Part shown: positions 1 to 64,000 of the stretch, piece after piece
Layout: the number at the start of each line of letters is the position of its first letter
Position numbering within the stretch: the first letter of the stretch is position 1
From: Acutalibacteraceae bacterium
GTDB lineage: Bacteria; Bacillota; Clostridia; Oscillospirales; Acutalibacteraceae
Reading direction: 5' to 3'
DNA: 64,000 bases
NCBI GenBank assembly: GCA_045534675.1
Contig: JAZSKE010000031.1
Coordinates: 20,043 to 84,042, forward strand
The notes under the pieces: generated by a model
What the model was told of the DNA's origin: nothing
Databases searched by the model: none
The model's input: the letters and a program-made list of their open reading frames with translations, nothing else
Program-made: the position numbers and the translations under genes

Positions 1-279
1 ATATTCGAGAACCGATTTAAGCATATTCCCGAATTGCAGAGGATGGGTGCTAAAATCAAAACCGAAGGCAGAATTGCAATTATTGACGGTACCGAGAGGC
101 TCTACGGTGCAAGGGTCATCTGTCCTGACCTCAGAGGAGGTGCGGCACTGGTTGTTGCAGGGCTTTGTGCTTCGGGTATAACAGAGGTTGAACAGATTAA
201 TCACATCGACAGAGGCTATGAGTCTATAGAAAACTCTTTCACCTCACTCGGTGCGGATATAAAAAGAATTAACTTGTAA
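1..279 (+). CDS. murA: UDP-N-acetylglucosamine 1-carboxyvinyltransferase, C-terminal fragment (gene begins upstream of window)
   Basis: Frame 1 is open from base 1. The translation [19 protein letters not shown]...[13 protein letters not shown]...[10 protein letters not shown] matches the conserved MurA C-terminus. Confidence 0.8.
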
Positions 280-306
280 ATTAACTGAAATTGTGATATA
301 AATCAA

Positions 307-330
307 GGGCGACCAACGTCGCCCGAATTT
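307..330 (+). terminator. Weak hairpin after murA
   Basis: GGGCGAC-caac-GTCGCCC stem followed by a poor U-tract (gaatttg). Confidence 0.35.
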
Positions 331-353
331 GCGTAGAAAGGCAGGTGTAAAAG

Positions 354-1625
354 TTGAGCGGATTTAAAAACGATGCTTTCTCAGCATATTCATCATCAAA
401 TATGCAGCCGAGAAACATAACCTCAGATATGTGGACCCCGATTACTACAAGCGGTAATTACTATACTGCTTATGCCGCCACGGAAAAACAGCGATCGGCT
501 GAAACAAAACAAGTTCCCCCTCAGAGAACACAGACGGTAGAACCCGAAGAGAAGAAAAGTGTATCCCAAACGAACAAAAAAGCTCAGCAGAAGACCGCGC
601 CGGCTAAAAAGAAGGTTAAGTCAAAAAAATCAGACAGTGGTCAGAATGAAAGAATAAGTGAAGCGATACCGTCAGATAATATCCGTAAAAAGAAAAGCAC
701 GAAAACTTCTTCTTCTTCTTCTGCTAATGCAAAGAAAAATAAGGGGATAAAAAAAGCGGAAGACCGCACTGTGCGTTCTGTTGCAAAACAGCGCGAAAAA
801 ACAAACAAAGCCTTCCTCAGACTTGTCAGAAACGGCAAAAGTGTTGATGAGGCCAGAATAATTATCACCAAACGAAAGCTGAGAAAAAGAAAACTGGGCA
901 TGCTTTGCAGCGTTTTGTTTCTTTTCTTTTTTGCTACGCTGTTTCTTGTTTCATACACATACTGTGAGGGTGCTGAAATTTCAAATATCCTTATTGACGG
1001 AGATGCGGTTTATACCAACGATGAAATTCTTACGGCAGCAAATATCAGTGAAGGTATGAATATGCTCACGATAAGAGAAAAAGAACTCAACGATAAAGTT
1101 ACAACAGCTTTGCCGTTTATTTCGGTGGTTGGTCTTGAATACAATCTTCCCGATACATTGAAGCTTAACATTACCTCGACCAATGAAAGACTGATTATAA
1201 AAAGCGGCAGTAAATATATCTGTATCGATAAAACCGGTAAAGTAGTTTCTGAAAAGAAGAAAAAGCTCCAAAAGGGACAGTACCTTGTTATAGGTCTTGA
1301 GGAGCAGGAATATACTGTAGGTCAAATGTTTGCAGCTTCAGAAAAAAACAAGATAAAATACGATATTGCCCACAGTGTAGCTTTTGCGGCTGATGGAAAT
1401 GAAATCATCAATACAGGCACCATAGATGTTTCAAATGTTAAAGACATTACCCTGACATATAAATCACGCCTGAGAGTATACCTTGGTTCTGATGATAATC
1501 TTCAGTCAAAGCTAACAAAAGCAGAGAGTGTTATGATTGATAACAAAGCTCAGAATAAAACAGGCTATATCAATGCAAAATATGATGTGGCAGCATATTT
1601 TATGCAGGGCAGTATGCAGGCATAA
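354..1625 (+). CDS. FtsQ/DivIB-like cell division protein with long Lys/Ser-rich N-terminal region
   Basis: TTG start. Single TM segment LGMLCSVLFLFFFATLFLVSYTY followed by a POTRA-like region (ISNILIDGDAVYTNDEILTAANI). Lies between murA and ftsZ, as in dcw clusters. Confidence 0.6.
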   Translation: MSGFKNDAFSAYSSSNMQPRNITSDMWTPITTSGNYYTAYAATEKQRSAETKQVPPQRTQTVEPEEKKSVSQTNKKAQQKTAPAKKKVKSKKSDSGQNERISEAIPSDNIRKKKSTKTSSSSSANAKKNKGIKKAEDRTVRSVAKQREKTNKAFLRLVRNGKSVDEARIIITKRKLRKRKLGMLCSVLFLFFFATLFLVSYTYCEGAEISNILIDGDAVYTNDEILTAANISEGMNMLTIREKELNDKVTTALPFISVVGLEYNLPDTLKLNITSTNERLIIKSGSKYICIDKTGKVVSEKKKKLQKGQYLVIGLEEQEYTVGQMFAASEKNKIKYDIAHSVAFAADGNEIINTGTIDVSNVKDITLTYKSRLRVYLGSDDNLQSKLTKAESVMIDNKAQNKTGYINAKYDVAAYFMQGSMQA

Positions 1626-1814
1626 GATTACTTCTTTACAAAAAATTATTAAATCTTATTGCTTTTCTTATTGTATTTTTGAAAAGTTCGTGCTATAATA
1701 ACTTGAATAGTAAGTTATTATCTTTAATTATGCCTATTAATATTCTATTATGGCAGATAAAGATATAACGTTATTTGAATATTAAGTATTTTCACAATAT
1801 TAGGAGGAAGTAAA

Positions 1815-3194
1815 ATGGGCTTCATAATGGACAATGAAAACATTTCCTACAACCAGATAAGAGTTGTCGGTGTAGGTGGCGGCGGCGGTAATGCCATTAA
1901 CTCAATGGTTGAGTCAGGTATCGTTGGCGTTGAATTCCTTTCAATCAACACTGACAGACAGATTTTGGAAAACTCCAAGGCTACTCATAAAATCCAGATC
2001 GGTGAAAAGGTTACAGGTTGCATGGGTGCAGGCGGTGATCCCGCAGTTGGTAAGAAAGCTGCAGAAGAAAGCCGTGATGTAATTGCCGATGCTCTCAGAG
2101 GTGCAGACATGGTCTTCATCACTGCCGGTATGGGTGGCGGTACAGGTACAGGCGCAGCTCCCGTTGTTGCAGAGGTTGCAAGAGAACTGGGCGCCCTTAC
2201 TGTAGGTATCGTAACAAAGCCCTTCAAGTTTGAAGGCAGAAAAAGAATGGATCAGGCTGAAGACGGTATCAGAGATCTGGAAAAGTATGTTGACTCTCTT
2301 ATTGTCATCCCCAACGAAAGACTCAAGCTCCTGGGCGATAAGTCACTCAGTGTTAAGGATGCTTTTTCCAAGGCTAATGATGTGCTTTGGCAGGGCGTTA
2401 AGAGTATTTCAGATACAATCAAGGTTCCCGGTTATATCAACCTTGACTTTGCTGATATCAAGAGCGTAATGAAGGATGCCGGCAGAGCTCATATGGGCAT
2501 CGGTCGCGGCAGAGGCGCTGACTGCGCAGCAGAAGCAACAAAGCAGGCTATCACAAGCCCCCTTCTCGAAACAGCTATCGACGGCGCAAGCGGCGTAATC
2601 ATCAACGTAACATGCTCAAGCGATATGTCACTTGATATGATCGAGCAGGCAGGTTCACTTATCTCCGATGCATCACATCCCGATGCAAACATCATCTTCG
2701 GTTCAGTATTTGACGAGGATATGGGCGACGAAATGCTTATCACCGTTATCGCTACAGGCTTCGGCGGCACTGCTGCTAAAGCTCCGGACGAAGCAGTTTC
2801 AGCTCCCGCACACACAGCTCAGGCAGTTCCCGAATTTATCAGCCAGGCTGTTCCCACATCAGACACAATTTTCGGCACAATGAGCAAGGAAGCAGTTGAC
2901 TTTGCATCAACAAAGTTCGGTCAGTCATTTGTTTCTATTTTTGAACAGGCTGCAGCCGCTGCTAACGGCAAAGCTCCCGTAGCTCCCTCATTCCCCGAAA
3001 TGCCTCTTGATCCTGTACCCGCTGCAGCTCCCGTACAGGCTGCAGAAACTACCCCGGCACCTGCAGCAACACAGGCGTTTGATGTTATCGAAACTCCTCC
3101 CAAGAAGTCAGGCTCAATCTTTGATGATCCCGACGAAGAGGAAAGCGATGTTCTTCCCGTATTCAAGGGCAGAAACATTTTCGGCAATAACTAA
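1815..3194 (+). CDS. ftsZ: Cell division GTPase FtsZ
   Basis: AGGAGG RBS 7 nt upstream. Contains [13 protein letters not shown] and the [11 protein letters not shown] tubulin signature, a long Ala/Pro linker and a conserved C-terminal peptide. Confidence 0.97.
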
Positions 3195-3200
3195 AATAAT

Positions 3201-3228
3201 AAGCGGTTACATATGTGACCGCTTTTAT
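3201..3228 (+). terminator. Intrinsic terminator after ftsZ
   Basis: AAGCGGT...ACCGCTT stem followed by TTTATAA. Confidence 0.55.
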
Positions 3229-3250
3229 AATGTAATAAGGAGTTAAACTT

Positions 3251-3751
3251 ATGTCAAAAGTAAAAGTAACAATGGAAAATCACGGTGAGTTCACAATTGA
3301 GCTTTATCCCGAATTTGCACCCAAAACCGTAGCTAACTTCCTTAAGCTTGCTGGTGAGGGCTTCTACAACGGCACAATCTTCCACAGAGTTGTTGATAAC
3401 TTCATGGCTCAGGGCGGCGATCCTGAGGGTACCGGAATGGGTGGCAGTGACGAAAACATCTATGGTGAGTTTGCAGCTAACGGCTTCACACAGAATACTC
3501 TTTCACACACAAGAGGCGTAATTTCTATGGCAAGGTCCATGAACCCCAACTCTGCCTCAAGTCAGTTCTTTATTTGTTACAGCGATGACTGCACTTTCCT
3601 TGACGGCAACTATGCAGCTTTCGGCAAGGTAATCGAAGGCATGGAAAGCGTTGACAGCTTCCTTGACGAATACAGAACATACAACAGTATGGGAGAGAAG
3701 GCTTCACCTGTATCACCTATCACAATCAAAGAAATGACAGTTATCGACTGA
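3251..3751 (+). CDS. ppiB: Cyclophilin-type peptidyl-prolyl cis-trans isomerase
   Basis: FHRVVDNFMAQGGDPEGTGMGG and SQFFI motifs typical of cyclophilins. Confidence 0.9.
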   Translation: MSKVKVTMENHGEFTIELYPEFAPKTVANFLKLAGEGFYNGTIFHRVVDNFMAQGGDPEGTGMGGSDENIYGEFAANGFTQNTLSHTRGVISMARSMNPNSASSQFFICYSDDCTFLDGNYAAFGKVIEGMESVDSFLDEYRTYNSMGEKASPVSPITIKEMTVID

Positions 3752-3869
3752 TATCACTTTTTTTATACTGCAAAACTTTGCTATATAATATTGTATAGAC
3801 TTTTTGTTTAAAGAGACGAAAAAACATAAAAAATTTCGTTATTTTAGCCGAAAAAATTTTAAAAAGCCC

Positions 3870-3898
3870 TTGACGATAGAGGTTTTGTGTGATAGAAT
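3870..3898 (+). promoter_or_regulatory. Sigma-A type promoter for rpmG-secE-nusG
   Basis: TTGACG, 17-nt spacer, TGaTAGAAT (extended -10). Confidence 0.5.
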
Positions 3899-4017
3899 AG
3901 CACTACCTCTGAAGAGGGCTTTATTTTTGTGTCCGAATAAGAGGGAGGCCTTAAAGTCTGGAAAGAGAAGTTGTAACTTTTTCCGGATTAAAATTTCCGA
4001 TAATGGAGGTGCCGTTC

Positions 4018-4167
4018 ATGAGAGTAAAGATTACTTTATCTTGCACAGAGTGCAAACAGCGCAATTACAACACAATGAAAAACAAAAAGAACAATCCTGA
4101 CAGGTTGGAGATGAACAAGTATTGCAGATTCTGCAAGAAGCACACTCTCCACAAAGAAACAAAATAA
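4018..4167 (+). CDS. rpmG: 50S ribosomal protein L33 (49 codons, below the ORF-track length cutoff)
   Basis: Read by hand: [49 protein letters not shown]. It has a GGAGGTG RBS, a Cys-x-x-Cys pair pattern, and the canonical position before secE-nusG. Confidence 0.9.
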
Positions 4168-4185
4168 GAGCGGGAGGTAAGAGAA

Positions 4186-4668
4186 ATGGCTGACAAGGAA
4201 AAGAAAGTCACCCAGGATTCAAAGGTTGATAAGGCCACAACCGATGAAAGTAAGGCTGCTGCTAAGGTAGCTAAGGCTGCAAAGGGTAACAAGAAATCAG
4301 ACAAGCCAAACTTCTTCGCCCGTGCAGGTAAGACCACAAAGAAATTCTTCAAGGACTTCAAGGGTGAAGCTAAGAAGATTGTGTGGCCCGATGCAAAAAC
4401 TGTCTTAAAGAACACCGGTATCGTACTTATCGTTGTAACAATTGTTACACTCATCGTTCTTGCTATTGACTCAGGTCTTTCAGCAGGCGTTAAGGGTCTC
4501 AAGAACCTTGCACTCGGTGAGGAGACAACTGTTGAAACCACAACAGATGCTCACGATCACGATCACGATGAAGACGAAGCTGAGGAAACAACCAAGGCTA
4601 AGGATGACAGTGAAGAAGTTACCACAGCTGCAAATGCTGAGGAAACAACAGCTGACGCTGAAGAATAA
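4186..4668 (+). CDS. secE: Preprotein translocase subunit SecE with Lys-rich N-terminal and acidic/His-rich C-terminal extensions
   Basis: Core FFKDFKGEAKKIVWPDAKTVLKNTGIVLIVVTIVTLIVLAIDSG matches the SecE TM/hinge. Lies between rpmG and nusG. Confidence 0.85.
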   Translation: MADKEKKVTQDSKVDKATTDESKAAAKVAKAAKGNKKSDKPNFFARAGKTTKKFFKDFKGEAKKIVWPDAKTVLKNTGIVLIVVTIVTLIVLAIDSGLSAGVKGLKNLALGEETTVETTTDAHDHDHDEDEAEETTKAKDDSEEVTTAANAEETTADAEE

Positions 4669-4692
4669 TCAGTTGTAACAGGAGGTGTAACA

Positions 4693-5262
4693 ATGGCAGA
4701 AAACGCCAGATGGTTTGTAGTACACACCTACTCAGGCTACGAAAACAAAGTAGCATCAAACATCACTACGGTTGTTGAAAACCGCAAGATGCAGGATCAG
4801 ATTTTCGAAGTGAGAATCCCCACCGAAACAGTAACAGAAATTAAGGATGACAAGGTACGCGAAGTTGAGCGTAAGCTTTTCCCCGGTTATGTTATGGTTA
4901 AGGTTGCTTGCATTTATAAGAAAAAGAGTGAGTTTGAAGACGAAGAGCTTTCAATGACAGATGAAGCATGGTACGTTATCCGTAACACAAGAGGCGTAAC
5001 AGGTTTTGTAGGTCCCGGAAGCAAACCCGTTCCTCTTTCAGATGAAGAAGTTATTAGACTCGGCATCGAAAAGAGAAGTGTCGAAGTCAACTACAAGGTA
5101 GGCGATTTCGTCAACATTTTAAGCGGCCCCTTCGACGGCTACAACGGTGTTATAGACAGCATCGACCTTGAAAAGGAAGCAGTCGTTGTAATGATTTCAA
5201 TGCTCGGCAGAGAAACACCTGTTGAGCTTGGTCTCAATCAGATAGAGGTTGCAGAGTATTAA
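4693..5262 (+). CDS. nusG: Transcription termination/antitermination factor NusG
   Basis: WFVVHTYSGYENKV N-terminal NGN motif and a C-terminal KOW (GDFVNILSGPFDGYNGVI). Conserved synteny. Confidence 0.95.
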   Translation: MAENARWFVVHTYSGYENKVASNITTVVENRKMQDQIFEVRIPTETVTEIKDDKVREVERKLFPGYVMVKVACIYKKKSEFEDEELSMTDEAWYVIRNTRGVTGFVGPGSKPVPLSDEEVIRLGIEKRSVEVNYKVGDFVNILSGPFDGYNGVIDSIDLEKEAVVVMISMLGRETPVELGLNQIEVAEY

Positions 5263-5300
5263 TTCAGATAATTTACGGTTTGAACCGCCGTTTATTATTG

Positions 5301-5350
5301 AGGGAGCGTGGCTCCCCAGTGGGAGATTTGTAAATTTAAGACAAATCGCT
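5301..5350 (+). promoter_or_regulatory. Candidate L1-binding leader structure upstream of rplK-rplA
   Basis: Two adjacent hairpins, GGGAGC-gtg-GCTCCC and GATTTGT-aaatttaag-ACAAATC, with GGGAG and AAGAC elements reminiscent of L1 sites. Recognised by position only. Confidence 0.3.
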
Positions 5351-5378
5351 CAACCACAAAATTTGGAGGTGCAAAATA

Positions 5379-5804
5379 ATGGCTCAAAAAGTTGTAGGTT
5401 TAATCAAGCTCCAGATTCCTGCAGGTAAAGCTACTCCCGCACCGCCTGTTGGTCCGGCTCTCGGTCAGCACGGTGTTAACATCATGGCTTTCACAAAGGA
5501 ATTTAACGAGCGTACAAAGAATGACATCGGTCTTATTATTCCTGTTGTAATCACAGTTTACGCAGACCGCACATTCTCATTCGTAACAAAGACACCGCCC
5601 GCAGCAGTTCTTATCAAAAAGGCTTGCGGCATCGAAAGCGGTTCAGGTGTACCCAACAGAACTAAGGTAGCAACTATTACCAAAGAACAGGTAATCAAGA
5701 TTGCTGAGCAGAAAATGCCTGACCTTAACGCAGCTTCAGTTGAAGCAGCTGCTAGCATGATTGCAGGTACAGCTCGCTCAATGGGCATCGTAGTCGCTGA
5801 CTAA
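5379..5804 (+). CDS. rplK: 50S ribosomal protein L11
   Basis: [27 protein letters not shown] signature. Confidence 0.97.
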
Positions 5805-5860
5805 TGCCCGGGTGGGAGGAAAAATCCGATTTAACCACTCTATAGGAGGATGAAAGACAA

Positions 5861-6571
5861 ATGAAACATGGTAAGAAATATGTCGAAGGCGCAAAGCTTG
5901 TAGACAAATCAAATCTTTATGATCCTGCAGAAGCTCTTGATCTTGCTATCAAGACTGCTACTGCAAAGTTCGACGAAACAGTTGAAGCACACATCCGTCT
6001 TGGTGTTGACTCACGTCATGCTGACCAGCAGGTTCGTGGCGCAGTTGTTCTTCCCAACGGTACAGGTAAGACTGTTCGTGTTGCTGTATTCGCTAAGGGC
6101 GATGAAGCAAAGGCAGCTGAGGCTGCAGGCGCAGAAGTAGTAGGCGCTGAAGACCTCGTTGCAAAGATCCAGGGCGAAGGCTGGATGGAATTTGATGTTG
6201 CTATCGCACATCCCAGCATGATGGGCCTTGTAGGTCGTCTCGGTAAGGTTCTTGGTCCCCGTGGCCTTATGCCTTCACCCAAGGCAGGTACTGTTACTCC
6301 CAACGTAGCTCAGGCTGTTACTGAAGCTAAGGCAGGTAAGATTGAGTACCGTCTTGACAAAACAAACATTATCCATTGCCCCATCGGTAAGGCATCCTTC
6401 GGCACAGAGAAGCTTCTTGAAAACTTCACAACACTTCTCGATGCTGTTATCAAGGCAAAGCCCGCCGCTGCAAAGGGTCAGTACATCCGTTCATGCGTAG
6501 TTTCAGCTACAATGGGCCCCGGTGTAAAAATCAACCCCAACAAGGTTGGTTCAGCAGCTGCTGCTGAATAA
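5861..6571 (+). CDS. rplA: 50S ribosomal protein L1
   Basis: Conserved L1 sequence ([24 protein letters not shown]). Confidence 0.97.
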
Positions 6572-6586
6572 TTTTTGAAATAATAC

Positions 6587-6615
6587 TTGACAAGCAATTG
6601 TCTTTGTGTTATTAT
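6587..6615 (+). promoter_or_regulatory. Sigma-A promoter for rplJ-rplL
   Basis: TTGACA, 17-nt spacer, TATTAT. Confidence 0.55.
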
Positions 6616-6619
6616 ATCT

Positions 6620-6765
6620 AAGCTGTCCAGCCCTAAGACAGCAGGTGTCAGACTTAAAGGTTAGTTTTTAACCGCCTGCCGAGGAACGGAGCATATTTAA
6701 ATTGACTTGATTTAACTATGTTACCCTTTCTCTCGGTATCTTGAGAGAAAGGGTTTTCTCATTTC
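6620..6765 (+). promoter_or_regulatory. Ribosomal protein L10 leader with terminator/attenuator hairpin
   Basis: ~190-nt untranslated leader before rplJ. It ends in a perfect hairpin, CCCTTTCTCTC-ggtatctt-GAGAGAAAGGG, followed by TTTTCTC (6724-6760). Position and architecture fit the Firmicute L10 leader. Confidence 0.6.
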
Positions 6766-6812
6766 TAACACCAAGGGTAAAAGGTTAAAATTATTACAGG
6801 AGGTGAATTCAT

Positions 6813-7382
6813 TTGCCAAGCGCTAAAGTTTTAGAAGCAAAGAAGCAGGTAGTTGCTGATCTTACCGAAAGACTTAACAATTCATGCGCAGGTGTTATCG
6901 TTGACTACAAGGGTATCAATGTTGCTGACGACACAGCTCTTCGTAAGGAGCTTCGTGAAGCAGGTGTTGAATACACAGTTGTTAAAAACACACTTCTCCG
7001 TCTTGCAATTGCAGGCACAGAGCTCGCAGGTCTTGAAGCAGTTCTCGATGGTACAACAGCTATCGCTACAAGTGCAGATGATTACGTTGCTGCAGCACGT
7101 ATCCTTAACAAGTTTGCAGAAGCACACAAGAATTTCGAAATCAAGAACGGTTTCATCGACAAGGAAGTTATCGGCGTAGAAAAGATCTCAGGTCTTGCTA
7201 AGCTTCCCTCAAGAGAAATCCTTCTTGCAAACGTACTCGGTGCATTCCAGGCACCTATCGCTGCCTTCGCTCGTGCTATTCAGGCTATTGTTGACAAGAG
7301 TGGCGAAGAAGTTCCCGCTGAAGCAGAAGCAGAAGCTCCCGCAGAGGCACCCGCAGAAGCAGAAGCACCTGCTGAAGCATAA
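6813..7382 (+). CDS. rplJ: 50S ribosomal protein L10 with C-terminal EAPA-type repeat tail
   Basis: TTG start after GGAGGTG. Conserved L10 core. The tail is EAEAEAPAEAPAEAEAPAEA. Confidence 0.95.
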   Translation: MPSAKVLEAKKQVVADLTERLNNSCAGVIVDYKGINVADDTALRKELREAGVEYTVVKNTLLRLAIAGTELAGLEAVLDGTTAIATSADDYVAAARILNKFAEAHKNFEIKNGFIDKEVIGVEKISGLAKLPSREILLANVLGAFQAPIAAFARAIQAIVDKSGEEVPAEAEAEAPAEAPAEAEAPAEA

Positions 7383-7422
7383 TCAAATTTATATTTATTA
7401 GATTTTTTGGAGGTAAAATACC

Positions 7423-7800
7423 ATGGCATCAGAAAAAATTACTGCTATCATTGAAGAACTTAAGACTCTTACAGTTCTTGAACTCTCAGAACTCGTACAC
7501 GCTGTAGAAGACGAATTCGGCGTATCAGCTGCTGCTGCAGTTGCAGTTGCAGGTCCCGTAGTAGCTGAAGCAGCTGCTGCAGAAGAAAAGACAGAATTTG
7601 ACCTTGAACTCACAGAAGTTGGCGGCAACAAGATTGCTGTTATCAAGGTTGTTCGTGAAATCACAGGTCTTGGCCTCAAGGAAGCTAAGGAAGCTGTTGA
7701 CGGCGCTCCCAAAGTTATCAAGGAAGCTATGTCAAAGGACGACGGCGAAGCTGCTGTTAAGAAGTTCGAAGAAGCAGGCGCTAAGGCTACACTTAAATAA
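7423..7800 (+). CDS. rplL: 50S ribosomal protein L7/L12
   Basis: N-terminal dimerisation helix, Ala-rich hinge, and C-terminal [22 protein letters not shown]. Confidence 0.97.
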
Positions 7801-7820
7801 TTTAACCTTTTGTAATGAAG

Positions 7821-7851
7821 AAAGACCGACCGCAAGGTTGGTCTTTTTTTG
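7821..7851 (+). terminator. Intrinsic terminator after rplL
   Basis: AGACCGACC-gcaa-GGTTGGTCT (one G-U pair, valid only on the + strand) followed by T7. Confidence 0.85.
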
Positions 7852-7880
7852 GTGTACGCGGGGAAGTGAGTGCAAAAGGT

Positions 7881-7970
7881 GAGGGGCGGCTCCATACCCG
7901 AATTTCATTCGGGTCGGCAACGAATAGCCGTTAAATCGCAAAGCGATTTAAATGGAGCCGCCGCCCCGCC
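7881..7970 (+). repeat. Cloverleaf-like structured intergenic element, copy 1
   Basis: GGCGGCTCC...GGAGCCGCC closing stem around three hairpins. The first 34 nt are identical to copy 2. Confidence 0.8.
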
Positions 7971-8029
7971 AAATATCACCGCACTCTGCAACACGTACCA
8001 ACACCGTCACTATTTAATTGTGATTTTAC

Positions 8030-8058
8030 TTGACACAATGAGCAAGATGTTATAAAAT
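8030..8058 (+). promoter_or_regulatory. Sigma-A promoter for the GH36 gene
   Basis: TTGACA, 17-nt spacer, TAAAAT. Confidence 0.5.
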
Positions 8059-8100
8059 AATATCTGTATATACTATAATGTATAAAAAGGAGAAAATGCT

Positions 8101-10455
8101 ATGATTTTTTTGAACAAGGATAATGTTTTCCATCTGTCAACTAATAAGACAAGCTATGTTTTCAGAGCGCTTCCTACAGGTCAGCTTGAAGGAATGTACT
8201 ACGGCAGAAAAATCAGAAACTCAGATAATCTCGAATATCTTTATGATAAGCACGCTGCAGGCTACAGCAATGCTACGCCTTATACACAAAAGGATACCTC
8301 TCTTTCACTTGACCATATTGCTCTCGAGTACTCCGCCTACGGCAAAGGTGACTACAGACTTCCCGCTATGGAGCTTATGGCTGCTGACGGCAATTTCACT
8401 ACGGATTTTACCTTCAAGAGTGCTGCCGTAACAAAGGTGAAGCCCAAGCTCAAGGGTCTTCCCTCAAGCTACGGTGAAAGTGAAACCCTTACAGTTATTT
8501 TAGAGGATGCAAAGCTTGGCGCAGAGCTTCACCTTTTCTATACTGTTTTTGAAGAAAGCAACGTAATCACAAGAAGCACAAGACTTTATAACAAGAGCAA
8601 AAGCGAAATCAAAATCAACTCTCTTATGAGTATGCAGCTTGACCTTCAGAGAGGCAAGTACATTATGCTTACCTTTGACGGTGCATGGGCAAGAGAAAGA
8701 TATAAGCACGAGCGTGAACTCACAGCAGGCGAATGTTCTGTAGGCTCAATTTCAGGCTCGAGTTCAAACAGACACAACCCCTTCTTTGCTATCCGTGAAA
8801 TCGACACAACCGAACACAGCGGTAATTGCTACGGTTTCAACCTTGTGTATTCAGGCAACCACATAGCAAGAACCGAAATTTCAACTCACGGACTTCTCCG
8901 TATCCACAACGGTATCAATCCCTTTGAATTTCAGTGGAGCCTCGGAGAAGGGGAGTATTTCGATTCACCGGAAAGCGTAATGACCTTCAGTGACGAGGGT
9001 CTCAACGGCATGAGCCAGAATATGCACGCTTTTGTTAAGGAAAATATTGTAAGAGGCTATTGGAAGGATAAAGACAGACCCATACTTGTTAATAACTGGG
9101 AAGCAACAACCTTCAGCTTTAACGAAAAGAAAATCCTTGAAATTGCAGCTGCAACTAAGGAACTCGGCGCTGAAATGTTCGTTCTTGACGACGGATGGTT
9201 CGGCAAGCGCAACAACGACAAGGCAGGCCTCGGTGACTGGTATGTAAATATGAAGAAGCTCCCCAGCGGCATCAAGGGCCTTGCAGAAAAGGTTAACGCT
9301 ATGGGTCTCAAATTCGGTCTGTGGGTTGAGCCTGAAATGGTTAACCCTGATTCAGACCTTTACAGGGCGCATCCAGATTGGGCCGTAACAACTGATGTTT
9401 ATGAGCCTTCACAGGGCAGAAATCAGCTTATCCTTGACCTTACAAGAGATGATGTTAAGGAATACATAATCAACACAATGACAGATGTTTTCCGTTACGG
9501 CAACATCGAATATATCAAGTGGGATAACAACCGCCACTTCTCTGATGTTTTCTCAAGACGCAAGGACGCAAAGAGTGGCGAATTCTTCCACAGATACATT
9601 ATGGGTCTTTACGAAATCTGGGAGACACTTACAAACCGTTTCCCTGAGATTCTCTTTGAAGCTTGCTCAAGCGGCGGTAACAGATTTGACCTTGCCACCT
9701 TCTGCTATATGCCTCAGTGCTGGACAAGTGACAACACAGACCCCCTCGACAGAATGCACATTCAGTCAGGTACCTCCTACGGCTATCCTCAGTCTGTTAT
9801 GACAATGCACGTTGCTGCTGCAATCAGCTTCCCTGATTTCAGACCCAGCTCAATTGAGCAGAGATTTAATGTATCAGCCTTCGGTCTTTTAGGCTATGAG
9901 CTTGATGTAACAAATCTCAGTCAGTTTGACAGAGCAGCTGTTAAAAAGCAGATAGAGTACTATAAACAGCACAGACGCCTTCTTCAGTACGGTGTATATT
10001 CACGTATCGGCGACATCTTCAAGGATGACAGATGTATGTGGCAGATTACCGCTCCCGATAAGAGCGAAGCTATGTACGGCTATTTTGTTAACAGAATTAC
10101 TCCTAACTGGGGTAACGATGTTATCAAGTTTGTTTCACTGAATGAAAACTGGGACTATGACCTTAAAATCCGTACTCAGCTTCTTTCACTCAAGAATTTC
10201 GGTGATATGATTAATGTACCCATGCCGAAGAAGCTCAATGTTGAAGACGGCAAGTTCTTTGACTTTGTTTGTGAAATGGTTAAGCTTAAGAGTGAAAAGG
10301 AAGACTATATCATCGGCGGCGACGCTCTTATGCACTCAGGCTTCAAGCCTAAGCAGCCCTATAACTATTCAGGCTTCAAGTTCTCAGATTCAAGAATGAT
10401 TCTTGACAACGATTCAAGAATGTATTACATTAAAAAGACAGAAACAGCAGAATAA
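8101..10455 (+). CDS. Glycoside hydrolase family 36 (alpha-galactosidase or alpha-N-acetylgalactosaminidase)
   Basis: 784 aa with the GH36 hallmarks YIKWDNNR (nucleophile region) and EACSSGGNRFD (acid/base region), plus VLDDGWF. Confidence 0.85.
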   Translation: MIFLNKDNVFHLSTNKTSYVFRALPTGQLEGMYYGRKIRNSDNLEYLYDKHAAGYSNATPYTQKDTSLSLDHIALEYSAYGKGDYRLPAMELMAADGNFTTDFTFKSAAVTKVKPKLKGLPSSYGESETLTVILEDAKLGAELHLFYTVFEESNVITRSTRLYNKSKSEIKINSLMSMQLDLQRGKYIMLTFDGAWARERYKHERELTAGECSVGSISGSSSNRHNPFFAIREIDTTEHSGNCYGFNLVYSGNHIARTEISTHGLLRIHNGINPFEFQWSLGEGEYFDSPESVMTFSDEGLNGMSQNMHAFVKENIVRGYWKDKDRPILVNNWEATTFSFNEKKILEIAAATKELGAEMFVLDDGWFGKRNNDKAGLGDWYVNMKKLPSGIKGLAEKVNAMGLKFGLWVEPEMVNPDSDLYRAHPDWAVTTDVYEPSQGRNQLILDLTRDDVKEYIINTMTDVFRYGNIEYIKWDNNRHFSDVFSRRKDAKSGEFFHRYIMGLYEIWETLTNRFPEILFEACSSGGNRFDLATFCYMPQCWTSDNTDPLDRMHIQSGTSYGYPQSVMTMHVAAAISFPDFRPSSIEQRFNVSAFGLLGYELDVTNLSQFDRAAVKKQIEYYKQHRRLLQYGVYSRIGDIFKDDRCMWQITAPDKSEAMYGYFVNRITPNWGNDVIKFVSLNENWDYDLKIRTQLLSLKNFGDMINVPMPKKLNVEDGKFFDFVCEMVKLKSEKEDYIIGGDALMHSGFKPKQPYNYSGFKFSDSRMILDNDSRMYYIKKTETAE

Positions 10456-10480
10456 ATTTTAAATACAAAGGAAAGGTATT

Positions 10481-11620
10481 ATGATGTATCAAGGTAATAT
10501 TATGGCAGTAGAAATAGATAATGAAGTAGTCAAGGTCTGCAGATGTTTTGGCATTAAGGGCGAGCCTGTGGCTCAGAGTGTTTTCACTGACGGACACATC
10601 AACAGCACTCTGCTTCTTGAATTCAATGAAGACGGTCAGCTTAAGAAATACCTCGTGCAGGGTATCAATACACACGTTTTCAAAAACCCGGAAGAGCTTA
10701 TGGATAACATCGTAAGCGTAACAACATATCTCAGAAACAAAATTGTAGAAACGGGCGGCGACCCTGACAGAGAAACTCTCACTTTCCTTAAAGCAGAGGG
10801 CGGAAAGTACTATCATTATGAGGGAGAGAAGTGCTGGAGAATTTATAATTTCATCGATAACTCCCACACCTGCAACAAGATAGAAAACAAGGAGCTTTTT
10901 GAAAATGCAGGCCGTTCCTTCGGTAATTTCCAGAAGCACCTTACAGACTATCCCATGCACTCTCTTCATGAGACTATCAAGGATTTCCATAACACACCAA
11001 AGCGCTTTGACAATCTTGAAGCAGCAGTTGAAAACAATCTTTCGGGCAGAGCAGATACTGTTAAGGCCGATATTGAATTTGCTATGGCACGACGCGCTGA
11101 TTCAGGCAGACTTCTCAAACTTTATAAAGAGGGTCTTATTCCTCTTCGTGTAACACATAACGATACAAAGCTCAACAACATTCTCTTTGACGATGAAACC
11201 AATGAAGGCATCTGCGTAATTGACCTTGATACAATTATGCCCGGCTTTTCACTCTATGATTTCGGTGATGCAATCCGTTTCGGCGGCAACACCACGAGAG
11301 AGGATGACGATAATCTCGATAATGTAAAGATTTCACTTGAGCTTTTTGAAAGCTATGCCGAAGGCTTCCTTTCCGCTTGTGCAAAGGCACTCACAATGGC
11401 AGAGGTTGAAAATCTTGCCTTCTCAGCTATGCTTATGACACTTGAGTGCGGCATACGTTTCCTTACAGACTATATTGACGGTGACGTTTATTTCAGAACT
11501 CATTATGCAGAGCATAATCTTGTAAGAGCAAGAAATCAGTTCAAACTCGTTTATGAAATTGAACAGCACATGGATGAGATGAACGAAATCGTTATGAATA
11601 TTTATAACAAATATATCTGA
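10481..11620 (+). CDS. APH-fold sugar 1-kinase resembling N-acetylhexosamine 1-kinase (NahK/LnpB)
   Basis: DGHINST, PLRVTHNDTKLNNILFD, VIDLDTIMPG, YDFGDAIRFG and EHNLVRARNQFKLV closely follow the pattern I recall for Bifidobacterium NahK. Confidence 0.7.
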   Translation: MMYQGNIMAVEIDNEVVKVCRCFGIKGEPVAQSVFTDGHINSTLLLEFNEDGQLKKYLVQGINTHVFKNPEELMDNIVSVTTYLRNKIVETGGDPDRETLTFLKAEGGKYYHYEGEKCWRIYNFIDNSHTCNKIENKELFENAGRSFGNFQKHLTDYPMHSLHETIKDFHNTPKRFDNLEAAVENNLSGRADTVKADIEFAMARRADSGRLLKLYKEGLIPLRVTHNDTKLNNILFDDETNEGICVIDLDTIMPGFSLYDFGDAIRFGGNTTREDDDNLDNVKISLELFESYAEGFLSACAKALTMAEVENLAFSAMLMTLECGIRFLTDYIDGDVYFRTHYAEHNLVRARNQFKLVYEIEQHMDEMNEIVMNIYNKYI

Positions 11621-11625
11621 TTTAA

Positions 11626-11662
11626 AAGCTGACTGCTTTCGGGTAGTCAGCCTATTTTTTTA
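11626..11662 (+). terminator. Intrinsic terminator after the kinase gene
   Basis: GCTGACT-gctttcgggt-AGTCAGC followed by ctaTTTTTTT. Confidence 0.7.
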
Positions 11663-11709
11663 ATTTGATGTGCAAATGATATAAAAAATATTTAATTTGT
11701 TAAAAACTA

Positions 11710-11738
11710 TTGACAAATCGTCTAAAAACATGTATAAT
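11710..11738 (+). promoter_or_regulatory. Near-consensus sigma-A promoter of the orphan unit
   Basis: TTGACA, 17-nt spacer ending in TG, TATAAT. Confidence 0.6.
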
Positions 11739-11744
11739 GAAGAC

Positions 11745-12110
11745 GAAATAAAAGAAAGGGGTGTTACCAATGTACTGTTTAGTTTAATTCGCAGAGTGTG
11801 AATTATCCTGCTTTGCGGATAAGGAATCCGTAAAGTGAGATTTAAATTAAATAGTGAAAGGTAAGCTTATTACAAGCGAAAACAATTAAGATATTTCATA
11901 CGATGCGTGATCGGATTATATATAAGCCTTATATGAGCGGATGTTAACAGAGGTGTGATTTGTATGTTTTGCAAACAGCCTGAATTTATTCGTTATTCGA
12001 AATCAAATCGCATACATAAAGAAGGCATAAAATTTAATATTTATCTATAACTGAAAAAAATTATTTTAATAAGAAAACGAGGCGGTGAAGATACTGCTTC
12101 GTTTTTTCGT
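11745..12110 (+). ncRNA. Orphan promoter-to-terminator unit (~365 nt) with no long ORF; candidate sRNA or cis-regulatory leader
   Basis: Bounded by the consensus promoter (11710-11738) and an intrinsic terminator (12074-12110). The only coding potential is a 28-codon sORF at 11964-12050 with a GAGGTG RBS. Confidence 0.3.
12074..12110 (+). terminator. Intrinsic terminator or attenuator
   Basis: AAAACGAGGC-loop-GCTTCGTTTT stem with a G-U pair valid only on the + strand, followed by a T-run. Confidence 0.65.
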
Positions 12111-12140
12111 TTTCCATAATATTACCGGTCGTCTTTTTAA

Positions 12141-12169
12141 TTGACAAAAATGCAGTGAGGTAGTATAAT
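12141..12169 (+). promoter_or_regulatory. Consensus sigma-A promoter for the 1313-aa gene
   Basis: TTGACA, 17-nt spacer, TATAAT. Confidence 0.6.
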
Positions 12170-12206
12170 TAAATGGCAAAAATCAGAAAGAAAAAGGATT
12201 GTTAAT

Positions 12207-15200
12207 ATGAATCAGTTTTTTTATGATGAAATTAAATGCAGTGTCACGGCTTTAAAGAAGGCGGGTATTGACCCTACACTTTATCTGGATGATGAAATTA
12301 TAATTGTTTCAGATGAGCATTCACTTGCCGCTTATCTTGCAGGCTTTTTCACTGTAGGTAATAAAAAATCACCTTATGTCAATGTTATTACAGGCGCAAA
12401 GCCTCAAAACGCTGACATTTATTCTTATTTGTCTGCTGAGGTCAAGACTCAGCTTGTTCTCTGTGAGAATTATGATGAGTTCATAAACAGGGGAACAGGC
12501 ATAGACAAAAAGCACATATACTACTTTGCTAATTTACAGCTGCCTGAATATGAGAAAGCAGACTTTGTTTCTGCGAAAAAGGCTGACCTTGAAAGATGGC
12601 TGGATTACTGCAGTGAAAATGAAGGTTCCTTTGTTTTTGTACCCGTATTCAACTTCTCAAAGCCTTTTGAAGAGGGCGTAATCAGTATTTCTGAAAGAGA
12701 AATGGAGGCTGTAGCAGGTTCTGATGCAGACTTTTCTGCCGGAAGACTTCTTCTTGAACTTGAAGAAATTTGCCGCAAGCATTTCAAAGAGAAGAATATA
12801 CCAATGAATATTGTCCGCTTTGATAATATTTTCGGACCTATGGTAAAGGATACAACTAAGCTCGGCATTGATAAAATTATAGGTGAGCTTGCCCAAAACA
12901 ATAAAATTCTCTTCAAAAAGTCCGACAGCATCACTCACTACACGGGCTGTTATATCCGTGAAGCAATTACTGCGGTTTATGCAGTAAGCGTAATAGGAAA
13001 AAACGGTAACATCTATAATGCGGCTAATTATAACTTTACCATACACGATGTTAAGGATGCTCTTTATACTCATTTTGCTTCAAAAAATCCCGTGTGTGAT
13101 TTTGACGATGATATGATGGACGGTTGGGTTACTCAGAAGAACTATGAGTGCCTTGCCAATCTGAAGATACAGTCTCTGGGTTGGGCGGAAGAAACACCCT
13201 TCGGTGAAGCAATTTACAGAACTGCCCTTATTACGGTTGAGCAGGAATATAAGGGCGACTTTTATGTGGACATCTATCAGGGTAAGATTGAGCGCATCAA
13301 GCGTATTGAAATGGATATAATGCGCGAAATTGACCGCATATGCCGTGAAAATAATATTAACTATTTCCTTGTCGGCGGTTCACTTTTAGGTGCAATAAGA
13401 CACAAGGGATTTATCCCCTGGGACGATGATATTGATATCGGTATGCTTCGTGAGGATTTTGAAAAGTTCCGCAGACTCTGTCCTAAGGTGCTTCCCTCAC
13501 ACCTGAGCTATCAGTCATATACAGATGAGCCTACATCTCACTATATCTTTGACAAGGTGCGTCTTAAGGACACTTATTTCAGCACAAAGTTCTCCAATAA
13601 ATTCATTGATATAGAAAATGGTATTTTCATCGATATCCTTGTTTATGACAGAACTGCCAATTCCGACTTTTTCCAGAAGCTTCATATAAATTCAATTCGC
13701 TTTTTCCGCCGTCTTATCAATATCCGTTGGGTCGGCAAGGCAAGACGAGGCATACACTACACTGCATCTAAGATAATGCTTCCCATAATGAAAAAGGTGC
13801 CGTTCCTTACCTATCACTACTTCTTTGAAAAGGCACTTCAGATGTTTGATTTTAAGAAAAACAGCAAATATCTTATTGACGGTGTAGGTCAGAACCTTGA
13901 AAAAGGCCCCTTCCCCATGGATTGGTTTGAGGAGCTTATTGATGTACCTTATGAAGATATGATTTTCAAGGCACCCAAAGCCTATGATGCATATCTCAGA
14001 CACTGGTACGGCAACAGATATATGGAATTGCTGCCTCTTTCGTCAAGAAATTCGGGTCACGCCCTTGCAAGACTTGACCTTGGCAGATATCTCTATAAAG
14101 ATACGGAAAATATGCCCGTACGTGAGGTTGACCTTAACGGAGAGCTTTTTGAAAAGCTTGTTTATGAAAACAATCAGGACGGCATGGACGAAAACTTCCT
14201 TGATGAGATTTCACTTATTGACAAAGAAATTCTTATGAATAATATGAAGCACGGAGCCCTTAACAAGAGTGAAATCAACATTATAGGTGACGAACACACT
14301 CTTGCTGCTTACCTTGCCGGATATTATATGTACCGTAACAAGGCGCAGGGAGAGGGCAGTGTCAATGTTATACTTGAAGGTAAGTGCCGTAACAAAAAAC
14401 TCTATGACCAGATAAGTGAAGAATTTGACGGTAACGGTCTTTTCAATGTTTATGACAGTATTGACAAATACTACAGTATGAGTAAGCCAAATTCCAAGAA
14501 GGTTTATTTCTATCTTGCAAATCTTCAGCTTGATGAATACGCAGACTATGAATTTGTAAGAGAAAAGAAGAAAAATCTTCGCAAGTGGCTTGCACTTTCA
14601 AGAAACTCAAGCGGCAGATTTGTCTTTATACCCTTTTTCAATTTTGCAAAGCCCTTTGACGGTGGCGTTGCCGCAATATCAGAGCGCGAGGTTGAATCCA
14701 TAGTGCTTTATGAAAAGGATTTCCGTCAAGGCAGAATACTTCTTGAGCTTGAGGATGTATGCAGAAAATCCTTCTCATATACAAAAAATCCACTTAATGT
14801 TGTTCGCTTTGACAATATTTTCGGTCCCTTTGTTGAGGATACATCAAAGCTCGGTTTCGGCAGTGTACTCAAAGAGCTTAAAGAAAATAACTCAATTACC
14901 TTCAGAAACAGTGACAGCATTGTTAATTATTCAGCATGCTACATCCGTCAGGCGGTTACTGCAGTGCATTGCGTTGCACTCAAGGGCAGAATAGGCAATA
15001 TTTATAATGCGGCAAATTATAACTTCACACTTCACGATATCAAAACACTTCTCTACGGTGCTTTTGCTGAGAGAAATCCTGCAGTGAGCTTTGTTAACGA
15101 TATTGATAGAGTGCCGCAGGAAAAACTGTATGAGCGTCTCGGTAACCTCAAACTCAGAGATATCGGCTGGACTGAGGTGACACCTCTTGATGAAGCACTT

Positions 15201-16148
15201 GCAAGAACAGTTTATGCTGACCTTGAAAGCAGCGGAGATGACAAGATAAGCCAGACACTCTATCAGGGTAAGCTTAAGAAAATCCGCCAGCTTCAGCTTG
15301 AAATCATAGCCGATGTTGACCGTATATGCCGCAATAACAATATCAGATATTTCCTTGTGGGCGGCTCACTTTTGGGTGCAGTCAAATACGGAGGCTACAT
15401 TCCTTGGGAGGATACAATTGATATAGGTATGTTCCGCGAGGATTATGAAAAATTCAAGGTTGTTTGTCCTAAGGAGCTTTCAGATAAGCTGAAATATCAG
15501 AGCTATGAAAAAGGCTCATCAACTCATTTTATACACGATAAAATCCGTCTCAATGATACAGGCTTCTTCACCGCCGTTTCAGAAAATCATAAGCTTGTTG
15601 ACCTTGGTCTGTTTATTAATGTTTATGTTTACGATAAAACGGCAGGTACTACAATCGGCAGACAGCTTCACTCCTTTACGGTGCAAAATCTCAGAAGACT
15701 TATTAATCTTCGTTGGCAGAATAAGGCTGTACCCGGACCTCACTACAGACTTTATAAGCTTATTCTTCCCTTTGTCAGAATGGTACCCTTTAACCTTTAT
15801 CATGTTATGCTTGATAAGGTGCTTCGCCGTTACAGCAAGAAGGAAAACTGTGTCTTCCTCATTGACGGTGAGGGATTAAGCCTTCACAAGGGTGCTTTCC
15901 CCGCAAAGTGGTTCTATAATCTTGGTGAAATGGAATTTGAAGGTGTCAAGCTTCCCGTACCCGAGTATTATGACGATTATCTCAAGCACTTCTATGGCGA
16001 AAACTATATGAAGACAATTCCTGAGAGTAAGCGTCACAGCGGCAGAAAAATTCTTCGTATCGACCTTGGTAAATATCTCTATGACGAAACGGCAAATGCT
16101 GTAGCTCACAAGAAAAATGCCAAAGGCGAACTCTTTGAGGAATTATAA
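12207..16148 (+). CDS. Tandem-duplicated [degenerate extended-SDR-like domain + LicD-family phosphotransferase domain] x2 protein
   Basis: 1313 aa. The two halves (about aa 1-652 and 653-1313) align end to end. Each half has an RFDNIFGP / IYNAANYNFT epimerase-like core and a YFLVGGSLLGA...PW(DDD/EDT)IDIGM LicD signature. No TM segments are visible. Confidence 0.8.
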   Translation: MNQFFYDEIKCSVTALKKAGIDPTLYLDDEIIIVSDEHSLAAYLAGFFTVGNKKSPYVNVITGAKPQNADIYSYLSAEVKTQLVLCENYDEFINRGTGIDKKHIYYFANLQLPEYEKADFVSAKKADLERWLDYCSENEGSFVFVPVFNFSKPFEEGVISISEREMEAVAGSDADFSAGRLLLELEEICRKHFKEKNIPMNIVRFDNIFGPMVKDTTKLGIDKIIGELAQNNKILFKKSDSITHYTGCYIREAITAVYAVSVIGKNGNIYNAANYNFTIHDVKDALYTHFASKNPVCDFDDDMMDGWVTQKNYECLANLKIQSLGWAEETPFGEAIYRTALITVEQEYKGDFYVDIYQGKIERIKRIEMDIMREIDRICRENNINYFLVGGSLLGAIRHKGFIPWDDDIDIGMLREDFEKFRRLCPKVLPSHLSYQSYTDEPTSHYIFDKVRLKDTYFSTKFSNKFIDIENGIFIDILVYDRTANSDFFQKLHINSIRFFRRLINIRWVGKARRGIHYTASKIMLPIMKKVPFLTYHYFFEKALQMFDFKKNSKYLIDGVGQNLEKGPFPMDWFEELIDVPYEDMIFKAPKAYDAYLRHWYGNRYMELLPLSSRNSGHALARLDLGRYLYKDTENMPVREVDLNGELFEKLVYENNQDGMDENFLDEISLIDKEILMNNMKHGALNKSEINIIGDEHTLAAYLAGYYMYRNKAQGEGSVNVILEGKCRNKKLYDQISEEFDGNGLFNVYDSIDKYYSMSKPNSKKVYFYLANLQLDEYADYEFVREKKKNLRKWLALSRNSSGRFVFIPFFNFAKPFDGGVAAISEREVESIVLYEKDFRQGRILLELEDVCRKSFSYTKNPLNVVRFDNIFGPFVEDTSKLGFGSVLKELKENNSITFRNSDSIVNYSACYIRQAVTAVHCVALKGRIGNIYNAANYNFTLHDIKTLLYGAFAERNPAVSFVNDIDRVPQEKLYERLGNLKLRDIGWTEVTPLDEALARTVYADLESSGDDKISQTLYQGKLKKIRQLQLEIIADVDRICRNNNIRYFLVGGSLLGAVKYGGYIPWEDTIDIGMFREDYEKFKVVCPKELSDKLKYQSYEKGSSTHFIHDKIRLNDTGFFTAVSENHKLVDLGLFINVYVYDKTAGTTIGRQLHSFTVQNLRRLINLRWQNKAVPGPHYRLYKLILPFVRMVPFNLYHVMLDKVLRRYSKKENCVFLIDGEGLSLHKGAFPAKWFYNLGEMEFEGVKLPVPEYYDDYLKHFYGENYMKTIPESKRHSGRKILRIDLGKYLYDETANAVAHKKNAKGELFEEL

Positions 16149-16160
16149 TCTATTCAGATG

Positions 16161-16200
16161 TTACCCTGCAGGGATTATCCTTGCAGGGTAATTTGATATT
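16161..16200 (+). terminator. Intrinsic terminator after the LicD-type gene
   Basis: TTACCCTGCA-11 nt-TGCAGGGTAA followed by TTTGATATTT. Confidence 0.7.
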
Positions 16201-16221
16201 TCGAGTGAGTTTGTGCAATAT

Positions 16222-16311
16222 GGGCGGCGGCTCCATACCCGAATTTCATTCGGGTCGGCTACATGAAGTAGCCGTAAATCGCCAAGGCGATTTAATGGAG
16301 CCGCCTGCCGC
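16222..16311 (+). repeat. Cloverleaf-like structured intergenic element, copy 2
   Basis: Same architecture as copy 1. Hairpin 2 is extended to 7 bp (CGGCTAC-atgaa-GTAGCCG). Confidence 0.8.
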
Positions 16312-16387
16312 TGACCGATTTTGCGGGAAGATAGCTGTATATTATTGCTGCTTCCCCGCAATTCCGAATTTGGCATTCCGAATTTTC

Positions 16388-16416
16388 TTGACATAGCTGT
16401 CAAAAAATAGTATTAT
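16388..16416 (+). promoter_or_regulatory. Sigma-A promoter for rnj
   Basis: TTGACA, 17-nt spacer, TATTAT. Confidence 0.5.
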
Positions 16417-16517
16417 ATACTATAATGGTTTACTATGGGTAAATAGCGTTAATTATAAATCAGATGTTGAATATATAACTGCTAAACAAATATAAGAAAG
16501 GAGTGCAGAACTGTTTA

Positions 16518-18500
16518 ATGAACGAAAACAACAATAACTCAACAAAGTCAAAAAACAACAATTCGTCTAAAAATAAGAATAAGACTAAACCCTTCTATTT
16601 CAAAAAGAAAAAGTCACAGAGTAAGAAGACGTTGGAAAATAAAGTTAATGAGGCAAAGGGTGCAGTTAATGACCTGAAGCTTTATGAAAAGATTGAGACT
16701 GAGCCTAAAAAGAAACAGGAGAAGAAATCAGCTCCGCAGGCACAGAAAAAGGTGCAGAATAAAAAGCCTCAGGAAACCAAAGCGGCACCTCAGAAAAAGC
16801 AGACAAGTCAGACTAAAAAGTCTGCAGTGCCGCCTAAAAAGGCAAAGCCTATTAAGGTTTCTTTCCTTGGCGGACTCGGTGAGGTTGGTAAGAATATAAC
16901 ACTTTTTGAATATGACGGTGATATGATTATCATCGACTGCGGCCTTGCTTTCCCCGATGAGGATATGCCCGGTGTAGATATCGTTATTCCCGATTTCACT
17001 CATATTGAAAAGAACTTTGACAGAATAAAGGGTATATGTATCACACACGGCCACGAAGACCACATCGGCTCACTTGCATATCTGCTCAAAAAAATCAATA
17101 TTCCCGTTTACAGCACCCGTCTGACAAACGGCCTTATTGAGGGAAAGCTCCGTGAACACAATCTTCTTGACAAGGCAAAGCTCAATGTTGTTTCACCCGG
17201 TCAGACTGTAACACTCGGCAAATTCAGAGTTGAGTTTATTCATGTCAACCATTCAATTCCCGATGCAGTCGGCTTTGCAATTATGTGTGACGGCGGTACT
17301 GTTGTACACACAGGTGACTTCAAGATTGACTCCACACCCATAGACGGCGGTATGATTGATATTGCCCGTTTTGCAGAGCTTGGCAAGCAGGGTGTGCTGT
17401 GTATGATGGCAGACTCAACAAATGCCGAAAGACAGGGCTTTACAGAAAGTGAAAGCAAGGTAGGCGCATCCTTTGAAATGCTCTTTCAGAAGGCTGAAAA
17501 CAGGCGCATTATCGTTGCAACCTTTGCATCGAATATACACAGGGTACAGCAGATTATCAACGTTGCCGAAAAATCCGGCAGAAAGGTTGCACTGTCGGGC
17601 AGAAGCCTTGAAAACGTTGTTGCAGTTGCATCTGAACTCGGCTATCTGAATGTTCCTGAAGGTATACTCATTAAGCTTGACATGATAAAGCACTACACCG
17701 ATAAGGAGCTCGTGCTTATAACAACAGGCTCTCAGGGTGAGCCTATGTCAGCTCTGACAAGAATGGCTATGCGTGACCACAGAAAGGTTTCCATAACACC
17801 TAATGACTATGTTATTATTTCGGCTACTCCCATACCCGGCAACGAAAAGACTGTCAGCAGGGTAGTGAACGAGCTTATGAAGCTGGGTGCCGAGGTTGTT
17901 TATGAAAAGATGTATGATGTGCATGTTTCAGGTCATGCCTGCCGTGAAGAATTAAAGCTTATGCTTGGTATTGTAAAGCCCAAGTATTTTATGCCGGTAC
18001 ACGGCGAGCAGAAGCACCTTCTCAAGCATGCTGACCTTGCTGAAAATATGGGCATCCCCGCAGATAATATTATCATAGCCGATAACGGCTCCCTTATTGA
18101 AATAAGCGAAAAACACATCAAGCGTATCGGCAGTGTACCTGCAGGACGCACTCTTATTGACGGCTCAGGTGTGGGCGACGTAGGCAGCACTGTTCTTCGT
18201 GACAGAAAGCATCTTGCCGAAGACGGCATTATTGTTATCGTTGCCTGTGTTGACGCTGTTACGGGCGAGCTTGTTTCAGGCCCTGATGTTGTGTCAAGAG
18301 GCTTCGTCTTTGTCAGAGAGTCAACAGACCTTATTGACGAGGCACAGAGAGTGGCATATGACACCATAATGCGTTGCCATGACAGAAATATTTATGATTG
18401 GGGTGCAATCAAGGGCAGACTTCGTGATGATGTTTCCAAGCTTATGTACGAAAGAACCAAACGCTATCCCATGATACTTCCCATACTTATGGAGAACTGA
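16518..18500 (+). CDS. rnj: Ribonuclease J with ~110-aa Lys/Asn-rich N-terminal extension
   Basis: HGHEDHIG metallo-beta-lactamase motif, beta-CASP region and C-terminal domain. The ORF opens at GTG 16503, but ATG 16518 is the more plausible start. Confidence 0.9.
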   Translation: MNENNNNSTKSKNNNSSKNKNKTKPFYFKKKKSQSKKTLENKVNEAKGAVNDLKLYEKIETEPKKKQEKKSAPQAQKKVQNKKPQETKAAPQKKQTSQTKKSAVPPKKAKPIKVSFLGGLGEVGKNITLFEYDGDMIIIDCGLAFPDEDMPGVDIVIPDFTHIEKNFDRIKGICITHGHEDHIGSLAYLLKKINIPVYSTRLTNGLIEGKLREHNLLDKAKLNVVSPGQTVTLGKFRVEFIHVNHSIPDAVGFAIMCDGGTVVHTGDFKIDSTPIDGGMIDIARFAELGKQGVLCMMADSTNAERQGFTESESKVGASFEMLFQKAENRRIIVATFASNIHRVQQIINVAEKSGRKVALSGRSLENVVAVASELGYLNVPEGILIKLDMIKHYTDKELVLITTGSQGEPMSALTRMAMRDHRKVSITPNDYVIISATPIPGNEKTVSRVVNELMKLGAEVVYEKMYDVHVSGHACREELKLMLGIVKPKYFMPVHGEQKHLLKHADLAENMGIPADNIIIADNGSLIEISEKHIKRIGSVPAGRTLIDGSGVGDVGSTVLRDRKHLAEDGIIVIVACVDAVTGELVSGPDVVSRGFVFVRESTDLIDEAQRVAYDTIMRCHDRNIYDWGAIKGRLRDDVSKLMYERTKRYPMILPILMEN

Positions 18501-18501
18501 T

Positions 18502-20460
18502 ATGAAAAAACTTTGGAAGATATATGATTTATCTTTAATATTTATAATTGTCGGCATATTCTTTTGCGGAGTGACTGCTACCTACAGCTATATTCTTTCG
18601 GCTGTTGAGCTTGCCATTGTGATACTTTTTGCTTTGGGTAAATATTTTTATTACAAGGCAAGGCACGAAAAGCTTCTTTTCAGGGTGAAAACCGTAACGG
18701 ATGAGCTTACTTTTTCCGAGGGCAAAGCCTTTGAAATTCTGACAATTCCCTGTGTTGTTATTGAAAAAGACGGCACTATTATCTGGTTTAACGACAGCTT
18801 TAAGGGTACCTTTAAAATCAGCGATGACATTTCAGTGAGCAATTTAAAGGAGCTTCTTCGCAAAAACTCAATTGATAAGCTCCTTGAAGGCAGAGGTCAC
18901 AAGCTGAAGACGGGCGGAATGTATTTCTCTGTTTATTCAAGTGAAATCAAGGTGGAGGAGGATGAAATTTATCTTCTTTACTTCATTGATGAAACTGAGC
19001 TTCGCCTGACGGAGAAGGAATTTATCGACACAAGACCTTCAATTATGCTCACCGTGGTTGATAATGCAGACGAAATATACACCGACTTCAAAGAGAGCGA
19101 CTGTGCTGCAATTTTCTCCAAGACCGAGCAGATGATAGAGCAGTGGGTAGGTGCTTACGGCGGACTTTGCAGAAAATATTCCAATGTAAGAATGCTTGTT
19201 TTTCTTGAAGAAAGATCCCTCCAGAGAATGATAAGCGATAAGTTTTCAATTCTCGACAAAATAAGAGAATTCACCTATGACGGCAAAAGCACAGACCTTA
19301 CACTCAGCATCGGTATAGGTCACGAAAAGGATTTAAGTGAAAGCAACAACTCTGCAAAGCAGGCTCTTGATATGGCTCAGAGCCGCGGCGGTGACCAGGT
19401 TGCCATTAAAGACGGTACTCAGTATAATTTCTATGGCGGTGTGTCATCAGGCAGAGAAAAGAAAAACAAGGTCAAGACAAGAATTATTGCAAACACAATG
19501 TCTGAAATAATCCGCGGCAGCAGCAATGTGCTTATTATGGGTCACAGATTTTCCGATTTTGACGCTTTCGGCTCTGCTGTAGGTATGCAGTGTATAGTTT
19601 CACATTTCGGCAAGGAATGTAATATTGTTGTCAACCGCAAGAATACTCTTGCAGCTCCTTTGATTGATTTATTCATAGAGGAAAAAGGCGAGGATATTAT
19701 AATTTCTCCCGAAAAAGCTCTTTCAAAGAAGGGTAATGATACCCTTGTCATTGTTGTGGACACTCATAAGGCTGATTTCACAGACTGTCCCGAGCTTCTT
19801 GACGGCAGGGGTAAAACTGTTGTTATTGACCACCACAGAAAGAGCGTTGATTATATCGAAAACAGTGTGCTGTTTTATCATATGCCCAATTCATCGTCTG
19901 CAAGTGAAATGGTAACTGAAATTGCCCAATATATCGATGCCAAGCCGGTGCTTGACAAGTTTTCATCACTTGCTCTGTTTTCGGGTATTATGCTTGACAC
20001 AAGAAACTTCATTCTCAGAGCCGGTGTGCGTACCTTTGAGGCTGCAGCATATCTTCGCTCAAGAGGTGCAAGTACTGTTGAGAGTAAAAAGCTTTTCTCA
20101 AATGATATGGATATATTCCGTAGCCGTAATGCAATTATTGACGAAGCAGAAACCTACAGAGAGTGCGCCTTATCTATTGCTCCCGAGGGTATTGAAAACA
20201 TTCGCCTTGTCACTTCTCAGGCGGCTGATGAAATGCTCAATATTGAAGGCGTAAAGGCTTCATTTGTCCTTTATTACAATGTAGACGGAGTTAATATTTC
20301 AGCCAGAAGTTACGGCGAAATGAATGTTCAGCTTATTATGGAGGCACTCGGAGGCGGTGGTCATCAGACCATGTCTGCCTGCCAGATAGCAGATATTGAT
20401 ATGGATAACGCTCTTATTAAACTCAAGGGTGCCATTGACGAATATATAAGTAATTTATAA
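18502..20460 (+). CDS. gdpP: GdpP-type cyclic-di-AMP phosphodiesterase (TM-PAS-degenerate GGDEF-DHH/DHHA1)
   Basis: Two N-terminal TM helices, an RGGDQV degenerate GGDEF, VIDHHR (DHH) and GGGHQTMSA (DHHA1). Conserved gdpP-rplI-dnaB order. Confidence 0.85.
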   Translation: MKKLWKIYDLSLIFIIVGIFFCGVTATYSYILSAVELAIVILFALGKYFYYKARHEKLLFRVKTVTDELTFSEGKAFEILTIPCVVIEKDGTIIWFNDSFKGTFKISDDISVSNLKELLRKNSIDKLLEGRGHKLKTGGMYFSVYSSEIKVEEDEIYLLYFIDETELRLTEKEFIDTRPSIMLTVVDNADEIYTDFKESDCAAIFSKTEQMIEQWVGAYGGLCRKYSNVRMLVFLEERSLQRMISDKFSILDKIREFTYDGKSTDLTLSIGIGHEKDLSESNNSAKQALDMAQSRGGDQVAIKDGTQYNFYGGVSSGREKKNKVKTRIIANTMSEIIRGSSNVLIMGHRFSDFDAFGSAVGMQCIVSHFGKECNIVVNRKNTLAAPLIDLFIEEKGEDIIISPEKALSKKGNDTLVIVVDTHKADFTDCPELLDGRGKTVVIDHHRKSVDYIENSVLFYHMPNSSSASEMVTEIAQYIDAKPVLDKFSSLALFSGIMLDTRNFILRAGVRTFEAAAYLRSRGASTVESKKLFSNDMDIFRSRNAIIDEAETYRECALSIAPEGIENIRLVTSQAADEMLNIEGVKASFVLYYNVDGVNISARSYGEMNVQLIMEALGGGGHQTMSACQIADIDMDNALIKLKGAIDEYISNL

Positions 20461-20474
20461 CGGAGGTAAAATAT

Positions 20475-20915
20475 ATGAAAGTTGTATTAAAACAGGATGT
20501 AAAAGGCCTTGGTAAGAAAGGTGAGCTTGTTAATGCAAGTGACGGCTATGCAAGAAATTTCCTTTTCCCGAAAAATCTTGCCGTTGAAGCAAATGCTCAG
20601 AATATGACAGAACTTAAAAACCGTGAACAGGCTGAAAAGTACAAAATAGCAACAGAAACTGCTGCTGCTGAAAAGGCTGCTGCTGAAATGAACGGCAAAA
20701 CAATTGTTATCACTGCAAAGGCAGGTGCCAACGGCAAGCTTTTCGGCAGTGTAACGGCAAAGGAAATTGCTGAAAAAATCGAAAAGGATTTCGGTGTCAA
20801 GACTGATAAAAGAAAGATTACAGTTGAAGATATCAAGCAGTTCGGCACATTCCCCTTTGAAATCAAGCTCTATTCAGGCGTAACTGCAAAGCTTTTCGTT
20901 CGTGTAGGAGAATAA
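20475..20915 (+). CDS. rplI: 50S ribosomal protein L9
   Basis: MKVVLKQDVKGLGKKGELVNASDGYARNFLFP signature. Confidence 0.95.
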   Translation: MKVVLKQDVKGLGKKGELVNASDGYARNFLFPKNLAVEANAQNMTELKNREQAEKYKIATETAAAEKAAAEMNGKTIVITAKAGANGKLFGSVTAKEIAEKIEKDFGVKTDKRKITVEDIKQFGTFPFEIKLYSGVTAKLFVRVGE

Positions 20916-20952
20916 TCAAAACAAAGAAGTATTTAAAATTGAGGTGAGTTAA

Positions 20953-22335
20953 TTGGACAGAGAAAGATCACTGACATCCCTTGATGATGTAAGTATGCCT
21001 TATTCTCTTGAAGCTGAGCAGGCTGTGCTCGGCTCGATACTCATTGACCCAACCTGCATAACTCAGGTTAATATTGCAATAAGACCTGACTATTTCTATC
21101 TGCCTCAGCATAGGGCGATATTCACAATTATGCAGGAAATTGATGCTCTTGGCGGCAAAATTGACCCTCTGATAGTTCTTGAAAAGCTTAAAGAAGAAAA
21201 GGTCTATGACGATGCAGGCGGTAAGCAGTACCTCTTTCAGCTGGCTGAAGTGGTACCCACAACAGAAAATGTGGAAGCATATGCAAACATAATCCGTGAG
21301 CAGTATTACAAAAGGTCACTTATTAATGTTTCAAAAACCATAATTGACGATGTTGCTTCCTCAAGTGAGTCTGCTGATTCTCTTTTAGAGGTTGCCGAGC
21401 AGAAAATCTACGATATCCGTCAGGGCAGAGTTACAAGAGGTCCTGCAAAAATCGGCGATATTATAGTCAATGAGGTTTACGATAAACTGCAGAAATTAAG
21501 CGGTGCCGACAAGGATAAATATAAGGGTTATACCACGGGCTTTATTGATCTTGATAAAGCTATTACGGGTCTTAACAAATCTGACCTTCTTATTATCGGT
21601 GCGCGTCCCGCTATGGGTAAAACCAGCCTTGCCCTCAACCTTGCAAGAAACACTGCAATGATGGGCAAAAAAAAGGTGCTTTTCTTCTCTCTTGAAATGA
21701 CAAAGGAACAGCTTGCACAGAGAGTACTCTCAACAGAAGCGAGAGTTGAAAGCACAAAAATGAGAACAGGTAACATAACAGGTGAGGAATGGACAAAGCT
21801 TGCAACTGCAACGGCACTCCTTTCAAACTGTGAGCTTTACTTTGACGACACATCAAATATGACAGTTTCGGAAATGAAGTCAAGAATCAGACGCCTTCGT
21901 GATGTTGATGCAGTTTTTGTTGACTACCTTCAGCTTATGAAAAGCGGTTCAAGGTCAGAAAGCCGTGTTCAGGAGGTTTCTGAAATCACACGAAACTTAA
22001 AACTCATGGCAAAGGACCTCAATATCCCCGTTGTTGTTTTGGCTCAGCTTGCCCGTTCAACCGAAGGCAGAGGCAAAAGCCATAAGCCTCAGCTTTCCGA
22101 CCTTCGTGAATCAGGCTCAATCGAGCAGGATGCCGACATAGTAATTATGCTTTACAGAGAAGAATACTATGCTGCCGAAAAGGATGAGGCACCCGACGAA
22201 GACAGACCTGCAATCAACGAGGCTGAATTCATTATTGCTAAAAACCGTCACGGCCCCACAACCTCAATCAAGGTTGCGTGGAACGGTGACTACACTCTCT
22301 TCTCAAATCTGGAGCAGATAAGAAATGATATGTAA
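20953..22335 (+). CDS. dnaB: Replicative DNA helicase
   Basis: TTG start after GAGGTG. PYSLEAEQAVLGSIL N-terminal motif, Walker A GARPAMGKTS, and ESGSIEQDADIV. Confidence 0.95.
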   Translation: MDRERSLTSLDDVSMPYSLEAEQAVLGSILIDPTCITQVNIAIRPDYFYLPQHRAIFTIMQEIDALGGKIDPLIVLEKLKEEKVYDDAGGKQYLFQLAEVVPTTENVEAYANIIREQYYKRSLINVSKTIIDDVASSSESADSLLEVAEQKIYDIRQGRVTRGPAKIGDIIVNEVYDKLQKLSGADKDKYKGYTTGFIDLDKAITGLNKSDLLIIGARPAMGKTSLALNLARNTAMMGKKKVLFFSLEMTKEQLAQRVLSTEARVESTKMRTGNITGEEWTKLATATALLSNCELYFDDTSNMTVSEMKSRIRRLRDVDAVFVDYLQLMKSGSRSESRVQEVSEITRNLKLMAKDLNIPVVVLAQLARSTEGRGKSHKPQLSDLRESGSIEQDADIVIMLYREEYYAAEKDEAPDEDRPAINEAEFIIAKNRHGPTTSIKVAWNGDYTLFSNLEQIRNDM

Positions 22336-23638
22336 GGTTAAAAACACAATTGAAAAGCACCGTATGCTTGAGAATATCACTTCCGTAGCTGTCGGAGTTT
22401 CCGGCGGTGCTGATTCAATGTGCCTTCTTCATATTTTAAGTAAATTAAAGGAAGAATATAGTATAATCCTCAAAGCCGTACACATCAACCACGGCATCAG
22501 AGGCGATGAGGCTCTGCGTGACGAAAATGCCGTAAGGGCTTACTGTGAAAAATCAGGTATTGAGCTTCTTGTTTTTTATAAAGATATTCCGTACCTTGCC
22601 AAGGAAATGGGTCTGGGAGAGGAAGAATGTGGCAGACAAGTGCGCTATGAGTGCTTCTCTGAGGCTCACTGTGATGCGGTAGCAACGGCACACAGCTTGT
22701 CTGACAGTATCGAAACCCTGATTTTCAACCTTTCCCGAGGTACGGGAACAAAGGGTCTTTGCGGAATACCTCCCGTAAGAGACGGTAATATAATCAGACC
22801 GTTGATAGACTGCACCCGTGAGGAGATAGAAAATTACTGTAAGGAAAACGGCGTGCCTTATGTCACAGACAGCACCAATCTTACCGATGATTACAAGCGT
22901 AATTATATCCGACATAAAATTGTACCTGCTCTTTCCGAGGTCAACGAAGGCTATGCCCGTAACATAAGCTCCGCTCTTGAAATTCTCAGGTGTGAGAGTG
23001 ATTTCATAGACGGTGAAGCCCGCAGGCTTATTAGTGACAGCAAATGCGATAAAGGCTACAACAGATGCTGCTTTCTTTCGGCTCACGAGGCCGTGAGGAA
23101 AAGAGCCGTTTCAATTCTCCTTCGCAGTAAAATGAATAAGACTACAGAGAAACGCCATATAGACCTTGCCGACAAAATAATTTTATCGGGTCAGGGAAAA
23201 AATGAAATCTCAAAAGACTTGTATATTTGCTGTGAGAGTGATATAATATCCTTTCAAAGTCACAGAGAATTGCCTCAGGAGTGGGAGTGTGTCGGAAATG
23301 CAGGCCGCTTTGATACTCCTTACGGTACTTTTGTTCTTGCAAAAGGTAGCGTTTCTGATATAAAAAATAAAGATGCCGTTGACGGCGATAAGCTTTGCGG
23401 TGCTTTAAAAATGACAAGTCGCAGACCGGGCGACAGCTTTTATTCAAAAAGAAGGAAAAATACAAAGAGCCTGAAAAAGCTCTTCAATGAAGATAAAATT
23501 CCGGAAGAAAAAAGAGAGGAGTACGCTGTACTCAGATGCGAGGACACTCTTATCTGGCTTGAAAATTACGGAACTGACGGTAATTTTTTGCCGGGCAAGA
23601 ACACAAAAAATATTTTGATAATAAAAAAGGACGGTTAA
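22325..23638 (+). CDS. tilS: tRNA(Ile)-lysidine synthase
   Basis: PP-loop VGVSGGADS. Conserved tilS-hpt-ftsH order. Confidence 0.9.
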   Translation: MICKVKNTIEKHRMLENITSVAVGVSGGADSMCLLHILSKLKEEYSIILKAVHINHGIRGDEALRDENAVRAYCEKSGIELLVFYKDIPYLAKEMGLGEEECGRQVRYECFSEAHCDAVATAHSLSDSIETLIFNLSRGTGTKGLCGIPPVRDGNIIRPLIDCTREEIENYCKENGVPYVTDSTNLTDDYKRNYIRHKIVPALSEVNEGYARNISSALEILRCESDFIDGEARRLISDSKCDKGYNRCCFLSAHEAVRKRAVSILLRSKMNKTTEKRHIDLADKIILSGQGKNEISKDLYICCESDIISFQSHRELPQEWECVGNAGRFDTPYGTFVLAKGSVSDIKNKDAVDGDKLCGALKMTSRRPGDSFYSKRRKNTKSLKKLFNEDKIPEEKREEYAVLRCEDTLIWLENYGTDGNFLPGKNTKNILIIKKDG

Positions 23639-23641
23639 ACT

Positions 23642-24202
23642 ATGCATAAGGATATAGAGAGAGTTCTTTTCAGTGAAAAAGAGCTTGATGCCATTGTTGA
23701 AAGAATAGCAGGCGAAATCACGAACGACTACAAAGATAAAAATCTGCTTCTTGTCTGTGTCCTTAAGGGTTCAGTCTGTTTTATGGCAGATCTTATGCGT
23801 AAGATTGACCTTGACTATAAAATCGAATTTCTCAGAGCTAAAAGCTATCTGGCAGGTTGCAGCGAATCCTGCGGTGAGGTTGAGGTTAAAAGTGAAATAG
23901 AAAATCTTGACCAATATGATGTACTCATAGTTGAAGACATATTTGACAGCGGCAGAACACTCCAGAGTGTTACTGCCAAAATGCTTGAAGACGGAGCAAG
24001 AAGTGTCAGATGCTGCAGTCTTCTCGATAAACCCGAAAGACGCGCCAAAGAGGTAACAATGACTCTCGACTACGTTGGCGAGAAAATCCCAAACGCCTTT
24101 GTTGTAGGCTACGGTCTTGACTACAGTGAAAACTACAGAGGTCTTCCCTATGTAGGTATACTTAAAAGAGAGATTTACGACAATTCACAAGCAAATGCTT
24201 GA
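23642..24202 (+). CDS. hpt: Hypoxanthine phosphoribosyltransferase
   Basis: PRPP-binding motif LIVEDIFDSGRTL. Confidence 0.92.
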   Translation: MHKDIERVLFSEKELDAIVERIAGEITNDYKDKNLLLVCVLKGSVCFMADLMRKIDLDYKIEFLRAKSYLAGCSESCGEVEVKSEIENLDQYDVLIVEDIFDSGRTLQSVTAKMLEDGARSVRCCSLLDKPERRAKEVTMTLDYVGEKIPNAFVVGYGLDYSENYRGLPYVGILKREIYDNSQANA

Positions 24203-24220
24203 TTAAGGAGTGATTATATA

Positions 24221-26167
24221 TTGGATAATAACAACAACGCCAAACCCAATGCACCTCAGGGTGCAAGCAAGTGGGGCAATCTGCTTTATATTATCGTACC
24301 TGTGCTGCTTATTGTGGCAATTGCATCATTTATGGGTACTCAGAATAAAGAGGAAGCTCCTAAATACTATCAGGTGGTTGAGCAGTTCCGCAGCGGTGAA
24401 ATAAGTGAATATAAGCTTAATCTTTCAAGCGGTGCCCTCGAATACATCATAAAAGGTGAAGAGAAGGTTACAAAGTATGTAGTGCCAAATGTTGATATTT
24501 TTCTCAATGATGTTCATAACTACATTACTGAATATAATCTGAGTAACCCCGACGCAAAGATTAAATATGACTATATCAGAGGCTCCAACTCTGCCGTATG
24601 GGCAAGTGTTCTGCCGTCAATATTTATGACCCTTCTGCTTGTAGGCATGCTCTTCTACTTCTACCGTAAAATGGGTCAGAATATGCAGAATGAAAGCCAC
24701 CACGCTCTCACCTTCGGTAAGGCAAGAATCAAGCTTGGCAAAGATGAAAAGCGTAAAACAACCTTCAAGGATGTTGCAGGTGCCGACGAAGAAAAGGCTG
24801 AGCTTGAAGAAATTGTTGACTTCCTTCGCTCTCCTGAAAACTATCAGGCTCTCGGTGCAAGAATACCTAAGGGTGTGCTTCTTGTAGGCCCTCCGGGTAC
24901 AGGTAAAACTCTTCTTGCAAGAGCAGTTGCCGGTGAAGCAGGTGTTCCCTTCTTCTCTATTTCAGGTTCAGACTTTGTTGAAATGTATGTAGGTGTGGGT
25001 GCTTCACGAGTAAGAGACCTTTTTGACCAGGCTAAGAAAAACTCACCTTCAATTCTTTTCATAGACGAAATTGATGCCGTGGGCAGACACAGAGGCGCAG
25101 GTATGGGCGGCGGCCACGATGAAAGAGAGCAGACTCTCAATCAGCTTCTTATCGAAATGGACGGTTTCGGTGCTAACGAAGGCGTTATCATTATTGCTGC
25201 AACCAACAGACCTGACATCCTTGACCCTGCACTTCTCAGACCGGGCAGATTTGACCGTCAGCTCACCGTCGGCAGACCTGATATCAAGGGCAGAGAAGAA
25301 ATTCTCAAGGTACACGCAAGAAACAAGCCTCTTGCTCCTGATGTAAGCCTTAAAACAATTGCAAAATCAACTGTAGGCTTTACAGGTGCAGACCTTGAAA
25401 ATCTTCTCAATGAAGCTGCGCTTCTTGCTGCAAGACGCAAAAAGAAGGCAATTACCATGACTGAAATTGAAGAAGCAACCATCAAGTGTGTTGTGGGTAC
25501 TGAAAAGAAGTCCCATAAGATTACCGATAAAGAAAAGAAGCTTACGGCCTTCCATGAGGCAGGTCATGCAGTGGCTGCTTATTTCACTGAGGGTCAGGAC
25601 CCTGTACACGAAATTTCAATTATCCCCAGAGGTATGGCAGGCGGCTACACAATGCAGCTTCCTGAAAATGACAGCAACTATATGTCAAGAGATGAAATGC
25701 TCGGTGAACTTGTTGTCCTTCTCGGCGGCAGAGTAGCTGAAGCACTTGTACTTGGTGATATTTCAACAGGCGCATCAAATGATATTGAAAGAGCTACTTC
25801 TATTGCAAGAGATATGGTTACACGCTACGGTATGAGTGAAAAGCTCGGCCCCGTTTCCTATACATCAGGCGACAGAGAGGTTTTCCTCGGCAAAGACTAT
25901 GGCAATATGAAGAATTATTCTGAAAATGTTGCTGCAGATATTGACAGTGAAATCAAAGAGATAATCACCAATGCTTACGCAAAGTGTGAAAACATTCTTA
26001 AAACTCACGGTGACAATCTCAGCAGTGTTGCAGAATATCTCATTGAAAATGAAAAGGCCGACAGAGAAACCTTTGAGGCTATTATGAAAGGCGAGTATAT
26101 CAAAGAAGAAAAGCCCGAAGTTGCAGAGTCAGAGGTTGTAACTACTGAAGAAACTGCAGAGGAATAA
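24221..26167 (+). CDS. ftsH: ATP-dependent zinc metalloprotease FtsH
   Basis: TTG start after [14 protein letters not shown] Walker A, SRH region, and HEAGHA zinc motif. Confidence 0.97.
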
Positions 26168-26174
26168 AATATTA

Positions 26175-26214
26175 ATTCCCTTTTCCGATTTTTTTGGAAG
26201 AGGGAATATTTTTG
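26175..26214 (+). terminator. Intrinsic terminator after ftsH
   Basis: 12-bp stem ATTCCCTTTTCC / GGAAGAGGGAAT followed by ATTTTTG. Confidence 0.8.
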
Positions 26215-26306
26215 TAGCCACAATTTAAAATTTCTCTTGTTATAAAGAAAAGTTTGTGCTATAATTATTTTGAATTTATATGCTATTCTCTTTGGGAGGT
26301 TTTTAT

Positions 26307-27167
26307 ATGATTGAATATATCAAGATGATAATTTTAGCACTTGTCTGTGGTGTGACAATGCCATTGCCCACATCCTCCGCAGCTCATTACAGTCTGCTGA
26401 GCTATGTTATGAATTTCAGAAGTAACGAGAACGCGTTGAGTTTTTATTTCGGCGTTTTCGGAATAACATTTTCAGTTGTTCTTTTCATTATGCTGCGCAA
26501 AATTTACATAAAAAGCCTTAAAGCACTTTTCACAAGAGATAAGGAAAAGCTTGCCGCGCAGAAGCTTACAGCATATAAACCTCTTGTTAAGAATATGCTT
26601 ATTTCTCTTATTCCCATGGCTGTGCTTTTTATTCCCGTGGCAAAAGACACCTTGCTCATGGACTATTTTGATAAATTCCTCACTGCAAATTCTCTTTATC
26701 TGGTGGGTGTTGCCTGCGTTATCAATGCTCTTGTGCTTGTTGTTGCTATTTGGTACACAAGACAGAAGGCTAACGAACTCAAAAGAGTAAGCGACACAAA
26801 AAGCACTCTCAGAATGGCAGTTTACCAGGTGGTTTCTTATGTTGTACCCGGTTTTTCTCACATAGGCTCAGGCAGTGTAAATATGCTTATCAGCGATGTG
26901 AATCCCAGGGTTATAATCCGTGAAGTTTATCTTTATCTCGCGCCACATATGTTCATAATCAGCGTTTTCAAGGTGGTCAGAGCTATTCTGAATGATGTTA
27001 TTGTTGATATTGTACCCCTTGCAATTTCTGTTGTACTTTTCGGAGCTGCCGCATTTTTATGTGTGCATCTTGTGGGTAAATTCAGCATAAGAAAGCTTTT
27101 CCCTTTCTTTGCTGTTTACAGTGTGCTTCTCGGTGTACTTGCTGTGTGCGCAACATTTATAATATAA
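26307..27167 (+). CDS. UppP/BacA-family polytopic membrane protein with substituted catalytic residues
   Basis: GVTMPLPTSSAAH aligns to the BacA GLTEFLPVSSTGH motif, and VVPGFSHIGSG aligns to PGFSRSG. The start is placed at the ATG 7 nt after GGGAGG; the ORF opens at 26280. Confidence 0.55.
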   Translation: MIEYIKMIILALVCGVTMPLPTSSAAHYSLLSYVMNFRSNENALSFYFGVFGITFSVVLFIMLRKIYIKSLKALFTRDKEKLAAQKLTAYKPLVKNMLISLIPMAVLFIPVAKDTLLMDYFDKFLTANSLYLVGVACVINALVLVVAIWYTRQKANELKRVSDTKSTLRMAVYQVVSYVVPGFSHIGSGSVNMLISDVNPRVIIREVYLYLAPHMFIISVFKVVRAILNDVIVDIVPLAISVVLFGAAAFLCVHLVGKFSIRKLFPFFAVYSVLLGVLAVCATFII

Positions 27168-27179
27168 GAGGTTTAAAAT

Positions 27180-29924
27180 ATGGCTAATACAAAAAGCAAA
27201 AATACTAAAGGAAATACAAAAAAGAGTACCTCTAAAAAGGGAAGCACAAAAAAATCTTCTGCTAAAAAGGGCAAAACAAATTATGTCAGCTCAAAAACCG
27301 GCAGAAGCGTTCCCTTTAGCGAGCAGTACTATAACGCAATAATGCTCAGCTATCTTCTCGGCGGTCTGCTTATGTTCTTTTTTGCTGTTATAAAAGGTTC
27401 AAATGTGTGGACAGGCATCAGAAGCACCTTCTTTGCTGTTTTCGGCACTTCGTTTTATCTTCTTTTTGTTCAGACTGTTGTTGTTGGCATAAGAATGGCA
27501 CTTCACAACCTCAAGAGAAGTCTGCTTGTTACCAATATCTTCGGTTTCCTCTTTAACGGCAGTGTGGCAGGCATTATTCATCTTATTGTCAGTTCGGCCG
27601 AAAACACAACTTTTGCAGAGCAGTTTAAAGAAACCGTAGGCATTTCCTGGCAGATCGGTCAGGGCACATTTGAGTTTTCAGGCGGTATAATCGGCGTACT
27701 TTTCGGCGGCGGACCTCTTTTTGCCTGCGGCAAGAGCGGAGCTTTTGTTATCGTTATTGCTCTTTGTCTCGTTAGCTTATTCTTCCATATCGGAGTTGAA
27801 ACCAACTCAATCGGCGACAGCGTTTCAGGTGCTATAAACGGCGGCAAAAACAAGCTTGACGAGAGTGCAGAAAACCTCAAGGTTAAAAACGCGGAGAGAC
27901 AGCGTATCCGTGCAGAAAAAATTGAAGAGGAAAAGCGTAAGCGCGAGGAAGAACAGCAGCAAAGTCAGGCAGAGGTCTTCGATTTCAACAGCACTGAAAT
28001 TGAGCTTGACCCCGAAAATATGGTTGACAGAGAAACAGGTGTGCCTCTTCGCAAGTTAAAGAAATATTATCCTGAAAATAAGCTTTTCAGTTTTGAACGC
28101 GATGAGGAATTTACTGAAACGGGTAAGAGCGTTAAGCTCAGTGAAATGGATTTTATATCCGAGAGTGAATATGCAAAGCCTCGTATGCCTCATAAGAAAA
28201 CTCCCGTTGAAGAAAAACTTGCTTCCTTTATCAGTGATGCAATGCCGGGGGCTGAGCCTGTTGAGGAAAGAAATGTTAGAAAGGTAACACCTGAAAAGAG
28301 CGACGAAGAGGAGATTATAAATAAAGCGGTTCAGAACGCCGATGAAAGTCTCAAGAAAAATAAAACCGAGGTTGAAAACTATAAGCAGGAAAAGAAAAAG
28401 CGTGATTATATCCTGCCGCCTATAGATTGCCTTAACCAGCCTGAATTTTCTTCAAGTGAAGGCTTTGCAAATGAAATGCAGACCACTTCCAAGAAGCTTG
28501 TTGAGGTTCTCTCTTCCTTCGGCGTTGAAACAAAGCTTGTAGGCATCAGCAGAGGCCCCTCTGTAACAAGATATGAGCTTTCACCTGCTCCCGGTGTCAA
28601 AATCAGCAAGATAACAAACCTTGCAGACGATATTGCGCTCGGACTTGCTTCAAGCGGTGTGCGTATCGAGGCTCCAATTCCCAATAAATCTGCCGTGGGT
28701 ATAGAGGTTCCCAATAAGAGCCGCTCTACCGTGACACTCAGAGAAATCATCTCTTCGGCAGAGTATAAGAAGCACGCAGGCAAGCTTCTGACAGTTGCTC
28801 TGGGTAAAGATATCACAGGTAACGTCAACTGTGCCGACCTTTCAAAGATGCCCCACCTTCTTATTGCAGGTACTACCGGCTCAGGTAAATCGGTGTGTCT
28901 TAACTGCATGATTACAAGCATTCTCTATAATGCAACACCCTCTCAGGTCAAGCTTCTTATGATTGACCCTAAGCAGGTTGAATTTACCGTCTATAACGGT
29001 ATTCCCCATCTTCTTGTACCCGTAATCACCGATGCGAGAAAGGCAGCCGGCTCACTTGCCTGGGCTGTAAGCGAAATGGATAACCGTTACAAAGCTTTCT
29101 CAAACTGCGGTGTCAGAGATATCGGCGGCTTCAACAAATATGTGAAGTCACATCCCGAAATGGAGCCTATGCCTCAGATAGTTATTTTCATCGACGAGCT
29201 CAACGACCTTATGATGGTGTCACCTAAGGAGGTTGAAGATTCTATCTGTCGTCTTGCTCAGAAGGCAAGAGCCGCAGGTATGCACCTTGTTGTTGCAACT
29301 CAGAGACCTTCAGTTGACGTTATTACAGGCGTCATCAAGGCTAATATTCCCGCAAGACTTTCACTTTCAGTTTCATCACAGGTCGACTCAAGAACAATCC
29401 TTGACTGCATCGGTGCTGAAAATCTTCTCGGTAACGGTGATATGCTCTTCAGCCCTTTAGGTATCACAAAGCCCGTTCGTATTCAGGGTGCTTATCTCAG
29501 TGATGAAGAAATAGAAAGAATTGTTACTTTCATAAAGAGCCAGGAAAATGCAGAGTACGACGATGACATTATGTCTGAAATCGAGCGTAATGCCGCCGCT
29601 GACAATTCATCAAAGAAAAAGGGTGGCAGTGCTGCTTCCGTAGCTGACGAAGGCGGAAACTATGATGCTCTTATTGAAGACGCCATGGATCTTGTTACTC
29701 TCGGTGATATTGCTTCAACAACTGCAATTCAGAGAAAGCTCGGAGTAGGCTATGCAAGAGCAGGCAGAATTATGGACCAGCTTGAAGAGCTTGGATTTGT
29801 AGGTGCTGCCGAAGGCAACAAACCCAGAAAAGTACTTGTGTCACGCGCTCAGTATCTTGAGATGAAGGCTGCAGGCAGTGAGCCTGATACCGTACCCGAG
29901 GAATATGATATTTTTTCAGATTAA
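27180..29924 (+). CDS. ftsK: DNA translocase FtsK/SpoIIIE
   Basis: Lys-rich N-terminus, TM block, Walker A GTTGSGKS, ATQRPSVDVITG, and a C-terminal gamma winged helix. Confidence 0.93.
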   Translation: MANTKSKNTKGNTKKSTSKKGSTKKSSAKKGKTNYVSSKTGRSVPFSEQYYNAIMLSYLLGGLLMFFFAVIKGSNVWTGIRSTFFAVFGTSFYLLFVQTVVVGIRMALHNLKRSLLVTNIFGFLFNGSVAGIIHLIVSSAENTTFAEQFKETVGISWQIGQGTFEFSGGIIGVLFGGGPLFACGKSGAFVIVIALCLVSLFFHIGVETNSIGDSVSGAINGGKNKLDESAENLKVKNAERQRIRAEKIEEEKRKREEEQQQSQAEVFDFNSTEIELDPENMVDRETGVPLRKLKKYYPENKLFSFERDEEFTETGKSVKLSEMDFISESEYAKPRMPHKKTPVEEKLASFISDAMPGAEPVEERNVRKVTPEKSDEEEIINKAVQNADESLKKNKTEVENYKQEKKKRDYILPPIDCLNQPEFSSSEGFANEMQTTSKKLVEVLSSFGVETKLVGISRGPSVTRYELSPAPGVKISKITNLADDIALGLASSGVRIEAPIPNKSAVGIEVPNKSRSTVTLREIISSAEYKKHAGKLLTVALGKDITGNVNCADLSKMPHLLIAGTTGSGKSVCLNCMITSILYNATPSQVKLLMIDPKQVEFTVYNGIPHLLVPVITDARKAAGSLAWAVSEMDNRYKAFSNCGVRDIGGFNKYVKSHPEMEPMPQIVIFIDELNDLMMVSPKEVEDSICRLAQKARAAGMHLVVATQRPSVDVITGVIKANIPARLSLSVSSQVDSRTILDCIGAENLLGNGDMLFSPLGITKPVRIQGAYLSDEEIERIVTFIKSQENAEYDDDIMSEIERNAAADNSSKKKGGSAASVADEGGNYDALIEDAMDLVTLGDIASTTAIQRKLGVGYARAGRIMDQLEELGFVGAAEGNKPRKVLVSRAQYLEMKAAGSEPDTVPEEYDIFSD

Positions 29925-29971
29925 GTAAAGGAATGGGGCAGGGATTATCTCTGCCCTTGTAAAGATTTATT

Positions 29972-31846
29972 ATGAGTGATTTTTTACCCATTAACAAACA
30001 GGATGCTCTCAGCCGCGGTTGGGATGAAGTGGACTTTGTTTATGTTATAGGTGATGCCTATGTTGACCATCCATCCTTCGGTCATGCTATTATATCGAGA
30101 GTCCTTGAATATAACGGCTTTACCGTTGGCTTTATTTCACAGCCCGACTGGCACACCTGTGAGCCATTCAAGGAATATGGCAGGCCGCGACTTGGTTTTC
30201 TTGTGTCTTCGGGCAATATAGATTCAATGGTTGCTCATTACACTGCTGCGAAGAAAAAGCGCAGTGAAGATGCCTATACTCCCGGCGGTGTTGCAGGGGC
30301 AAGACCCGACAGAGCAGTTATTGTCTACTGTAACCGCATACGTGAGGCCTACGGCAGTGTACCCATAATTATCGGCGGACTTGAAGCCTCGCTTCGCCGT
30401 TTTGCTCACTATGACTATTGGGACGATAAAATCAGACGAAGCATACTTTTCGATTCGGGCGCAGATATTATTTCCTACGGCATGGGCGAAAAAAGCATAA
30501 CCGAAATTGCCGAGCGTCTGAGAATGGGTGAGGATATCTCTTCAATAAGAGATGTAAGAGGTACTTGCTATATATGTGATGTGACTGAAACTCCGCTGAC
30601 GGGCGCAGAATGTCCCTCGTATGAAAACGTTGTCAAGAGCAAGAAAGAATATGCAGTTTCCTGCCGTATTCAGCAGGACGAGCAGGATCACATAAGAGGC
30701 AAAATCATCAAGCAGCGTCACGGCAACAAAATGCTTGTGCAAAATCCGCCTATGACTCCTCTGACAACTGCGGAGCTTGACGAAATCTATACCTTACCTT
30801 TCATGCGTACCTATCACCCTTCTTATGAAGAAAAGGGCGGCGTGCCGGGTATAGAAGAGGTTAAATTTTCTATAACCCACAACAGAGGATGCTTCGGCGG
30901 ATGTAACTTCTGTTCAATTGCTTTCCATCAGGGTAGATATGTCACTTCAAGAAGCAAGAAATCCGTTTTGAGTGAAGCTGAGCTGCTGACAAAAATGCCC
31001 GACTTCAAGGGCTACATTCACGATGTGGGCGGACCTACGGCAAACTTCCGTCAGCCATCATGCGAAAAGCAGAAAACACTTGGTCTTTGCAAGGGCAAGC
31101 ACTGTCTTGCACCTAAGGTTTGTCCAAATCTTAAGGCGGATCACAGTGAATATATAGATATTCTCCGTGATATGAGAAAAATAGAGGGTGTCAAGAAGGT
31201 TTTTATCCGTTCGGGTATCCGCTATGACTATATGCTCAGTGACCCTGACGAAACATTTTTCAAGGAGCTTATCCGATATCATGTCAGCGGTCAGCTTAAG
31301 GTAGCTCCCGAGCATTGCAGTGCTATGGTGCTGGAGAAGATGGGTAAGCCCTACATCGACACCTATGTGAGATTTTCGCAGCGTTATTTCGAGCTTTCAA
31401 AAAGTGCAGGCAAAGAGCAGTATCTTGTGCCTTATCTTATGTCCAGCCACCCCGGCTCACGCCTTGAGGATGCAATTGAGCTTTCTCTTTTCCTTAAAAA
31501 GAGAAAAATCAGACCCGAGCAGGTGCAGGATTTCTATCCCACCCCCGGCACAATTTCAACCTGTATGTTCTACACGGAGCTTGACCCCTACACAATGAAA
31601 GAGGTTTTTGTTGCAAAAACTCCCGAAGAAAAAGCTATGCAGCGCGCCTTGCTTCAATATTACAACCCTGCAAATAAAGAAATCATAACAAAGGCACTTA
31701 AAAAAGCAGGTCGCTTTGACCTTATTGGTGACGGTGAAAAATGTCTTGTCAAGAGTACCGCGACAAAGAAAGCACCTTACGGCAAAAACAAACCCGCCGA
31801 GAAAAACAGATACGGAGGAAAGAATTATGGCAAGAAGAAAAAGTAA
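29972..31846 (+). CDS. YgiQ-family (UPF0313) radical SAM protein with Lys-rich tail
   Basis: N-terminal GWDEVDFVYVIGDAYVDHPSFGHAII and a radical-SAM cluster motif CFGGCNFC. Confidence 0.85.
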   Translation: MSDFLPINKQDALSRGWDEVDFVYVIGDAYVDHPSFGHAIISRVLEYNGFTVGFISQPDWHTCEPFKEYGRPRLGFLVSSGNIDSMVAHYTAAKKKRSEDAYTPGGVAGARPDRAVIVYCNRIREAYGSVPIIIGGLEASLRRFAHYDYWDDKIRRSILFDSGADIISYGMGEKSITEIAERLRMGEDISSIRDVRGTCYICDVTETPLTGAECPSYENVVKSKKEYAVSCRIQQDEQDHIRGKIIKQRHGNKMLVQNPPMTPLTTAELDEIYTLPFMRTYHPSYEEKGGVPGIEEVKFSITHNRGCFGGCNFCSIAFHQGRYVTSRSKKSVLSEAELLTKMPDFKGYIHDVGGPTANFRQPSCEKQKTLGLCKGKHCLAPKVCPNLKADHSEYIDILRDMRKIEGVKKVFIRSGIRYDYMLSDPDETFFKELIRYHVSGQLKVAPEHCSAMVLEKMGKPYIDTYVRFSQRYFELSKSAGKEQYLVPYLMSSHPGSRLEDAIELSLFLKKRKIRPEQVQDFYPTPGTISTCMFYTELDPYTMKEVFVAKTPEEKAMQRALLQYYNPANKEIITKALKKAGRFDLIGDGEKCLVKSTATKKAPYGKNKPAEKNRYGGKNYGKKKK

Positions 31847-32732
31847 GAAGAAGACTAAAAAACTTATAGGTATCATTATTGCAATTATCCTTGCATTTTT
31901 AGCTTATGAGGCAAAGGATATTGCTACTGTCAGTGTAGGTGACAGTGACTTTGCCAAAGGGGATGCAGTTTATGTGCATTTCATTGATGTGGGACAAGGC
32001 AGCGCAACCCTCATTCAGAAGGGTACAACCGGTGTAATAATCGATGCCGGTGAAAAGGATTACGGTGAAGTTGTTGTGGATTATCTGAAAAAAGTCGGTA
32101 TAACCGAACTTGAGCTTGCAGTGGCTTCACACCCACACTCTGACCATATAGGCGGACTTGATGAGGTGATAAATGCTCTCCCCGTTGACAAAATAGTTTT
32201 ACCTGAGCTGACGGAGAAAAACACACCTACAACAAGGGTGTATGAGGATTTACTTGAAGCAATTTACGATAACGGAACAGTTGCAGAATTTATTTTTGAC
32301 GAGGGATATCACCTTAATTTTGACGATGATATAACAATGAGCATAATTGCCCCCGTTGAGCAGAGTGATAATCTTAATAATATGTCTTTGATATGTTATA
32401 TTGACGTTTTTGACACAACTTTTGCAGTTCTTGCCGATGCAGAAAAAGATGAACTCAGGGGCATTTACAACGAAAAAGATATATATGGCTTTGATGCTGA
32501 TGTAATCGCACTCGGTCACCACGGCTCAAGCACATCAATATATAAGCCTTTCCTCGATGCAGTTGATGCCGATGTTGCAGTGATTTCCTGCGGTAAGGAT
32601 AACAGCTACGGTCATCCGCATAAAGAGGCACTCGACTATATTTCGCAGAATAATATGACATGCCTTCGTACCGATGAAAGCAGTGATATCATTTTCAAGG
32701 TGACAGCAGAAGGCTACAGTCTTGTTGATTAA
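31827..32732 (+). CDS. Membrane-anchored MBL-fold hydrolase (ComEC C-terminal-domain-like)
   Basis: Signal anchor LIGIIIAIILAFLA and an HPHSDH metal motif. The ORF opens at 31716 inside ygiQ, but ATG 31827 after GGAGGAA is the likely start. Confidence 0.75.
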   Translation: MARRKSKKKTKKLIGIIIAIILAFLAYEAKDIATVSVGDSDFAKGDAVYVHFIDVGQGSATLIQKGTTGVIIDAGEKDYGEVVVDYLKKVGITELELAVASHPHSDHIGGLDEVINALPVDKIVLPELTEKNTPTTRVYEDLLEAIYDNGTVAEFIFDEGYHLNFDDDITMSIIAPVEQSDNLNNMSLICYIDVFDTTFAVLADAEKDELRGIYNEKDIYGFDADVIALGHHGSSTSIYKPFLDAVDADVAVISCGKDNSYGHPHKEALDYISQNNMTCLRTDESSDIIFKVTAEGYSLVD

Positions 32733-32746
32733 TCGGGAGGCTAATT

Positions 32747-32971
32747 ATGGAAAAGCTTATAGTTGACAGAATAACCGAAGGTGTAGCAGTTCTCGAAAAA
32801 GAAGACAGAAGTCATATTGAAGTGTCTCTCTCAGACATCGGAATTGATATAACAGAGGGGAGTGTCCTTCTCTTTGACGGGACGAAATATACTGCTGATG
32901 CCAATGAAGAAGATGAAAGAAGAAGAAGAATCTTTGCAATGCAGGAAATGTTGAAAAAAAGGAAGTCCTGA
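32747..32971 (+). CDS. DUF3006-like small protein
   Basis: 74 aa with the DRITEGVAVLE...EGSVLLFDG pattern typical of DUF3006, which commonly follows ComEC-like MBL genes. Confidence 0.6.
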   Translation: MEKLIVDRITEGVAVLEKEDRSHIEVSLSDIGIDITEGSVLLFDGTKYTADANEEDERRRRIFAMQEMLKKRKS

Positions 32972-32984
32972 GTTTAAAGCAAGT

Positions 32985-33072
32985 CAGCGGCAGGCGGCTC
33001 CACAGCCGAACACCGTTCGGCGCGGCTACGGCGTTGCCGTAAATCGCTTTGCGATTTTGCGAAGCCGCCTCA
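32985..33072 (+). repeat. Cloverleaf-like structured intergenic element, copy 3 (divergent)
   Basis: Same four-stem layout, with compensatory changes in hairpin 1 (GCCGAAC-acc-GTTCGGC). Confidence 0.7.
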
Positions 33073-33119
33073 TTCATAACTTTAATTCCCGAAACAGGAA
33101 AAAAATCACATAAAAACTA

Positions 33120-33148
33120 TTGACTTAATCCCCACACTGTGCTATAAT
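33120..33148 (+). promoter_or_regulatory. Sigma-A promoter for rpsB-tsf
   Basis: TTGACT, 17-nt spacer, TGcTATAAT (extended -10). Confidence 0.6.
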
Positions 33149-33154
33149 CTTTGC

Positions 33155-33260
33155 CGATAACGCACGCGTGGGGATTGGTGCGCCCGTTTCACTCCGACGG
33201 GGTGTGGCTCGCTTTAGAACCCGCGGTGGTTAAAAAAACGAAAAAAGGGAGGATATTACA
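33155..33260 (+). promoter_or_regulatory. GC-rich structured 5' leader of rpsB
   Basis: Hairpins CGCAC...GTGCG and CCCGT...ACGGG sit in an otherwise AT-rich intergenic context. Confidence 0.3.
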
Positions 33261-34004
33261 ATGTCAGTAGTATCAATGAAACAGCTCCTCGAAGCTGGCG
33301 TTCATTTCGGTCACCAGACAAGAAGATGGAACCCGAAAATGAGCAAGTACATCTATGTAGAAAGAAACGGTATCCACATCATCGACCTTCAGAAGACAGT
33401 GAAGAAGCTTGAAGAAGCTTACTCATTCATCCGTGAGGTTGCTGCAGACGGCGGCGAAGTTCTCTTCGTTGGCACAAAGAAGCAGGCTATGGATTCAGTT
33501 CGCGAAGAAGCTATCCGTGCAGGTATGCCCTATGTTAACGCTCGTTGGCTCGGCGGTATGATGACTAACTTCGAAACAATCAAGAAGAGAATCAAGAGAC
33601 TCGAACAGCTCAAGGCTATGGAAGCAGACGGCACATTCGCTCTTCTTCCCAAGAAGGAAGTTATCAAGCTCCAGCTTGAAACAGAAAAGCTTGAAAAGTT
33701 CATCGGCGGTATCTCAGGCATGAAGAAGCAGCCCGCTGCACTCTTCATCGTAGACCCCAGAAAAGAAAAGATTGCTGTTGCTGAAGCTCCCAGGTTCTCC
33801 ATGCCCGTAGTTGCTACCGTTGACACAAACTGTGATCCCGACGAAGTTGATTACGTAATCCCCGGTAACGACGACGCTATCAGAGCTGTAAGACTTATTG
33901 CAGGCGCTATGGCTGATGCAGTTATCGAAGGCAGACAGGGCGAATCAAACGCTCCCGTAGCAGAAGAAGCAGTTGAAGAAGCTGCAGAAGTTGCTGCTGA
34001 ATAA
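33261..34004 (+). CDS. rpsB: 30S ribosomal protein S2
   Basis: [19 protein letters not shown] signature. Confidence 0.97.
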
Positions 34005-34047
34005 TTTGACTTAAATCTTATACTATATAATATAGGAGGAATTTATT

Positions 34048-35151
34048 ATGGCATTTACAGCTAAAGACGTACAGAATCTTCGTGAGAAGACCGGCGTTGG
34101 CATGATGGACTGCAAGAAGGCTCTTGTAGAAGCTGACGGCGATATTGATAAGGCTATGGACATCCTCAGAGAAAAGGGTCTTGCTTCTGCAACTAAGAAG
34201 GCAAGCCGTGTTGCTGCTGAAGGCATTGTTGCTGCTTACAATGACGGTAAAGCAGGCGCTCTTGTTGAAATCAACTGTGAAACAGACTTCGTTGCTAAGG
34301 GCGAACCCTTTGTTAACCTTGCTGCTAAGGTTGTTAAGACTGTTGTTGCTGCAAAGCCTGCTGATCTTGAAGCACTCCTTGCTACAAAGGCAGTTGATTC
34401 TAATTTTACAGTTGAAGAAGAAGTACAGGAGGTTTTCCTTGCTCTTCGTGAAAACATGAAAGTTCGTAGATTTGCTCTTGTTGAAGGTCATGTTGCAACA
34501 TATATTCATGCCGGCGGTTCAGTTGGTGTTCTTGTTGCATTTGATGTTGATGATGAAACAGCTGCTAAGGCTGAATTTGATGCAATGGGCAAAAACGTTG
34601 CTATGCAGATCGCAGCTATGAGCCCCGAATATTTAGGTAAGGCTGACATCTCAGATGAAGAGCTTGCTAAGATGAAGTCAATTACAGTTGACAGCGCTCT
34701 CAATAAGCCCGATTCACTTCCTGTTCCTGTTCTTAATAGCCTCATTGAAGAAGCTATGAATGAGAATAAGTGGAGCGATGAAGACATCACAATTTATAAG
34801 GGTCTTGACCAGAAGCAGAGAAAGAACTTTGTTAACTTCATTTCAGACGCTGCTTATGCTTCTCTTGTTGAAATCGCTGTTTCACACAAGGCTGAAATTG
34901 CTGAAAACAAGATCTTCGTTGGTCTTGTTCAGGGTCGTCTCGCAAAGCAGATCAAGGAAGTTTGTCTTCTTGAACAGACATTCGTTCGTTCAGACCTCTT
35001 TGACGGCGATGTTAACGGCTATGTAAACTCAGTAGCTAAGGAGCTTGGCGCTGACATCAAGGTTAAGAGCTTTGTTCGTTTTGCTAAGGGCGAAGGCATT
35101 GAAAAGAAGGTTGACGATTTCGCAGCTGAAATCGCTTCAATGGTTAAATAA
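34048..35151 (+). CDS. tsf: Elongation factor Ts (long form, 367 aa)
   Basis: N-terminal UBA-like motif LREKTGVGMMDCKKAL. Follows rpsB. Confidence 0.93.
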   Translation: MAFTAKDVQNLREKTGVGMMDCKKALVEADGDIDKAMDILREKGLASATKKASRVAAEGIVAAYNDGKAGALVEINCETDFVAKGEPFVNLAAKVVKTVVAAKPADLEALLATKAVDSNFTVEEEVQEVFLALRENMKVRRFALVEGHVATYIHAGGSVGVLVAFDVDDETAAKAEFDAMGKNVAMQIAAMSPEYLGKADISDEELAKMKSITVDSALNKPDSLPVPVLNSLIEEAMNENKWSDEDITIYKGLDQKQRKNFVNFISDAAYASLVEIAVSHKAEIAENKIFVGLVQGRLAKQIKEVCLLEQTFVRSDLFDGDVNGYVNSVAKELGADIKVKSFVRFAKGEGIEKKVDDFAAEIASMVK

Positions 35152-35166
35152 GATTGTACCCATTAA

Positions 35167-35197
35167 ATCCTCCTCAATTTTGGGGAGGATTTTTTTG
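35167..35197 (+). terminator. Intrinsic terminator after tsf
   Basis: ATCCTCC-10 nt-GGAGGAT followed by T6. Confidence 0.8.
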
Positions 35198-35234
35198 AGG
35201 TAAAAAGTAAGAGGGAATAGTGAAGAGGTGCGGT

Positions 35235-35987
35235 ATGGCTAACACTGAAAAATTCACCGACAGAGCCGCAGTTTATACTGTGGGCAGACCGAATTACGCT
35301 GAGGGTTTCATAAATTATCTTTATGACGAGCTTGGTTTTTCCGATGAAAGTTTTATCGCAGATATTGGTTGCGGCACGGGTAAATTTGCAAAGCAGCTTC
35401 TTGATAGGGGTAGTTTTGTTTATGGTGTTGAGCCAAATGACGATATGCGTTATGTTGCTGAAAAGGAACTTCACGCTTACGATAAATTCAAATCAGTAAA
35501 AGGTGATGCGTCTCACACGACTTTGAGTGACAACAGTGTAGATTTTGTTACAGCTGCGCAGGCTTTTCACTGGTTTGATGTTGAAAAATTTCACTGTGAA
35601 TGTAAGCGAATATTGAAACCTGACGGAAAAGTCATTCTTATCTGGAATACCCGTGACATTAACGATGCGGTAAATAAAGAACTCTTTGAACTAAACAAGA
35701 AGTTTTGCTCTGAATTTAAGGGCTTCAGTGGCGGTATGAAAGAAGATGATGAACGAATTAACAATTTTTTTGGTGGCAAATATCAAAAACTCTCTTTTGA
35801 AAATCCGCTGTGCTTTAATGAAGAAAAATTTATCAACCGACTTCTTTCCGGCTCATATGCGCTGAAAGAAAGTGATAAACTTTACGACAAATATATACTG
35901 AACGCAAAAAACATATTTGATAAATATCACAATGACGGTATTGTTAAAATCGGTAATTCAACCGTTGCATACATTGGTTTGTTATAA
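35235..35987 (+). CDS. Class I SAM-dependent methyltransferase
   Basis: Motif I IADIGCGTGKF. Start placed at ATG 35235 after GAGGTG. Confidence 0.75.
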   Translation: MANTEKFTDRAAVYTVGRPNYAEGFINYLYDELGFSDESFIADIGCGTGKFAKQLLDRGSFVYGVEPNDDMRYVAEKELHAYDKFKSVKGDASHTTLSDNSVDFVTAAQAFHWFDVEKFHCECKRILKPDGKVILIWNTRDINDAVNKELFELNKKFCSEFKGFSGGMKEDDERINNFFGGKYQKLSFENPLCFNEEKFINRLLSGSYALKESDKLYDKYILNAKNIFDKYHNDGIVKIGNSTVAYIGLL

Positions 35988-36011
35988 ATTTTATAAATAT
36001 ACACATTCAAC

Positions 36012-36039
36012 TTGACAAATATACGTTTTAGTGTATAAT
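36012..36039 (+). promoter_or_regulatory. Sigma-A promoter for argCJBD
   Basis: TTGACA, 16-nt spacer, TATAAT. Confidence 0.55.
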
Positions 36040-36050
36040 ATTCCCATAAT

Positions 36051-36067
36051 ATGCATATTAATTGCAT
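36051..36067 (+). promoter_or_regulatory. Candidate ArgR (ARG-box-like) operator
   Basis: ATGCA-tattaat-TGCAT AT-rich palindrome just downstream of the -10, in front of an arginine biosynthesis operon. Confidence 0.35.
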
Positions 36068-36093
36068 AAATATCCCTTTAAGAAGGTTTTTTT

Positions 36094-37026
36094 ATGAATA
36101 AAATCAAAGTCTTTATAGACGGTCAGGCAGGCACAACAGGTCTGCAATTAAAAAGCAAATTAGTAAATCACCCCGGTGTGACTATACTTCAAATAGATAA
36201 TGATAAGCGAAAAGACACCGCCGAAAGACAGCGTCTTATGAATGAAAGTGATGTGGTTTTCCTCTGCCTTCCCGATGTGGCGGCAATTGAAGCGGTGAAG
36301 CTTGTCACAAATCCCGACACAGTAATAATCGATGCCAGCACGGCACACCGCACAGCTGACGGTTGGACTTATGGCTTCCCTGAGCTTTCTATGGCTCATT
36401 TTGACGCAATTAAAAATGCAAAGAGGATAGCAAATCCCGGCTGCCATGCAACAGGCTTCATATCTGTTGTGTACCCTCTGGTCAGTGCAGGTATTATGCC
36501 TTCATCTTACCCTGTAACCGCCCACAGTATTACGGGCTATAGCGGTGGCGGTAACAAAATGATTGCCGACTACGAAGACCCCGACAGAGAAGAAGAGCTT
36601 TCTTCCCCCAGACAGTACGGTCTTTCACAGAACCACAAGCATCTGCCTGAGATGAAAAAGATTACGGGACTTGACACTGAACCTGTATTTAATCCCATAG
36701 TAAGCGATTATTATTGCGGAATGGCAGTGAGTGTACCCGTTTACACTAAACTTCTGAATAAGCCAATGAGCGCAGAAGAGCTTTATAATTTCTTCAGCGA
36801 TTATTATAAAAACAGTGAATTTATTTCAGTGCATAAGTCTCCTGAAAGCGGTTTTCTTTCACCCATGGGACTTGAAGGCACAAACAAAATGGAAATTCAC
36901 GTCTGCGGAAATGCCGACAGAGTTACGATAACATCCGTCTTTGATAATCTCGGTAAGGGCGCATCCTCTGCAGCAATTGAAAATATGAATATAGCTATGG
37001 GATTCCCTATCACCACAGCACTGTAA
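36094..37026 (+). CDS. argC: N-acetyl-gamma-glutamyl-phosphate reductase
   Basis: Active-site NPGCHATG. Sits in the operon with argJ, argB and argD. Confidence 0.92.
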   Translation: MNKIKVFIDGQAGTTGLQLKSKLVNHPGVTILQIDNDKRKDTAERQRLMNESDVVFLCLPDVAAIEAVKLVTNPDTVIIDASTAHRTADGWTYGFPELSMAHFDAIKNAKRIANPGCHATGFISVVYPLVSAGIMPSSYPVTAHSITGYSGGGNKMIADYEDPDREEELSSPRQYGLSQNHKHLPEMKKITGLDTEPVFNPIVSDYYCGMAVSVPVYTKLLNKPMSAEELYNFFSDYYKNSEFISVHKSPESGFLSPMGLEGTNKMEIHVCGNADRVTITSVFDNLGKGASSAAIENMNIAMGFPITTAL

Positions 37027-37042
37027 GAAAAGAGGTAAGACT

Positions 37043-38257
37043 ATGAAATATATTGGTGGAGGCGTAACTGCTGCAAAAGGCTTCAAGGCCTCAGGTATTC
37101 ACTGCGGTATAAGAAAAAACCAGATAAAAAAAGACCTGGCTATGATAGTCAGTGATGTCAAGTGCAGTGCCGCTGCAGTTTATACACAAAATAAGGTTTA
37201 CGGCGCACCTATAACCGTAACGAGAAACAACATAGCAAACGGCATAGCTCAGGCAGTTATCGTCAACAGCGGCAACGCCAACACCTGTAATGCAGATGGC
37301 GTTCTGAAGGCTGAAATGATGTGTGATATCGCAGCAAAAGCACTTGGAGTTGACAGTGGGGATGTTATTGTTGCTTCAACGGGTGTTATCGGCATGACGC
37401 TTGATGTCACTCCAATTGCCGAGGGCGCTCCCGCACTTGCTGCTCAGATGAGCGAAAAGGGCGGTCATGACTGTGCTGAAGCAATTATGACAACTGATAC
37501 CCTGCCCAAGGAGGTTGCCGTTGAAATGGAAATCGGCGGCAAAACTGTTACTCTCGGAGCTTGCTGTAAGGGTTCGGGCATGATTCATCCCAATATGGCA
37601 ACAATGCTTTGCTTTATGACAACTGACTGCAATATTTCTTCCGAATATTTGCAAAAGGCTCTCAGTGATGTTGTTAAAGATACCTTTAATATGATTAGTG
37701 TTGACGGTGACACATCAACTAATGATATGGTTTGCATTATGGCAAACGGCAAGGCCGGCAACGCAATCATTGATGGTGAATCTGCAGATTTTGAAACATT
37801 CAAGCAAGCTCTTAAGGCTGTGTCAATTAAGCTGTCGCGCCTTATTGCAGGTGACGGCGAGGGCGCTCAGAGACTTCTTGAGTGCAATGTCACCGCTTGT
37901 AGCGATGAACAAACTGCAAAGAAAATTGCTAAGAGCATAATCTGCTCATCCCTTGTTAAAACTGCAATGTTCGGCGCAGATGCTAACTGGGGCAGAATCC
38001 TCTGCGCTATCGGTTATACCGAGGGTGATTTTAAAGTTGATACAATTGATGTTTATCTGTCTTCATGTAAGGGTGTTATCAAGGTTTGCGAAAACGGAGC
38101 AGGCATTCCTTTCAGCGAAGAAAAGGCTAAGGAAATACTTCTCGAAAACGAAATTATCCTTGATGTCGATATGAGACAGGGCGAATACTCAGCTACAGCC
38201 TGGGGCTGTGACCTGACCTATGATTACGTTAAAATCAACGGCGACTACCGCACATAA
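37043..38257 (+). CDS. argJ: Bifunctional ornithine acetyltransferase / N-acetylglutamate synthase
   Basis: Autoprocessing site region NMATMLCFMTTD. Confidence 0.93.
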   Translation: MKYIGGGVTAAKGFKASGIHCGIRKNQIKKDLAMIVSDVKCSAAAVYTQNKVYGAPITVTRNNIANGIAQAVIVNSGNANTCNADGVLKAEMMCDIAAKALGVDSGDVIVASTGVIGMTLDVTPIAEGAPALAAQMSEKGGHDCAEAIMTTDTLPKEVAVEMEIGGKTVTLGACCKGSGMIHPNMATMLCFMTTDCNISSEYLQKALSDVVKDTFNMISVDGDTSTNDMVCIMANGKAGNAIIDGESADFETFKQALKAVSIKLSRLIAGDGEGAQRLLECNVTACSDEQTAKKIAKSIICSSLVKTAMFGADANWGRILCAIGYTEGDFKVDTIDVYLSSCKGVIKVCENGAGIPFSEEKAKEILLENEIILDVDMRQGEYSATAWGCDLTYDYVKINGDYRT

Positions 38258-38269
38258 GAGGTGAACACT

Positions 38270-39139
38270 ATGTCAGAAAAAATTTCGGCAGCGCTCAAGG
38301 CGCAGATTCTCACCGATGCACTGCCTTACATACAGAAATACTACGGCAAAACTGTTGTGGTCAAATACGGCGGAAATGCCATGATTAATCCCGAGCTGAA
38401 ATATGCCGTTATGAGTGATATTATTCTTCTTTCACTCGTTGGCATCAAGATTGTTCTTGTTCACGGCGGCGGCCCTGAAATCAGTGCAATGCTTAAAAAT
38501 TTAGGAATCGAATCCAAGTTTGTCAACGGTCTTCGTTACACTGATAAGGACACTGCCGAAGTGGTACAGATGGTGCTTTCGGGCAAAACAAACAAAGACC
38601 TTGTGTCTCTTATTGAAACTGAAGGCGGCAAGGCTGTAGGCCTTTGCGGTATTGACGGTGCAATGATTAAGTGTATCAAAAAAGATGATGACGGCTTTGA
38701 TTACGGCTTTGTGGGTGAAATTACGGAAGTTGACCCTGCACCTATTGAAAAGGTGCTTGAAGAAGGCTATATCCCCGTTATTGCTACTGTGGGTATTGAT
38801 GCTGAGGGTCAGGTTTATAACATCAATGCAGACACAGCTGCGGCAGAAATTGCTGCTGCTCTGGGTGCCGAAAATATCATTACACTCACGGATATTCCGG
38901 GACTTCTCCGCGATATAAATGACCCGGAATCACTTATACCCGAAATTAGGGCAGACGAGGTCAAATCTCTTATTGACAGCGGCATTATTTCAGGCGGTAT
39001 GATTCCTAAAATGCTTTCCTGTGAAAAAGCAGTGCGCTCAGGTGTTAAGAAGGCGGTTATGATTGACGGCAGAGTACCCCACTCGATTTTAATTGAAATG
39101 TTCTCTAAAGAGGGTATCGGTACCCTTATGAAAATGTGA
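38270..39139 (+). CDS. argB: Acetylglutamate kinase
   Basis: VVKYGGNAM and LVHGGGPEI motifs. ATG 38270 after AAGAGGTG is preferred over GTG 38261. Confidence 0.93.
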   Translation: MSEKISAALKAQILTDALPYIQKYYGKTVVVKYGGNAMINPELKYAVMSDIILLSLVGIKIVLVHGGGPEISAMLKNLGIESKFVNGLRYTDKDTAEVVQMVLSGKTNKDLVSLIETEGGKAVGLCGIDGAMIKCIKKDDDGFDYGFVGEITEVDPAPIEKVLEEGYIPVIATVGIDAEGQVYNINADTAAAEIAAALGAENIITLTDIPGLLRDINDPESLIPEIRADEVKSLIDSGIISGGMIPKMLSCEKAVRSGVKKAVMIDGRVPHSILIEMFSKEGIGTLMKM

Positions 39140-39148
39140 GGCGAAATT

Positions 39149-40330
39149 ATGAGCAATTTTGATATTATTAAAGAAAAAGACCAGACCTATGTTGCAAACA
39201 CCTACGGCAGATTTCCCGTTGCAATCAAAGAGGGCAAGGGCGCTCTTTGCAAAGACTTCGACGGCAAGGAATATGTTGACTTCTCAAGCGGTATCGGCGT
39301 AAATTCTCTCGGCTTCTGCAACGACGGTTGGGTGAGTGCCGTTACAAAACAGCTCACCACTCTGCAGCATATTTCCAACCTTTACTACACAGAACCTTGC
39401 GCAAACACAGCAAAAATTCTTTGCGAGAGAACGGGAATGAAAAAGGTTTTCTTCTCAAACAGTGGTGCGGAGAGCAACGAGGGTGCAATCAAATGTGCAA
39501 GAAAATATTCGCTCGATAAATACGGTGAGGGCAGAAATAAGGTTATCACTCTTGTCAATTCATTTCACGGCAGAACTGTCACAACTCTTGCCGCAACGGG
39601 TCAGGATGTCTTCCATAAGCATTTCTTTCCCTTTACAGAGGGTTTTGAGTTTGTGCCGGCAAATGACATTGATGCACTGAAAAATGCTCTTGACGGCAGT
39701 GTATGCGCTATTATGATGGAGCTTATTCAGGGTGAGGGTGGTGTTATGCCTCTTGACAAGATCTTCGTCAAAGAGGTTGAAGCACTCTGCAAGGAAAATG
39801 ATATTCTTCTCATTATCGATGAGGTACAGACGGGCGTCGGCAGAACAGGTGAGCTTTTCTGCTTTATGAATTATGATATAACTCCTGACATTGTTACAAC
39901 AGCGAAAGGCATCGGCGGAGGTCTGCCTCTCGGATGTGTGATGTTCGGTGAAAAGACTGAAAATGTTTTCGGCCCGAGTGATCACGCAACAACCTTCGGC
40001 GGCAATCCCGTAGCCACAGCAGGTGCGGAGTATATCCTCACCACAATGGACGGCAAATTCCTCGGTGATGTCACAGCAAAAGGGGAGTATATGAGAGAAA
40101 AAATCCTCACAATGCCCCACGTTGAAGGCATCGACGGCTTAGGCCTTATGATGGGTATTCGTCTGAGTGACGGTATCAAGAGTGCTGATGTAGTCAGAAA
40201 GGGCATTGAATACGGCGCACTCCTTCTCACTGCAAAAGCAAAGGTGAGACTTCTTCCACCTCTTAATATCACTTATGATGAGATTGACAGAGGTCTTGAG
40301 GCATTAGCGAAAGCTCTCAGCGAAATGTAA
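39149..40330 (+). CDS. argD: Acetylornithine aminotransferase
   Basis: Class III aminotransferase with DEVQTGVGRTG and the PLP lysine region TTAKGIGGG. Confidence 0.9.
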   Translation: MSNFDIIKEKDQTYVANTYGRFPVAIKEGKGALCKDFDGKEYVDFSSGIGVNSLGFCNDGWVSAVTKQLTTLQHISNLYYTEPCANTAKILCERTGMKKVFFSNSGAESNEGAIKCARKYSLDKYGEGRNKVITLVNSFHGRTVTTLAATGQDVFHKHFFPFTEGFEFVPANDIDALKNALDGSVCAIMMELIQGEGGVMPLDKIFVKEVEALCKENDILLIIDEVQTGVGRTGELFCFMNYDITPDIVTTAKGIGGGLPLGCVMFGEKTENVFGPSDHATTFGGNPVATAGAEYILTTMDGKFLGDVTAKGEYMREKILTMPHVEGIDGLGLMMGIRLSDGIKSADVVRKGIEYGALLLTAKAKVRLLPPLNITYDEIDRGLEALAKALSEM

Positions 40331-40423
40331 TTTACAATGAAGCGCAAGCTTCATTTCATGACCGTTTGGTCATTTCATGCATTTATGCTTTTCATGCCGA
40401 CAGGCATTTCATTAAAAAAAGTA

Positions 40424-40451
40424 AGACCTGCAGTAACTAACCTGCAGGTCT
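40424..40451. terminator. Bidirectional hairpin between the convergent argD and trxA genes
   Basis: AGACCTGCAG-8 nt-CTGCAGGTCT with A/T runs on both sides. Confidence 0.7.
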
Positions 40452-40467
40452 GTTTAATGTTATCACT

Positions 40468-40791
40468 TTACTTATTATTTTCAATAAACTCCACAATCTC
40501 ATCTTTACTCTGCAGACCAACAAGTCTGCCTTTTTCTTCGCCGCCGACAAAGAGAATAAGGCAAGGGATTGTCATAACACCCATAAGCATTGCGTAATCT
40601 GAAGCTTCATCGCAGTTGAGCTTGCAGACTTTAACCTCGCCGTCAAGCTCGTCGGCAAGCTCCTCAATTGTGGGGCCTAACATCTGACAGGGTCCGCACC
40701 AGGGTGCCCAGAAATCAACGAGTACGGGAACAGCCTTTTCTTCGTTTACTTCAGCGTGGAAGTTTTCACTTGAAAGTTCAATATATGACAT
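40468..40791 (-). CDS. trxA: Thioredoxin
   Basis: WAPWCGPC active site. Start set at MSYIEL, which is preceded by AAGGAGG; the annotated ORF extends spuriously to 40929. Confidence 0.92.
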   Translation of the reverse strand: MSYIELSSENFHAEVNEEKAVPVLVDFWAPWCGPCQMLGPTIEELADELDGEVKVCKLNCDEASDYAMLMGVMTIPCLILFVGGEEKGRLVGLQSKDEIVEFIENNK

Positions 40792-41039
40792 GGTTTTTGT
40801 CCTCCTTAGTGTTATATTTAAATTTGTTAATGTCATAATATCACATATTCTGTGCATTTTCAAGACATAAAATTCAATTAAGTCCCGATATTTACTCTGT
40901 AAATTTATCTTTTTACTTGATTTTTCCACATAAATAGTGTAAATTATAAGTATTGTGGAAAACTTTGCTTGTTTATACTACATTTTGTGTAACTAAATCA
41001 ATATGATATATAATAAATTTGAAAGGATTCGTATTTATT

Positions 41040-43019
41040 ATGGCTAAGAAACCCGGATATTCAAATGAAGATATCGAAATGCTTGAAGGTGCCGACAGGG
41101 TCAGAAAAAGACCTGCCGTAATATTCGGCTCAAACGGTATAGAAGGCTGTGAACATTCTGTTTTTGAAATTCTCTCAAACTCAATTGACGAGGCAAGAGA
41201 GGGTCACGGTGATAAAATTGTTGTAACGAGATACTCCGACGGCAGTGTTGAAATTCAGGACTTCGGCCGTGGTATTCCCGTTGGCTATAACGAGAAGTAT
41301 GACCGCTATAACTGGGAGCTTATTTTCTGCGAAATGTATGCAGGCGGTAAATATAAAACCAACTCAGGCGGCAGCTATGAATATTCTCTCGGTCTTAACG
41401 GTCTCGGTCTTTGTGCAACACAGTTTGCCAGTGAATATATGGATGCCGAAATTAAAACCGGCGGTGAAAGACACACCCTTCACTTTGAAAAAGGTGTCAA
41501 CATCGGCGGTCTTCAGAGTGAACCCTACGCTAAAAAAGATACAGGTACCCGTATAAAATGGAAGCCTGATATTGAGGTTTTCACCGACATAGACATCAGC
41601 CTTGAATATTATCAGAACATTATGATGCGTCAGGCTATTGTCAATCCCAAGGTGCGTTTCGAGCTGAAAAATCAGGTCAAGGGCGGCTTTGAGACCTTCG
41701 TCTATTACTACGAAAACGGCATCAGTGACTATGTTAAGGAAATCGCAGGTGAGGATGCGCTGACCTCTGTTCAGTATTGGCAGACGGAGCGCAGCGGTAA
41801 AGACAGACCCGACCTTCCCGAATATAAGGTAAAGCTCAATATTGCTCTTACCTTTTCAAATAAAAGTCAGCTCATTGAGTACTACCACAATTCCAGCTTC
41901 CTTGAGTTCGGCGGTTCCCCGGATAATGCCGTCAAAAACGCTATGGTTGCCCAGATTGATGCCTACCTCAAAAGTTCAGGCAAGTACACCAAGAGCGACA
42001 CCAAGATTAAATTCCAGGATGTTGCCGACTGTCTTATTCTTGTTTCATCGTCATTCTCAACTGAAACCTCATATCTCAACCAGACCAAGAAGGCAATTAC
42101 TAATAAGTTCATTCAGGAGGCAATGACAGAGTTTATCCGTCATCAGCTTGAAATATACTTCATCGAAAATAAGATGGAGGCTGACAAAATTGCCGATCAG
42201 GTACTCATCAATATGCGTAGCCGTGTTAAGGCTGAGGCCGCAAGGGTAAACATCAAAAAGACCCTTGCTTCCTCTAACGATATGGCTAACCGTGTGCAGA
42301 AGTTTGTTGACTGCAGAAGCAAAGATGTTGAACGCAGAGAGCTTTTCATAGTGGAAGGTGACTCAGCTTTAGGTGCCTGCAAACAGGCCCGTGACTCGGA
42401 ATTTCAGGCTGTTATACCCGTGCGCGGTAAGATTCTTAACTGCCTGAAATCCGAATATGAAAAGATATTCAAGAGCGAAATTATCACCGACCTTTTAAAG
42501 GTACTGGGCTGCGGTGTTGAAGTACACGCTAAGGGTATGAAAAATATGTCCACATTCTCAATGGATAACCTTCGTTGGAACAAGATAATTATCTGTACCG
42601 ACGCCGACGTTGACGGCTATCAGATCCGTACCCTTATTCTCACTATGATTTACCGTCTTGTGCCTACCCTTATAAGAGAAGGCAAGGTCTTTATTGCCGA
42701 ATCACCTCTTTATGAAATCACAAGCGGTAACGAAACCTGGTTTGCTTATACTGAAAAGGAAAAGGCAGATGCCCTTGAAGCAATCGGCAATAGGAAATAT
42801 TCAATTCAGCGCTCAAAGGGTCTCGGTGAAAACGATGCAGATATGATGAATCTCACAACCATGAACCCTGCAACGAGACGACTTATCAAAATCGACCCTG
42901 CTGAGGCACAGGAGACTGCTGACAAGTTCGATTTGCTTTTAGGCGACAACCTTGCAGGAAGGAAAGACTATATTGCAAACTTCGGTCATCTCTATATTGA
43001 TATGACAGATGTAAGCTGA
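41040..43019 (+). CDS. Type IIA topoisomerase subunit B (ParE/GyrB-like)
   Basis: LEGADRVRKRPAVIFG, Toprim IVEGDSALG, PVRGKILN and DADVDG. Confidence 0.88.
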   Translation: MAKKPGYSNEDIEMLEGADRVRKRPAVIFGSNGIEGCEHSVFEILSNSIDEAREGHGDKIVVTRYSDGSVEIQDFGRGIPVGYNEKYDRYNWELIFCEMYAGGKYKTNSGGSYEYSLGLNGLGLCATQFASEYMDAEIKTGGERHTLHFEKGVNIGGLQSEPYAKKDTGTRIKWKPDIEVFTDIDISLEYYQNIMMRQAIVNPKVRFELKNQVKGGFETFVYYYENGISDYVKEIAGEDALTSVQYWQTERSGKDRPDLPEYKVKLNIALTFSNKSQLIEYYHNSSFLEFGGSPDNAVKNAMVAQIDAYLKSSGKYTKSDTKIKFQDVADCLILVSSSFSTETSYLNQTKKAITNKFIQEAMTEFIRHQLEIYFIENKMEADKIADQVLINMRSRVKAEAARVNIKKTLASSNDMANRVQKFVDCRSKDVERRELFIVEGDSALGACKQARDSEFQAVIPVRGKILNCLKSEYEKIFKSEIITDLLKVLGCGVEVHAKGMKNMSTFSMDNLRWNKIIICTDADVDGYQIRTLILTMIYRLVPTLIREGKVFIAESPLYEITSGNETWFAYTEKEKADALEAIGNRKYSIQRSKGLGENDADMMNLTTMNPATRRLIKIDPAEAQETADKFDLLLGDNLAGRKDYIANFGHLYIDMTDVS

Positions 43020-43038
43020 GGAAAGGAGGAAACAGTTT

Positions 43039-45297
43039 ATGGCAAAAAAGAAAACAAGCAAAAAGAAAGATGAAGATGTAAATCTTCTTGCGTACACCCA
43101 TATACTCGGTGCGGGCGAAATGATTGAGCAGAGAATCACCGATACTCTTGAAATCAACTATATGCCCTATGCTATGAGCGTTATCCTTTCTCGTGCAATT
43201 CCTGAAATTGACGGCTTTAAGCCTTCTCACAGAAAGCTCCTTTACACTATGTATAAAATGGGACTTCTTACGGGAAACAGAACAAAGTCAGCAAATATCG
43301 TCGGTCAGACAATGCGTCTTAATCCTCACGGTGACGCTGCCATATATGAAACTATGGTGCGTCTCTCACGAGGCAACGAGGCACTTCTCAATCCTTTTGT
43401 AGACTCAAAGGGTAACTTCGGTAAGGCATATTCAAGAGATATGCACTATGCTGCCGCAAGATATACGGAAGCTAAGCTTGACAGCATCTGCAATGAGCTT
43501 TTCAGAGATATTGATAAGAACACAACTGATTTTGTTGATAACTATGACAGCACAATGAAGGAGCCTTCACTGCTTCCCGTTACCTTCCCGTCAATTCTTG
43601 CCAACACAAACCTTGGCATTGCCGTTGGCATGGCGAGCAGTATCTGCTCATTCAATCTGAAAGAGCTGTGTGAAACAACAATTGAGCTTATCAAAAACAA
43701 AGAGCATGACTGCCTTACAACTATGCCGGCTCCCGACTTTATCGGTGGCGGACAGATTCTCTATGACAGAGATGCTATGGCAGAGGTGTACCGTACAGGC
43801 CGCGGTAATATCAGAGTAAGATCAAAATATGCCTACGATAAGCAGTTTAACTGCATTGATATTACGGAAATTCCTCCCACAACCACTGCTGAAGCAATTA
43901 TTGATAAGATAATAGAGCGTGTAAAGGCAGGCACAATCAAGGAAATCACCGATATCCGTGACGAAACGGATAAGTCAGGTCTTAAAATTACAATTGATCT
44001 CAAGCGCGGCACAGACCCCGATAAGCTTATGAGTAAGCTCTTTAAGCTTACTCCTCTGGAGGATTCCTTCTCCTGCAACTTCAATGTTCTTATTGACGGT
44101 TATCCCAGGGTGCTTGGTGTGCGTGACCTTCTGATTGAGTGGATACGCTTCAGAGGCAAGTGCGTTTTCAGACGTGTTTCATTTGAGCTGAAAAAAGCTC
44201 AGGACAAGCTTCATCTTTTAAAGGGTCTTGAAAAAATCCTTCTCGATATTGATAAGGCAATAAAGATTGTGCGAGAAACTGAGGAAGAAAGCGAAGTAGT
44301 ACCCAACCTTATGATAGGCTTCGGCATAGATGAAATTCAGGCTGAATATGTGGCTGAAATCAAGCTTCGCCACCTCAACAGAGAATATATTCTCAAGCGT
44401 CTTAAGGATATAGAAAATCTCGAGGCTGCCATTGAGGATATGAAGGATATTCTTTCCTCAAAGACAAGAGTGCGTAAGATAATTATCGGTGAGCTTCAGG
44501 ATGTAATTAAAAAGTACGCCAAAGACCGCCGCAGTGAAATTGTTACGGTTACTGCCGTGGACTCTGCCGATGAGGCTGAGGAGATACCTGATTATGCAGT
44601 CAACCTTTTCTTTACAAAAGAAGGCTACTTCAAGAAAATCACACCTCTTTCACTTCGTATGGGCGGTGACCATAAGCTTAAAGACGGTGATGAGATAGTC
44701 CAGAGCTTTGAAACAACTAACAACAATGACCTTCTCTTCTTCACGGATAAGTGTCAGGTCTATAAGGCTAAGGTCAATGATTTTGCCGATTCAAAAGCAA
44801 GTGTCCTTGGAGAGTACATTCCCTCAAAGCTTGAAATGGAAGAAGGGGAGAACGCAATCTTTATGGTTGTGACCAATGATTATAAGGGCTATATGTTCTT
44901 CCTGTTTGAAAACGGCAAGGCAGCAAAGGTCAACCTCAATTCCTATGCTACAAAGACAAACCGTAAAAAGCTCATCAAAGCATACTGTGATAAGTCACCT
45001 CTTGCAGGTATAGAATATCTCAGTGAAGACGGTCAGCTTGTTATTGAAACAACCGGCGGCAGATGCTTGCTGCTTGATACCGCTCTTGTGTCGCCTAAGG
45101 CTATGAAGGATACTCAGGGTGTTGCCTGCATTACTCTGAAGAAAAATCAGAAGATAGCGTCCCTGCGCTTCTTCAGTGAGGGTGAATTTGTAAAGGCATC
45201 ACGCTATAAGGCAAAAAATCTGCCCTCTGCAGGCATGGTTTTAAGCAATGAAGATATTATGAAAAAAAACAACATAACCTTTGACGGCTTTATTTAA
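43039..45297 (+). CDS. Type IIA topoisomerase subunit A (ParC/GyrA-like, 752 aa)
   Basis: YAMSVILSRAIPEIDGFKPSHRKLLY and the catalytic Tyr region AAARYTEAKL. No canonical GyrA box; RMGGDHK sits where QRRGGKG would be. Confidence 0.88.
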   Translation: MAKKKTSKKKDEDVNLLAYTHILGAGEMIEQRITDTLEINYMPYAMSVILSRAIPEIDGFKPSHRKLLYTMYKMGLLTGNRTKSANIVGQTMRLNPHGDAAIYETMVRLSRGNEALLNPFVDSKGNFGKAYSRDMHYAAARYTEAKLDSICNELFRDIDKNTTDFVDNYDSTMKEPSLLPVTFPSILANTNLGIAVGMASSICSFNLKELCETTIELIKNKEHDCLTTMPAPDFIGGGQILYDRDAMAEVYRTGRGNIRVRSKYAYDKQFNCIDITEIPPTTTAEAIIDKIIERVKAGTIKEITDIRDETDKSGLKITIDLKRGTDPDKLMSKLFKLTPLEDSFSCNFNVLIDGYPRVLGVRDLLIEWIRFRGKCVFRRVSFELKKAQDKLHLLKGLEKILLDIDKAIKIVRETEEESEVVPNLMIGFGIDEIQAEYVAEIKLRHLNREYILKRLKDIENLEAAIEDMKDILSSKTRVRKIIIGELQDVIKKYAKDRRSEIVTVTAVDSADEAEEIPDYAVNLFFTKEGYFKKITPLSLRMGGDHKLKDGDEIVQSFETTNNNDLLFFTDKCQVYKAKVNDFADSKASVLGEYIPSKLEMEEGENAIFMVVTNDYKGYMFFLFENGKAAKVNLNSYATKTNRKKLIKAYCDKSPLAGIEYLSEDGQLVIETTGGRCLLLDTALVSPKAMKDTQGVACITLKKNQKIASLRFFSEGEFVKASRYKAKNLPSAGMVLSNEDIMKKNNITFDGFI

Positions 45298-45311
45298 AAG
45301 TTCTTAATCAT

Positions 45312-45351
45312 AACAACTCTCTGACTCGTTTGAGTATGAGAGTTGTTTTTG
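45312..45351 (+). terminator. Intrinsic terminator after the topoisomerase A subunit gene
   Basis: AACAACTCTC-16 nt-GAGAGTTGTT followed by TTT. Confidence 0.75.
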
Positions 45352-45430
45352 CGTATAAAAGTTAGTTTTGCACACTAATGTTGCAATAGTTACAGAATGT
45401 TCACAATTTTATAAACTTCTAATTATATTC

Positions 45431-45480
45431 TGGTGTATAATTTAGACTTAGATGTTTAATTGGGTAATATTGTGTATAAT
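45431..45480 (+). promoter_or_regulatory. Two extended -10 promoter candidates for the A-C-T operon
   Basis: TGgTGTATAAT at 45431-45441 and TGTGTATAAT at 45471-45480. Confidence 0.45.
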
Positions 45481-45516
45481 TGCCCGGGGACATAAAAAAA
45501 TTAAGGAAGTGCTGTT

Positions 45517-47070
45517 TTGGATAAAAGTCAGATATTAACTGTCAGAAATCTTGCTGAATATTCAGTAGAAAAATTTGCAGAAAAAGATTTCTGCCGTTTC
45601 ATCAGAGACGGTGAGATTTTTGCTAAATCATATAAAGAGTTTTATGAAGATGCACTGAGCATCTGCAGATACATCCGATCAAAGAGCAAGGAAAAAATGA
45701 ATATCGGCTTCATCGGAAAAACAAGCTACGAATATATAGCTTGCCTTACAGGTATGATTTTCAGCGGCAATACTGTTGTACCCTTTGCGCCTGATATTAC
45801 TGTTGAGGAAGCTGTTGAACTTTTTGACGATGCTGATATTGAGATTCTTTTCTGCGAAGAAGAATTTGCGGAAAAGGCACGCATGATTAAAAGAAACTTC
45901 GGTGGTCTCAGAGATATAATTTCTCTTGGCAATTGGCAGTGGTTTGAGAATATATATAAAGAGTTTTCATCTGACTCAGCCTATGCGGCTCTTTCAGATG
46001 TTGAGGTTGAACCTGAGAGATGTGCTCTTATTATCTATACCTCCGGCACAACAGGCAAGAGAAAGGGTGTTATGCTTTCTCAGAATAACCTTGCAGCTAA
46101 CTCAACCTACGATGCTTACGCATTGGATAACGATGATGTCAGCTTCTCAATTTTGCCTATGCATCATGTTTTCTGTTATGCCTGTGATGTACTTAAGACT
46201 CTCTACGACGGCGGTACACTTTGCCTTAACGGTCAGCTTCAGAATTTATATAAGCATATGCTTATGTTTGAGCCTACAATTATGAGAATAGTACCTGCTA
46301 TCTGCAAGTCAATTCTCACTAAGATTAAAATCACCGAAAGACAGAATCCTACTCTTTCAAAAAGAGAGGCTGCCGAAAAGGTTGTGGGCAGAAACTTCAG
46401 ACGCATGATAGCCGGCAGTGCCTTTTTGAGCGGTGCGGTTATTGACGAGTTTGAGCAGTACGGCATCACTGCAAGACAGGGCTACGGCATGAGCGAGTGC
46501 AGTCCCAGAATTACTACATCAGATTTTTCTGATAAACTTAAATATTCCAACGGCAGACTTACAGGTGTTGATGAAGTAAGAAGTGTCGACGGCGAAATTC
46601 AGGTTAAGGGTCCCAGCGTAATGCTCGGATATTATAAGATGCCTGAAGAAACAAAGGCTGCTTTCACTGAGGACGGTTGGCTTCACACAGGTGACCTGGG
46701 TTATGTTCAAGACGGACATATTTTCCTTGTGGGCAGAAAAAAGAATCTGATTATTCTTTCCAACGGCGAAAACATCTCTCCCGAAGAAATTGAGAACCGT
46801 TTTGCCGATGAAGGTATAATAAAAGAAATCGTTGTTTTGGCAGAAAACGATAAGCTTGTTGCTGAGATTTTCCCTGACGAAGTGCTTGCCGAAACTTTAG
46901 GTATCACAGATATTGAGGGCGTTATTTCTGCTGTTATAGATAAGGTGAATATGATTTCAGCTTCTGACAGACAGATTTATTCCTTCCGTCTTCGTGAGAA
47001 GCCCTTTGAGAGAACCTCAACAGGCAAGATAAAGAGAACCGAATTTTATTTTAAGGGTAATAAAAATTAA
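45517..47070 (+). CDS. Stand-alone adenylate-forming enzyme (acyl-AMP/acyl-CoA ligase-like)
   Basis: TTG start after AAGGAAG. AMP-binding motifs IIYTSGTTGKRKGV, YGMSEC, TGDLGY and a terminal TSTGKIKR. Confidence 0.88.
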   Translation: MDKSQILTVRNLAEYSVEKFAEKDFCRFIRDGEIFAKSYKEFYEDALSICRYIRSKSKEKMNIGFIGKTSYEYIACLTGMIFSGNTVVPFAPDITVEEAVELFDDADIEILFCEEEFAEKARMIKRNFGGLRDIISLGNWQWFENIYKEFSSDSAYAALSDVEVEPERCALIIYTSGTTGKRKGVMLSQNNLAANSTYDAYALDNDDVSFSILPMHHVFCYACDVLKTLYDGGTLCLNGQLQNLYKHMLMFEPTIMRIVPAICKSILTKIKITERQNPTLSKREAAEKVVGRNFRRMIAGSAFLSGAVIDEFEQYGITARQGYGMSECSPRITTSDFSDKLKYSNGRLTGVDEVRSVDGEIQVKGPSVMLGYYKMPEETKAAFTEDGWLHTGDLGYVQDGHIFLVGRKKNLIILSNGENISPEEIENRFADEGIIKEIVVLAENDKLVAEIFPDEVLAETLGITDIEGVISAVIDKVNMISASDRQIYSFRLREKPFERTSTGKIKRTEFYFKGNKN

Positions 47071-47096
47071 AATTTCCCGAAGGAGGACCTAACGTT

Positions 47097-48641
47097 ATGG
47101 TTGAAGTATTTTTACCTACAGGTGAAAAAGTACACGCTTATCCCATTACCAGTTCACAGAAGATGATGTATCTTATGTCGCTTAAATACGGCTCAGGCTA
47201 TCCTGTTAACAATATCGGATTTGGCTTTTATTGGCAGGGTGAAATGGACAAGGCTGTTATGAAAAAAGCTATTTACGAAGCGATTGAACGTTGTGACACA
47301 ATGAGACTTCGTTTTGTTATGGGCAAGAAGCTTCAGCTTCTTCAGTATGTAACATATAACAGTGAGCTTGTTGTTGAAGATTGGGACTTCAGTGATATGA
47401 CAATCGATGAGGCTGAGGAAAAGATACTTGCTTTCTCAAGAGAGAGCATTCCCATGTATAAGTGCGAGCTTCATAAAATTGCCCTTGTTGATTTTGCTGA
47501 CGGATATCACGGCATCTTTATGAGAATACAGCACCTTGCAATGGATGCTTATTCACTCAAGGTCTTCGTCAATGATATTATTGATATCTATATGCACAGA
47601 ACAAGAGGTACCGGATATCCCAAGCCTATGCGTCCCTACATACCCGTACTTGAAGATGAGCTTGCTTATGAAACATCTAAGCAGCATAAAGATGACCAGA
47701 TGTATTGGTACAACTCACTTGCTCTGAGTACTGAGCCTATCTTCACAGATTTCATGCTTGATAACAGACTTAAACAGCAGCAGATTAAGGAACCGGACAA
47801 GCGTTATGCTGACATTCACTCAGGTCTTCCCGATGCTTCAGGCTTCAAGTTCAGCATGAGCGCAGAAGACAGCAAAAAGATAATGGATATGTGCGAGGCA
47901 AACAATCTTTCCATCTTCTCATATCTTTCAATGGGTGTTCGCACCGCTCTTTCATGCTTCAATGATAATCAGGAAGATGTTTCCTTCAAGATGATTATCA
48001 ACAGACGCGGTACTATTGCCGAAAAGAAGTCAGGCGGTATCCGTATCAACTTCCTTCCTATGAGAAGCATTGTCAAGCCTACCGAAACTTTTATCGATGC
48101 AGTCAGAGGCATTTCTGAGATTCAGAACGAAATGTATCAGCATTCAAGACTTGCATTCCTTGAAACACTTGCTGAAAGACACAAGTCAATGTCAAAGGAT
48201 GCTAAGTTTGACTCAACATATGACAGCTTCGGTCTTTCATATCAGCCCCATGTCAAGATGAAAGCCATTGACGAGCAGATGGAAAAGACAGCACGTACTA
48301 TATGGTACAACAACGGTGCTATTATGATTCCTCTTTATGTAACTGTTGTTCACAGACAAGGTGATGCAGGCTTTGATTTCATCTGCGAATACAGATCAGA
48401 GCAGCAGGCTGAATATGACCTCAGAGTACTTTGCTCAAAAATTGAAAAAGCTATGGTTCTCGGTGCAGAGAATCCCCATATAACAGTACAGGAAGTACTT
48501 GATAAAATTGCGTTAACTGATGAAGAAAGGAACGGTAAACCCCAATGCAAACAATCGAAAAACTTATTGACATCCTTGCAAACTACGTGGAAGCTGACGA
48601 AATCAAGGCTGAAGACAATTTTAAGTCTGATCTCGGCATGA
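47097..48641 (+). CDS. Stand-alone condensation (C) domain protein
   Basis: C1-like motif YPITSSQKMMYLM and a catalytic HHxxxDG-type variant, IQHLAMDAYS. About 480 aa of C-domain length. The last ~32 codons overlap the carrier-protein gene. Confidence 0.75.
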   Translation: MVEVFLPTGEKVHAYPITSSQKMMYLMSLKYGSGYPVNNIGFGFYWQGEMDKAVMKKAIYEAIERCDTMRLRFVMGKKLQLLQYVTYNSELVVEDWDFSDMTIDEAEEKILAFSRESIPMYKCELHKIALVDFADGYHGIFMRIQHLAMDAYSLKVFVNDIIDIYMHRTRGTGYPKPMRPYIPVLEDELAYETSKQHKDDQMYWYNSLALSTEPIFTDFMLDNRLKQQQIKEPDKRYADIHSGLPDASGFKFSMSAEDSKKIMDMCEANNLSIFSYLSMGVRTALSCFNDNQEDVSFKMIINRRGTIAEKKSGGIRINFLPMRSIVKPTETFIDAVRGISEIQNEMYQHSRLAFLETLAERHKSMSKDAKFDSTYDSFGLSYQPHVKMKAIDEQMEKTARTIWYNNGAIMIPLYVTVVHRQGDAGFDFICEYRSEQQAEYDLRVLCSKIEKAMVLGAENPHITVQEVLDKIALTDEERNGKPQCKQSKNLLTSLQTTWKLTKSRLKTILSLISA

Positions 48642-48772
48642 GTTCATTTGACACAATGTGCATGATCGGCGATATCAAGTCAGCTCTCGGTGTTGAGCTT
48701 AAAGCTGCAGATTTTGTTAAGAATAAGTCTGTTGGCGAAATGGCTGCTTATATCGATTCAGTAAAAGCATAA
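48545..48772 (+). CDS. Acyl/peptidyl carrier protein
   Basis: 75 aa four-helix-type carrier with the phosphopantetheine attachment motif DLGMSSFDTM. Confidence 0.8.
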   Translation: MQTIEKLIDILANYVEADEIKAEDNFKSDLGMSSFDTMCMIGDIKSALGVELKAADFVKNKSVGEMAAYIDSVKA

Positions 48773-48786
48773 TTCAGCATATTTTA

Positions 48787-48824
48787 AAAGGACAGTTACC
48801 TTAATCGGTAGCTGTCCTTTTTTG
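48787..48824. terminator. Strong, probably bidirectional terminator
   Basis: AAAGGACAGTTACC-6 nt-GGTAGCTGTCCTTT with a T-run downstream and an A-run upstream. Confidence 0.85.
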
Positions 48825-48962
48825 TCAATTGTGCAGGACTTCTCCGCAATCAATCAACATTTGCGGAAAAGTCACAAACGCATACGAGTGCCGTAATCGG
48901 GTCTCATTAACCTTACCGCACTTATATTGTGGCTTAATCTGAGTTATATAAACATAGAAAAA

Positions 48963-50333
48963 TTATCCTTTTAGGCGGCCTACCATAATCTTTGCTGCCT
49001 TATAAATATCGCCGCAGCCGAGAGTGATGATTATGTCGCCTTTTTTTGCATTTGCAAGCACATGGTCACAAACCTCTTCAAAGGTGTTGAACCACACACT
49101 GCCGGGAATTTTATCTGCTAAATCCTTTGTGTAAATGCCGTAGGTGTTCACTTCTCTTGAACCCATAATTTCAGTCATAACACATTTATCGGGGATTTTC
49201 AGCACACGCACAAAGTCGTCAAAAAGGATGGATGTTCTTGAATAGGTGAAGGGCTGGAAGACTGCCCACACGGTGTTGTAACCCATTTTCATAACTGCAT
49301 TGAGTGTAACCTCAAGCTCACCGGGATGATGTGCATAGTCATCGGCAATTGTTATGCCGTCAATTTCACCTAAAATTTCAAAGCGTCTGCCTGCGCCCTT
49401 GAATGCACCGATGCCTTTTTCGCACTGCTCGTAGGTGCAGCCTGCATTTACTGCTGCTGCAAAAGCGGCAAGCGAATTGAGAATATTATGCTCTCCGGGG
49501 ATGCCAAGAACAAGGTGAGCCAGCTTATTACCCTCACTCATAACATCAAATTCGGCAAACGCACCTCTGTTATAAGTGATGTTCTCAGGGTAATATGTAC
49601 AACTCTTGTTTTTGCCGAAACTGATTTTTTCTTTGTTAAGATTTTTCACAGTGCGCAGAGTATTTTCATCATCACCGTTGAAAATTACGGTTTTTGATGT
49701 CATATCACAGAATTTATTGAAGGAAGCAACAATATTATCGAGATTTTTGAAATATTCAAGGTGATCTTCATCAACATTGAGAAGTATTGTCACATCGGGT
49801 GACAGCTTATGGTAGTGATCCTTATATTCGCAGGCTTCGCACACAAAAATATCGCTCTTGCCGGCTCTGCCGTGGCTCTCAATAAGGGGCAGTCTGCCGC
49901 CGATAAGACAAGTGGGATCCTTTTCAGCTTCAATAAGAATCTGTGAAAGCATAGCAGTTACCGTTGTCTTGCCGTGAGTGCCGCAGACAGCGATGCAATC
50001 TGAATACATTCTTGTGATTGCACCGAAAATTTCAGCTCTTTCAACGCAGGGTACACTGCCGTTTTTAGCAGCCACAAGCTCGGGATTATCTTTTAGAATT
50101 GCATCGGTGTAAACAATAAGCTCAGCGCCTTCGAGATTTTCCGGCTTCTGACCTAAAATAACCTTCATTCCAAGCTCACGAAGCTTTGTAATATTATCCC
50201 CGTCGTTGTTGTCTGAGCCGCTGATATCGTAGCCCCATGAGTGGAGAATTTCAGCTATGGGACACATACCTGAGCCGCCGATGCCGATAAAATGAATTTT
50301 CTTTATTTCTTTTAAAAGGCTGTCTATATTCAT
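48963..50333 (-). CDS. murC: UDP-N-acetylmuramate--L-alanine ligase
   Basis: IHFIGIGGSGM and GTHGKTT Mur ligase motifs. Confidence 0.93.
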   Translation of the reverse strand: MNIDSLLKEIKKIHFIGIGGSGMCPIAEILHSWGYDISGSDNNDGDNITKLRELGMKVILGQKPENLEGAELIVYTDAILKDNPELVAAKNGSVPCVERAEIFGAITRMYSDCIAVCGTHGKTTVTAMLSQILIEAEKDPTCLIGGRLPLIESHGRAGKSDIFVCEACEYKDHYHKLSPDVTILLNVDEDHLEYFKNLDNIVASFNKFCDMTSKTVIFNGDDENTLRTVKNLNKEKISFGKNKSCTYYPENITYNRGAFAEFDVMSEGNKLAHLVLGIPGEHNILNSLAAFAAAVNAGCTYEQCEKGIGAFKGAGRRFEILGEIDGITIADDYAHHPGELEVTLNAVMKMGYNTVWAVFQPFTYSRTSILFDDFVRVLKIPDKCVMTEIMGSREVNTYGIYTKDLADKIPGSVWFNTFEEVCDHVLANAKKGDIIITLGCGDIYKAAKIMVGRLKG

Positions 50334-50465
50334 TGTGAATAACTCCTTATAAATATTCTACCCTTTATTATATTGCAATAAGCAAAAATAGTAAACACTT
50401 TCATAAAAATTAACATGAAAAATTTTTCTGCATAATATAGAGTATAAATGATATGGGGGAGTAAT

Positions 50466-51293
50466 ATGGAAAATTATCTCATTATCGGCGGAGACAAACG
50501 TCAGAAGGTATTATATGACCGGCTTAAGGCAAGAGGCAAAAACGCAGTTTATGTGACTTCATCTGACTTTGGAAACATTGCTTCATACTCATATATTATT
50601 TTGCCTGTACCGGTTAGCAAAGACAATGAAAACATTTATTGCAGCAAGGCTGATTTTGTAATATCACTGAGTGAACTCGAGGAAAAATTAACACCGTTAC
50701 AAACTGTTTTTGGCGGCGGCTTTCCGGAAAACTTTAAAAATCAGTTGGATAAAAAAGGTGTAAAGAGTTTTGATTTTATGACAGACGAGAGCTTTGTTAC
50801 AGCTAATGCTTATCTCACTGCTCAGGGAACTCTCCGTCTTGTGCTTGAAAATACCGAGGAATACATTATTGGCAAAAAGATGCTGATTATAGGCTTCGGC
50901 AGGGTCGCAAAAGCAGTTGCTTCAATAATGAAAGGGATAGGAGCAGATGTCTACATAGCCGCGCGGAATTTTTCTCAGTTGAAGCTTGCAGAGCTATGCG
51001 CATACAAGAAAGTGAATCTGAGTGATATGAGCGGCTGTTTATCCGATTTTTCTTACATTTTCGGTACGGTGCCGTCTAATGTACTCACTGAAGATAACAT
51101 AAAATTCATAAGAGATGACTGCATATATTTTGAGCTTGCATCAGCGCCTTTCACAGCTGATAAAAATGCCTTTGAGCGTTACGGCAAAAGGTACATTTTG
51201 GGCGGAGCTTTGCCCGGGAAATTTTTACCCGTAGCATCAGGAAATTTGCTCTTTGAATATATTATGCGGTTCACCTCTGAAAATAAGGAGTGA
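50466..51293 (+). CDS. dpaA: Dipicolinate synthase subunit A
   Basis: N-terminal LIIGGDKRQ and a Rossmann motif IIGFGRVA. Paired with dpaB. Start set at ATG 50466 after GGGGGAG. Confidence 0.75.
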   Translation: MENYLIIGGDKRQKVLYDRLKARGKNAVYVTSSDFGNIASYSYIILPVPVSKDNENIYCSKADFVISLSELEEKLTPLQTVFGGGFPENFKNQLDKKGVKSFDFMTDESFVTANAYLTAQGTLRLVLENTEEYIIGKKMLIIGFGRVAKAVASIMKGIGADVYIAARNFSQLKLAELCAYKKVNLSDMSGCLSDFSYIFGTVPSNVLTEDNIKFIRDDCIYFELASAPFTADKNAFERYGKRYILGGALPGKFLPVASGNLLFEYIMRFTSENKE

Positions 51294-51298
51294 AACTA

Positions 51299-51871
51299 TT
51301 GAAAACCATAACTGCCGGCTTTGCTCTCACGGGTTCATTCTGCACCTTTGAGCGAGCTATCAGACAAATAGAGCATCTCATATCAAAAGGAATAAACATT
51401 CTGCCGATAATGTCATTTAACGCATCAAAAGAAGACACTCGCTTCGGCAGAGCAGAAGACTTTATTGAAAGGATTGAAAAGTTAACGGGAAATAAGGTGA
51501 TTAAAACCATAATTGACGCTGAACCTATCGGGCCGAAAAATCTTATTGACATTCTTATAATTATGCCATGTACGGGCAACACTCTTGCAAAGCTTTCCTG
51601 CGGAATATATGATACCCCCGTTACACTTGCGGCAAAAAGTCATCTTCGTAATCAGAAGCCTGTTCTCATAGGTGTATCCTCCAACGATTCACTGTCATCT
51701 TCTGCCAAAAATATCGGCGCACTGCTGAATTACAAGCACTATTATTTTGTACCTATGAGTCAGGATGCACCTGAAGCTAAACCTTTTTCCATAGTCTGTG
51801 ATTTTGAAAGGGTGTATGACGCAATGCTTCTTGCTCTTGAAGAAAAACAGCTTGAGCCGATTATCTTCTGA
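51299..51871 (+). CDS. dpaB: Dipicolinate synthase subunit B (flavoprotein)
   Basis: TGSFCTF and MPCTGNTLAKL...LAAKSHLRN motifs. TTG 51299, 8 nt after AAGGAG, is the likely start; the ORF opens at GTG 51290. Confidence 0.8.
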   Translation: MKTITAGFALTGSFCTFERAIRQIEHLISKGINILPIMSFNASKEDTRFGRAEDFIERIEKLTGNKVIKTIIDAEPIGPKNLIDILIIMPCTGNTLAKLSCGIYDTPVTLAAKSHLRNQKPVLIGVSSNDSLSSSAKNIGALLNYKHYYFVPMSQDAPEAKPFSIVCDFERVYDAMLLALEEKQLEPIIF

Positions 51872-51876
51872 AAAGA

Positions 51877-51920
51877 AAGGAGCTGTAAAAAAACGAAAGT
51901 TTTTTACAGCTCCTTTTTAG
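51877..51920 (+). terminator. Intrinsic terminator after dpaB
   Basis: 17-bp stem AAAGGAGCTGTAAAAAA / TTTTTTACAGCTCCTTT followed by TT. Confidence 0.85.
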
Positions 51921-52206
51921 GGGTGTGAAAAAATGCGCAGAATGAACAAACTGAGCAAAAATAAAGCTTCGGCTTTATTTTTGGTTACCCTAAGGCGTAC
52001 AAAGGTACGTCGAGAGGCGAAGTTTGTTTATAGCATAAACAGAAAAACTGCAAAAATTGCAGTTTTTCTGATTTTTATATGTTTTAAAGGGTTCCTTTGG
52101 ACTTTTCATCCTGAAGGAACCCTTTATTTATCTCGGTTTATGCGGTCTGCACTTTTTTTACAGCCCCATTGCAATAGGTTTAAAAAATGAAATATTGAAT
52201 AGTCAA

Positions 52207-53571
52207 TTACATATTGCCGAAGATTTCTCTAATCTCAGCAGCTCTGCCGCAGGTCATTTTGCCTTCGGGACAAGCTCCGTGTACATAGCAGCTGGGTCCG
52301 TAAAGCGAGAAGAGGTCAGGTGAAATCTTGCGAAGCTTCTTAAGGAAATCGTTAGCAAAGAGCTGAATTTCCCACTGAGCTCTTGTGCATGAGCGAAGTC
52401 TGAAGAAAAGAAGCATCTCACGGGCGTTCATTGTTGTTACAATGTCAAGAGTGTTACCGCTGAGTACGCAGTATATAAGCACATTATCGTCATATCCCTT
52501 TGTTTTAAGCTCGTTATAAAGCTCTTTCATATCAGCGAAAGCCTCGTTATAAATTGCGAGTGCATCACTGTCAGCCTTTATTGTGTCAGGGATAACATAT
52601 GAGCTTCTGTCTGCTTTCATAAGACTCGGAATGCAAATGCTCTGTATTCTGTGTCTTGCAAAATGTGTCAGACAAGCAAGTGAAACCTTGTTGAATTTAA
52701 CTGTGCAGGTGTAGCTTTCAAGCGCTCTGGGTCTTGATGATGCTGCAAGCTTTTTAAATACAGCTTTAATGTTTTCCTTATCGCTCACGATTTTTTTTGC
52801 AGCAGCAGGGGAGTAGCCTGCCTCATAAAGTGCGCACAAGGCTACATTCTTTTCGCCGTCGGGCGTATATGCAAGAATTTCGCAAAGCTCATCGGATGAC
52901 TTGTCATCACCGTTTTCAAAGCCGTAATCAAGTTCATCGTTATATTTCTGACCTTTAAGCTCAAAGTCAATAAACAGACCGGGTGCAATAGCCTTACACT
53001 GCTCAAGCAGTGACAGACCTATTTCATATATCTCTTTGATTTTTCTGCCTCTGCCGTAAATCATGGCATTAAGCACATTTATAAGCTCTCTGCCGCCAAG
53101 TGAACAGAAAAAGTTTGAATAGAAGCAGTAGGGCAGCACAAAGCGTGCATCCTCTTTCGGAATTTCTTTTTCGGTCAGTGCTGAGTAAGCGGCAAAAAGC
53201 TTGTCCATTACGGCAGTGTACTTTGCCATATCTTTATCGTCAGCGAATGCGGGAACAAGATAACCGCAATCTGCAAAGTCGACATAGCGTCTTGATTTAA
53301 CGGTGAATGAAGCAAGTCTGAATTCAATCATAAACTGCTCAACAACAACGCTGACATTTTCAAAAGCAAGGTTGAAGAATATGTGTTCAATTGTTGAGGT
53401 GTGACCTGATTTTGTTACTTTGCCGATAAGTTTTGTGTTTTTTTCTTCGTCGTGGCTTCTCTCAAAAATTTCAAGAGCAGTGCCGTTCTGTGTGGAAATT
53501 CGTCCCGATGCGGCGCAGACCTCCTGCTTTACATCTGAACAGCCTATTACAAAAGCACCGTGTTTATCCAT
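52207..53571 (-). CDS. Double-length, internally duplicated ThyX-family (FAD-dependent thymidylate synthase-like) protein
   Basis: 454 aa. The first half has SGHTSTIEH and FRLASFTVKSRRY. The second half has FARHRIQSICIPS (RHRxxS). Confidence 0.7.
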   Translation of the reverse strand: MDKHGAFVIGCSDVKQEVCAASGRISTQNGTALEIFERSHDEEKNTKLIGKVTKSGHTSTIEHIFFNLAFENVSVVVEQFMIEFRLASFTVKSRRYVDFADCGYLVPAFADDKDMAKYTAVMDKLFAAYSALTEKEIPKEDARFVLPYCFYSNFFCSLGGRELINVLNAMIYGRGRKIKEIYEIGLSLLEQCKAIAPGLFIDFELKGQKYNDELDYGFENGDDKSSDELCEILAYTPDGEKNVALCALYEAGYSPAAAKKIVSDKENIKAVFKKLAASSRPRALESYTCTVKFNKVSLACLTHFARHRIQSICIPSLMKADRSSYVIPDTIKADSDALAIYNEAFADMKELYNELKTKGYDDNVLIYCVLSGNTLDIVTTMNAREMLLFFRLRSCTRAQWEIQLFANDFLKKLRKISPDLFSLYGPSCYVHGACPEGKMTCGRAAEIREIFGNM

Positions 53572-53702
53572 ATCTTATCTCTCCTATGTTTTTCTTCCCA
53601 TATATTGTAATAAATTAAATCATATTTGTCAATTCATATTTGCTAATTACAAATTATACACCCAAATAAACCAAAAAGTAAGAAAATTTTAAGGAAAAGT
53701 CA

Positions 53703-53731
53703 TTGATAAATCTGACAATTATTGGTATAAT
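53703..53731 (+). promoter_or_regulatory. Sigma-A promoter for the cupin-tmk-like operon
   Basis: TTGATA, 17-nt spacer, TATAAT. Confidence 0.55.
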
Positions 53732-53763
53732 GGCAAAGAATATGATAATAGGGGTATTTTGCG

Positions 53764-54111
53764 ATGATTAAAAGAAACAGTGAAATGAAAGTAAGTTTAA
53801 GAGAAAACATGCGTGGCGGTGACGGTACCGTTAAAATCACTGATATACTCGATGCAGGCGAATATAAGGGCAAGAGCCGTCTTTTAGGTGTTATCACACT
53901 TGAAAAGGGCTGCAGCATAGGCACTCATATTCACGAAAATGAAGAAGAGGTTTTCTATATTATTGAAGGCACAGCCGTTTATAACGATAACGGTAAAGAA
54001 GAAATCCTTTATGCGGGTGACAGCTGTGTTTGTCTTGGCGGTGAGGAGCATTCAATTGCCAATAAGTGCGATGAAACCCTCAGACTTTTCGCTGTTATTA
54101 TGACATACTGA
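53764..54111 (+). CDS. Cupin-domain protein
   Basis: GTHIHENEEEVFYIIEG...GEEHSI two-motif cupin pattern. Confidence 0.75.
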   Translation: MIKRNSEMKVSLRENMRGGDGTVKITDILDAGEYKGKSRLLGVITLEKGCSIGTHIHENEEEVFYIIEGTAVYNDNGKEEILYAGDSCVCLGGEEHSIANKCDETLRLFAVIMTY

Positions 54112-54119
54112 GGTGCATC

Positions 54120-54794
54120 ATGGGTAAAATGATTGTTATTGACGGCCTTGACGGAAGCGGTAAAGCCACCCAGGCAGAGATGCTTAAAAACTATCTTTCA
54201 TCAAGAGGCTGCAGCACCTATACACTTGACCTGCCCTTTTATTCGGATGCGTCAAGCACTCTTGTGAAAATGTATCTTGGCGGTGAGCTTGGTGACAATC
54301 CTTCCGATGTCAACGCCTACGCGGCATCTACCTTCTATGCAGCCGACAGATATGCAAGCTATAAAAAGCACTGGCAGAAGGAATATGAAAGCGAAAAAAT
54401 TGTTGTTGCAAACAGATATACAACTTCAAACGCCTGCCACCAGATGACAAAACTCCCTAAGGACAAATGGGATGAATATTTAAGTTGGCTTTTTGAGTTT
54501 GAATACGGCAAGCTTGGCATACCCGAGCCTGACTGTGTTATCTTTCTTGATATGCCCGTTGATATTTCACAAAAACTGTTGTTAAAACGCTATAAAGGTG
54601 ACGAAAATAAAAAAGATGTGCATGAAAGAGATGTCAGGTATCTCTTTGACTGTCACGAAGCTGCAGTGTATGCTGCCGAAAAATTAGGTTGGCACAGAGT
54701 AATCTGCGGTAAAGACGGTGAACCTCTTACAATAGACGAAATTTCGGCTGAGGTCTGCCGTATAGCGGAAAGGGAGCTTTTAGGAAATGACTGA
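54120..54794 (+). CDS. Thymidylate kinase-family protein
   Basis: P-loop VIDGLDGSGKATQ and an ANRYTTSNACHQ region corresponding to the Tmk DRY...AYQ motif. Confidence 0.7.
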   Translation: MGKMIVIDGLDGSGKATQAEMLKNYLSSRGCSTYTLDLPFYSDASSTLVKMYLGGELGDNPSDVNAYAASTFYAADRYASYKKHWQKEYESEKIVVANRYTTSNACHQMTKLPKDKWDEYLSWLFEFEYGKLGIPEPDCVIFLDMPVDISQKLLLKRYKGDENKKDVHERDVRYLFDCHEAAVYAAEKLGWHRVICGKDGEPLTIDEISAEVCRIAERELLGND

Positions 54795-55683
54795 ACTACA
54801 CACCGTAACTCTCGGTGATAAAACATGGATAAACGAAATACTTTCAAAGGTGCCGTTTTTTACCTGTGAATATCCATTCGGTAATGTGTTTTCCTACGGC
54901 GCTAAAATGGAAATTAAGGTTGGTAATATTGCAGGCTGTCTTGTCACCAAGTGTATATATGATGACAGCATTATGTACTGCTGTCCCATTGGCGACGGCG
55001 ATATGAAAATGGCAATTGAATTTATCTTAGACGATGCTCGCAAAGACGGCAGAGATTTTGAAATATTCGGTATTTCACCTGATTCTGCTGAATTTATTTC
55101 AGAAAATTTTCAGGGCGTTTTTGATATTTCTCTTCAGAGGAATACCTTCGACTATATTTACAGCAGTGAAGATCTGATAAATCTTGCCGGTAAAAAATAT
55201 CAGCCCAAGCGTAACCATATCTCGTTTTTTATGAGAAATAACAATTGGAGCTACGAAAGAATAACAAGAGAGAATATTCCCGAGTGCCTTGAAATGAGCA
55301 AGGTCTGGCTTGAGGGCACTCTTGAAGAATACAGAGAAGACCTTGAAGCCGAGCTTAAAATAATTAGAAGAGTTTTTGATAACTATGAGGAACTTGGCTA
55401 TGTGGGCGGACTTTTAAGAGCAGACGGCAAGGTTATTGCCTACACAATGGGAGAGAGAATGACCGATGAAATGTTCTGTGTTCACATTGAAAAGGCCTTC
55501 TCCGATATCAGAGGGGCATACCCTATGATAAATCAGCAGTTTGTTAAAAACGAACTGTCAGATTACAAATATATTAACCGTGAGGACGATACGGGTGCTG
55601 AAAATCTCAGAAAAGCCAAGCTGAGCTATTACCCTGTCATCCTTGCAGAAAAGTATGAGGCGAAGCTGAAAAATGCTAATTAA
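54787..55683 (+). CDS. DUF2156 protein (stand-alone homolog of the MprF aminoacyl-PG synthase C-terminal domain)
   Basis: AGKKYQPKRNHISFF plus tandem GNAT-like halves; no membrane domain. Overlaps the neighbouring genes at both ends. Confidence 0.6.
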   Translation: MTELHTVTLGDKTWINEILSKVPFFTCEYPFGNVFSYGAKMEIKVGNIAGCLVTKCIYDDSIMYCCPIGDGDMKMAIEFILDDARKDGRDFEIFGISPDSAEFISENFQGVFDISLQRNTFDYIYSSEDLINLAGKKYQPKRNHISFFMRNNNWSYERITRENIPECLEMSKVWLEGTLEEYREDLEAELKIIRRVFDNYEELGYVGGLLRADGKVIAYTMGERMTDEMFCVHIEKAFSDIRGAYPMINQQFVKNELSDYKYINREDDTGAENLRKAKLSYYPVILAEKYEAKLKNAN

Positions 55684-56455
55684 AGCAGATGAAAAACACA
55701 TCCCGTCGCTGATAAAACTGTGGCACGATGTTTTCGGTGACAGTGAAGAATATATAAAGCTCTTTTTCAGAAAGGCTTACTATGACGGCGAGTGCTTTGC
55801 CGAAACTCATGACGGTGAGTTTATCAGTGCCTTTTATCTTCTTAAATGCAGCGTCAGGTACGCGGGCAAGGTTTATGAGGGCAGATATCTTTATGCCGCC
55901 GCAACTCTCCCCGAGTACCGCGGAAAAGGGCTTATGTCAAAGCTTATAGGTGAAGCTACAGCTTACTGTAAAGATATGGGTCTTGATTTTATAGCCCTGG
56001 TGCCTGCCGGTGACAGCCTTTACGGATATTACGGCAGATACGGCTTTCAGGAGGCTATGTATAAATACAGATTTGTAATAAACAATGAGTGTGTCACTCT
56101 TCGTGCTTATCGTGAGCTTGAAAACGCCGACGAATTTTATAAAATAAGAAGCTCATCGGACGGTGTTCTTGTTTACGGAAAAACCGGTTCGGATTATGCT
56201 TATGATTGTCTCAAATTTTCTGATAACAAAATTATTTCTGTCAGTAATGGCAGTTATTACATTGACGGTGAAGAATTGTTTGTCGGTGATGATGAAGACG
56301 CTGCCTTAAACTTTTTAAACTCACTTGGCGGGGAAAGAGTTGTCTATTCCGACAAGCCTTTGATGAATGCCGAAAAGGTGCGCAACGGAATGTTATACAC
56401 TTTTAATAATGAACTTAAAAACAAAGAAATTTATATGAATATAGCATTGGACTAA
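55673..56455 (+). CDS. GNAT-family N-acetyltransferase
   Basis: Acetyl-CoA motif A LPEYRGKGLMSKLI. Confidence 0.75.
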   Translation: MLIKADEKHIPSLIKLWHDVFGDSEEYIKLFFRKAYYDGECFAETHDGEFISAFYLLKCSVRYAGKVYEGRYLYAAATLPEYRGKGLMSKLIGEATAYCKDMGLDFIALVPAGDSLYGYYGRYGFQEAMYKYRFVINNECVTLRAYRELENADEFYKIRSSSDGVLVYGKTGSDYAYDCLKFSDNKIISVSNGSYYIDGEELFVGDDEDAALNFLNSLGGERVVYSDKPLMNAEKVRNGMLYTFNNELKNKEIYMNIALD

Positions 56456-56465
56456 GGAGGCAAAT

Positions 56466-57008
56466 ATGGTTTACTGTTTTCTTGCAGACGGATTTGAAGA
56501 GCTTGAAGCTATAGCTCCGATTGACATTTTAAGAAGAGCTGATATTGAGGTTGTCACTGTCGGTGTGACAGGCGATGTTATCAACGGCAGACACGGAATT
56601 AAGGTAACTGCTGACTGCTCAATTGACGATATATTACTTGATGACAAGCTTGAAGGAGTTATTCTTCCCGGTGGACTTCCCGGTGCAACCAATCTTGAGG
56701 AATGCTCAAAGGTGCAGCAAGCTATTGATTTTGCCGCAAATGAGGGCAAGCTTGTGTGTGCAATCTGTGCCGCACCTCAGATACTTGGTCACAAGGGTCT
56801 GCTCAAGGGCAGAGAAGCTATTGCCTATCCCGGTTTTGAAATTGAGCTTGAAGGTGCAAAAATCAGCAGTGAATTTGTTGCAGTTGACGGTAACTTTATT
56901 ACAGCTAAAGGCGCAGGCGTTGCAACCGATTTCGGTTTTGAGATTGCTGCAGCAATCAAAGGCAGAGAAGTGTCTGATAAGATAAAGGCGGCAATCCAGT
57001 GCAGATAA
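56466..57008 (+). CDS. DJ-1/PfpI (ThiJ) family protein
   Basis: Nucleophile elbow AICAAPQILG. Confidence 0.85.
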   Translation: MVYCFLADGFEELEAIAPIDILRRADIEVVTVGVTGDVINGRHGIKVTADCSIDDILLDDKLEGVILPGGLPGATNLEECSKVQQAIDFAANEGKLVCAICAAPQILGHKGLLKGREAIAYPGFEIELEGAKISSEFVAVDGNFITAKGAGVATDFGFEIAAAIKGREVSDKIKAAIQCR

Positions 57009-57565
57009 CAGAAGAAAAAAGAGCTTTAAGACAGCAGATGAAGCTTGCGAGAAATTCCTTGCAGAACAAAACTCAGCTCAGTGAAGTTATCTGTAACACC
57101 TTGCTCGAAACTGAGCTTTATAAGAATTGCGGCAGTATCTTTCTTTATGCTTCTGCAGGCGGTGAGGTTGAAACTGAGCTGATTACAAAATCTGCTTTTT
57201 CTCTGGGTAAAAAGATTGCATTTCCAAAGTGTATTGATAATAAAGGCAATATGAAGTTTTATTTAATAAACTCACTCAGTGAGCTTAAAGAAGATATGTA
57301 CGGTATTATGGCACCTGTCACTCATTGCGAAGCAGGATGCGGAAATGAATTATCACTGTGCATTGTGCCGGGTCTTGCCTTCAGCTCTGACGGATACCGT
57401 CTCGGGTACGGAAAAGGCTATTATGACCGCTTTTTAAGCGAATTTAAAGGTGTCAGCATAGGCTTTTGCTATGATGCTTGCATCAGGGACAGCATCCCAA
57501 AAAATGAATACGATAAAAAAGTAAATTACCTTATCACTGATAAGAGAATATATAATTTTACATAA
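56999..57565 (+). CDS. 5-formyltetrahydrofolate cyclo-ligase
   Basis: GLAFSSDGYRLGYGKGYYDRFL signature. GTG start overlaps the DJ-1 stop. Confidence 0.85.
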   Translation: MQITEEKRALRQQMKLARNSLQNKTQLSEVICNTLLETELYKNCGSIFLYASAGGEVETELITKSAFSLGKKIAFPKCIDNKGNMKFYLINSLSELKEDMYGIMAPVTHCEAGCGNELSLCIVPGLAFSSDGYRLGYGKGYYDRFLSEFKGVSIGFCYDACIRDSIPKNEYDKKVNYLITDKRIYNFT

Positions 57566-57577
57566 AGGAGGAATAAT

Positions 57578-59242
57578 ATGGCTGACCGTTTTTATTCAGA
57601 GGGTTCAAAAAATAACGGCAGTGCAGGCAGCAGTTTCGGTGGCGAAAATAAGTCAGCACCTGTCAACCCTTATACAGCCAAGGCTAATAAAGCTTTAGGC
57701 GATTTCAGCGAAAATATTGATTCCAACACTGTCAGACCCGGTCAGGGTGCTATGCAGACACAGAAAAAATTTGAGGTGCATATCAACGATTTTGATGATT
57801 TTCTCAGTGCACCGGAAACACCCGCTGCCCCGACAGCTCCAAAGCCGGTTGAACAGAAAAGAACTGTGCCTGCCCAGCCTCAGCGTACTGCTGCGCCTGT
57901 AAGAAGAGCGCCGGTGCACAAGAGCAATATTCAGCAGAGCGCAAAAACTGCTAACGAAGCGAGAAAGGTTCCCGTTAACGGAGCGAAGTCTTCATCTGTT
58001 AAAAAACTTACCGGATTGACCTCTATGGTGAAAAAGCCTGCTTCAAAGGTGCAGAAGCCTCTTTCGCAGAAGCCTGAGGCAAAGCAAATTCCCGTGACTG
58101 AAAAAACTGCGTCAAAGAAGAAAAAGACGCCTGAAAGAACACTTACTCCTGAGCAGCGCGCCCGTGTGAAAGCAAAGAAGAGATATGATTTCACTAAAGC
58201 TCTTCTTGCTGCCTGCGTCTGCATATTCTTTATTGCAATTATGACAGTTACTGCCACAACCATAGCAATGGAAACTATCAACGATATACTCGTTATCGAT
58301 AAGAACGAAAACTTTACAGCCAATGTAACAATTGAGCAGGGCGATGAATTTATTGATGTTTTCAACAAGCTTGAACAGACAGGCTTCATCAAACAGAAAA
58401 CCCTCTGTTATATCTTCCTTATGTACAGAGAATATCAGACTATGGATTACCAACCCGGTGTATATTACCTTGAGAGCAATGACGGACTTGAATATAACAT
58501 TGAAACAATGATGGTCAAGCGTTCCGGCTCAAAGGACACCGTCCGCCTCACATTCCCAGAGGGTTGGACTGTTGCACAGATATTTGAAAAAATAGAAAAG
58601 TACAATGTCTGTGATGCGGATAAACTCTACGCCAACCTGGATGGAATTGCAGAACAGTATGATTTCATAAAAGGCATTGATATGAAGTCGGGCAGATATC
58701 TGAAAGCTGAAGGCTATCTTTTCCCCGATACCTACGATTTCTTCATTGATGAAAGCCCCGCCTCCGTTCTTAAAAAGCTGTTTTCAAACTTTGAAAACAG
58801 ATGGACAGGTGATTATACCGCAAGACTTAAAGAGCTTGGCATGACAATGGATGAGGTTATCAATATAGCGGCTATGATTCAGCGTGAAGCAAAGAACACC
58901 TCACAGATGAGTGTTATTTCAAGTGTTGTTCACAACAGACTTAAAAAGCCTTCAACCTTCCCCACGCTTGACATGAACTCAACAAAGGACTATATCACTT
59001 CACTTAAACCCTATAAGCTGTTCAGTGATTTCTATTATGAGCTTTACCTTGGCACATATAATACCTACAGCGCACAGGGACTTCCTCCCGGACCTATCTG
59101 TAATCCCGGAGCTGCAGCTATCAAGGCGGCACTTTATCCCGCACAGACGGACTACTACTTCTTTATGCACAGTCCGACGGGTGAAATTTATCTTGCAAGA
59201 ACTGCTGATGAGCATCAGGTGAATACTGAGCTTTATCTGTAA
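57578..59242 (+). CDS. mltG: Endolytic murein transglycosylase MltG (YceG-like) with ~200-aa disordered N-terminus
   Basis: TM anchor followed by EGYLFPDTYDF, IAAMIQREA and GLPPGPICNPG motifs. Confidence 0.88.
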   Translation: MADRFYSEGSKNNGSAGSSFGGENKSAPVNPYTAKANKALGDFSENIDSNTVRPGQGAMQTQKKFEVHINDFDDFLSAPETPAAPTAPKPVEQKRTVPAQPQRTAAPVRRAPVHKSNIQQSAKTANEARKVPVNGAKSSSVKKLTGLTSMVKKPASKVQKPLSQKPEAKQIPVTEKTASKKKKTPERTLTPEQRARVKAKKRYDFTKALLAACVCIFFIAIMTVTATTIAMETINDILVIDKNENFTANVTIEQGDEFIDVFNKLEQTGFIKQKTLCYIFLMYREYQTMDYQPGVYYLESNDGLEYNIETMMVKRSGSKDTVRLTFPEGWTVAQIFEKIEKYNVCDADKLYANLDGIAEQYDFIKGIDMKSGRYLKAEGYLFPDTYDFFIDESPASVLKKLFSNFENRWTGDYTARLKELGMTMDEVINIAAMIQREAKNTSQMSVISSVVHNRLKKPSTFPTLDMNSTKDYITSLKPYKLFSDFYYELYLGTYNTYSAQGLPPGPICNPGAAAIKAALYPAQTDYYFFMHSPTGEIYLARTADEHQVNTELYL

Positions 59243-59254
59243 AAGAGGTCAAAA

Positions 59255-60511
59255 ATGTCAGAATTTATAAAAAAGCCCGAACTTTTAGCTCCTGCAGGCG
59301 ATATGGAAAGACTTCAGGCGGCTGTTAAATACGGTGCCGACGCTGTTTATCTCGGCGGCAAGGTCTTCGGCATGAGAGCTGCACCGTCAAATTTCGGTGA
59401 AGAGGAGTTGCCCGAGGCAGTTGCCTACTGTCACGAACGAGGCGTCAAGGTTTATCTTACCTGCAATGTGTTGCCCAGAAACGATGAACTTGCTGAACTG
59501 CCTGACTTTCTCTTAAAAGCGGAAAAAGCAGGCGTTGATGCCCTTATTATCTCTGATATCGGTGTTCTTGAGTACGCTAAAAAATATGTTCCCGATATGG
59601 AAATTCATATTTCAACACAGTCGGGTATAGTAAACTATGCAGCCGCAAACGCCTTTTATAATATGGGTGCTAAGAGAATTGTCACTGCCCGTGAGCTTAA
59701 AATGACTGAGCTTGCAGAAATACGCAAAAACATTCCCGATGATATGGATATCGAGTGCTTTGTTCACGGCGCAATGTGTGTTTCATTTTCGGGCAGGTGT
59801 CTCATTTCTAACTATCTCGTCGGCAGAGATGCCAACCGCGGTGAATGCGCACAGCCCTGCCGTTGGAAATACGCCCTCATGGAAGAAAAGCGTCCCGGAA
59901 TGTACTTCCCTATAGTTGAGGACGACGGCGGTACCTATATTATGAACTCAAAAGATATGTGCATGATTGAGCATATCCCCGAGATGATAAAGGCGGGCAT
60001 CACATCCTTCAAAATTGAAGGTAGAGCAAAGTCTGCTTACTATGTTTCGGCAACGGTTAACGCTTACAGAAAAGCCATTGACGGTTATTTTGAAAATCCT
60101 TCAGACAATTACAGACCCGAGCAGTGGATTCTCGATGAAATGCGTAAAATCAGTTACAGAGACTACTGCACAGGCTTTTTCTACGGGGACCCTGCCGATG
60201 ATGCCAATGTGAGCTATAAGGGCGGTTATAACCGTGAATGGGACGTTATGGCAATCGTTAAGCATTGGGAAAACGGTATTGCATACTGCTCACAGCGTAA
60301 CAGATTTTTTGAGGGTGATGAGCTTGAAGCTCTTGAAGTTGGCAAGCCTCCTTTCAAGGTTATTGCAAAAGGTCTTAAAAATGCTGACGGTGAAGCCATT
60401 GAAGCTACACAGCATCCCATGATGGATTTCTCTTTTGAATGTGAAACTCCTCTTGAAGACGAAACAATTCTGCGAAAGGAAAGAATTGAAAAAGGAAGAG
60501 TTATAATTTGA
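59255..60511 (+). CDS. Peptidase U32 family protein
   Basis: ELLAPAG...GADAVYLGG...FGMRA and ECFVHGAMCVSFSGRC motifs. Confidence 0.88.
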   Translation: MSEFIKKPELLAPAGDMERLQAAVKYGADAVYLGGKVFGMRAAPSNFGEEELPEAVAYCHERGVKVYLTCNVLPRNDELAELPDFLLKAEKAGVDALIISDIGVLEYAKKYVPDMEIHISTQSGIVNYAAANAFYNMGAKRIVTARELKMTELAEIRKNIPDDMDIECFVHGAMCVSFSGRCLISNYLVGRDANRGECAQPCRWKYALMEEKRPGMYFPIVEDDGGTYIMNSKDMCMIEHIPEMIKAGITSFKIEGRAKSAYYVSATVNAYRKAIDGYFENPSDNYRPEQWILDEMRKISYRDYCTGFFYGDPADDANVSYKGGYNREWDVMAIVKHWENGIAYCSQRNRFFEGDELEALEVGKPPFKVIAKGLKNADGEAIEATQHPMMDFSFECETPLEDETILRKERIEKGRVII

Positions 60512-60518
60512 TTTTTAA

Positions 60519-60551
60519 CGGGTGGTAATTTTTGCCACCTGTTATTTTTTT
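60519..60551 (+). terminator. Intrinsic terminator after the U32 gene
   Basis: CGGGTGG-9 nt-CCACCTG followed by TTATTTTTTT. Confidence 0.7.
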
Positions 60552-60576
60552 CTCACTGCATATAATAAAAACGGTG

Positions 60577-62832
60577 ATGAAAATGGATAAACCTTTTGAA
60601 GAAAAACTTAAATTATTGTCCCGTGAGAAATACGGCAAAAGTCTTGAGAGCCTTAAAAGCGACGAGGTTTATGCTCTTATAGGCGAATATGTAAACGAGA
60701 AATGCGATAACCACAAAAAAACAGACCTGACAAGAAAAAGAGCCGCATATTTTTCAATTGAGTATCTGATAGGCAGGCTTCTTGAGGCTAATCTTTACAA
60801 TATGAGAAATATCGACCTGACACAGAAAAGTCTTGATGATACGGGCCATACTTTGGCTGAATTGAAGGATGTTGAAGATTATGCCTTCGGCAATGGCGGT
60901 CTTGGCAGACTTGCAGCGTGTTTTCTGGACTCTGCCGCATCCTGTGAAATCCCACTTGACGGTTACGGAATACGCTATAAATACGGCCTTTTCAAGCAGG
61001 AATTTTCTGAAGAGGGTGAACAGAGAGAGCTTCCCGATGATTGGCAGAAGCACGGCGACCCATTCGGTGTTAAAAAAGAAAAGGAAAGTGTTCAGGTGAA
61101 TTTTGCCGATTACTCCGTAAAAGCGGTGCCTTATGATTACCATGTAATAGGATATAATTTTAAGTGTATAAATACTCTGAGACTTTATGAGTGTGTGGCT
61201 GTTAACTGCAATGAAAGCGATGCCCTGAGAATATATGAATATCTTTATCCCGATGACAGTACCTGGGAAGGCAAGAAACTGAGATTGCGTCAGCAGTACT
61301 TTTTAGTCAGTGCAGCACTTCAGAATATAGTTAACACTTATGGTCTTGACGACATTGAAAATAAGATAAAAATTCAGCTCAATGATACGCATCCCGTTCT
61401 TGCAATTCCTGAGTTTATCAACATTTGTGTCAAGCACAATATGGGATTTGATACTGCTTTGCTGCTTTGCGGGAAAATCTTCGCTTACACCAATCATACA
61501 GTTATGCCCGAAGCGCTCGAAGAGTGGGACTGTGAGCTTATGAGACAGACTATACCTCAGGTTTACGGCGTAATTCAGAAGATTAACGATATGGTGCTTT
61601 TTATTCTTTGTAATCACAAAGATGCCGACTATAATAAATGTGCTGTTGTTATCGACGGCAAAGTGAGAATGGCAAACCTTGCCTGCTTTGTCTGCAGTGA
61701 TATTAACGGTGTTGCCGCACTTCATACGGAGATACTGAAAAACAGAGTGTTGGCACATTGGTATAATATTTTCCCTGATAAATTCAGCAATAAAACCAAC
61801 GGTATAACACAGAGAAGATGGCTCGGACTTTCTAATCCGGCACTGACACATTTCCTTTCAAAGCTATGTGGATGTGACATTATTGAGGAAACCGAAAAAA
61901 TAGAAGGTCTGCTGAATTTTAAAGATGATGAAGAGGTTATTACAAAGCTTAATGAAATAAAAAGAGAAAACAAAGTAGAACTCTGTTGCCATATCAGGGA
62001 AAAAGAAGGCGTAAACCTCAGCCCTGACAGTGTATTCTTTGTTCAGGTAAAGCGTATTCACGAATATAAAAGACAGCTTCTCGGCATATTTCTCGCAATT
62101 CACTTTTATTTTTTATTCAAAGAAGGAAAAGGGAATAATCTTCCGCCTATTACTTTCATATTCGGCGGCAAGGCTGCATCGGGTTATAAAATTGCTAAAT
62201 CTGTCATCCGTTTTATCAATTGTGTTGCAAAGACAGTCAACAGCGATAAATCAATAGCGGAAAAGCTGAAAATTGTTTTTTGCAAAAACTACAATGTCAG
62301 CTATGCTCAGAAGATAATTCCTGCAGCGGATATTTCAATGCAGTTATCACTTGCGGGAACAGAGGCAAGCGGTACGGGAAATATGAAGTTTATGATGAAC
62401 GGTGCTGTCACTCTCGGTACCTATGACGGTGCAAATATTGAAATCTGTGAAAAAGCAGGGGAGGAAAACAACTATATTTTCGGCATGCGTGAAGATGATG
62501 TAAGAACAAGAAAAGAAAGATATAACCCGAAGGATATATACGAAAGCAGCAGCGTAATCAAAAGACTTGTTGACACGCTCATTGACGGCACTTTTGCCCA
62601 AATGGGTGACTTCACCGATATCTTTGACGGTCTTCTTAATACACATGATGCGGACAGATATATGGTGCTTGCTGATTTGTGTGATTTTATTACTGTGTCT
62701 CAAAAAGCGGCAACGGATTATTGTGACAGCATCTCTTTCGGCAGAAAATGTCTGATAAATATTGGCTCGTCCTCATATTTTTCCTCAGACAGAACCGTCA
62801 GAGAGTATGCTGAAGAAATATGGTTTAAGTAA
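60577..62832 (+). CDS. glgP: Alpha-glucan (glycogen/maltodextrin) phosphorylase, GT35
   Basis: PLP site EASGTGNMKFMMNGA. The ORF opens at 60532 inside the upstream terminator, so the start is set at ATG 60577 (or 60583). Confidence 0.92.
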   Translation: MKMDKPFEEKLKLLSREKYGKSLESLKSDEVYALIGEYVNEKCDNHKKTDLTRKRAAYFSIEYLIGRLLEANLYNMRNIDLTQKSLDDTGHTLAELKDVEDYAFGNGGLGRLAACFLDSAASCEIPLDGYGIRYKYGLFKQEFSEEGEQRELPDDWQKHGDPFGVKKEKESVQVNFADYSVKAVPYDYHVIGYNFKCINTLRLYECVAVNCNESDALRIYEYLYPDDSTWEGKKLRLRQQYFLVSAALQNIVNTYGLDDIENKIKIQLNDTHPVLAIPEFINICVKHNMGFDTALLLCGKIFAYTNHTVMPEALEEWDCELMRQTIPQVYGVIQKINDMVLFILCNHKDADYNKCAVVIDGKVRMANLACFVCSDINGVAALHTEILKNRVLAHWYNIFPDKFSNKTNGITQRRWLGLSNPALTHFLSKLCGCDIIEETEKIEGLLNFKDDEEVITKLNEIKRENKVELCCHIREKEGVNLSPDSVFFVQVKRIHEYKRQLLGIFLAIHFYFLFKEGKGNNLPPITFIFGGKAASGYKIAKSVIRFINCVAKTVNSDKSIAEKLKIVFCKNYNVSYAQKIIPAADISMQLSLAGTEASGTGNMKFMMNGAVTLGTYDGANIEICEKAGEENNYIFGMREDDVRTRKERYNPKDIYESSSVIKRLVDTLIDGTFAQMGDFTDIFDGLLNTHDADRYMVLADLCDFITVSQKAATDYCDSISFGRKCLINIGSSSYFSSDRTVREYAEEIWFK

Positions 62833-62838
62833 ATTCTC

Positions 62839-62880
62839 AACAGCTTCTTGTTCTCTTACGAGGTGTGAAGCTGTTTTTTA
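62839..62880 (+). terminator. Intrinsic terminator after glgP
   Basis: AACAGCTTC-19 nt-GAAGCTGTT followed by TTTT. Confidence 0.75.
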
Positions 62881-62912
62881 ATAAAAAAAATAAAAAAATT
62901 CATTAAAAACAG

Positions 62913-62941
62913 TTGGCAACCTTCAAATTTTATTATATAAT
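62913..62941 (+). promoter_or_regulatory. Sigma-A promoter for hprK
   Basis: TTGGCA, 17-nt spacer, TATAAT. Confidence 0.5.
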
Positions 62942-62984
62942 GTATCAGTATAATTATGTGTAGCTATGAATTTGGAGGTGCATT

Positions 62985-63953
62985 ATGCCCGGAAAGTATT
63001 CAGTTTCGCTTGCAAAAATTCTGAAAGATCAGCAGTTTGAAACGCTTTATCTTCCAAAAGACCCGTCAGATATTTTTATCTCTTCACCGGATGTTAACAG
63101 ACCCGGACTTATACTCTCGGGATTTGAAAATTTCTTTGACAGCGGAAGAATAAATTATCTCGGCAAAACTGAGGTTGAGTATATTAATTCCTTCCCTGAG
63201 AAGGAGAGATATAAAAGGGTTGATACCTTTATGTCAAAGGTGCCTGCCTGCATTGTTGTTACAAGAAGTCTTCCCTGCCCCAAGGAAATTCTTGAGCTTG
63301 CTCCCAAGTACGGAGTACCTCTGCTCAAGACAATGGACACGACCTCACGTTCAATGGCATCTATTATTGCCTATCTCAATATTGAACTTGCGGAAAGAAT
63401 TACCCGTCACGGCGTTTTCGTTGAAGTTTACGGTGAAGGTGTGCTTATTCTCGGTGACAGCGGTGTGGGCAAGAGTGAAACTGCCGTTGAGCTTATCAAG
63501 AGAGGTCACAGACTTATTGCAGATGATGCCGTTGAAATAAAAAAGACGGGTCAGAAAACAATTGTGGGCTCTGCTCCCGATAACATCAGACACTTTATTG
63601 AGCTTCGCGGTATTGGCATAATCAATGCACGCCGCATCTTCGGTATGGGTGCGGTAAAGCTTGCCGAAAAAATTGATATGGTTATTGAGCTTGAACCGTG
63701 GGACAGTGAAAAGGTTTATGACAGAATGGGTATGGAAAACGAATATACTGAAATTCTCGGCGTTCAGGTGCCTCATACTGTTGTACCTGTCAAGCCGGGC
63801 AGAAACCTTGCGGTTATCATTGAAGTTGCAGCTATGAATAACAGACAAAAGAAAATGGGTTATAATGCTGCAAGAGAGCTTATGCATAATCTCGGCATGA
63901 CCGATGATATAATTCCACAGGAAGATGAAATCAAAATGTGGGGAAATTTTTAA
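62985..63953 (+). CDS. hprK: HPr kinase/phosphorylase
   Basis: Walker A GDSGVGKSETA, plus LIADD and ELRGIGII. Confidence 0.95.
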   Translation: MPGKYSVSLAKILKDQQFETLYLPKDPSDIFISSPDVNRPGLILSGFENFFDSGRINYLGKTEVEYINSFPEKERYKRVDTFMSKVPACIVVTRSLPCPKEILELAPKYGVPLLKTMDTTSRSMASIIAYLNIELAERITRHGVFVEVYGEGVLILGDSGVGKSETAVELIKRGHRLIADDAVEIKKTGQKTIVGSAPDNIRHFIELRGIGIINARRIFGMGAVKLAEKIDMVIELEPWDSEKVYDRMGMENEYTEILGVQVPHTVVPVKPGRNLAVIIEVAAMNNRQKKMGYNAARELMHNLGMTDDIIPQEDEIKMWGNF

Positions 63954-63965
63954 GAGGTGAATAAT

Positions 63966-64000
63966 ATGTACAGAGTAGGTGTAGACTTAGGCGGTACAAA
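63966..64000 (+). CDS. ROK-family kinase/regulator, N-terminal fragment (runs off the window)
   Basis: MYRVGVDLGGT matches the ROK/glucokinase N-terminal ATP-binding motif. GAGGTG RBS. Confidence 0.5.
   Translation, partial: MYRVGVDLGGT

What the first reader, a model, noticed from the sequence alone, without database searches (positions are those of the whole stretch)
7881..7970. Unrecognised ~90-nt cloverleaf-like (four-way junction) element present three times, with compensatory base-pair changes
Seen directly: the copies lie at 7881-7970, 16222-16311 and 32985-33072. All are intergenic and in the same orientation. Each folds the same way. A closing stem GGCGGCTCC...GGAGCCGCC encloses three hairpins: H1 CCCGAAT-ttc-ATTCGGG, H2 CGGC...GCCG (4 bp in copy 1, 7 bp CGGCTAC/GTAGCCG in copy 2), and H3 AAATCGC-loop-GCGATTT. 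Copy 3 has diverged in sequence but keeps the pairing. In H1 it reads GCCGAAC-acc-GTTCGGC, so two base pairs are swapped by double substitutions (C:G to G:C and T:A to C:G). The H3 loops differ (AAA, CAAG, TTT) while the stem is retained. Stems conserved by covariation with free loops is the signature of a selected structure, not a decaying repeat. The topology is tRNA-like, but there are no T-loop or anticodon motifs. I cannot match it to a named RNA family or to a known REP, BOX or RUP type element.
Basis: seen in the sequence. Interest (0 to 1): 0.7.

Follow-up and report, generated by a model that had tools for sequence, protein, structure and literature searches.

The report
Cloverleaf-shaped dispersed intergenic DNA repeat
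The three copies belong to a previously undescribed family of short repeats, found about once every 20 kb between genes in a group of uncultured gut Clostridia, whose four-armed fold has been kept by selection on both DNA strands, so it resembles a REP-type genome repeat rather than a small RNA gene.

Summary
Three cores (7885-7962, 16226-16305, 32993-33069) fold as a closing stem plus three hairpins, with almost no unpaired junction bases.

A covariance model finds 106 copies in 611 kb from about 14 Acutalibacteraceae MAGs. It finds none in 251 kb from more distant relatives. There is no match in Rfam, tRNA scans, phage or plasmid collections, or the literature.

Pairing is strongly conserved: 97% Watson-Crick, with 157 double-substitution cells. 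Copies at the same locus in different species keep 94% stem identity, while loops, arms and flanks fall to 56-59%.

The evidence points away from a discrete RNA:
- G:T (0.6%) is no commoner than A:C (1.0%).
- Orientation relative to flanking genes is random (28 versus 33).
- Copies usually lie 15-30 nt beyond an intrinsic terminator's T-tract.
- Metatranscriptome contigs rarely contain them.

Degenerate inverted arms flank the core. I found no parent IS, no target duplication and no clean empty site.

Best reading: a new, structurally unusual REP/MITE-like element that acts as folded DNA, probably as a protein recognition site. The partner protein and the function are inferred, not shown.

The parts
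7885..7962 (+). Copy 1 core. Closing stem GGCGGCTCCAT/ATGGAGCCGCC encloses H1 (ACCCGAAT-ttc-ATTCGGGT), H2 (CGGC..GCCG) and H3 (TAAATCGC-aaa-GCGATTTA).
7851..7884 (+). Copy 1 left arm (GGTGTACGCGGGGAAGTGAGTGCAAAAGGTGAGG). It matches the family arm consensus and starts right after the rplL terminator T-tract.
7963..7999 (+). Copy 1 right arm, degenerate. It pairs partly with the left arm (GAGTGC/GCACTC, GGTG/CACC, ..CGTACC end).
7822..7850 (+). rplL intrinsic terminator (hairpin plus T-tract) between rplL and copy 1. RNA contig depth falls to 0 here.
8030..8058 (+). Sigma-70-like promoter (TTGACA-17-TAAAAT) of the downstream GH36 gene. Copy 1 lies between the terminator and this promoter.
16226..16305 (+). 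Copy 2 core. It is closest to the family consensus, with a 7-bp H2 (CGGCTAC/GTAGCCG).
16203..16225 (+). Copy 2 left arm (GAGTGAGTTTGTGCAATATGGGC), degenerate.
16306..16330 (+). Copy 2 right arm, degenerate.
16160..16200 (+). Terminator-like 15-bp hairpin plus weak T-tract after the LicD-family gene, immediately upstream of copy 2.
16388..16416 (+). Promoter-like site (TTGACA-17-TATTAT) for the RNase J gene, downstream of copy 2.
32993..33069 (+). Copy 3 core. It is diverged: H1 is GCCGAAC-acc-GTTCGGC, and the closing stem has one C:A mismatch (G:T on the minus strand).
32972..32992 (+). Copy 3 left arm remnant. It starts directly after the stop codon of a 74-aa ORF (32747-32971), with no separate terminator in between.
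33120..33148 (+). rpsB promoter (TTGACT-17-TATAAT), downstream of copy 3.

Best explanation
The three copies belong to a lineage-restricted family of dispersed, non-coding intergenic repeats of the REP/MITE kind, found in Acutalibacteraceae (gut Clostridia).

Anatomy: each unit has a 77-80-nt core that folds into a near-perfect four-way junction, on either strand. A 10-11-bp closing stem encloses three 7-8-bp hairpins with 3-5-nt loops. The core is flanked by 20-33-nt inverted arms that decay after insertion.

Placement: units sit outside transcription units, typically starting a few bases after the T-tract of an intrinsic terminator, in either orientation.

Shown: the stems are under purifying selection, at individual loci, for both sequence and strict Watson-Crick complementarity.

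Inferred: the element works as folded DNA, either as a cruciform or cloverleaf extruded from the duplex or formed in transiently single-stranded DNA. In that form it would serve as a structure- and sequence-specific protein recognition site. The partner could be the enzyme that once spread it, host nucleoid or topology proteins at the ends of transcription units, or both. This is the logic established for REP/BIME/REPIN elements. It is not a small-RNA gene.
For: Family and specificity: a genome scan gave 80 loci (the cap), all from Acutalibacteraceae/Clostridia MAGs. The model R1 finds 106 copies in 611 kb, 0 in 251 kb around rpsB of relatives with 67-82% RpsB identity, and only the 3 copies in the window with filters off.

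Structure: 97.7% of cells are paired, 15 of 32 pairs covary, there are 157 double-change cells, and 0 of 500 shuffles reach this. Very divergent copies keep all four helices with different sequences.

Selection at loci: across 33 cross-species orthologous pairs, stem identity is 93.6%, against 59% for loops, 59% for arms and 56% for outer flanks. Coding flanks are 70-97% identical. The rplL-linked copy is kept in 8 of 10 contigs even though the downstream genes differ, and it shows compensatory changes in H1-H3.

DNA rather than RNA:
- Watson-Crick 97.2%, G:T 0.56%, A:C 1.0%.
- Sense-strand versus antisense-strand wobble is 19 versus 13.
- Orientation in tandem gene contexts is 28 co-oriented versus 33 anti-oriented.
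- An inward-facing terminator lies on 61 of 203 sides, against 14 outward-facing, and its T-tail ends a median of 23 nt before the core.
- RNA contig depth drops to 0 at the rplL terminator, and the element has depth 0 in 7 of 8 run-by-copy tests.
- The RNA contigs that do contain it are low-depth (2.4-4.4) and longer than the element, with other flanks.
- In DNA metagenomes the core has about 20 times the flank depth.
- The fold is equally stable as DNA on both strands.

Repeat-like features: consensus inverted arms always accompany a core (21 of 21). Convergent spacers outnumber divergent ones, 18 versus 5.
Against: - No partner protein, transposase or RAYT was identified. Only 611 kb of the carrier genomes could be examined.
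- Nothing here shows directly that the DNA extrudes or is bound.
- A few metatranscriptome contigs do contain copies.
- Copy 3 follows a stop codon with no terminator in between, so some copies are probably transcribed.
- RNA evidence comes from assembled contigs of mixed communities, which show presence better than absence.
- Gene orientation used crude longest-ORF calls.
- Most of the 106 copies were fetched with a seed pattern that fixes part of the closing stem and H1.
- No target-site duplication or clean empty site was found, so mobility is inferred from copy number and arms only.
Confidence: 0.55

Rival explanations
1. It is a cis-acting RNA element. When transcribed as a 3' UTR or by read-through, from either side, the very stable cloverleaf would block 3'-5' exonucleases or help stop read-through. 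This would resemble the action of REP and Correia elements on mRNA.
For: - The fold is very stable as RNA on both strands.
- Copies lie at gene 3' ends and are enriched in convergent spacers (18 versus 5).
- Copy 3 follows a stop codon with no other terminator before the next promoter.
- Low-depth RNA contigs run through copies.
- Sense-strand wobble is slightly commoner (19 versus 13).
Against: - About half of the copies have a canonical terminator between the gene and the element, with tight spacing.
- rplL RNA coverage ends before copy 1.
- G:U, which is nearly neutral in RNA, is as rare as A:C (0.56% versus 1.0%).
- In tandem contexts the orientation is random, yet the untranscribed-sense copies are equally conserved.
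Confidence: 0.25
2. It is a neutral selfish MITE. The pairing would be kept mechanically, by template-switch correction of quasi-palindromes or gene conversion between copies, or would simply reflect recent spread, with no host or element function for the fold.
For: - High copy number, inverted arms and lineage restriction.
- Strict Watson-Crick symmetry is what template-switch correction would give.
- Some sites look decayed or empty: L084, L083, L074, L012 and L009.
Against: - Orthologous copies in different species keep 94% stem identity while adjacent intergenic DNA is at the alignment floor. Correction without selection would let stems drift at close to the neutral rate.
- Loops differ between copies, so homogenising conversion is unlikely.
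- The long-range closing stem and the order of the helices are kept even in highly diverged sub-families.
- The copies are fixed in four independent metagenomes, with no empty alleles.
Confidence: 0.12
3. It is a multi-copy gene family for a trans-acting, tRNA-like structured small RNA.
For: Cloverleaf topology and covariation.
Against: - ARAGORN finds nothing, and there is no Rfam match.
- Loops are 3 nt long and free to vary.
- No associated promoter was seen.
- Both orientations occur.
- The element is near absent from RNA contigs although there are about 100 copies per genome.
- G:U is not tolerated.
Confidence: 0.03

Closest known systems
REP / BIME / REPIN elements with RAYT transposases (Enterobacteria, Pseudomonas)
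   Same: - Extragenic, G+C-rich palindromic repeats present at tens to hundreds of copies.
- Lineage-specific and persistent by vertical descent (abstracts).
- Placed at gene 3' ends.
- Pairing is maintained.
- Thought to act as folded single strands recognised by a tyrosine transposase, and as sites for nucleoid and topology proteins (PMC3733652; the gyrase, IHF and HU part is from my own knowledge).
   Different: - A REP is a single 20-40-nt imperfect hairpin tagged by GTAG or CGTC and often arranged in inverted pairs. This element is one 77-80-nt four-way junction with flanking arms and no terminal GTAG/CGTC tag.
- No RAYT was seen in the DNA available.
- The host is a Firmicute.
Bacterial MITEs that fold as long hairpins (Correia/Nemis, ERIC/IRU, RUP, BOX, Bacillus cereus bcr1)
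   Same: - 100-170 nt overall when the arms are counted.
- Terminal inverted repeats, intergenic location and no coding capacity.
- Predicted stable folds.
   Different: - No target-site duplication or parent IS was found.
- The arms decay like neutral DNA while the internal core is conserved.
- The core is branched (three hairpins) instead of one long stem.
- Placement is tight, just after terminator T-tracts.
Folded single-strand recombination or replication sites (integron attC, IS200/IS605 ends, CTX attP; parvovirus T-shaped ITR as a shape analogue)
   Same: Structure is conserved more than loop sequence. The site is recognised as folded DNA. A large palindrome encloses smaller palindromes.
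   Different: - No neighbouring integrase or transposase.
- Not in cassette arrays.
- No extrahelical bases or strand asymmetry.
- Dispersed on a chromosome next to housekeeping genes.
tRNA and tRNA-like cloverleaves
   Same: Four-helix cloverleaf topology.
   Different: - 10-11-bp closing stem and 3-nt loops.
- No T-loop, D-loop or anticodon features.
- No ARAGORN call.
- Fold-symmetric on both strands.

Membership tests
REP / REPIN-RAYT | Short (20-40 nt) single imperfect palindrome | tested here: not met
   The core is 77-80 nt with four helices.
REP / REPIN-RAYT | Conserved GTAG (or CGTC) tetranucleotide at one end | tested here: not met
   The ends read GGCGGCTCC / GGAGCCGCC. The arm ends read ..GTACGCGGGG / CCCCGCGTAC... 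GTAG occurs only inside H2 of some copies.
REP / REPIN-RAYT | High-copy extragenic distribution within a lineage | tested here: met
   106 copies in 611 kb, 3 in this 64-kb window and 0 in 251 kb of relatives.
REP / REPIN-RAYT | A cognate RAYT (IS200/IS605-type Y1 transposase) gene flanked by the repeats | tested here: inconclusive
   None appears among 39 window proteins or 9 proteins lying between paired copies. Whole genomes could not be scanned.
MITE | Small, non-coding, with terminal inverted repeats | tested here: met
   The consensus arm is present in inverted orientation on both sides, though often only one side survives. All 21 arm matches adjoin a core.
MITE | Target-site duplication | tested here: inconclusive
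   No clean filled/empty pair was found. L056 versus L074 differ by 225 versus 20 nt with diverged edges. The arms abut T-tracts.
MITE | Parent IS with the same ends | tested here: not met
   There are no orphan arms and no solo closing-stem ends in the loci held. This covers the sampled DNA only.
MITE | Insertion polymorphism between close relatives | tested here: inconclusive
   The element is absent at orthologous sites in L074, L012, L009, L083 and L084. It is fixed in 8 metagenome runs at copies 1 and 3, with no skipping joints.
tRNA / tRNA-like | Recognisable acceptor, D, anticodon and T arms with conserved loops | tested here: not met
   ARAGORN reports 0 genes. Loops are 3-5 nt and variable.
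Any Rfam 15 family | Covariance-model score at or above the gathering threshold | tested here: not met
   The only hit in the window is the L10 leader. The best sub-threshold hit that overlaps a copy is naRNA4, at 19.8 bits against a 59.5-bit threshold.
Structured RNA in general | G:U wobble tolerated far more than A:C on the functional strand | tested here: not met
   G:T 18 cells and A:C 32 cells out of 3193. Sense versus antisense wobble is 19 versus 13.
Integron attC | Single imperfect hairpin with extrahelical bases, in cassette arrays next to intI | tested here: not met
   The fold is branched and fully paired. Copies are 8-17 kb apart among housekeeping genes, with no integrase.
Intrinsic terminator | G+C-rich hairpin followed directly by a T-tract | tested here: not met
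   No T-tract follows the core or its right arm in the three copies. Separate terminators lie outside the arms.

The most novel reading that the evidence does not exclude
The core is a new class of structured DNA signal: a chromosomal cloverleaf (four-way junction) read on either strand by a dedicated, still unidentified protein. It would be kept at the ends of transcription units because it does something for the host, such as acting as a barrier to read-through or supercoil diffusion, or as a loading or restart site. On this reading it is not merely a relic of a transposon.
Probability: 0.25. Interest if true: 0.75.

Novelty: new variant of a known kind. Interest (0 to 1): 0.5.

Why it matters
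Dispersed palindromic repeats are well studied in Proteobacteria and a few pathogens. They are hardly studied in the uncultured Clostridia that dominate animal guts.

This family gives an unusually clean case of locus-by-locus purifying selection on a branched fold that is symmetric between strands. That separates "selected DNA structure" from both "decaying transposon" and "RNA gene", and makes the question testable.

In practice, the element breaks metagenome assemblies (contigs end at it). It is also a specific marker for one clade of Acutalibacteraceae.

If a partner protein exists, the element offers a route to a new DNA-junction recognition system.

Tried and rejected
- Rfam at gathering threshold on the whole window, and at E<=10 on three copies: nothing relevant.
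- tRNA and tmRNA scan: none.
- Seed pattern in viral contigs: 0 hits.
- blastn against plasmids and phages: no match.
- Literature searches by taxon, by concept and by the sequence itself: nothing. One supplement hit in PMC8040213 is an unrelated hairpin.
- Copy-specific arm pairing: own arms pair no better than arms from other copies (-28.4 versus -30.1 kcal/mol). I therefore dropped the idea of a covarying long outer stem.
- Parent IS search via orphan arms or solo closing-stem ends: none.
- Empty-site search for boundaries: only diverged, unclean cases.
- Skipping joints in DNA metagenomes: none.
- Exact RpsB look-up: not on record.
- Metagenome loci for rpsB turned out to be too distant. 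They served as a negative control.
- Genes between paired copies: ordinary or phage genes, with no Y1 transposase.
- The scripting machine was lost, so an R-scape-like test and a re-count on the rplL ortholog set could not be scripted. I used RNAalifold counts instead.

Full report
**Observation.** Exact-match and repeat searches place the cores at 7885-7962, 16226-16305 and 32993-33069. For copies 1 and 2 the minimum-free-energy structure is the described four-way junction. It has a 10-11-bp closing stem (GGCGGCTCCAT/ATGGAGCCGCC) and three hairpins, with only one or two unpaired junction bases. This holds with RNA parameters (z = -7 to -8) and with DNA parameters (z = -10 to -11), on both strands. 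Copy 3 has a C:A mismatch in the closing stem, which is G:T on the other strand, and folds fully only on the minus strand. With filters off, the covariance model finds only these three copies in the window (81-94 bits). The next hit scores 14 bits.

**What the surroundings are.** The window is core chromosome of a Clostridium-class bacterium. Its genes include ftsQ, ftsZ, secE, nusG, rplKAJL with an L10 leader, RNase J, gdpP, rplI, dnaB, tilS, ftsH, ftsK, rpsB-tsf, arg genes, a topoisomerase pair, thyX and hprK. No transposase or integrase is present.
- Copy 1 lies between the rplL terminator (7822-7850) and the promoter of a GH36 gene (8030-8058).
- Copy 2 lies between a terminator-like hairpin after a double-LicD gene and the RNase J promoter.
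- Copy 3 starts 21 nt after the stop codon of a 74-aa ORF and precedes the rpsB promoter.

**A large family in a narrow clade.**
- A scan of species-representative genomes with a 20-base pattern from the closing stem and H1 returned 80 loci (the cap). All came from about 14 Acutalibacteraceae or unclassified Clostridia MAGs of yak, roe deer, other animal and human gut.
- A covariance model built from 80 distinct copies found 106 copies in the 611 kb held. Twenty-four of them do not match the seed pattern.
- The model found nothing in 251 kb around rpsB of 80 more distant relatives with 67-82% RpsB identity.
- In DNA metagenomes the core has about 20 times the depth of its flanks, and contigs break at it.
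- Three copies in 64 kb, and 24 extra copies in about 600 kb, suggest on the order of 100 copies per genome.
- There is no match in viral contigs, plasmids, phages, Rfam or the searchable literature.

**The fold is conserved by compensatory change.**
- On 80 copies, 97.7% of pair cells are standard pairs. Fifteen of 32 pairs show double changes, in 157 cells. No shuffle out of 500 reaches these values, and sliding the partners collapses pairing to 27-42%.
- The seed pattern fixes part of the closing stem and H1. The copies found only by the model are therefore the better test, and they keep all four helices with quite different sequences. H1 appears as CCTGTCC/GGACAGG or GGCGAAC/GTTCGCC. H2 is almost any sequence of 5-12 bp. 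H3 appears as AAAGCACC/GGTGCTTT. The closing stem appears as GGGGGGCTGCGC/GCGCAGCCCCCC.
- Two sub-families can coexist in one genome.

**Selection acts locus by locus.** Flank matching identified many orthologous copies in different species. Over 33 such pairs, stem positions are 93.6% identical. Loops and junction are 59% identical, the 33-nt arms 59% and the outer intergenic flanks 56%, which is about the alignment floor. The neighbouring coding DNA is 70-97% identical.

The copy after rplL is the clearest case. An identical RplL protein is encoded on contigs of several species, and the element sits about 80 nt after the stop codon, in + orientation, in 8 of 10 contigs. This holds although the downstream gene differs (GH36, PfkB kinase, or a CDP-alcohol phosphatidyltransferase on the other strand). 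These orthologs show compensatory changes in every hairpin, for example CCGAA/TTCGG becoming CCAAAGCC/GGCTTTGG. Another ortholog set shows the series C:G, T:G, T:A at one H1 pair. Copies 1 and 3 are fixed in eight metagenome runs, with no skipping joints.

**It does not behave like an RNA gene.**
1. Among 3193 pair cells from 100 distinct copies, G:T makes up 0.56% and A:C 1.0%. In copies between tandem genes, wobble on the sense strand is not significantly commoner than on the antisense strand (19 versus 13). From general knowledge of RNA families, G:U is expected to be far commoner than A:C on a functional RNA strand. Strict Watson-Crick pairing means both strands must be able to fold.
2. 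Orientation relative to flanking genes is random in tandem contexts: 28 co-oriented versus 33 anti-oriented. Convergent spacers (18) are favoured over divergent ones (5). These gene calls are crude ORF calls.
3. Under a strict definition, 61 of 203 sides carry an inward-facing terminator, against 14 outward-facing. The T-tail ends 15-30 nt (median 23) before the core, which is at the outer edge of the arm. Many copies therefore lie just beyond the transcript.
4. In four metatranscriptomes that cover rplJ-rplL at depths of tens to thousands, coverage stops at the terminator. Copy 1 has depth 0 in three runs and 6.9 in one. Copy 3 has depth 0 in four runs while rpsB reaches thousands. Only one RNA run in the index holds a word of copy 2. 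The few RNA contigs that contain a copy have depth 2.4-4.4, are longer than the element and carry other flanks. These are contig data from mixed communities, so they argue against an abundant discrete RNA, not against any transcription.

**Arms and mobility.** Outside the core, many copies carry a recognisable arm. Read from outside to inside, its consensus is (T-tract)GGTACGCGGGGAAGTTTCTGCAAGAGGTGGGAG, and it occurs in inverted orientation on the two sides. Often only one side is preserved. A copy's own two arms pair no better than arms taken from different copies, and the arms evolve like neutral DNA. They look like terminal inverted repeats that mattered for insertion and then decay. Every arm match adjoins a core, and there are no solo closing-stem ends, so no parent IS is visible in the sample. 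Orthologous sites lacking the element exist (L074, L012, L009, L083, L084), but none has clean edges. No target duplication could be read. Mobility is therefore inferred, not shown.

**Most likely mechanism.**
- Shown: a lineage-specific, high-copy, non-coding intergenic element. Its branched fold and stem sequences are under purifying selection symmetrically on both strands. It is placed at the ends of transcription units, independent of orientation, and is scarcely represented in RNA.
- Inferred: it acts as folded DNA, either a cloverleaf or cruciform extruded under negative supercoiling or formed in transient single strands. The conserved stems (GGCGGCTCC, CCGAA, AAATCGC) and the junction would be read by a protein.
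- That protein could be the enzyme that spread the element, as RAYT does for REP (PMC3733652). It could also be host nucleoid or topology proteins, as reported for REP/BIME (my own knowledge).
- I put 0.55 on this reading.
- Rivals: a cis-acting RNA stabiliser or insulator working in either orientation (0.25), a neutral MITE with mechanically maintained palindromes (0.12), and a trans-acting tRNA-like sRNA (0.03).

**Comparison with known systems.** The element works like REP/REPIN and hairpin-forming MITEs, but it fails their membership tests. It is not a single short hairpin. It has no GTAG or CGTC tag, no RAYT seen, no target duplication and no parent IS. The cloverleaf resemblance to tRNA is only topological. 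The nearest Rfam score on a copy is a chance-level 19.8 bits to naRNA4, which is itself a REP325 product. The branched, junction-tight core, its conservation while the arms decay, and the tight placement after terminator T-tracts are the new features. I rate it a new variant of a known kind, with interest 0.5.

**Caveats.**
- The copy set is biased by the seed pattern.
- Gene orientation rests on ORF heuristics.
- RNA evidence is contig-based.
- Whole carrier genomes could not be scanned.
- The scripting environment was lost, so later counts rely on the built-in tools.

Noticed in passing
window 7800-8100; L081-L090: rplL is not followed by rpoB/rpoC. Species that encode an identical RplL have different genes downstream (GH36, PfkB kinase, CDP-alcohol phosphatidyltransferase). 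The synteny break lies right after the element.
   Followed up: partly
window 11710-12115: A promoter-like site (TTGACA..TATAAT) and, about 380 nt later, a terminator-like hairpin. There is no Rfam match and no ORF above 37 aa. This is an unassigned small transcription unit upstream of the LicD gene.
   Followed up: partly
window 12207-16148: A 1313-aa protein with two LicD domains. An internal 197-nt direct repeat (13273 and 15259, 72% identity) marks the duplication.
   Followed up: no
window 52207-53571 (-): A 454-aa ThyX-type protein with two Thy1 stretches, about twice the usual length.
   Followed up: no
window 45517-48641: An adjacent AMP-binding enzyme and a stand-alone condensation-domain protein, forming a small NRPS-like pair among housekeeping genes.
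   Followed up: no
L034, L076, L040, L008, L027, L030, L052: Two sub-families of the element coexist in single genomes. Type A has H3 AAATCGC/GCGATTT. Type B has H3 AAAGCACC/GGTGCTTT and a closing stem ..CTCCGT/ACGGAG...
   Followed up: partly
L019, L021, L030, L031, L052, L053, L057, L072, L079 (flanks of the element): Terminators of the form AAGACAGYC..GRCTGTCTTTTT recur next to the arms at different loci of the same genomes. They may be a common terminator type or part of a larger composite repeat.
   Followed up: no
L054 5996-7940: One copy lies directly after phage small and large terminase genes, so the element also occurs in a prophage-like region. The seed pattern has no hit in viral contigs.
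   Followed up: no
L056 2085-2120: A short run of AAATGCAAA-like repeats lies beside a copy that is absent from the orthologous site in L074.
   Followed up: no
window 33061: All four DNA metagenomes examined read A instead of G at this position, in the 3' strand of copy 3's closing-stem region. The window's strain therefore differs from the common allele.
   Followed up: no

Follow-up and report, generated by a model that had tools for sequence, protein, structure and literature searches.

A gene within the 64-kb stretch of DNA that we analysed (here called the window) encodes a 1313-aa protein consisting of two homologous modules. Judged by its residues, the protein is a fused pair with one predicted active half, rather than a two-step enzyme. 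On balance, we favour a soluble, cytoplasmic LicD-type transferase of ribitol- or polyol-phosphate. The protein would resemble a dimer of FKRP (human fukutin-related protein) made covalent, with one catalytic site. The features of the gene are listed in Table 1.

Table 1. Features of the double-module gene, with positions in the window.
Feature	Position	Strand	Evidence or remark
Sigma-A-type promoter	12141..12169	+	TTGACA, 17-nt spacer, TATAAT; consensus match 12/12
CDS, 1313 aa, head-to-tail fusion of two complete modules (pseudo-SDR + LicD)	12207..16148	+	
Pseudo-SDR domain 1, aa 1-355	12207..13271	+	AF2 and Foldseek matches to SDR nucleotide-sugar enzymes
LicD domain 1, aa 356-652, predicted catalytically competent	13272..14162	+	Pfam LicD 379-602; invariant residues
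Codons D406-D407-D408-I409-D410, predicted metal and donor site (FKRP D360-Y-D362-V-D364)	13422..13436	+	HMMER vs FKRP 6kaj
Codon D476, predicted third catalytic carboxylate (FKRP D416)	13632..13634	+	MAFFT --add
Linker YENNQDG, then pseudo-SDR domain 2, aa 653-1017	14163..15257	+	
LicD domain 2, aa 1018-1313, putative pseudo-LicD (fold kept, active site dismantled)	15258..16145	+	
Codons E1068-D1069-T1070-I1071-D1072, degenerate DxDxD	15408..15422	+	
Codon N1138, replaces third catalytic Asp	15618..15620	+	N17/K2 in 19 orthologs
Intrinsic terminator-like hairpin	16160..16192	+	15-bp stem, 7 GC pairs, T-rich tail; 12 nt past stop

The open reading frame starts with ATG. An alignment of residues 1-652 with 653-1313 spans 655 columns and has 5 gaps, at 45% identity (E = 0). 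In each half, an extended-SDR fold, without the NAD glycine loop or YxxxK motif, is followed by a LicD domain. Pfam LicD (PF04991) is found twice, at aa 379-602 and 1041-1264 (E 3.6e-72, 243 bits; second domain E 6.9e-30). The tandem anatomy had been proposed in a preliminary description of this DNA, which also assigned both C-terminal parts to the LicD family. Full-length alignment of the halves, Pfam, AF2 and Foldseek agree with this; the N-domain is SDR-like, the C-terminal parts are LicD, and every motif quoted at that time is present in the sequence. The module ends match, being GELFEK (aa 645-650) in module 1 and GELFEE in module 2. Note that a C-terminal tail, [RK]GEL[FY]E, is common to the whole family and closes both modules. 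Module 2 also retains the ancestral start methionine, M660 (MDENFLDE vs MNQFFYDE). Hence, the whole gene was duplicated. We conclude that the present gene arose by duplication, and fusion, of a complete ~650-aa gene for a dead extended SDR joined to LicD. In the tree, module 2 has the longer branches.

The glycine-rich NAD loop is replaced by S35-D36-E37-H38 in pseudo-SDR 1 and by D695-E696-H697 in pseudo-SDR 2. The segments concerned are IIIVSDEHSLAAYLAG (31-46) and INIIGDEHTLAAYLAG (690-705). At the YxxxK position, module 1 has DFSAGR, with F176...R180 in place of the catalytic pair, and module 2 has DFRQGR. Both VRFDNIFGP and GNIYNAANYNFT are present in each half. The earlier view that both SDR domains lack NAD and catalytic motifs is thus borne out, and the domains are predicted to be incapable of canonical NAD(P) binding. 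This degeneration predates the duplication, as previously suggested, since GxxGxxG and YxxxK are also absent from 57/57 single-module relatives examined.

Models of the N-domain (AF2 pLDDT about 85-95) matched UDP-GlcA 4-epimerase (6zla, E 2e-13, TM 0.70-0.75) and a CDP-glucitol-forming reductase (8v4h/8v4g, E 9e-13, TM 0.72-0.77) in Foldseek; RmlB was also matched. Sequence support for the SDR fold is weaker. The Pfam Epimerase profile gave E 0.033 and 14 bits (cut-off 20.9), and TIGR01181 (E 5e-8) spans the C-terminal third. Profile matches between pseudo-SDR 1 and SDRs in the PDB involve the C-terminal half only. In the single-module relative P0022, the N-domain aligns over 335 aa with the SDR encoded just upstream (E 1e-19). 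Likewise, pseudo-SDR 1 of the window protein matches the neighbour SDRs of relatives (E 3e-11 and 1e-13). In the neighbour SDR, both the glycine loop (TGGAGFIG) and YxxxK are intact; among PDB entries, it best matches the CDP-6-D-fructose reductase HS5.17 (8v4g, E 3e-36). By these alignments, the pseudo-SDR is a paralog of the SDR encoded beside LicD genes in related operons. Its ancestor was probably a CDP-sugar/alditol-type reductase of that kind. HS5.17 itself (Campylobacter jejuni, 8v4g/8v4h) is an NADPH-dependent enzyme of the extended-SDR type. In structural comparison, HS5.17 ranks among the top two matches to the pseudo-SDR, and both proteins have an unusual N-terminal helix ahead of strand 1. 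However, HS5.17 has an NADP-binding loop and Y167/K171, whereas in the pseudo-SDR the loop reads D-E-H, F...R stands for Y...K, and the C-terminal half alone is recognisable by sequence.

The two LicD domains differ at the active site. The acidic motif is PWDDDIDIGM in module 1, compared to PWEDTIDIGM in module 2. The preliminary description had noticed this DDD to EDT change, but not how far the losses go or how constant they are. In module 1, GGS 390-392, R398, H399, D406, D408, D410 and D476 are unchanged in 19/19 orthologs. In module 2, the changes are K1060, Y1061, E1068, T1070 and N1138; the family R398-H399 pair has become K/Y, and D406 is E. Within the same 19 orthologs, the DxDxD positions of module 2 are E (19/19), T16/S2/A1 (the FKRP D362 equivalent) and D15/E3/Y1, while the D416 equivalent is N17/K2. 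Elsewhere, the residue equivalent to D476 is D in 83/84 other LicD domains. In a set of 123 LicD domains, taken from 96 homologs, a broken triad occurs only in module-2 domains and two unrelated cases, and all 57 single-module relatives have it intact. Module 2 still has hGGS, D1069, mostly D1072, and D1143, and might conceivably retain some residual or altered catalysis. The predicted pairing of D476 with D416 comes from MAFFT --add, which placed HLHVDLWPF, of an FKRP sequence confirmed in part, on GIFIDILVY; this stretch is skipped by HMMER local alignments. Confidence in the LicD parts is only moderate in both AF2 models (pLDDT 50-80), and FKRP was the sole significant Foldseek family for the model of LicD 2 (E 4e-7). 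In FKRP, D360, D362, D364 and D416 are each essential, and alanine mutants of D362 or D416 are inactive (PMC6965139). From the substitutions, we infer that module 2 is catalytically inactive. With both essential and family residues lost from module 2, one catalytic centre is most likely.

The double module forms one rare clade, and its full-length orthologs are 57-98% identical. By mean pairwise identity, LicD1 (0.88) is the most conserved part, followed by LicD2 (0.69) and SDR2 (0.68), and SDR1 (0.61) is the least conserved. Values of dN/dS were 0.07-0.15 for SDR1, 0.02-0.06 for LicD1, 0.04-0.14 for SDR2 and 0.05-0.16 for LicD2. All four domains are under purifying selection and there is no decay.

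The source is an uncultured MAG, and module 2 has lost catalytic residues, as might be seen if the doubled gene were an artefact of assembly or annotation, or a duplicate decaying into a pseudogene. This explanation is effectively refuted. Across 18 clusters, drawn from independent NCBI, ENA and Logan assemblies, the 1311-1330-aa frame is uninterrupted, even where identity falls to 57%. The gene occurs in at least three genomic contexts, and dN/dS is no higher than 0.16 in any domain. The preliminary description had favoured two active LicD domains, adding two successive phosphodiester-linked units (fukutin then FKRP-like) or polymerising a teichoic-acid-like chain. Both are full-length, above the Pfam threshold and under purifying selection, and module 2 keeps GGS, D1069 and D1072. 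Furthermore, tandem-LicD proteins exist elsewhere. In GT2-LicD-LicD proteins (~900 aa) both catalytic sets are intact, which suggests two real active sites, and P0039 (1158 aa) has NTP-transferase, Fe-ADH and two LicD domains. The LicD domains of these proteins are adjacent, without an SDR-like domain between them. However, equivalents of FKRP D362 and D416, the R-H pair and D406 are lost from module 2 of the window protein. These losses are consistent in the 19 orthologs, one of which also has Y at position 1072, and such changes are tolerated by no other family member. We consider two active domains very unlikely, and the earlier proposal is not supported. Module 2 might instead be catalytic with a new chemistry or donor, as a phosphodiesterase, an editing activity, or a transferase using E1068/D1069/D1072 with different metal geometry. 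LicD2 and SDR2 are under purifying selection of equal strength, and the invariance of E1068 and D1069, with T1070 nearly so, suggests a re-tooled, non-random site. This is also unlikely. The LicD family offers no precedent and, without the third carboxylate and R-H pair, most known metal and nucleotide ligands are gone. In addition, positions 1072 (D/E/Y) and 1138 (N/K) vary, unlike a catalytic residue.

We retain a single catalytic centre, in LicD 1, and turn to its donor. As the preliminary description stated for the genes nearby, no cytidylyltransferase or CDP-donor gene was found anywhere in the 64-kb window. Similarly, at the 8 double-module loci, neither tarI/tarJ nor any other CDP-donor gene was found within 10 kb. 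The donor assignment for the window protein draws on relatives of 35-60% identity only. The single module (~640 aa), with dead SDR motifs and intact LicD sites, is widespread, with at least 57 clusters at 50% identity. Whether the architecture is a common, characterised class had been raised previously; the single-module family is common but uncharacterised, and the doubled form is rare. The closest single-module relative, P0187, is 60% identical to module 1. It is syntenic with the window gene, lying directly upstream of rnj-gdpP-rplI-dnaB (rnj encodes RNase J), and is divergently adjacent to tarI and tarJ, for CDP-ribitol synthesis. The TarI scores 354 bits against NF001183 (cut-off 166), and the TarJ matches PDB 6xh9 (E 7e-128). 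Operons of other relatives are of two types. In one, the fusion gene accompanies TagH-like ABC exporter genes, a ribitol-5-P cytidylyltransferase-like gene and an SDR; in the other, it is found with LicD, an IspD-like gene and an SDR. At one examined locus, a single-module gene is beside TagGH-like exporter genes. By analogy, the donor is most likely CDP-ribitol, or else another CDP-polyol or CDP-choline. Transfer of phosphocholine, glycerol-phosphate or hexitol-phosphate, instead of ribitol-phosphate, by the single active site is possible but doubtful. The best NCBIfam match is Mf1 cholinephosphotransferase, at 135.6 bits (below the cut-off of 225), and the double-module gene itself has no linked tarIJ. 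More distant relatives adjoin an HS5.17-like SDR and a cytidylyltransferase, a pair for which CDP-glucitol is the known, and CDP-mannitol a predicted, product (PMC10918830). Conversely, at the syntenic locus, bona fide homologs of TarI and TarJ are the partners of the closest relative. Genes of the licA/licB/licC type were not found, and the kinase encoded alongside is NahK (PDB 4ocu, E 1.7e-87) rather than a choline kinase.

FKRP (PDB 6kaj and related entries), a CDP-ribitol:ribitol-phosphate transferase of the LicD/NTase-fold family, is a close comparison. The catalytic domains are homologous (phmmer E 2.7e-7, profile E 1.9e-10, Foldseek E 4e-7), and hGGS, W-D-x-D-x-D and the third Asp are conserved in module 1. 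In both proteins, a nucleotide-sugar-enzyme fold without a catalytic motif precedes a C-terminal LicD domain, and the CDP-ribitol donor of FKRP is predicted here from the tarIJ linkage of the closest relative. FKRP functions as a dimer, which it needs for acceptor binding; the dead domain of one chain assists in this. There are differences too. Outside the motif block, only about 14% of residues are identical, and the FKRP stem has a GT-A (ppGalNAcT-like) fold rather than an SDR fold. FKRP also carries a zinc-finger loop and is anchored in the membrane, acting on the lumenal side of the Golgi. Finally, gene fusion makes the proposed 'dimer' of the window protein covalent, with one of its catalytic sites predicted to be dead.

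We propose that D408, D410 and D476 of LicD 1, together with a divalent metal, D406, R398 and H399, would carry out catalysis. The CDP-activated donor would give up an alcohol-phosphate, with release of CMP, and the acceptor would be a hydroxyl on a glycan or lipid-linked precursor of the cell envelope. Single-module relatives probably form a dimer, of which the double-module protein would be the intramolecular version. Module 2 would then be the non-catalytic partner, with pseudo-SDR 2 and pseudo-LicD 2 providing surfaces that bind the acceptor, product or donor of the LicD 1 site. No hydrophobic segment is present in the 1313-aa protein (maximum 19-residue Kyte-Doolittle mean 1.18), which is therefore expected to be soluble.

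Pneumococcal LicD1/LicD2, H. influenzae LicD and Mycoplasma fermentans Mf1 are ~270-aa phosphocholine transferases. They share PF04991 with the window protein, and work at the cytoplasmic face with a CDP-activated donor, as predicted here. However, each has a single domain, and their genes belong to lic operons with licA/B/C, whereas the window protein has two pseudo-SDR domains, a second, apparently dead LicD, and no lic genes nearby. The single-module proteins (~580-810 aa; e.g. P0187, P0020 and P0022), of Clostridia, Lachnospiraceae and Ruminococcus, share the degenerate glycine loop, absence of YxxxK, RFDNIFGP, GNIYN and the GEL[FY]E tail. They differ in having one module, an intact LicD site and, usually, adjacent CDP-polyol synthesis genes. 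P0022 is annotated as 'LicD family protein'.

The double-module gene looks monocistronic and, as first described, has its own promoter and terminator. It had also been placed in an accessory segment. The flanking genes are core (rplA/J/L, rnj, gdpP, rplI and dnaB), which does not fit, but orthologs of 57-87% identity do occupy differing loci. The promoter block ATTGACAAA...GTAGTATAAT is unchanged across 8 orthologous loci, in at least three genomic contexts, and the DNA around it is otherwise unalignable.

The open reading frame at 12207..16148 (+) is real and encodes a protein of 1313 amino acids. As proposed in the preliminary description, the protein is a repeat of two modules. Its two halves (residues 1-652 and 653-1313) can be aligned over 655 columns at 45% identity with just 5 gaps, and every motif quoted in that description was found in the translated sequence. 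Note that, since there is no hydrophobic segment, the protein is predicted to be soluble. The C-terminal parts of both halves had been assigned to the LicD family. Consistent with this, Pfam PF04991 (cut-off 22.6 bits) was detected in module 1 (residues 379-602, 143 bits) and module 2 (residues 1041-1264, 105 bits), each time across profile positions 1-227 of 227. LicD-family enzymes attach phosphocholine or polyol-phosphates to bacterial surface polymers. In humans, fukutin and FKRP build a ribitol-phosphate bridge, and loss of this bridge leads to muscular dystrophy. To our knowledge, FKRP is the only LicD-family member with a solved structure, and few of the bacterial members have been studied.

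The remaining 355 or so N-terminal residues of each half are weakly recognisable from sequence. The Pfam Epimerase profile PF01370 scored 14 bits (E 0.033) against a cut-off of 20.9. A dTDP-glucose dehydratase model, TIGR01181, matched at E 5e-8 over the C-terminal third of the model, and profile comparison with SDRs in the PDB gave E values of 3e-6 to 1e-3. In the structure predicted by AlphaFold2 for module 1, this domain has a pLDDT of about 85-95. The Foldseek matches to the model are nucleotide-sugar enzymes of the extended-SDR type (probability 1.0; TM scores of 0.64-0.77, normalised by target length). These include UDP-GlcA 4-epimerase, RmlB, and the CDP-glucitol-forming reductase HS5.17 of C. 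jejuni. The SDR-type fold anticipated for the N-terminal domains is hence borne out. Even so, the domain has only the fold of an extended SDR, and lacks the Pfam gathering score, the NAD(P) loop and the S...YxxxK signature. In place of the TGxxGxxG loop, module 1 has V-S-D-E-H-S-L-A-A and module 2 has I-G-D-E-H-T-L-A-A. The YxxxK position is F...R (F176xxxR180 in module 1). The motifs of the substrate-binding half, RFDNIFGP and GNIYNAANY, are retained. The D-E-H triad filling the former glycine loop (residues 36-38, 12312-12320; residues 695-697, 14289-14297) is common to both modules, the orthologs checked, and several close single-module relatives (as CDEH, SDEH or CDDH). Such conservation suggests that the pocket was not simply lost, but has come to serve a new ligand or metal in place of the cofactor.

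The two LicD domains differ in their catalytic residues. In FKRP, the catalytic domain adopts an NTase fold that carries hG[GS] and three carboxylates (D362, D364, and D416), and alanine mutants of D360, D362, D364, or D416 are inactive (PMC6965139). HMMER aligned FKRP IPW-D360-Y-D362-V-D364 with IPW-D406-D-D408-I-D410 of module 1. Local alignments of this type stop short of the third catalytic aspartate. We take D476 to be the counterpart of FKRP D416, as MAFFT --add sets HLHV-D416-LWPF on GIFI-D476-ILVY; the FKRP sequence used is consistent with the segments printed by HMMER. In module 1, GGS390-392, D406, D408, D410, and D476 are invariant (19/19 orthologs), and R398-H399, near-invariant in the family, are also kept. 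The equivalent residues of module 2 are listed below.

Residues of module 2 at positions equivalent to the catalytic and near-invariant residues of module 1
Module 1 residue	Module 2 position	Module 2 residues in 19 orthologs
R398	1060	K15 / R4
H399	1061	Y15, others 4
D406	1068	E19
D408	1070	T16 / S2 / A1
D410	1072	D15 / E3 / Y1
D476	1138	N17 / K2

Each of the six sites listed is conserved in 78-83 out of 84 other LicD domains. Furthermore, in a set of 123 domains taken from 96 homologs, loss of the triad is restricted to the module-2 domains described here plus two unrelated cases. In spite of these changes, the module 2 domain (LicD2) retains the scaffold, with GGS, W, D1069, R1077, G1134, D1143, G1264, and R1276, and FKRP is the sole significant Foldseek match to its predicted model (E 4e-7). 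Since the scaffold is kept and the catalytic residues are lost, LicD2 is a pseudo-LicD rather than a second catalyst. Hence, the LicD catalytic apparatus is present in module 1 and missing from module 2. By its fold and its homology, module 2 is a family member, but it is no predicted catalyst. Going by these substitutions, we infer that module 2 is inactive. The original proposal, that two active LicD domains make two successive additions or polymerise a chain, is not supported, because module 2 lacks the catalytic set across 19 orthologs.

The inactive domains have not been left to decay. Mean pairwise identity, among 19 full-length orthologs, is 0.88 for the module 1 LicD domain (LicD1), 0.69 for LicD2, 0.68 for the module 2 pseudo-SDR (SDR2), and 0.61 for that of module 1 (SDR1). 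Nei-Gojobori dN/dS values are 0.02-0.16 in every domain; dS is near saturation, so these ratios are approximate. We conclude that the dead domains are held by selection. The motif [RK]GEL[FY]E, C-terminal in most single-module relatives, ends both modules. Module 2 also retains its own start methionine after a linker of 7 residues (MDENFLDE, compared with MNQFFYDE in module 1). Each module is a full copy of one ancestral protein. A neighbour-joining tree puts every module-1 sequence together with P0187, a single-module protein, and the module-2 sequences in a sister clade with longer branches. This pattern fits a single duplication-fusion, then faster change in module 2.

We took a census of the wider family by exhaustive profile search, with the pseudo-SDR domain, of 1.84 billion representative proteins. 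This exposed the family; a word-indexed search with the same kind of profile had yielded fragments only. There were 268 matches at E ≤ 1e-10. Among the best 150 of these 268, 57 are proteins of ~580-810 amino acids with an SDR-like N-domain followed by LicD. GxxGxxG and YxxxK occur in 0/57, and the LicD catalytic set is intact in 57/57. The doubled form appears, among the same best 150 of 268, as one representative cluster, standing for the whole double-module clade. Since all 57 single-module relatives lack the SDR motifs, the degenerate state of the SDR goes back to the ancestor of a sizeable family. This agrees with the earlier suggestion that SDR degeneration predates the duplication. Within this family, the window protein is a derived form, and a rare one. 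Hence, the architecture is unusual only when doubled; the single module is found throughout a sizeable family, albeit one that is uncharacterised in the library searched. Within that library, we found no account of an SDR-LicD fusion, single or tandem. What is defined here is a large family, from gut and rumen Firmicutes, in which LicD comes permanently fused to a nucleotide-sugar dehydrogenase fold that is dead. The main value of the protein is as an entry point to this unstudied family, with relevance to cell-wall polymer synthesis in abundant uncultured gut Clostridia.

Insight into the donor came from the neighbourhoods of single-module relatives. P0187 (658 amino acids, 60% identity to module 1) occupies the chromosomal site of the window gene, directly upstream of rnj-gdpP-rplI-dnaB-tilS-hpt. 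TarI and TarJ together synthesise CDP-ribitol. Divergently adjacent to P0187 are genes for a D-ribitol-5-phosphate cytidylyltransferase (NF001183, 354 bits, cut-off 166) and a TarJ ribulose-5-phosphate reductase (PDB 6xh9, E 7e-128). By analogy with this syntenic locus, we infer that CDP-ribitol is the likely donor. Two further relatives are in operons with a stand-alone SDR. For P0022, from Ruminococcus, the operon is teichoic-acid-like and encodes an ABC-2 permease, a TagH-like ATPase, a ribitol-5-P cytidylyltransferase-like protein, the SDR, and the fusion protein. For P0020, the genes are LicD, the fusion, an IspD-like gene, and the SDR. These stand-alone SDRs have an intact NAD loop and YxxxK, and their best PDB match is HS5.17 (E 3e-36), which reduces CDP-6-fructose to CDP-6-glucitol (PMC10918830). 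The pseudo-SDR of P0022 aligns with the neighbouring SDR over its whole length (E 1e-19), and SDR1 of the window protein matches the operon SDRs with E values of 3e-11 and 1e-13. Hence, the dead domain is a paralog of a CDP-sugar/alditol-handling reductase, captured by LicD. Chained alignments only tentatively pair the CDP-binding residues R233, D212, and R208 of HS5.17 with Y245, D222, and K218 of the pseudo-SDR.

Like FKRP, the protein combines a dead enzyme-fold domain and a LicD domain in one design, and so offers a bacterial parallel to the FKRP arrangement of dead glycosyltransferase stem plus LicD. The two differ in that the FKRP stem is GT-A-like and catalytically dead, whereas the N-terminal fold here is an SDR. 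In the mechanism proposed here, LicD1 would act at the cytoplasmic face, taking ribitol-phosphate from a CDP donor and passing it to an acceptor of the cell envelope; phosphocholine, or a different polyol-phosphate, is less likely to be the group transferred. Module 2 would be the non-catalytic half of a covalent dimer, for which FKRP provides the precedent. If the modules pack in the same way, SDR2 would complete the LicD1 site and SDR1 would face the dead LicD2 site. The latter agrees, if weakly, with the constraint on SDR1, which is the lowest of the four domains. A different use of the same parts can be envisaged: the dead LicD2 site, with most of its scaffold residues still in place, and the pseudo-SDRs could hold the newly added ribitol-phosphate end of a growing chain, or a second CDP-ribitol, and feed it to the active site of LicD1. 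With one catalytic centre and one holding site, the protein would then make a poly(polyol-phosphate) chain, as a LicD-based processive polymerase of a class apart from TagF-like enzymes. We consider this improbable.

Comparison with other known systems sets the protein apart. It falls below the equivalog cut-off for LicD/Mf1 phosphocholine transferases (NF045866, 135.6 bits against 225). Unlike TagF-like teichoic-acid/capsule polymerases, it has no PF04464 domain (TagF-like CDP-glycerol/ribitol glycerophosphotransferase) in Pfam searches at E up to 1. Unlike GT2-LicD-LicD proteins, it does not have the full catalytic set in both LicD domains. We conclude that it is a LicD-family phosphotransferase, built as a fused, half-silenced pseudo-dimer with pseudo-SDR domains, and a new architectural variant. 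In this one clade, a presumed dimer has been made a single chain with one active site silenced. It is a clean natural experiment in the recruitment of pseudoenzyme domains for substrate handling, with testable targets in what the donor is and in what the dead half and the conserved D-E-H loop do. Other tandem-LicD proteins were also seen: P0023, P0034-P0036, and P0038 are GT2-LicD-LicD proteins of about 900 amino acids, and P0039 (1158 amino acids) joins NTP-transferase and Fe-ADH (glycerol-phosphate dehydrogenase-like) domains to LicD-LicD. These are candidates for true two-step transferases or donor-synthesis/transfer fusions.

The gene has its own promoter and terminator, as the preliminary description stated. 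We identified a perfect TTGACA-17-TATAAT promoter (12141-12169) and a strong hairpin terminator (16160-16192). The promoter block ATTGACAAA...GTAGTATAAT is invariant in eight orthologous loci, where other intergenic DNA is unalignable. At every ortholog locus, the gene is placed so as to be monocistronic. The block does not change even in orthologs with protein identity as low as 57%, and the loci concerned (L001, L003, and L087-L092) represent at least three unrelated contexts. It seems that promoter, gene, and terminator travel together as one self-contained unit. The whole 64-kb window was annotated and is core genome, with ftsQ, ftsZ, secE, nusG, rplK/A/J/L, rnj, gdpP, rplI, dnaB, tilS, ftsH, uppP, ftsK, and others. 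It contains no cytidylyltransferase or other CDP-donor gene, so the earlier remark that none lies nearby extends to the full 64 kb. Similarly, tarIJ was not found within 10 kb at any of the eight double-module loci.

Two genes upstream (8101-11620, +) encode a GH36 glycosidase (784 amino acids) and then a kinase of 379 amino acids, a close homolog of Bifidobacterium N-acetylhexosamine 1-kinase NahK (PDB 4ocu, E 1.7e-87). The two appear to be a salvage pair for GalNAc/GlcNAc that has been inserted between rplL and the LicD gene. Orthologs of 71-87% identity share the pair in synteny, and one of them has an extra CBM9-like gene. We considered that the APH-family kinase might be a choline kinase of the LicA type that provides the donor, and rejected this because it is a NahK homolog paired with GH36; furthermore, the pair is missing at L092, L003, and L087-L090.

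Between the NahK-like gene and the LicD gene promoter is a separate small transcription unit (11710-12107, +). Its components are a perfect consensus promoter (11710-11738), a strong SD with a 5-codon mini-ORF (ATG TAC TGT TTA GTT TAA, 11771-11788), about 300 further nucleotides, and then a terminator-like hairpin (12072-12107). The folding z of the RNA is -3.8. The unit is kept with the gene in an 84% ortholog in a different genomic context (L092); in an 87% ortholog (L091), recognisable conservation is limited to the promoter/mini-ORF end. An Rfam scan of the gene flanks, this unit included, gave no match, and a metagenome pattern scan found a single further real copy. The element may be a small RNA or leader-peptide element travelling with the gene.

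Elsewhere in the window, a stand-alone AMP-binding (adenylation) protein of 517 amino acids is followed by a stand-alone condensation-domain protein of 514 (45517-48641, +), a minimal NRPS-like pair amid housekeeping genes. At 54787-56455 (+), a stand-alone LPG_synthase_C protein (298 amino acids, of the aminoacyl-phosphatidylglycerol synthase C-terminal type) without a membrane domain precedes a GNAT acetyltransferase. Finally, a 454-amino acid protein (52207-53571, -) has two Thy1 (ThyX, flavin-dependent thymidylate synthase) stretches. At about twice the usual ThyX length, it is possibly another case in this genome of an enzyme with an internal duplication or fusion.

What the first reader, a model, noticed from the sequence alone, without database searches (positions are those of the whole stretch)
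45517..48772. Self-contained minimal A + C + T operon (stand-alone adenylating enzyme, condensation domain, carrier protein)
Seen directly: three co-directional genes are insulated by strong terminators on both sides (45312-45351 and 48787-48824) and have their own extended -10 promoters. Gene 1 has the full adenylate-forming motif set (SGTTGKRKG, YGMSEC, TGDLGY, GKIKR) and looks more like a fatty-acyl ligase than an amino-acid A domain. Gene 2 has the C-domain C1 motif (SSQKMMYLM) and an HxxxD catalytic variant (QHLAMDAYS). Gene 3 is a 75-aa carrier with a GMSSFD Ppant serine. There is no thioesterase, reductase, PPTase or second carrier in the window. Release would therefore have to occur by C-domain-catalysed attack of a free amine or alcohol, which would give N-acyl amides or esters. 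Established knowledge: a family of gut Clostridia gene clusters with exactly this parts list (stand-alone C, acyl-AMP ligase, T) has been reported to make fatty-acid amides with host-signalling activity. I cannot verify orthology from here. It sits among core genes (topoisomerase, murC), not in an obvious island.
Basis: partly seen in the sequence, partly recalled or inferred. Interest (0 to 1): 0.7.

Follow-up and report, generated by a model that had tools for sequence, protein, structure and literature searches.

The report
Three-gene fatty-acid-amide synthase operon
This is a compact three-gene operon in a gut Clostridia bacterium, related to a known system that joins a fatty acid to a free amine to make host-signalling lipid amides. 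It is a new, divergent member of that family, and the end of its condensation gene is written inside the carrier-protein gene.

Summary
Three co-directional genes lie between two strong terminator hairpins: an acyl-adenylating enzyme (45517-47070), a free-standing condensation protein (47097-48641) and a 75-aa carrier protein (48545-48772).

All three proteins are homologues of OaaA, OaaC and OaaACP of Coprococcus eutactus, the reconstituted and crystallised fatty-acid-amide (FAA) pathway.
- Identities are 36%, 31% and 29%. The C protein scores 225 bits against PDB 12kh, and the next best structure scores 48 bits.
- The C protein falls in a family of stand-alone C proteins (NJ split 60/60 bootstraps). 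Its catalytic motif, QHLAMDA, is the family's non-canonical xHxxxD(S/A/G).

Differences from the OAA cluster:
- The host is an Acutalibacteraceae bacterium, not Clostridium cluster XIVa.
- Gene order is A-C-T, not C-T-A.
This adds most of a 43-aa basic tail that OaaC lacks.
- The overlap is present in all ten clade members. Synonymous variation in the overlapped carrier codons is suppressed (p about 0.001-0.005), with no such effect in the non-overlapping OAA clade.

The product and the tail's function are unknown. Verdict: new member of a known kind, moderate interest.

The parts
45312..45347 (+). Intrinsic terminator hairpin after the parC-like gene; upstream boundary of the operon
   Evidence: -19.7 kcal/mol, z -4.9, followed by TTTTTG. 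Conserved in L001 and L002.
45434..45441 (+). Candidate -10 element TGTATAAT of the single operon promoter (inferred, not verified)
   Evidence: perfect TATAAT preceded by TG, conserved in L001 and L002. The second copy at 45473-45480 is not conserved in L001. No good -35 element.
45517..47070 (+). Gene 1: free-standing acyl-adenylating (ANL) enzyme, OaaA homologue, 517 aa, TTG start after an AAGGAAG ribosome-binding site
   Evidence: PF00501 7.7e-50. 36% identical to OaaA of the C. eutactus-type locus (7e-103). Motifs A3, A5, A7, A8 and A10 present.
47097..48641 (+). Gene 2: free-standing condensation protein of the FAA clade, OaaC homologue, 514 aa
   Evidence: PF00668 8.1e-39. PDB 12kh 225 bits. 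Groups with stand-alone C proteins in 60/60 bootstraps.
47529..47549 (+). Catalytic motif QHLAMDA (His146, Asp150): the non-canonical xHxxxD(S/A/G) form of HHxxxDG
   Evidence: The family logo is described in PMC13310621.
48510..48638 (+). 43-aa C-terminal extension of the C protein beyond the end of OaaC (residues 472-514, net charge about +6). Residues 484-514 are encoded inside the carrier gene.
   Evidence: OaaC ends at window residue 471. This is the longest extension among 65 stand-alone representatives.
48545..48641 (+). 97-nt out-of-frame overlap of the C and carrier genes (dual-coding segment). The C stop codon TGA lies inside the Met32-Ser33 codons of the carrier.
   Evidence: same overlap in all ten clade members; synonymous variation is suppressed only here.
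48545..48772 (+). Gene 3: 75-aa acyl carrier protein, OaaACP homologue
   Evidence: PF00550 7.1e-11. 29% identical to OaaACP.
48644..48646 (+). Codon of Ser34, the predicted phosphopantetheine attachment site (DLGMSSFD)
   Evidence: aligns with the Ser of DLGADSLD in B. subtilis ACP (1hy8). SS is conserved in OaaACP and in all clade members.
48786..48821 (+). Intrinsic terminator hairpin after the carrier gene. It has A and T runs on both sides, so it may also serve the convergent murC gene.
   Evidence: -22.8 kcal/mol, z -8.0.

Best explanation
The locus is a self-contained A-C-T operon of the gut-Clostridia fatty-acid-amide (FAA) NRPS-like family.

**Proposed mechanism.**
1. The ANL enzyme adenylates a free fatty acid with ATP.
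2. It transfers the acyl group to the phosphopantetheine thiol on Ser34 of the 75-aa carrier. The carrier is first converted to its holo form by a PPTase encoded elsewhere in the genome.
3. The free-standing C protein (catalytic His146/Asp150 in QHLAMDA) takes the acyl-carrier as donor. It lets a freely diffusing small amine attack the thioester.
4. This releases an N-acyl amide and regenerates the holo-carrier, so no thioesterase is needed.

**Shown here.** Gene structure, domain identity, catalytic residues, homology of all three proteins to the reconstituted Oaa system, family placement, and conservation of the triad in different genomic contexts.

**Inferred.** The chemistry, by homology at 29-36% identity.

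**Unknown.** The identity of the acid and of the amine.

**Derived feature of this clade.** The C gene reads 97 nt into the carrier gene in another frame. This gives the C protein a 43-aa lysine-rich tail that appears to be under purifying selection. My best guess, and it is only an inference, is that the tail contacts the acidic carrier (net charge -6) or the membrane.
For: - Domain calls.
- OaaC (PDB 12kh) at 225 bits, against 48 bits for the next structure.
- A, C and T are 36%, 31% and 29% identical to the C. eutactus-type proteins in L022.
- Biochemistry of the Oaa system: PMC13310621.
- Among 1.84 billion representatives, 73 stand-alone C proteins score 114-546 bits. No single C domain inside a large NRPS scores above 74 bits.
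- An NJ split separates stand-alone from NRPS-embedded C domains in 60/60 bootstraps.
- The motif is xHxxxD(S/A/G) in stand-alone proteins and HHxxxDG in NRPS domains.
- The triad is conserved in ten clade loci whose flanks differ.
- Codon-position identities of 0.83, 0.89 and 0.55 in the C gene show purifying selection.
- For the tail: overlap in all ten members; carrier third-position identity 0.80 in the overlap against 0.52 outside it; invariant third positions 14/32 against 6/43 (Fisher p=0.004); entropy test p=0.0008; no such effect in the non-overlapping OAA clade (p=0.25); no conserved RNA structure.
Against: - Identity to the characterised system is only 29-36%, so donor and acceptor specificity cannot be transferred.
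- No structure model could be made: single-sequence AlphaFold2 gave pLDDT 32.7.
- There is no PPTase in the window.
- Transcript evidence is only two short metatranscriptome contigs, at 92-98% identity, over the C/carrier junction.
- For the tail: the nearest outgroups (P0001 at 52% and P0002 at 40% identity) lack it, so it is not needed for the core chemistry. Its amphipathicity is unremarkable (589 of 2000 shuffles reach it). The sequences in the selection tests are related by descent, so the p-values are approximate.
Confidence: 0.85

Rival explanations
1. Same three-protein logic, but the C protein transfers the acyl group to a hydroxyl or to a larger acceptor (a lipid, sugar or cell-envelope precursor). 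The product would then be an ester or a lipidated envelope component for the bacterium's own use, not a diffusible amide.
For: The condensation superfamily includes ester-forming members (established knowledge). The acceptor site cannot be read at 31% identity without a model. Some relatives sit beside ABC exporters, and the window locus lies beside murC.
Against: The closest characterised relative by a wide margin is an amide synthase that uses free amines. The flanking genes are not conserved among relatives. Only PF00668 is hit; no WS/DGAT-type family appears.
Confidence: 0.07
2. The A enzyme activates a non-fatty acid (aromatic, short-chain or dicarboxylic), so the product is an amide of another acid class.
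For: Every NCBIfam hit is far below its family cut-off. The best solved relatives of A are malonyl-CoA and oxalate-CoA ligases and luciferases, at about 106 bits.
Against: OaaA, a fatty-acid-activating enzyme, is much closer (306 bits, 36% identity). The top NCBIfam model is a long-chain-fatty-acid--CoA ligase. C groups with fatty-acyl-using stand-alone C proteins.
Confidence: 0.05
3. The 97-nt overlap and tail are a neutral read-through caused by loss of the ancestral stop codon. The reduced synonymous variation comes from something other than selection on the tail, such as constraints on carrier translation initiation or shared ancestry.
For: Outgroups at 52% and 40% identity end at or before the carrier start. 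The basic composition of the tail is what an acidic GAN-rich frame gives when read out of frame (sequence inspection). The tail shows no striking amphipathic signal.
Against: Suppression of synonymous change extends over all 32 overlapped codons, not only near the start codon. It is absent in the non-overlapping OAA clade. With random synonymous codons the alternative frame stays open in only 21-38% of trials per sequence, yet it is open in all nine distinct clade sequences. There is no conserved RNA structure.
Confidence: 0.3

Closest known systems
OAA (oleoyl aminovaleric acid) cluster of Coprococcus eutactus: OaaC (PDB 12kh), OaaACP, OaaA (Chang et al. 2021, Nat Microbiol 6:792, cited via PMC13310621; Singh, Grant & Gulick 2026, PMC13310621)
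   Same: The same three free-standing proteins and nothing else. All three are homologous (A 36%, C 31%, carrier 29% identity). C has a non-canonical xHxxxD(S/A) motif. The carrier has SS at the attachment site. There is no thioesterase and no acceptor carrier.
   Different: - Gene order is A-C-T rather than C-T-A.
- C is 514 aa with a 43-aa basic tail, against 463 aa in OaaC.
- The C and carrier genes overlap by 97 nt; in OAA they are separated by 60-145 nt.
- The motif is QHLAMDA rather than DHRLMDS.
- There is no TetR gene downstream.
- The host is Acutalibacteraceae rather than Lachnospiraceae.
- The product is unknown.
ebf/ecf FAA clusters of Enterocloster bolteae and E. clostridioformis (Elmassry et al., PMC10871352)
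   Same: Stand-alone C, T and A genes that make N-acyl amides (N-myristoyl-putrescine, N-acyl-lysines and others).
   Different: Those clusters also encode a PPTase, an SCP2-like lipid-transfer protein and a hydrolase. The window operon has none of these. Sequence similarity to ebf/ecf could not be measured here.
Starter (lipoinitiation) condensation domains of lipopeptide NRPSs (the rhizomide RzmA condensation domain 7c1k, CDA C1; the first C domain of PvdL also ranks here)
   Same: They use a fatty-acyl donor. They are the best non-FAA structural relatives (48, 35 and 30 bits). N-terminal C domains of large NRPSs are among the best NRPS-embedded hits.
   Different: They are embedded in megasynthases, carry HHxxxDG, and their acceptor is an aminoacyl group on a carrier. 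Scores are 3-7 times lower than for OaaC.
VibH (vibriobactin amide synthase, PDB 1l5a)
   Same: A free-standing C protein that uses a free small-molecule amine (norspermidine) as acceptor.
   Different: Very distant (29.9 bits). Its donor is an aryl (dihydroxybenzoyl) carrier protein.

Membership tests
FAA NRPS-like pathway of gut Clostridia (Chang 2021; Oaa system) | Free-standing condensation protein belonging to the FAA C-domain clade, distinct from NRPS-embedded C domains | tested here: met
   OaaC (12kh) scores 225 bits against 48 bits for the next structure. Stand-alone representatives score 114-546 bits, against at most 74 bits for any single NRPS C domain. In the NJ tree, the split grouping the window protein and the OaaC representative P0011 with all stand-alone proteins has 60/60 bootstraps.
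FAA NRPS-like pathway of gut Clostridia (Chang 2021; Oaa system) | Non-canonical catalytic motif (D/H/x)HxxxD(S/A/G), with the second His and the Asp conserved | tested here: met
   QHLAMDA at residues 145-151. This pattern is found in 64 stand-alone representatives, while NRPS domains show HHxxxDG. PMC13310621 reports Ala at the last position in 36% of FAA C domains.
FAA NRPS-like pathway of gut Clostridia (Chang 2021; Oaa system) | Adjacent free-standing fatty-acid-activating ANL enzyme homologous to OaaA | tested here: met
   36% identity and 7e-103 over 503 residues. All core adenylation motifs are present. Substrate not tested.
FAA NRPS-like pathway of gut Clostridia (Chang 2021; Oaa system) | Adjacent free-standing carrier protein with a phosphopantetheinylatable serine | tested here: met
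   PF00550 7.1e-11. 29% identical to OaaACP, with the shared DLGxSSxD motif. Ser34 aligns with the modified Ser of B. subtilis ACP.
FAA NRPS-like pathway of gut Clostridia (Chang 2021; Oaa system) | No acceptor carrier, thioesterase or reductase; release by a free amine | tested here: inconclusive
   The window has no second carrier, A or C gene, and the flanking genes are housekeeping. Absence of a releasing enzyme elsewhere in the genome, and use of a free amine, cannot be shown from sequence.
FAA NRPS-like pathway of gut Clostridia (Chang 2021; Oaa system) | Produces an N-acyl amide from a fatty acid and an amine | not testable with these tools
   Needs reconstitution or heterologous expression with LC-MS.
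FAA NRPS-like pathway of gut Clostridia (Chang 2021; Oaa system) | Typical (not defining) traits: host in Clostridium cluster XIVa; gene order C-T-A as in OAA | tested here: not met
   The nearest genomes are Acutalibacteraceae MAGs, whereas 95.4% of known FAA-NRPS genomes are cluster XIVa (PMC10871352). The order here is A-C-T, as in relatives L070-L073.
Canonical NRPS condensation domains (LCL, DCL, starter) | Embedded in a multidomain synthetase, with HHxxxDG and a carrier-bound acceptor | tested here: not met
   Stand-alone 514-aa protein. Motif QHLAMDA. No acceptor carrier. Low per-domain scores to NRPS C domains.
   At E<=0.1 the only Pfam hit is PF00668 Condensation. The PDB hits are all NRPS-type C domains.

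The most novel reading that the evidence does not exclude
The 43-aa lysine-rich tail arose by overprinting: the C gene lost its stop codon and reads on through the first 32 codons of the carrier gene. On this reading the tail is a functional new module, for example a docking or gating element that binds the acidic carrier, or the membrane. It would replace or modify the homodimer-based gating described for OaaC. That would make it a recent, datable case of a functional peptide born de novo inside a biosynthetic operon.
Probability: 0.25. Interest if true: 0.6.

Novelty: new member of a known kind. Interest (0 to 1): 0.4.

Why it matters
FAA clusters are among the few gut-microbiome gene clusters with a demonstrated route to host GPCR and immune signalling (PMC13310621, PMC10871352, bioRxiv 10.64898/2026.08.24.746719). 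Nearly all known examples come from Lachnospiraceae. This locus extends the family to uncultured Acutalibacteraceae found in gut, faecal and ruminant (roe deer, sheep) metagenomes. Its sequences are divergent enough (about 30% identity to OaaC) that the acid/amine pair, and so the signalling molecule, may be new. The operon is about 3.5 kb, which makes it an easy target for synthesis and reconstitution. The conserved out-of-frame C/carrier overlap is a small but clean test case for gene overprinting. It may also bear on how free-standing C proteins recognise their carrier.

Tried and rejected
I used the PDB sequence search, the genome and metagenome scans, and the 1.84-billion representative search instead.
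- **Chang et al. 2021** is not held. Its content is cited only through PMC13310621 and PMC10871352.
- **Structure.** Single-sequence AlphaFold2 of the C protein failed (mean pLDDT 32.7). I did not run a fold search on it. Alignments containing locus-derived sequences are not accepted by that tool.
- **Programmed -1 frameshift** fusing C to the carrier at G_AAA_AAC (48555-48561): rejected, because the heptamer is not conserved in relatives.
- **Conserved RNA structure at the junction**: RNAalifold gave -5.8 kcal/mol with no covariation. Rfam found nothing in 45200-49100.
- **Amphipathic membrane helix in the tail**: the hydrophobic moment is not above that of shuffles.
- **PPTase in the window**: none by phmmer with Sfp and AcpS.
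- **RNA evidence**: three gut metatranscriptomes hold only fragments.
- **Exact-protein look-up** of the window C protein: not on record.
- **Genomic island signature**: no GC shift and no tRNA gene.
Full report
**1. What is there**

Between a parC-like gene (43039-45297) and a convergent murC (48963-50333, minus strand) lie three + strand ORFs:
- 45517-47070: 517 aa, TTG start seven bases after AAGGAAG.
- 47097-48641: 514 aa, ATG after GGAGG.
- 48545-48772: 75 aa.

Pfam assigns AMP-binding plus AMP-binding_C_3 (7.7e-50), Condensation (8.1e-39) and PP-binding (7.1e-11).

The carrier's DLGMSSFD aligns with DLGADSLD of B. subtilis ACP. Ser34 is therefore the predicted phosphopantetheine site.

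The two flanking hairpins fold at -19.7 kcal/mol (45312-47) and -22.8 kcal/mol (48786-48821). Their z-scores are -4.9 and -8.0.

The operon has one plausible promoter region, with TGTATAAT at 45434-41 conserved in two relatives. The idea of a separate promoter for each gene is not supported: gene 2 follows gene 1 after 26 nt, and gene 3 begins inside gene 2.

**2.

The C gene does not stop before the carrier gene. It continues for 97 nt (48545-48641) in another frame. Its TGA stop lies inside the Met32-Ser33 codons of the carrier.

**3. Relatives and identity of the system**

The PDB sequence search gave a decisive hit. The C protein matches chain 12kh_A at 1.4e-65 (225 bits, residues 14-469). 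The next best structure is the first C domain of PvdL (residues about 552-860) at 48 bits. After that come TycB, McyB, the rhizomide condensation-domain entry 7c1k, VibH and CDA-C1.

12kh is OaaC of Coprococcus eutactus, the free-standing condensation protein of the oleoyl-aminovaleric-acid pathway. Singh, Grant and Gulick (PMC13310621) crystallised OaaC and reconstituted it with OaaA and OaaACP. They showed that it forms fatty acid amides from acyl-ACP and a free amine. They also showed that FAA C domains form a clade next to starter C domains, with a (D/H)HxxxD(S/A/G) motif.

A metagenome scan recovered the C. eutactus-type locus many times. In L022, for example, C (463 aa) is near-identical to the 12kh chain. 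Against that locus, the window proteins compare as follows:

| Window protein | Oaa partner | Identity | E-value |
|---|---|---|---|
| A | OaaA | 36% | 7e-103 |
| Carrier | OaaACP | 29% | 4e-11 |
| C | OaaC | 31% | 3e-70 |

The carrier and OaaACP share the unusual SS motif.

**4. Family placement**

I searched 1.84 billion representative proteins with the C protein. This gave 10,762 hits at E<=1e-3 and 100 at E<=1e-30.

Scored domain by domain, 73 stand-alone proteins of about 450-490 aa reach 114-546 bits. No single C domain inside any large NRPS exceeds 74 bits. Several of the best NRPS-embedded hits are N-terminal, starter-type domains.

I built an NJ tree of 65 stand-alone proteins and 49 NRPS-embedded domains. 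The stand-alone set includes the window protein and the OaaC representative P0011. It is split from all embedded domains in 60 of 60 bootstraps.

The stand-alone proteins carry xHxxxD(S/A/G), with QHLAMDA in the window protein. The embedded domains carry HHxxxDG.

The A enzyme scores higher on fatty-acid--CoA ligase models (211 bits) than on the amino-acid adenylation model (110 bits). It is far closer to OaaA (306 bits) than to any solved ANL enzyme (at most 106 bits).

**5. Host and context**

The nearest genomes are MAGs labelled Acutalibacteraceae (97% and 75% identity at the C protein), two roe-deer gut Clostridia MAGs (91% and 77%) and one labelled Clostridiaceae (70%). The DNA is found in gut, faecal and sheep metagenomes. 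Acutalibacteraceae is a family of Clostridia outside cluster XIVa. By contrast, 95.4% of FAA-NRPS-bearing genomes surveyed by Elmassry et al. belong to cluster XIVa (PMC10871352).

Flanking genes in the window are housekeeping: parE/parC-like, murC, dpaAB, thyX, tmk. GC content does not differ from the flanks, and there are no tRNA genes.

The flanks differ among relatives:
- L003 and L004 have two ABC exporter genes directly upstream.
- L010 has a GH127 gene.
- L005 has a second carrier paralogue and a radical-SAM gene.

Only the A-C-T triad is conserved, so it is a self-contained module. No PPTase, second carrier, second A or second C was found in the window. This matches the minimal OAA cluster. 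It differs from ebf/ecf, which also encode a PPTase, an SCP2-like protein and a hydrolase.

**6. Architecture differs from OAA**

Using HMMs built from the window and L022 proteins, I found two layouts among 70 loci.
- The C. eutactus type is C(463)-T(82)-A(519), with 60-145 nt between C and T.
- The window clade (window plus L001-L010, 69-97% identity) is A(517-521)-C(514-516)-T(75-76), with exactly 97 nt of C/T overlap in every member.

The next relatives also have the A-C-T order but no long overlap:
- P0001 (52% identity, locus L070) has an 8-nt overlap, and its C protein ends ...EERDGKNG.
- P0002 (40% identity, L071-73) has a 19-nt gap and a second AMP-binding gene after T.

OaaC ends at window residue 471. 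The window protein therefore carries a 43-aa extension, the longest among 65 stand-alone representatives. The overlap is thus a derived trait of this clade.

**7. Is the overlapped tail under selection?**

- **Third-position identity.** In five divergent clade members, carrier third-codon positions are 0.80 identical over the 32 overlapped codons. They are 0.52 identical over the remaining 43 codons, and 0.545 in the C gene.
- **Nine distinct sequences.** Invariant third positions number 14/32 in the overlap against 6/43 outside it (Fisher p=0.004). Third-position entropy is lower in the overlap (Mann-Whitney p=0.0008).
- **Control.** The same comparison in the non-overlapping OAA clade shows no difference (0.325 against 0.376, p=0.25).
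- **Codon resampling.** Keeping each carrier protein fixed and redrawing synonymous codons, the alternative frame stays open in only 21-38% of trials per sequence. It is never open in all nine at once (0/2000). Observed tail identity is 0.65 against 0.375 under this null. The null ignores shared ancestry, so it is generous.
- **Alternative explanations.** RNAalifold finds no conserved structure across the junction. A -1 frameshift site in the window is not conserved.

I conclude that the tail is probably constrained as protein (about 0.7). It has a net charge of +5 to +8, while the carrier's is -6. It is not notably amphipathic. Its function is unknown. Carrier docking, or a change to the OaaC-type dimer gating, is my speculation only.

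**8. Mechanism, with status of each step**

1. A adenylates a fatty acid and loads holo-carrier Ser34. This is inferred from 36% identity to OaaA and the full motif set.
2. A PPTase encoded elsewhere makes the holo-carrier. This is inferred; none is in the window.
3. C, through His146/Asp150, catalyses attack of a free amine on the acyl thioester. The amide is released without a thioesterase. This is inferred from membership of the FAA C clade and the absence of an acceptor carrier.

The acid and the amine cannot be predicted at this identity without a model. Single-sequence AlphaFold2 failed (pLDDT 32.7).

Expression evidence is weak. Two metatranscriptome contigs at 92-98% identity cover the C/carrier junction.

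**9. Verdict**

This is a divergent member of an already characterised and actively studied family, not a new kind of system. What is new:
- the taxon;
- the unknown product;
- the A-C-T subclade;
- the conserved 97-nt dual-coding overlap that adds a basic tail to the condensation protein.

Interest is moderate (0.4).

Noticed in passing
window 52207-53571 (- strand): The thyX-like gene encodes 454 aa with two Thy1 (PF02511) stretches. That is about twice the usual ThyX length, so it looks like a tandem-fused double ThyX.
   Followed up: no
L071 7676-9298 (also L072 3585-5207): The relative at 40% identity (P0002) has an A-C-T-A2 layout: a second 540-aa AMP-binding gene starts 2 nt after the carrier gene. 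It might activate a second substrate, which would be a different logic from the minimal triad.
   Followed up: partly
L005 2525-2764 and 2789-3619 (= L008): One clade member has a second carrier-protein paralogue (79 aa, 51% identical to the first, SS motif kept) about 290 nt downstream. It is followed by a convergent radical-SAM/DUF4080 gene.
   Followed up: partly
L003 573-4249; L004 4-1773: In the relatives at 75-77% identity, the A-C-T operon is directly preceded by a pair of ABC exporter genes (ABC_membrane + ABC_tran). These are absent from the window locus and could be a product exporter.
   Followed up: no
window 12207-16148: A 1313-aa protein with two LicD-family (PF04991) stretches. 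This is unusually large for a LicD phosphocholine/phosphotransferase-type protein.
   Followed up: no
window 54787-56455: A stand-alone LPG_synthase_C (DUF2156, aminoacyl-phosphatidylglycerol synthase C-terminal domain) gene is followed by a GNAT acetyltransferase gene. This is a possible small lipid or amine acylation pair unrelated to the finding.
   Followed up: no
L045, L054, L059, L060, L063, L066: Several human-gut metagenome contigs of the C. eutactus-type cluster show the C or A gene split into two ORFs. These may be assembly errors or natural pseudogenes of the OAA pathway.
   Followed up: no
window 48525-48544 and the same place in L001-L010, L070: The stretch GAAAGGAA(C/T)GG(T/A)AAACC just upstream of the carrier start is almost invariant at the nucleotide level, and a recognisably similar stretch is present even in the outgroup at 52% identity. 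It encodes E-R-N-G-K in the C frame and serves as the carrier's ribosome-binding site, 13 nt from the ATG, which is a rather long spacing.
   Followed up: partly
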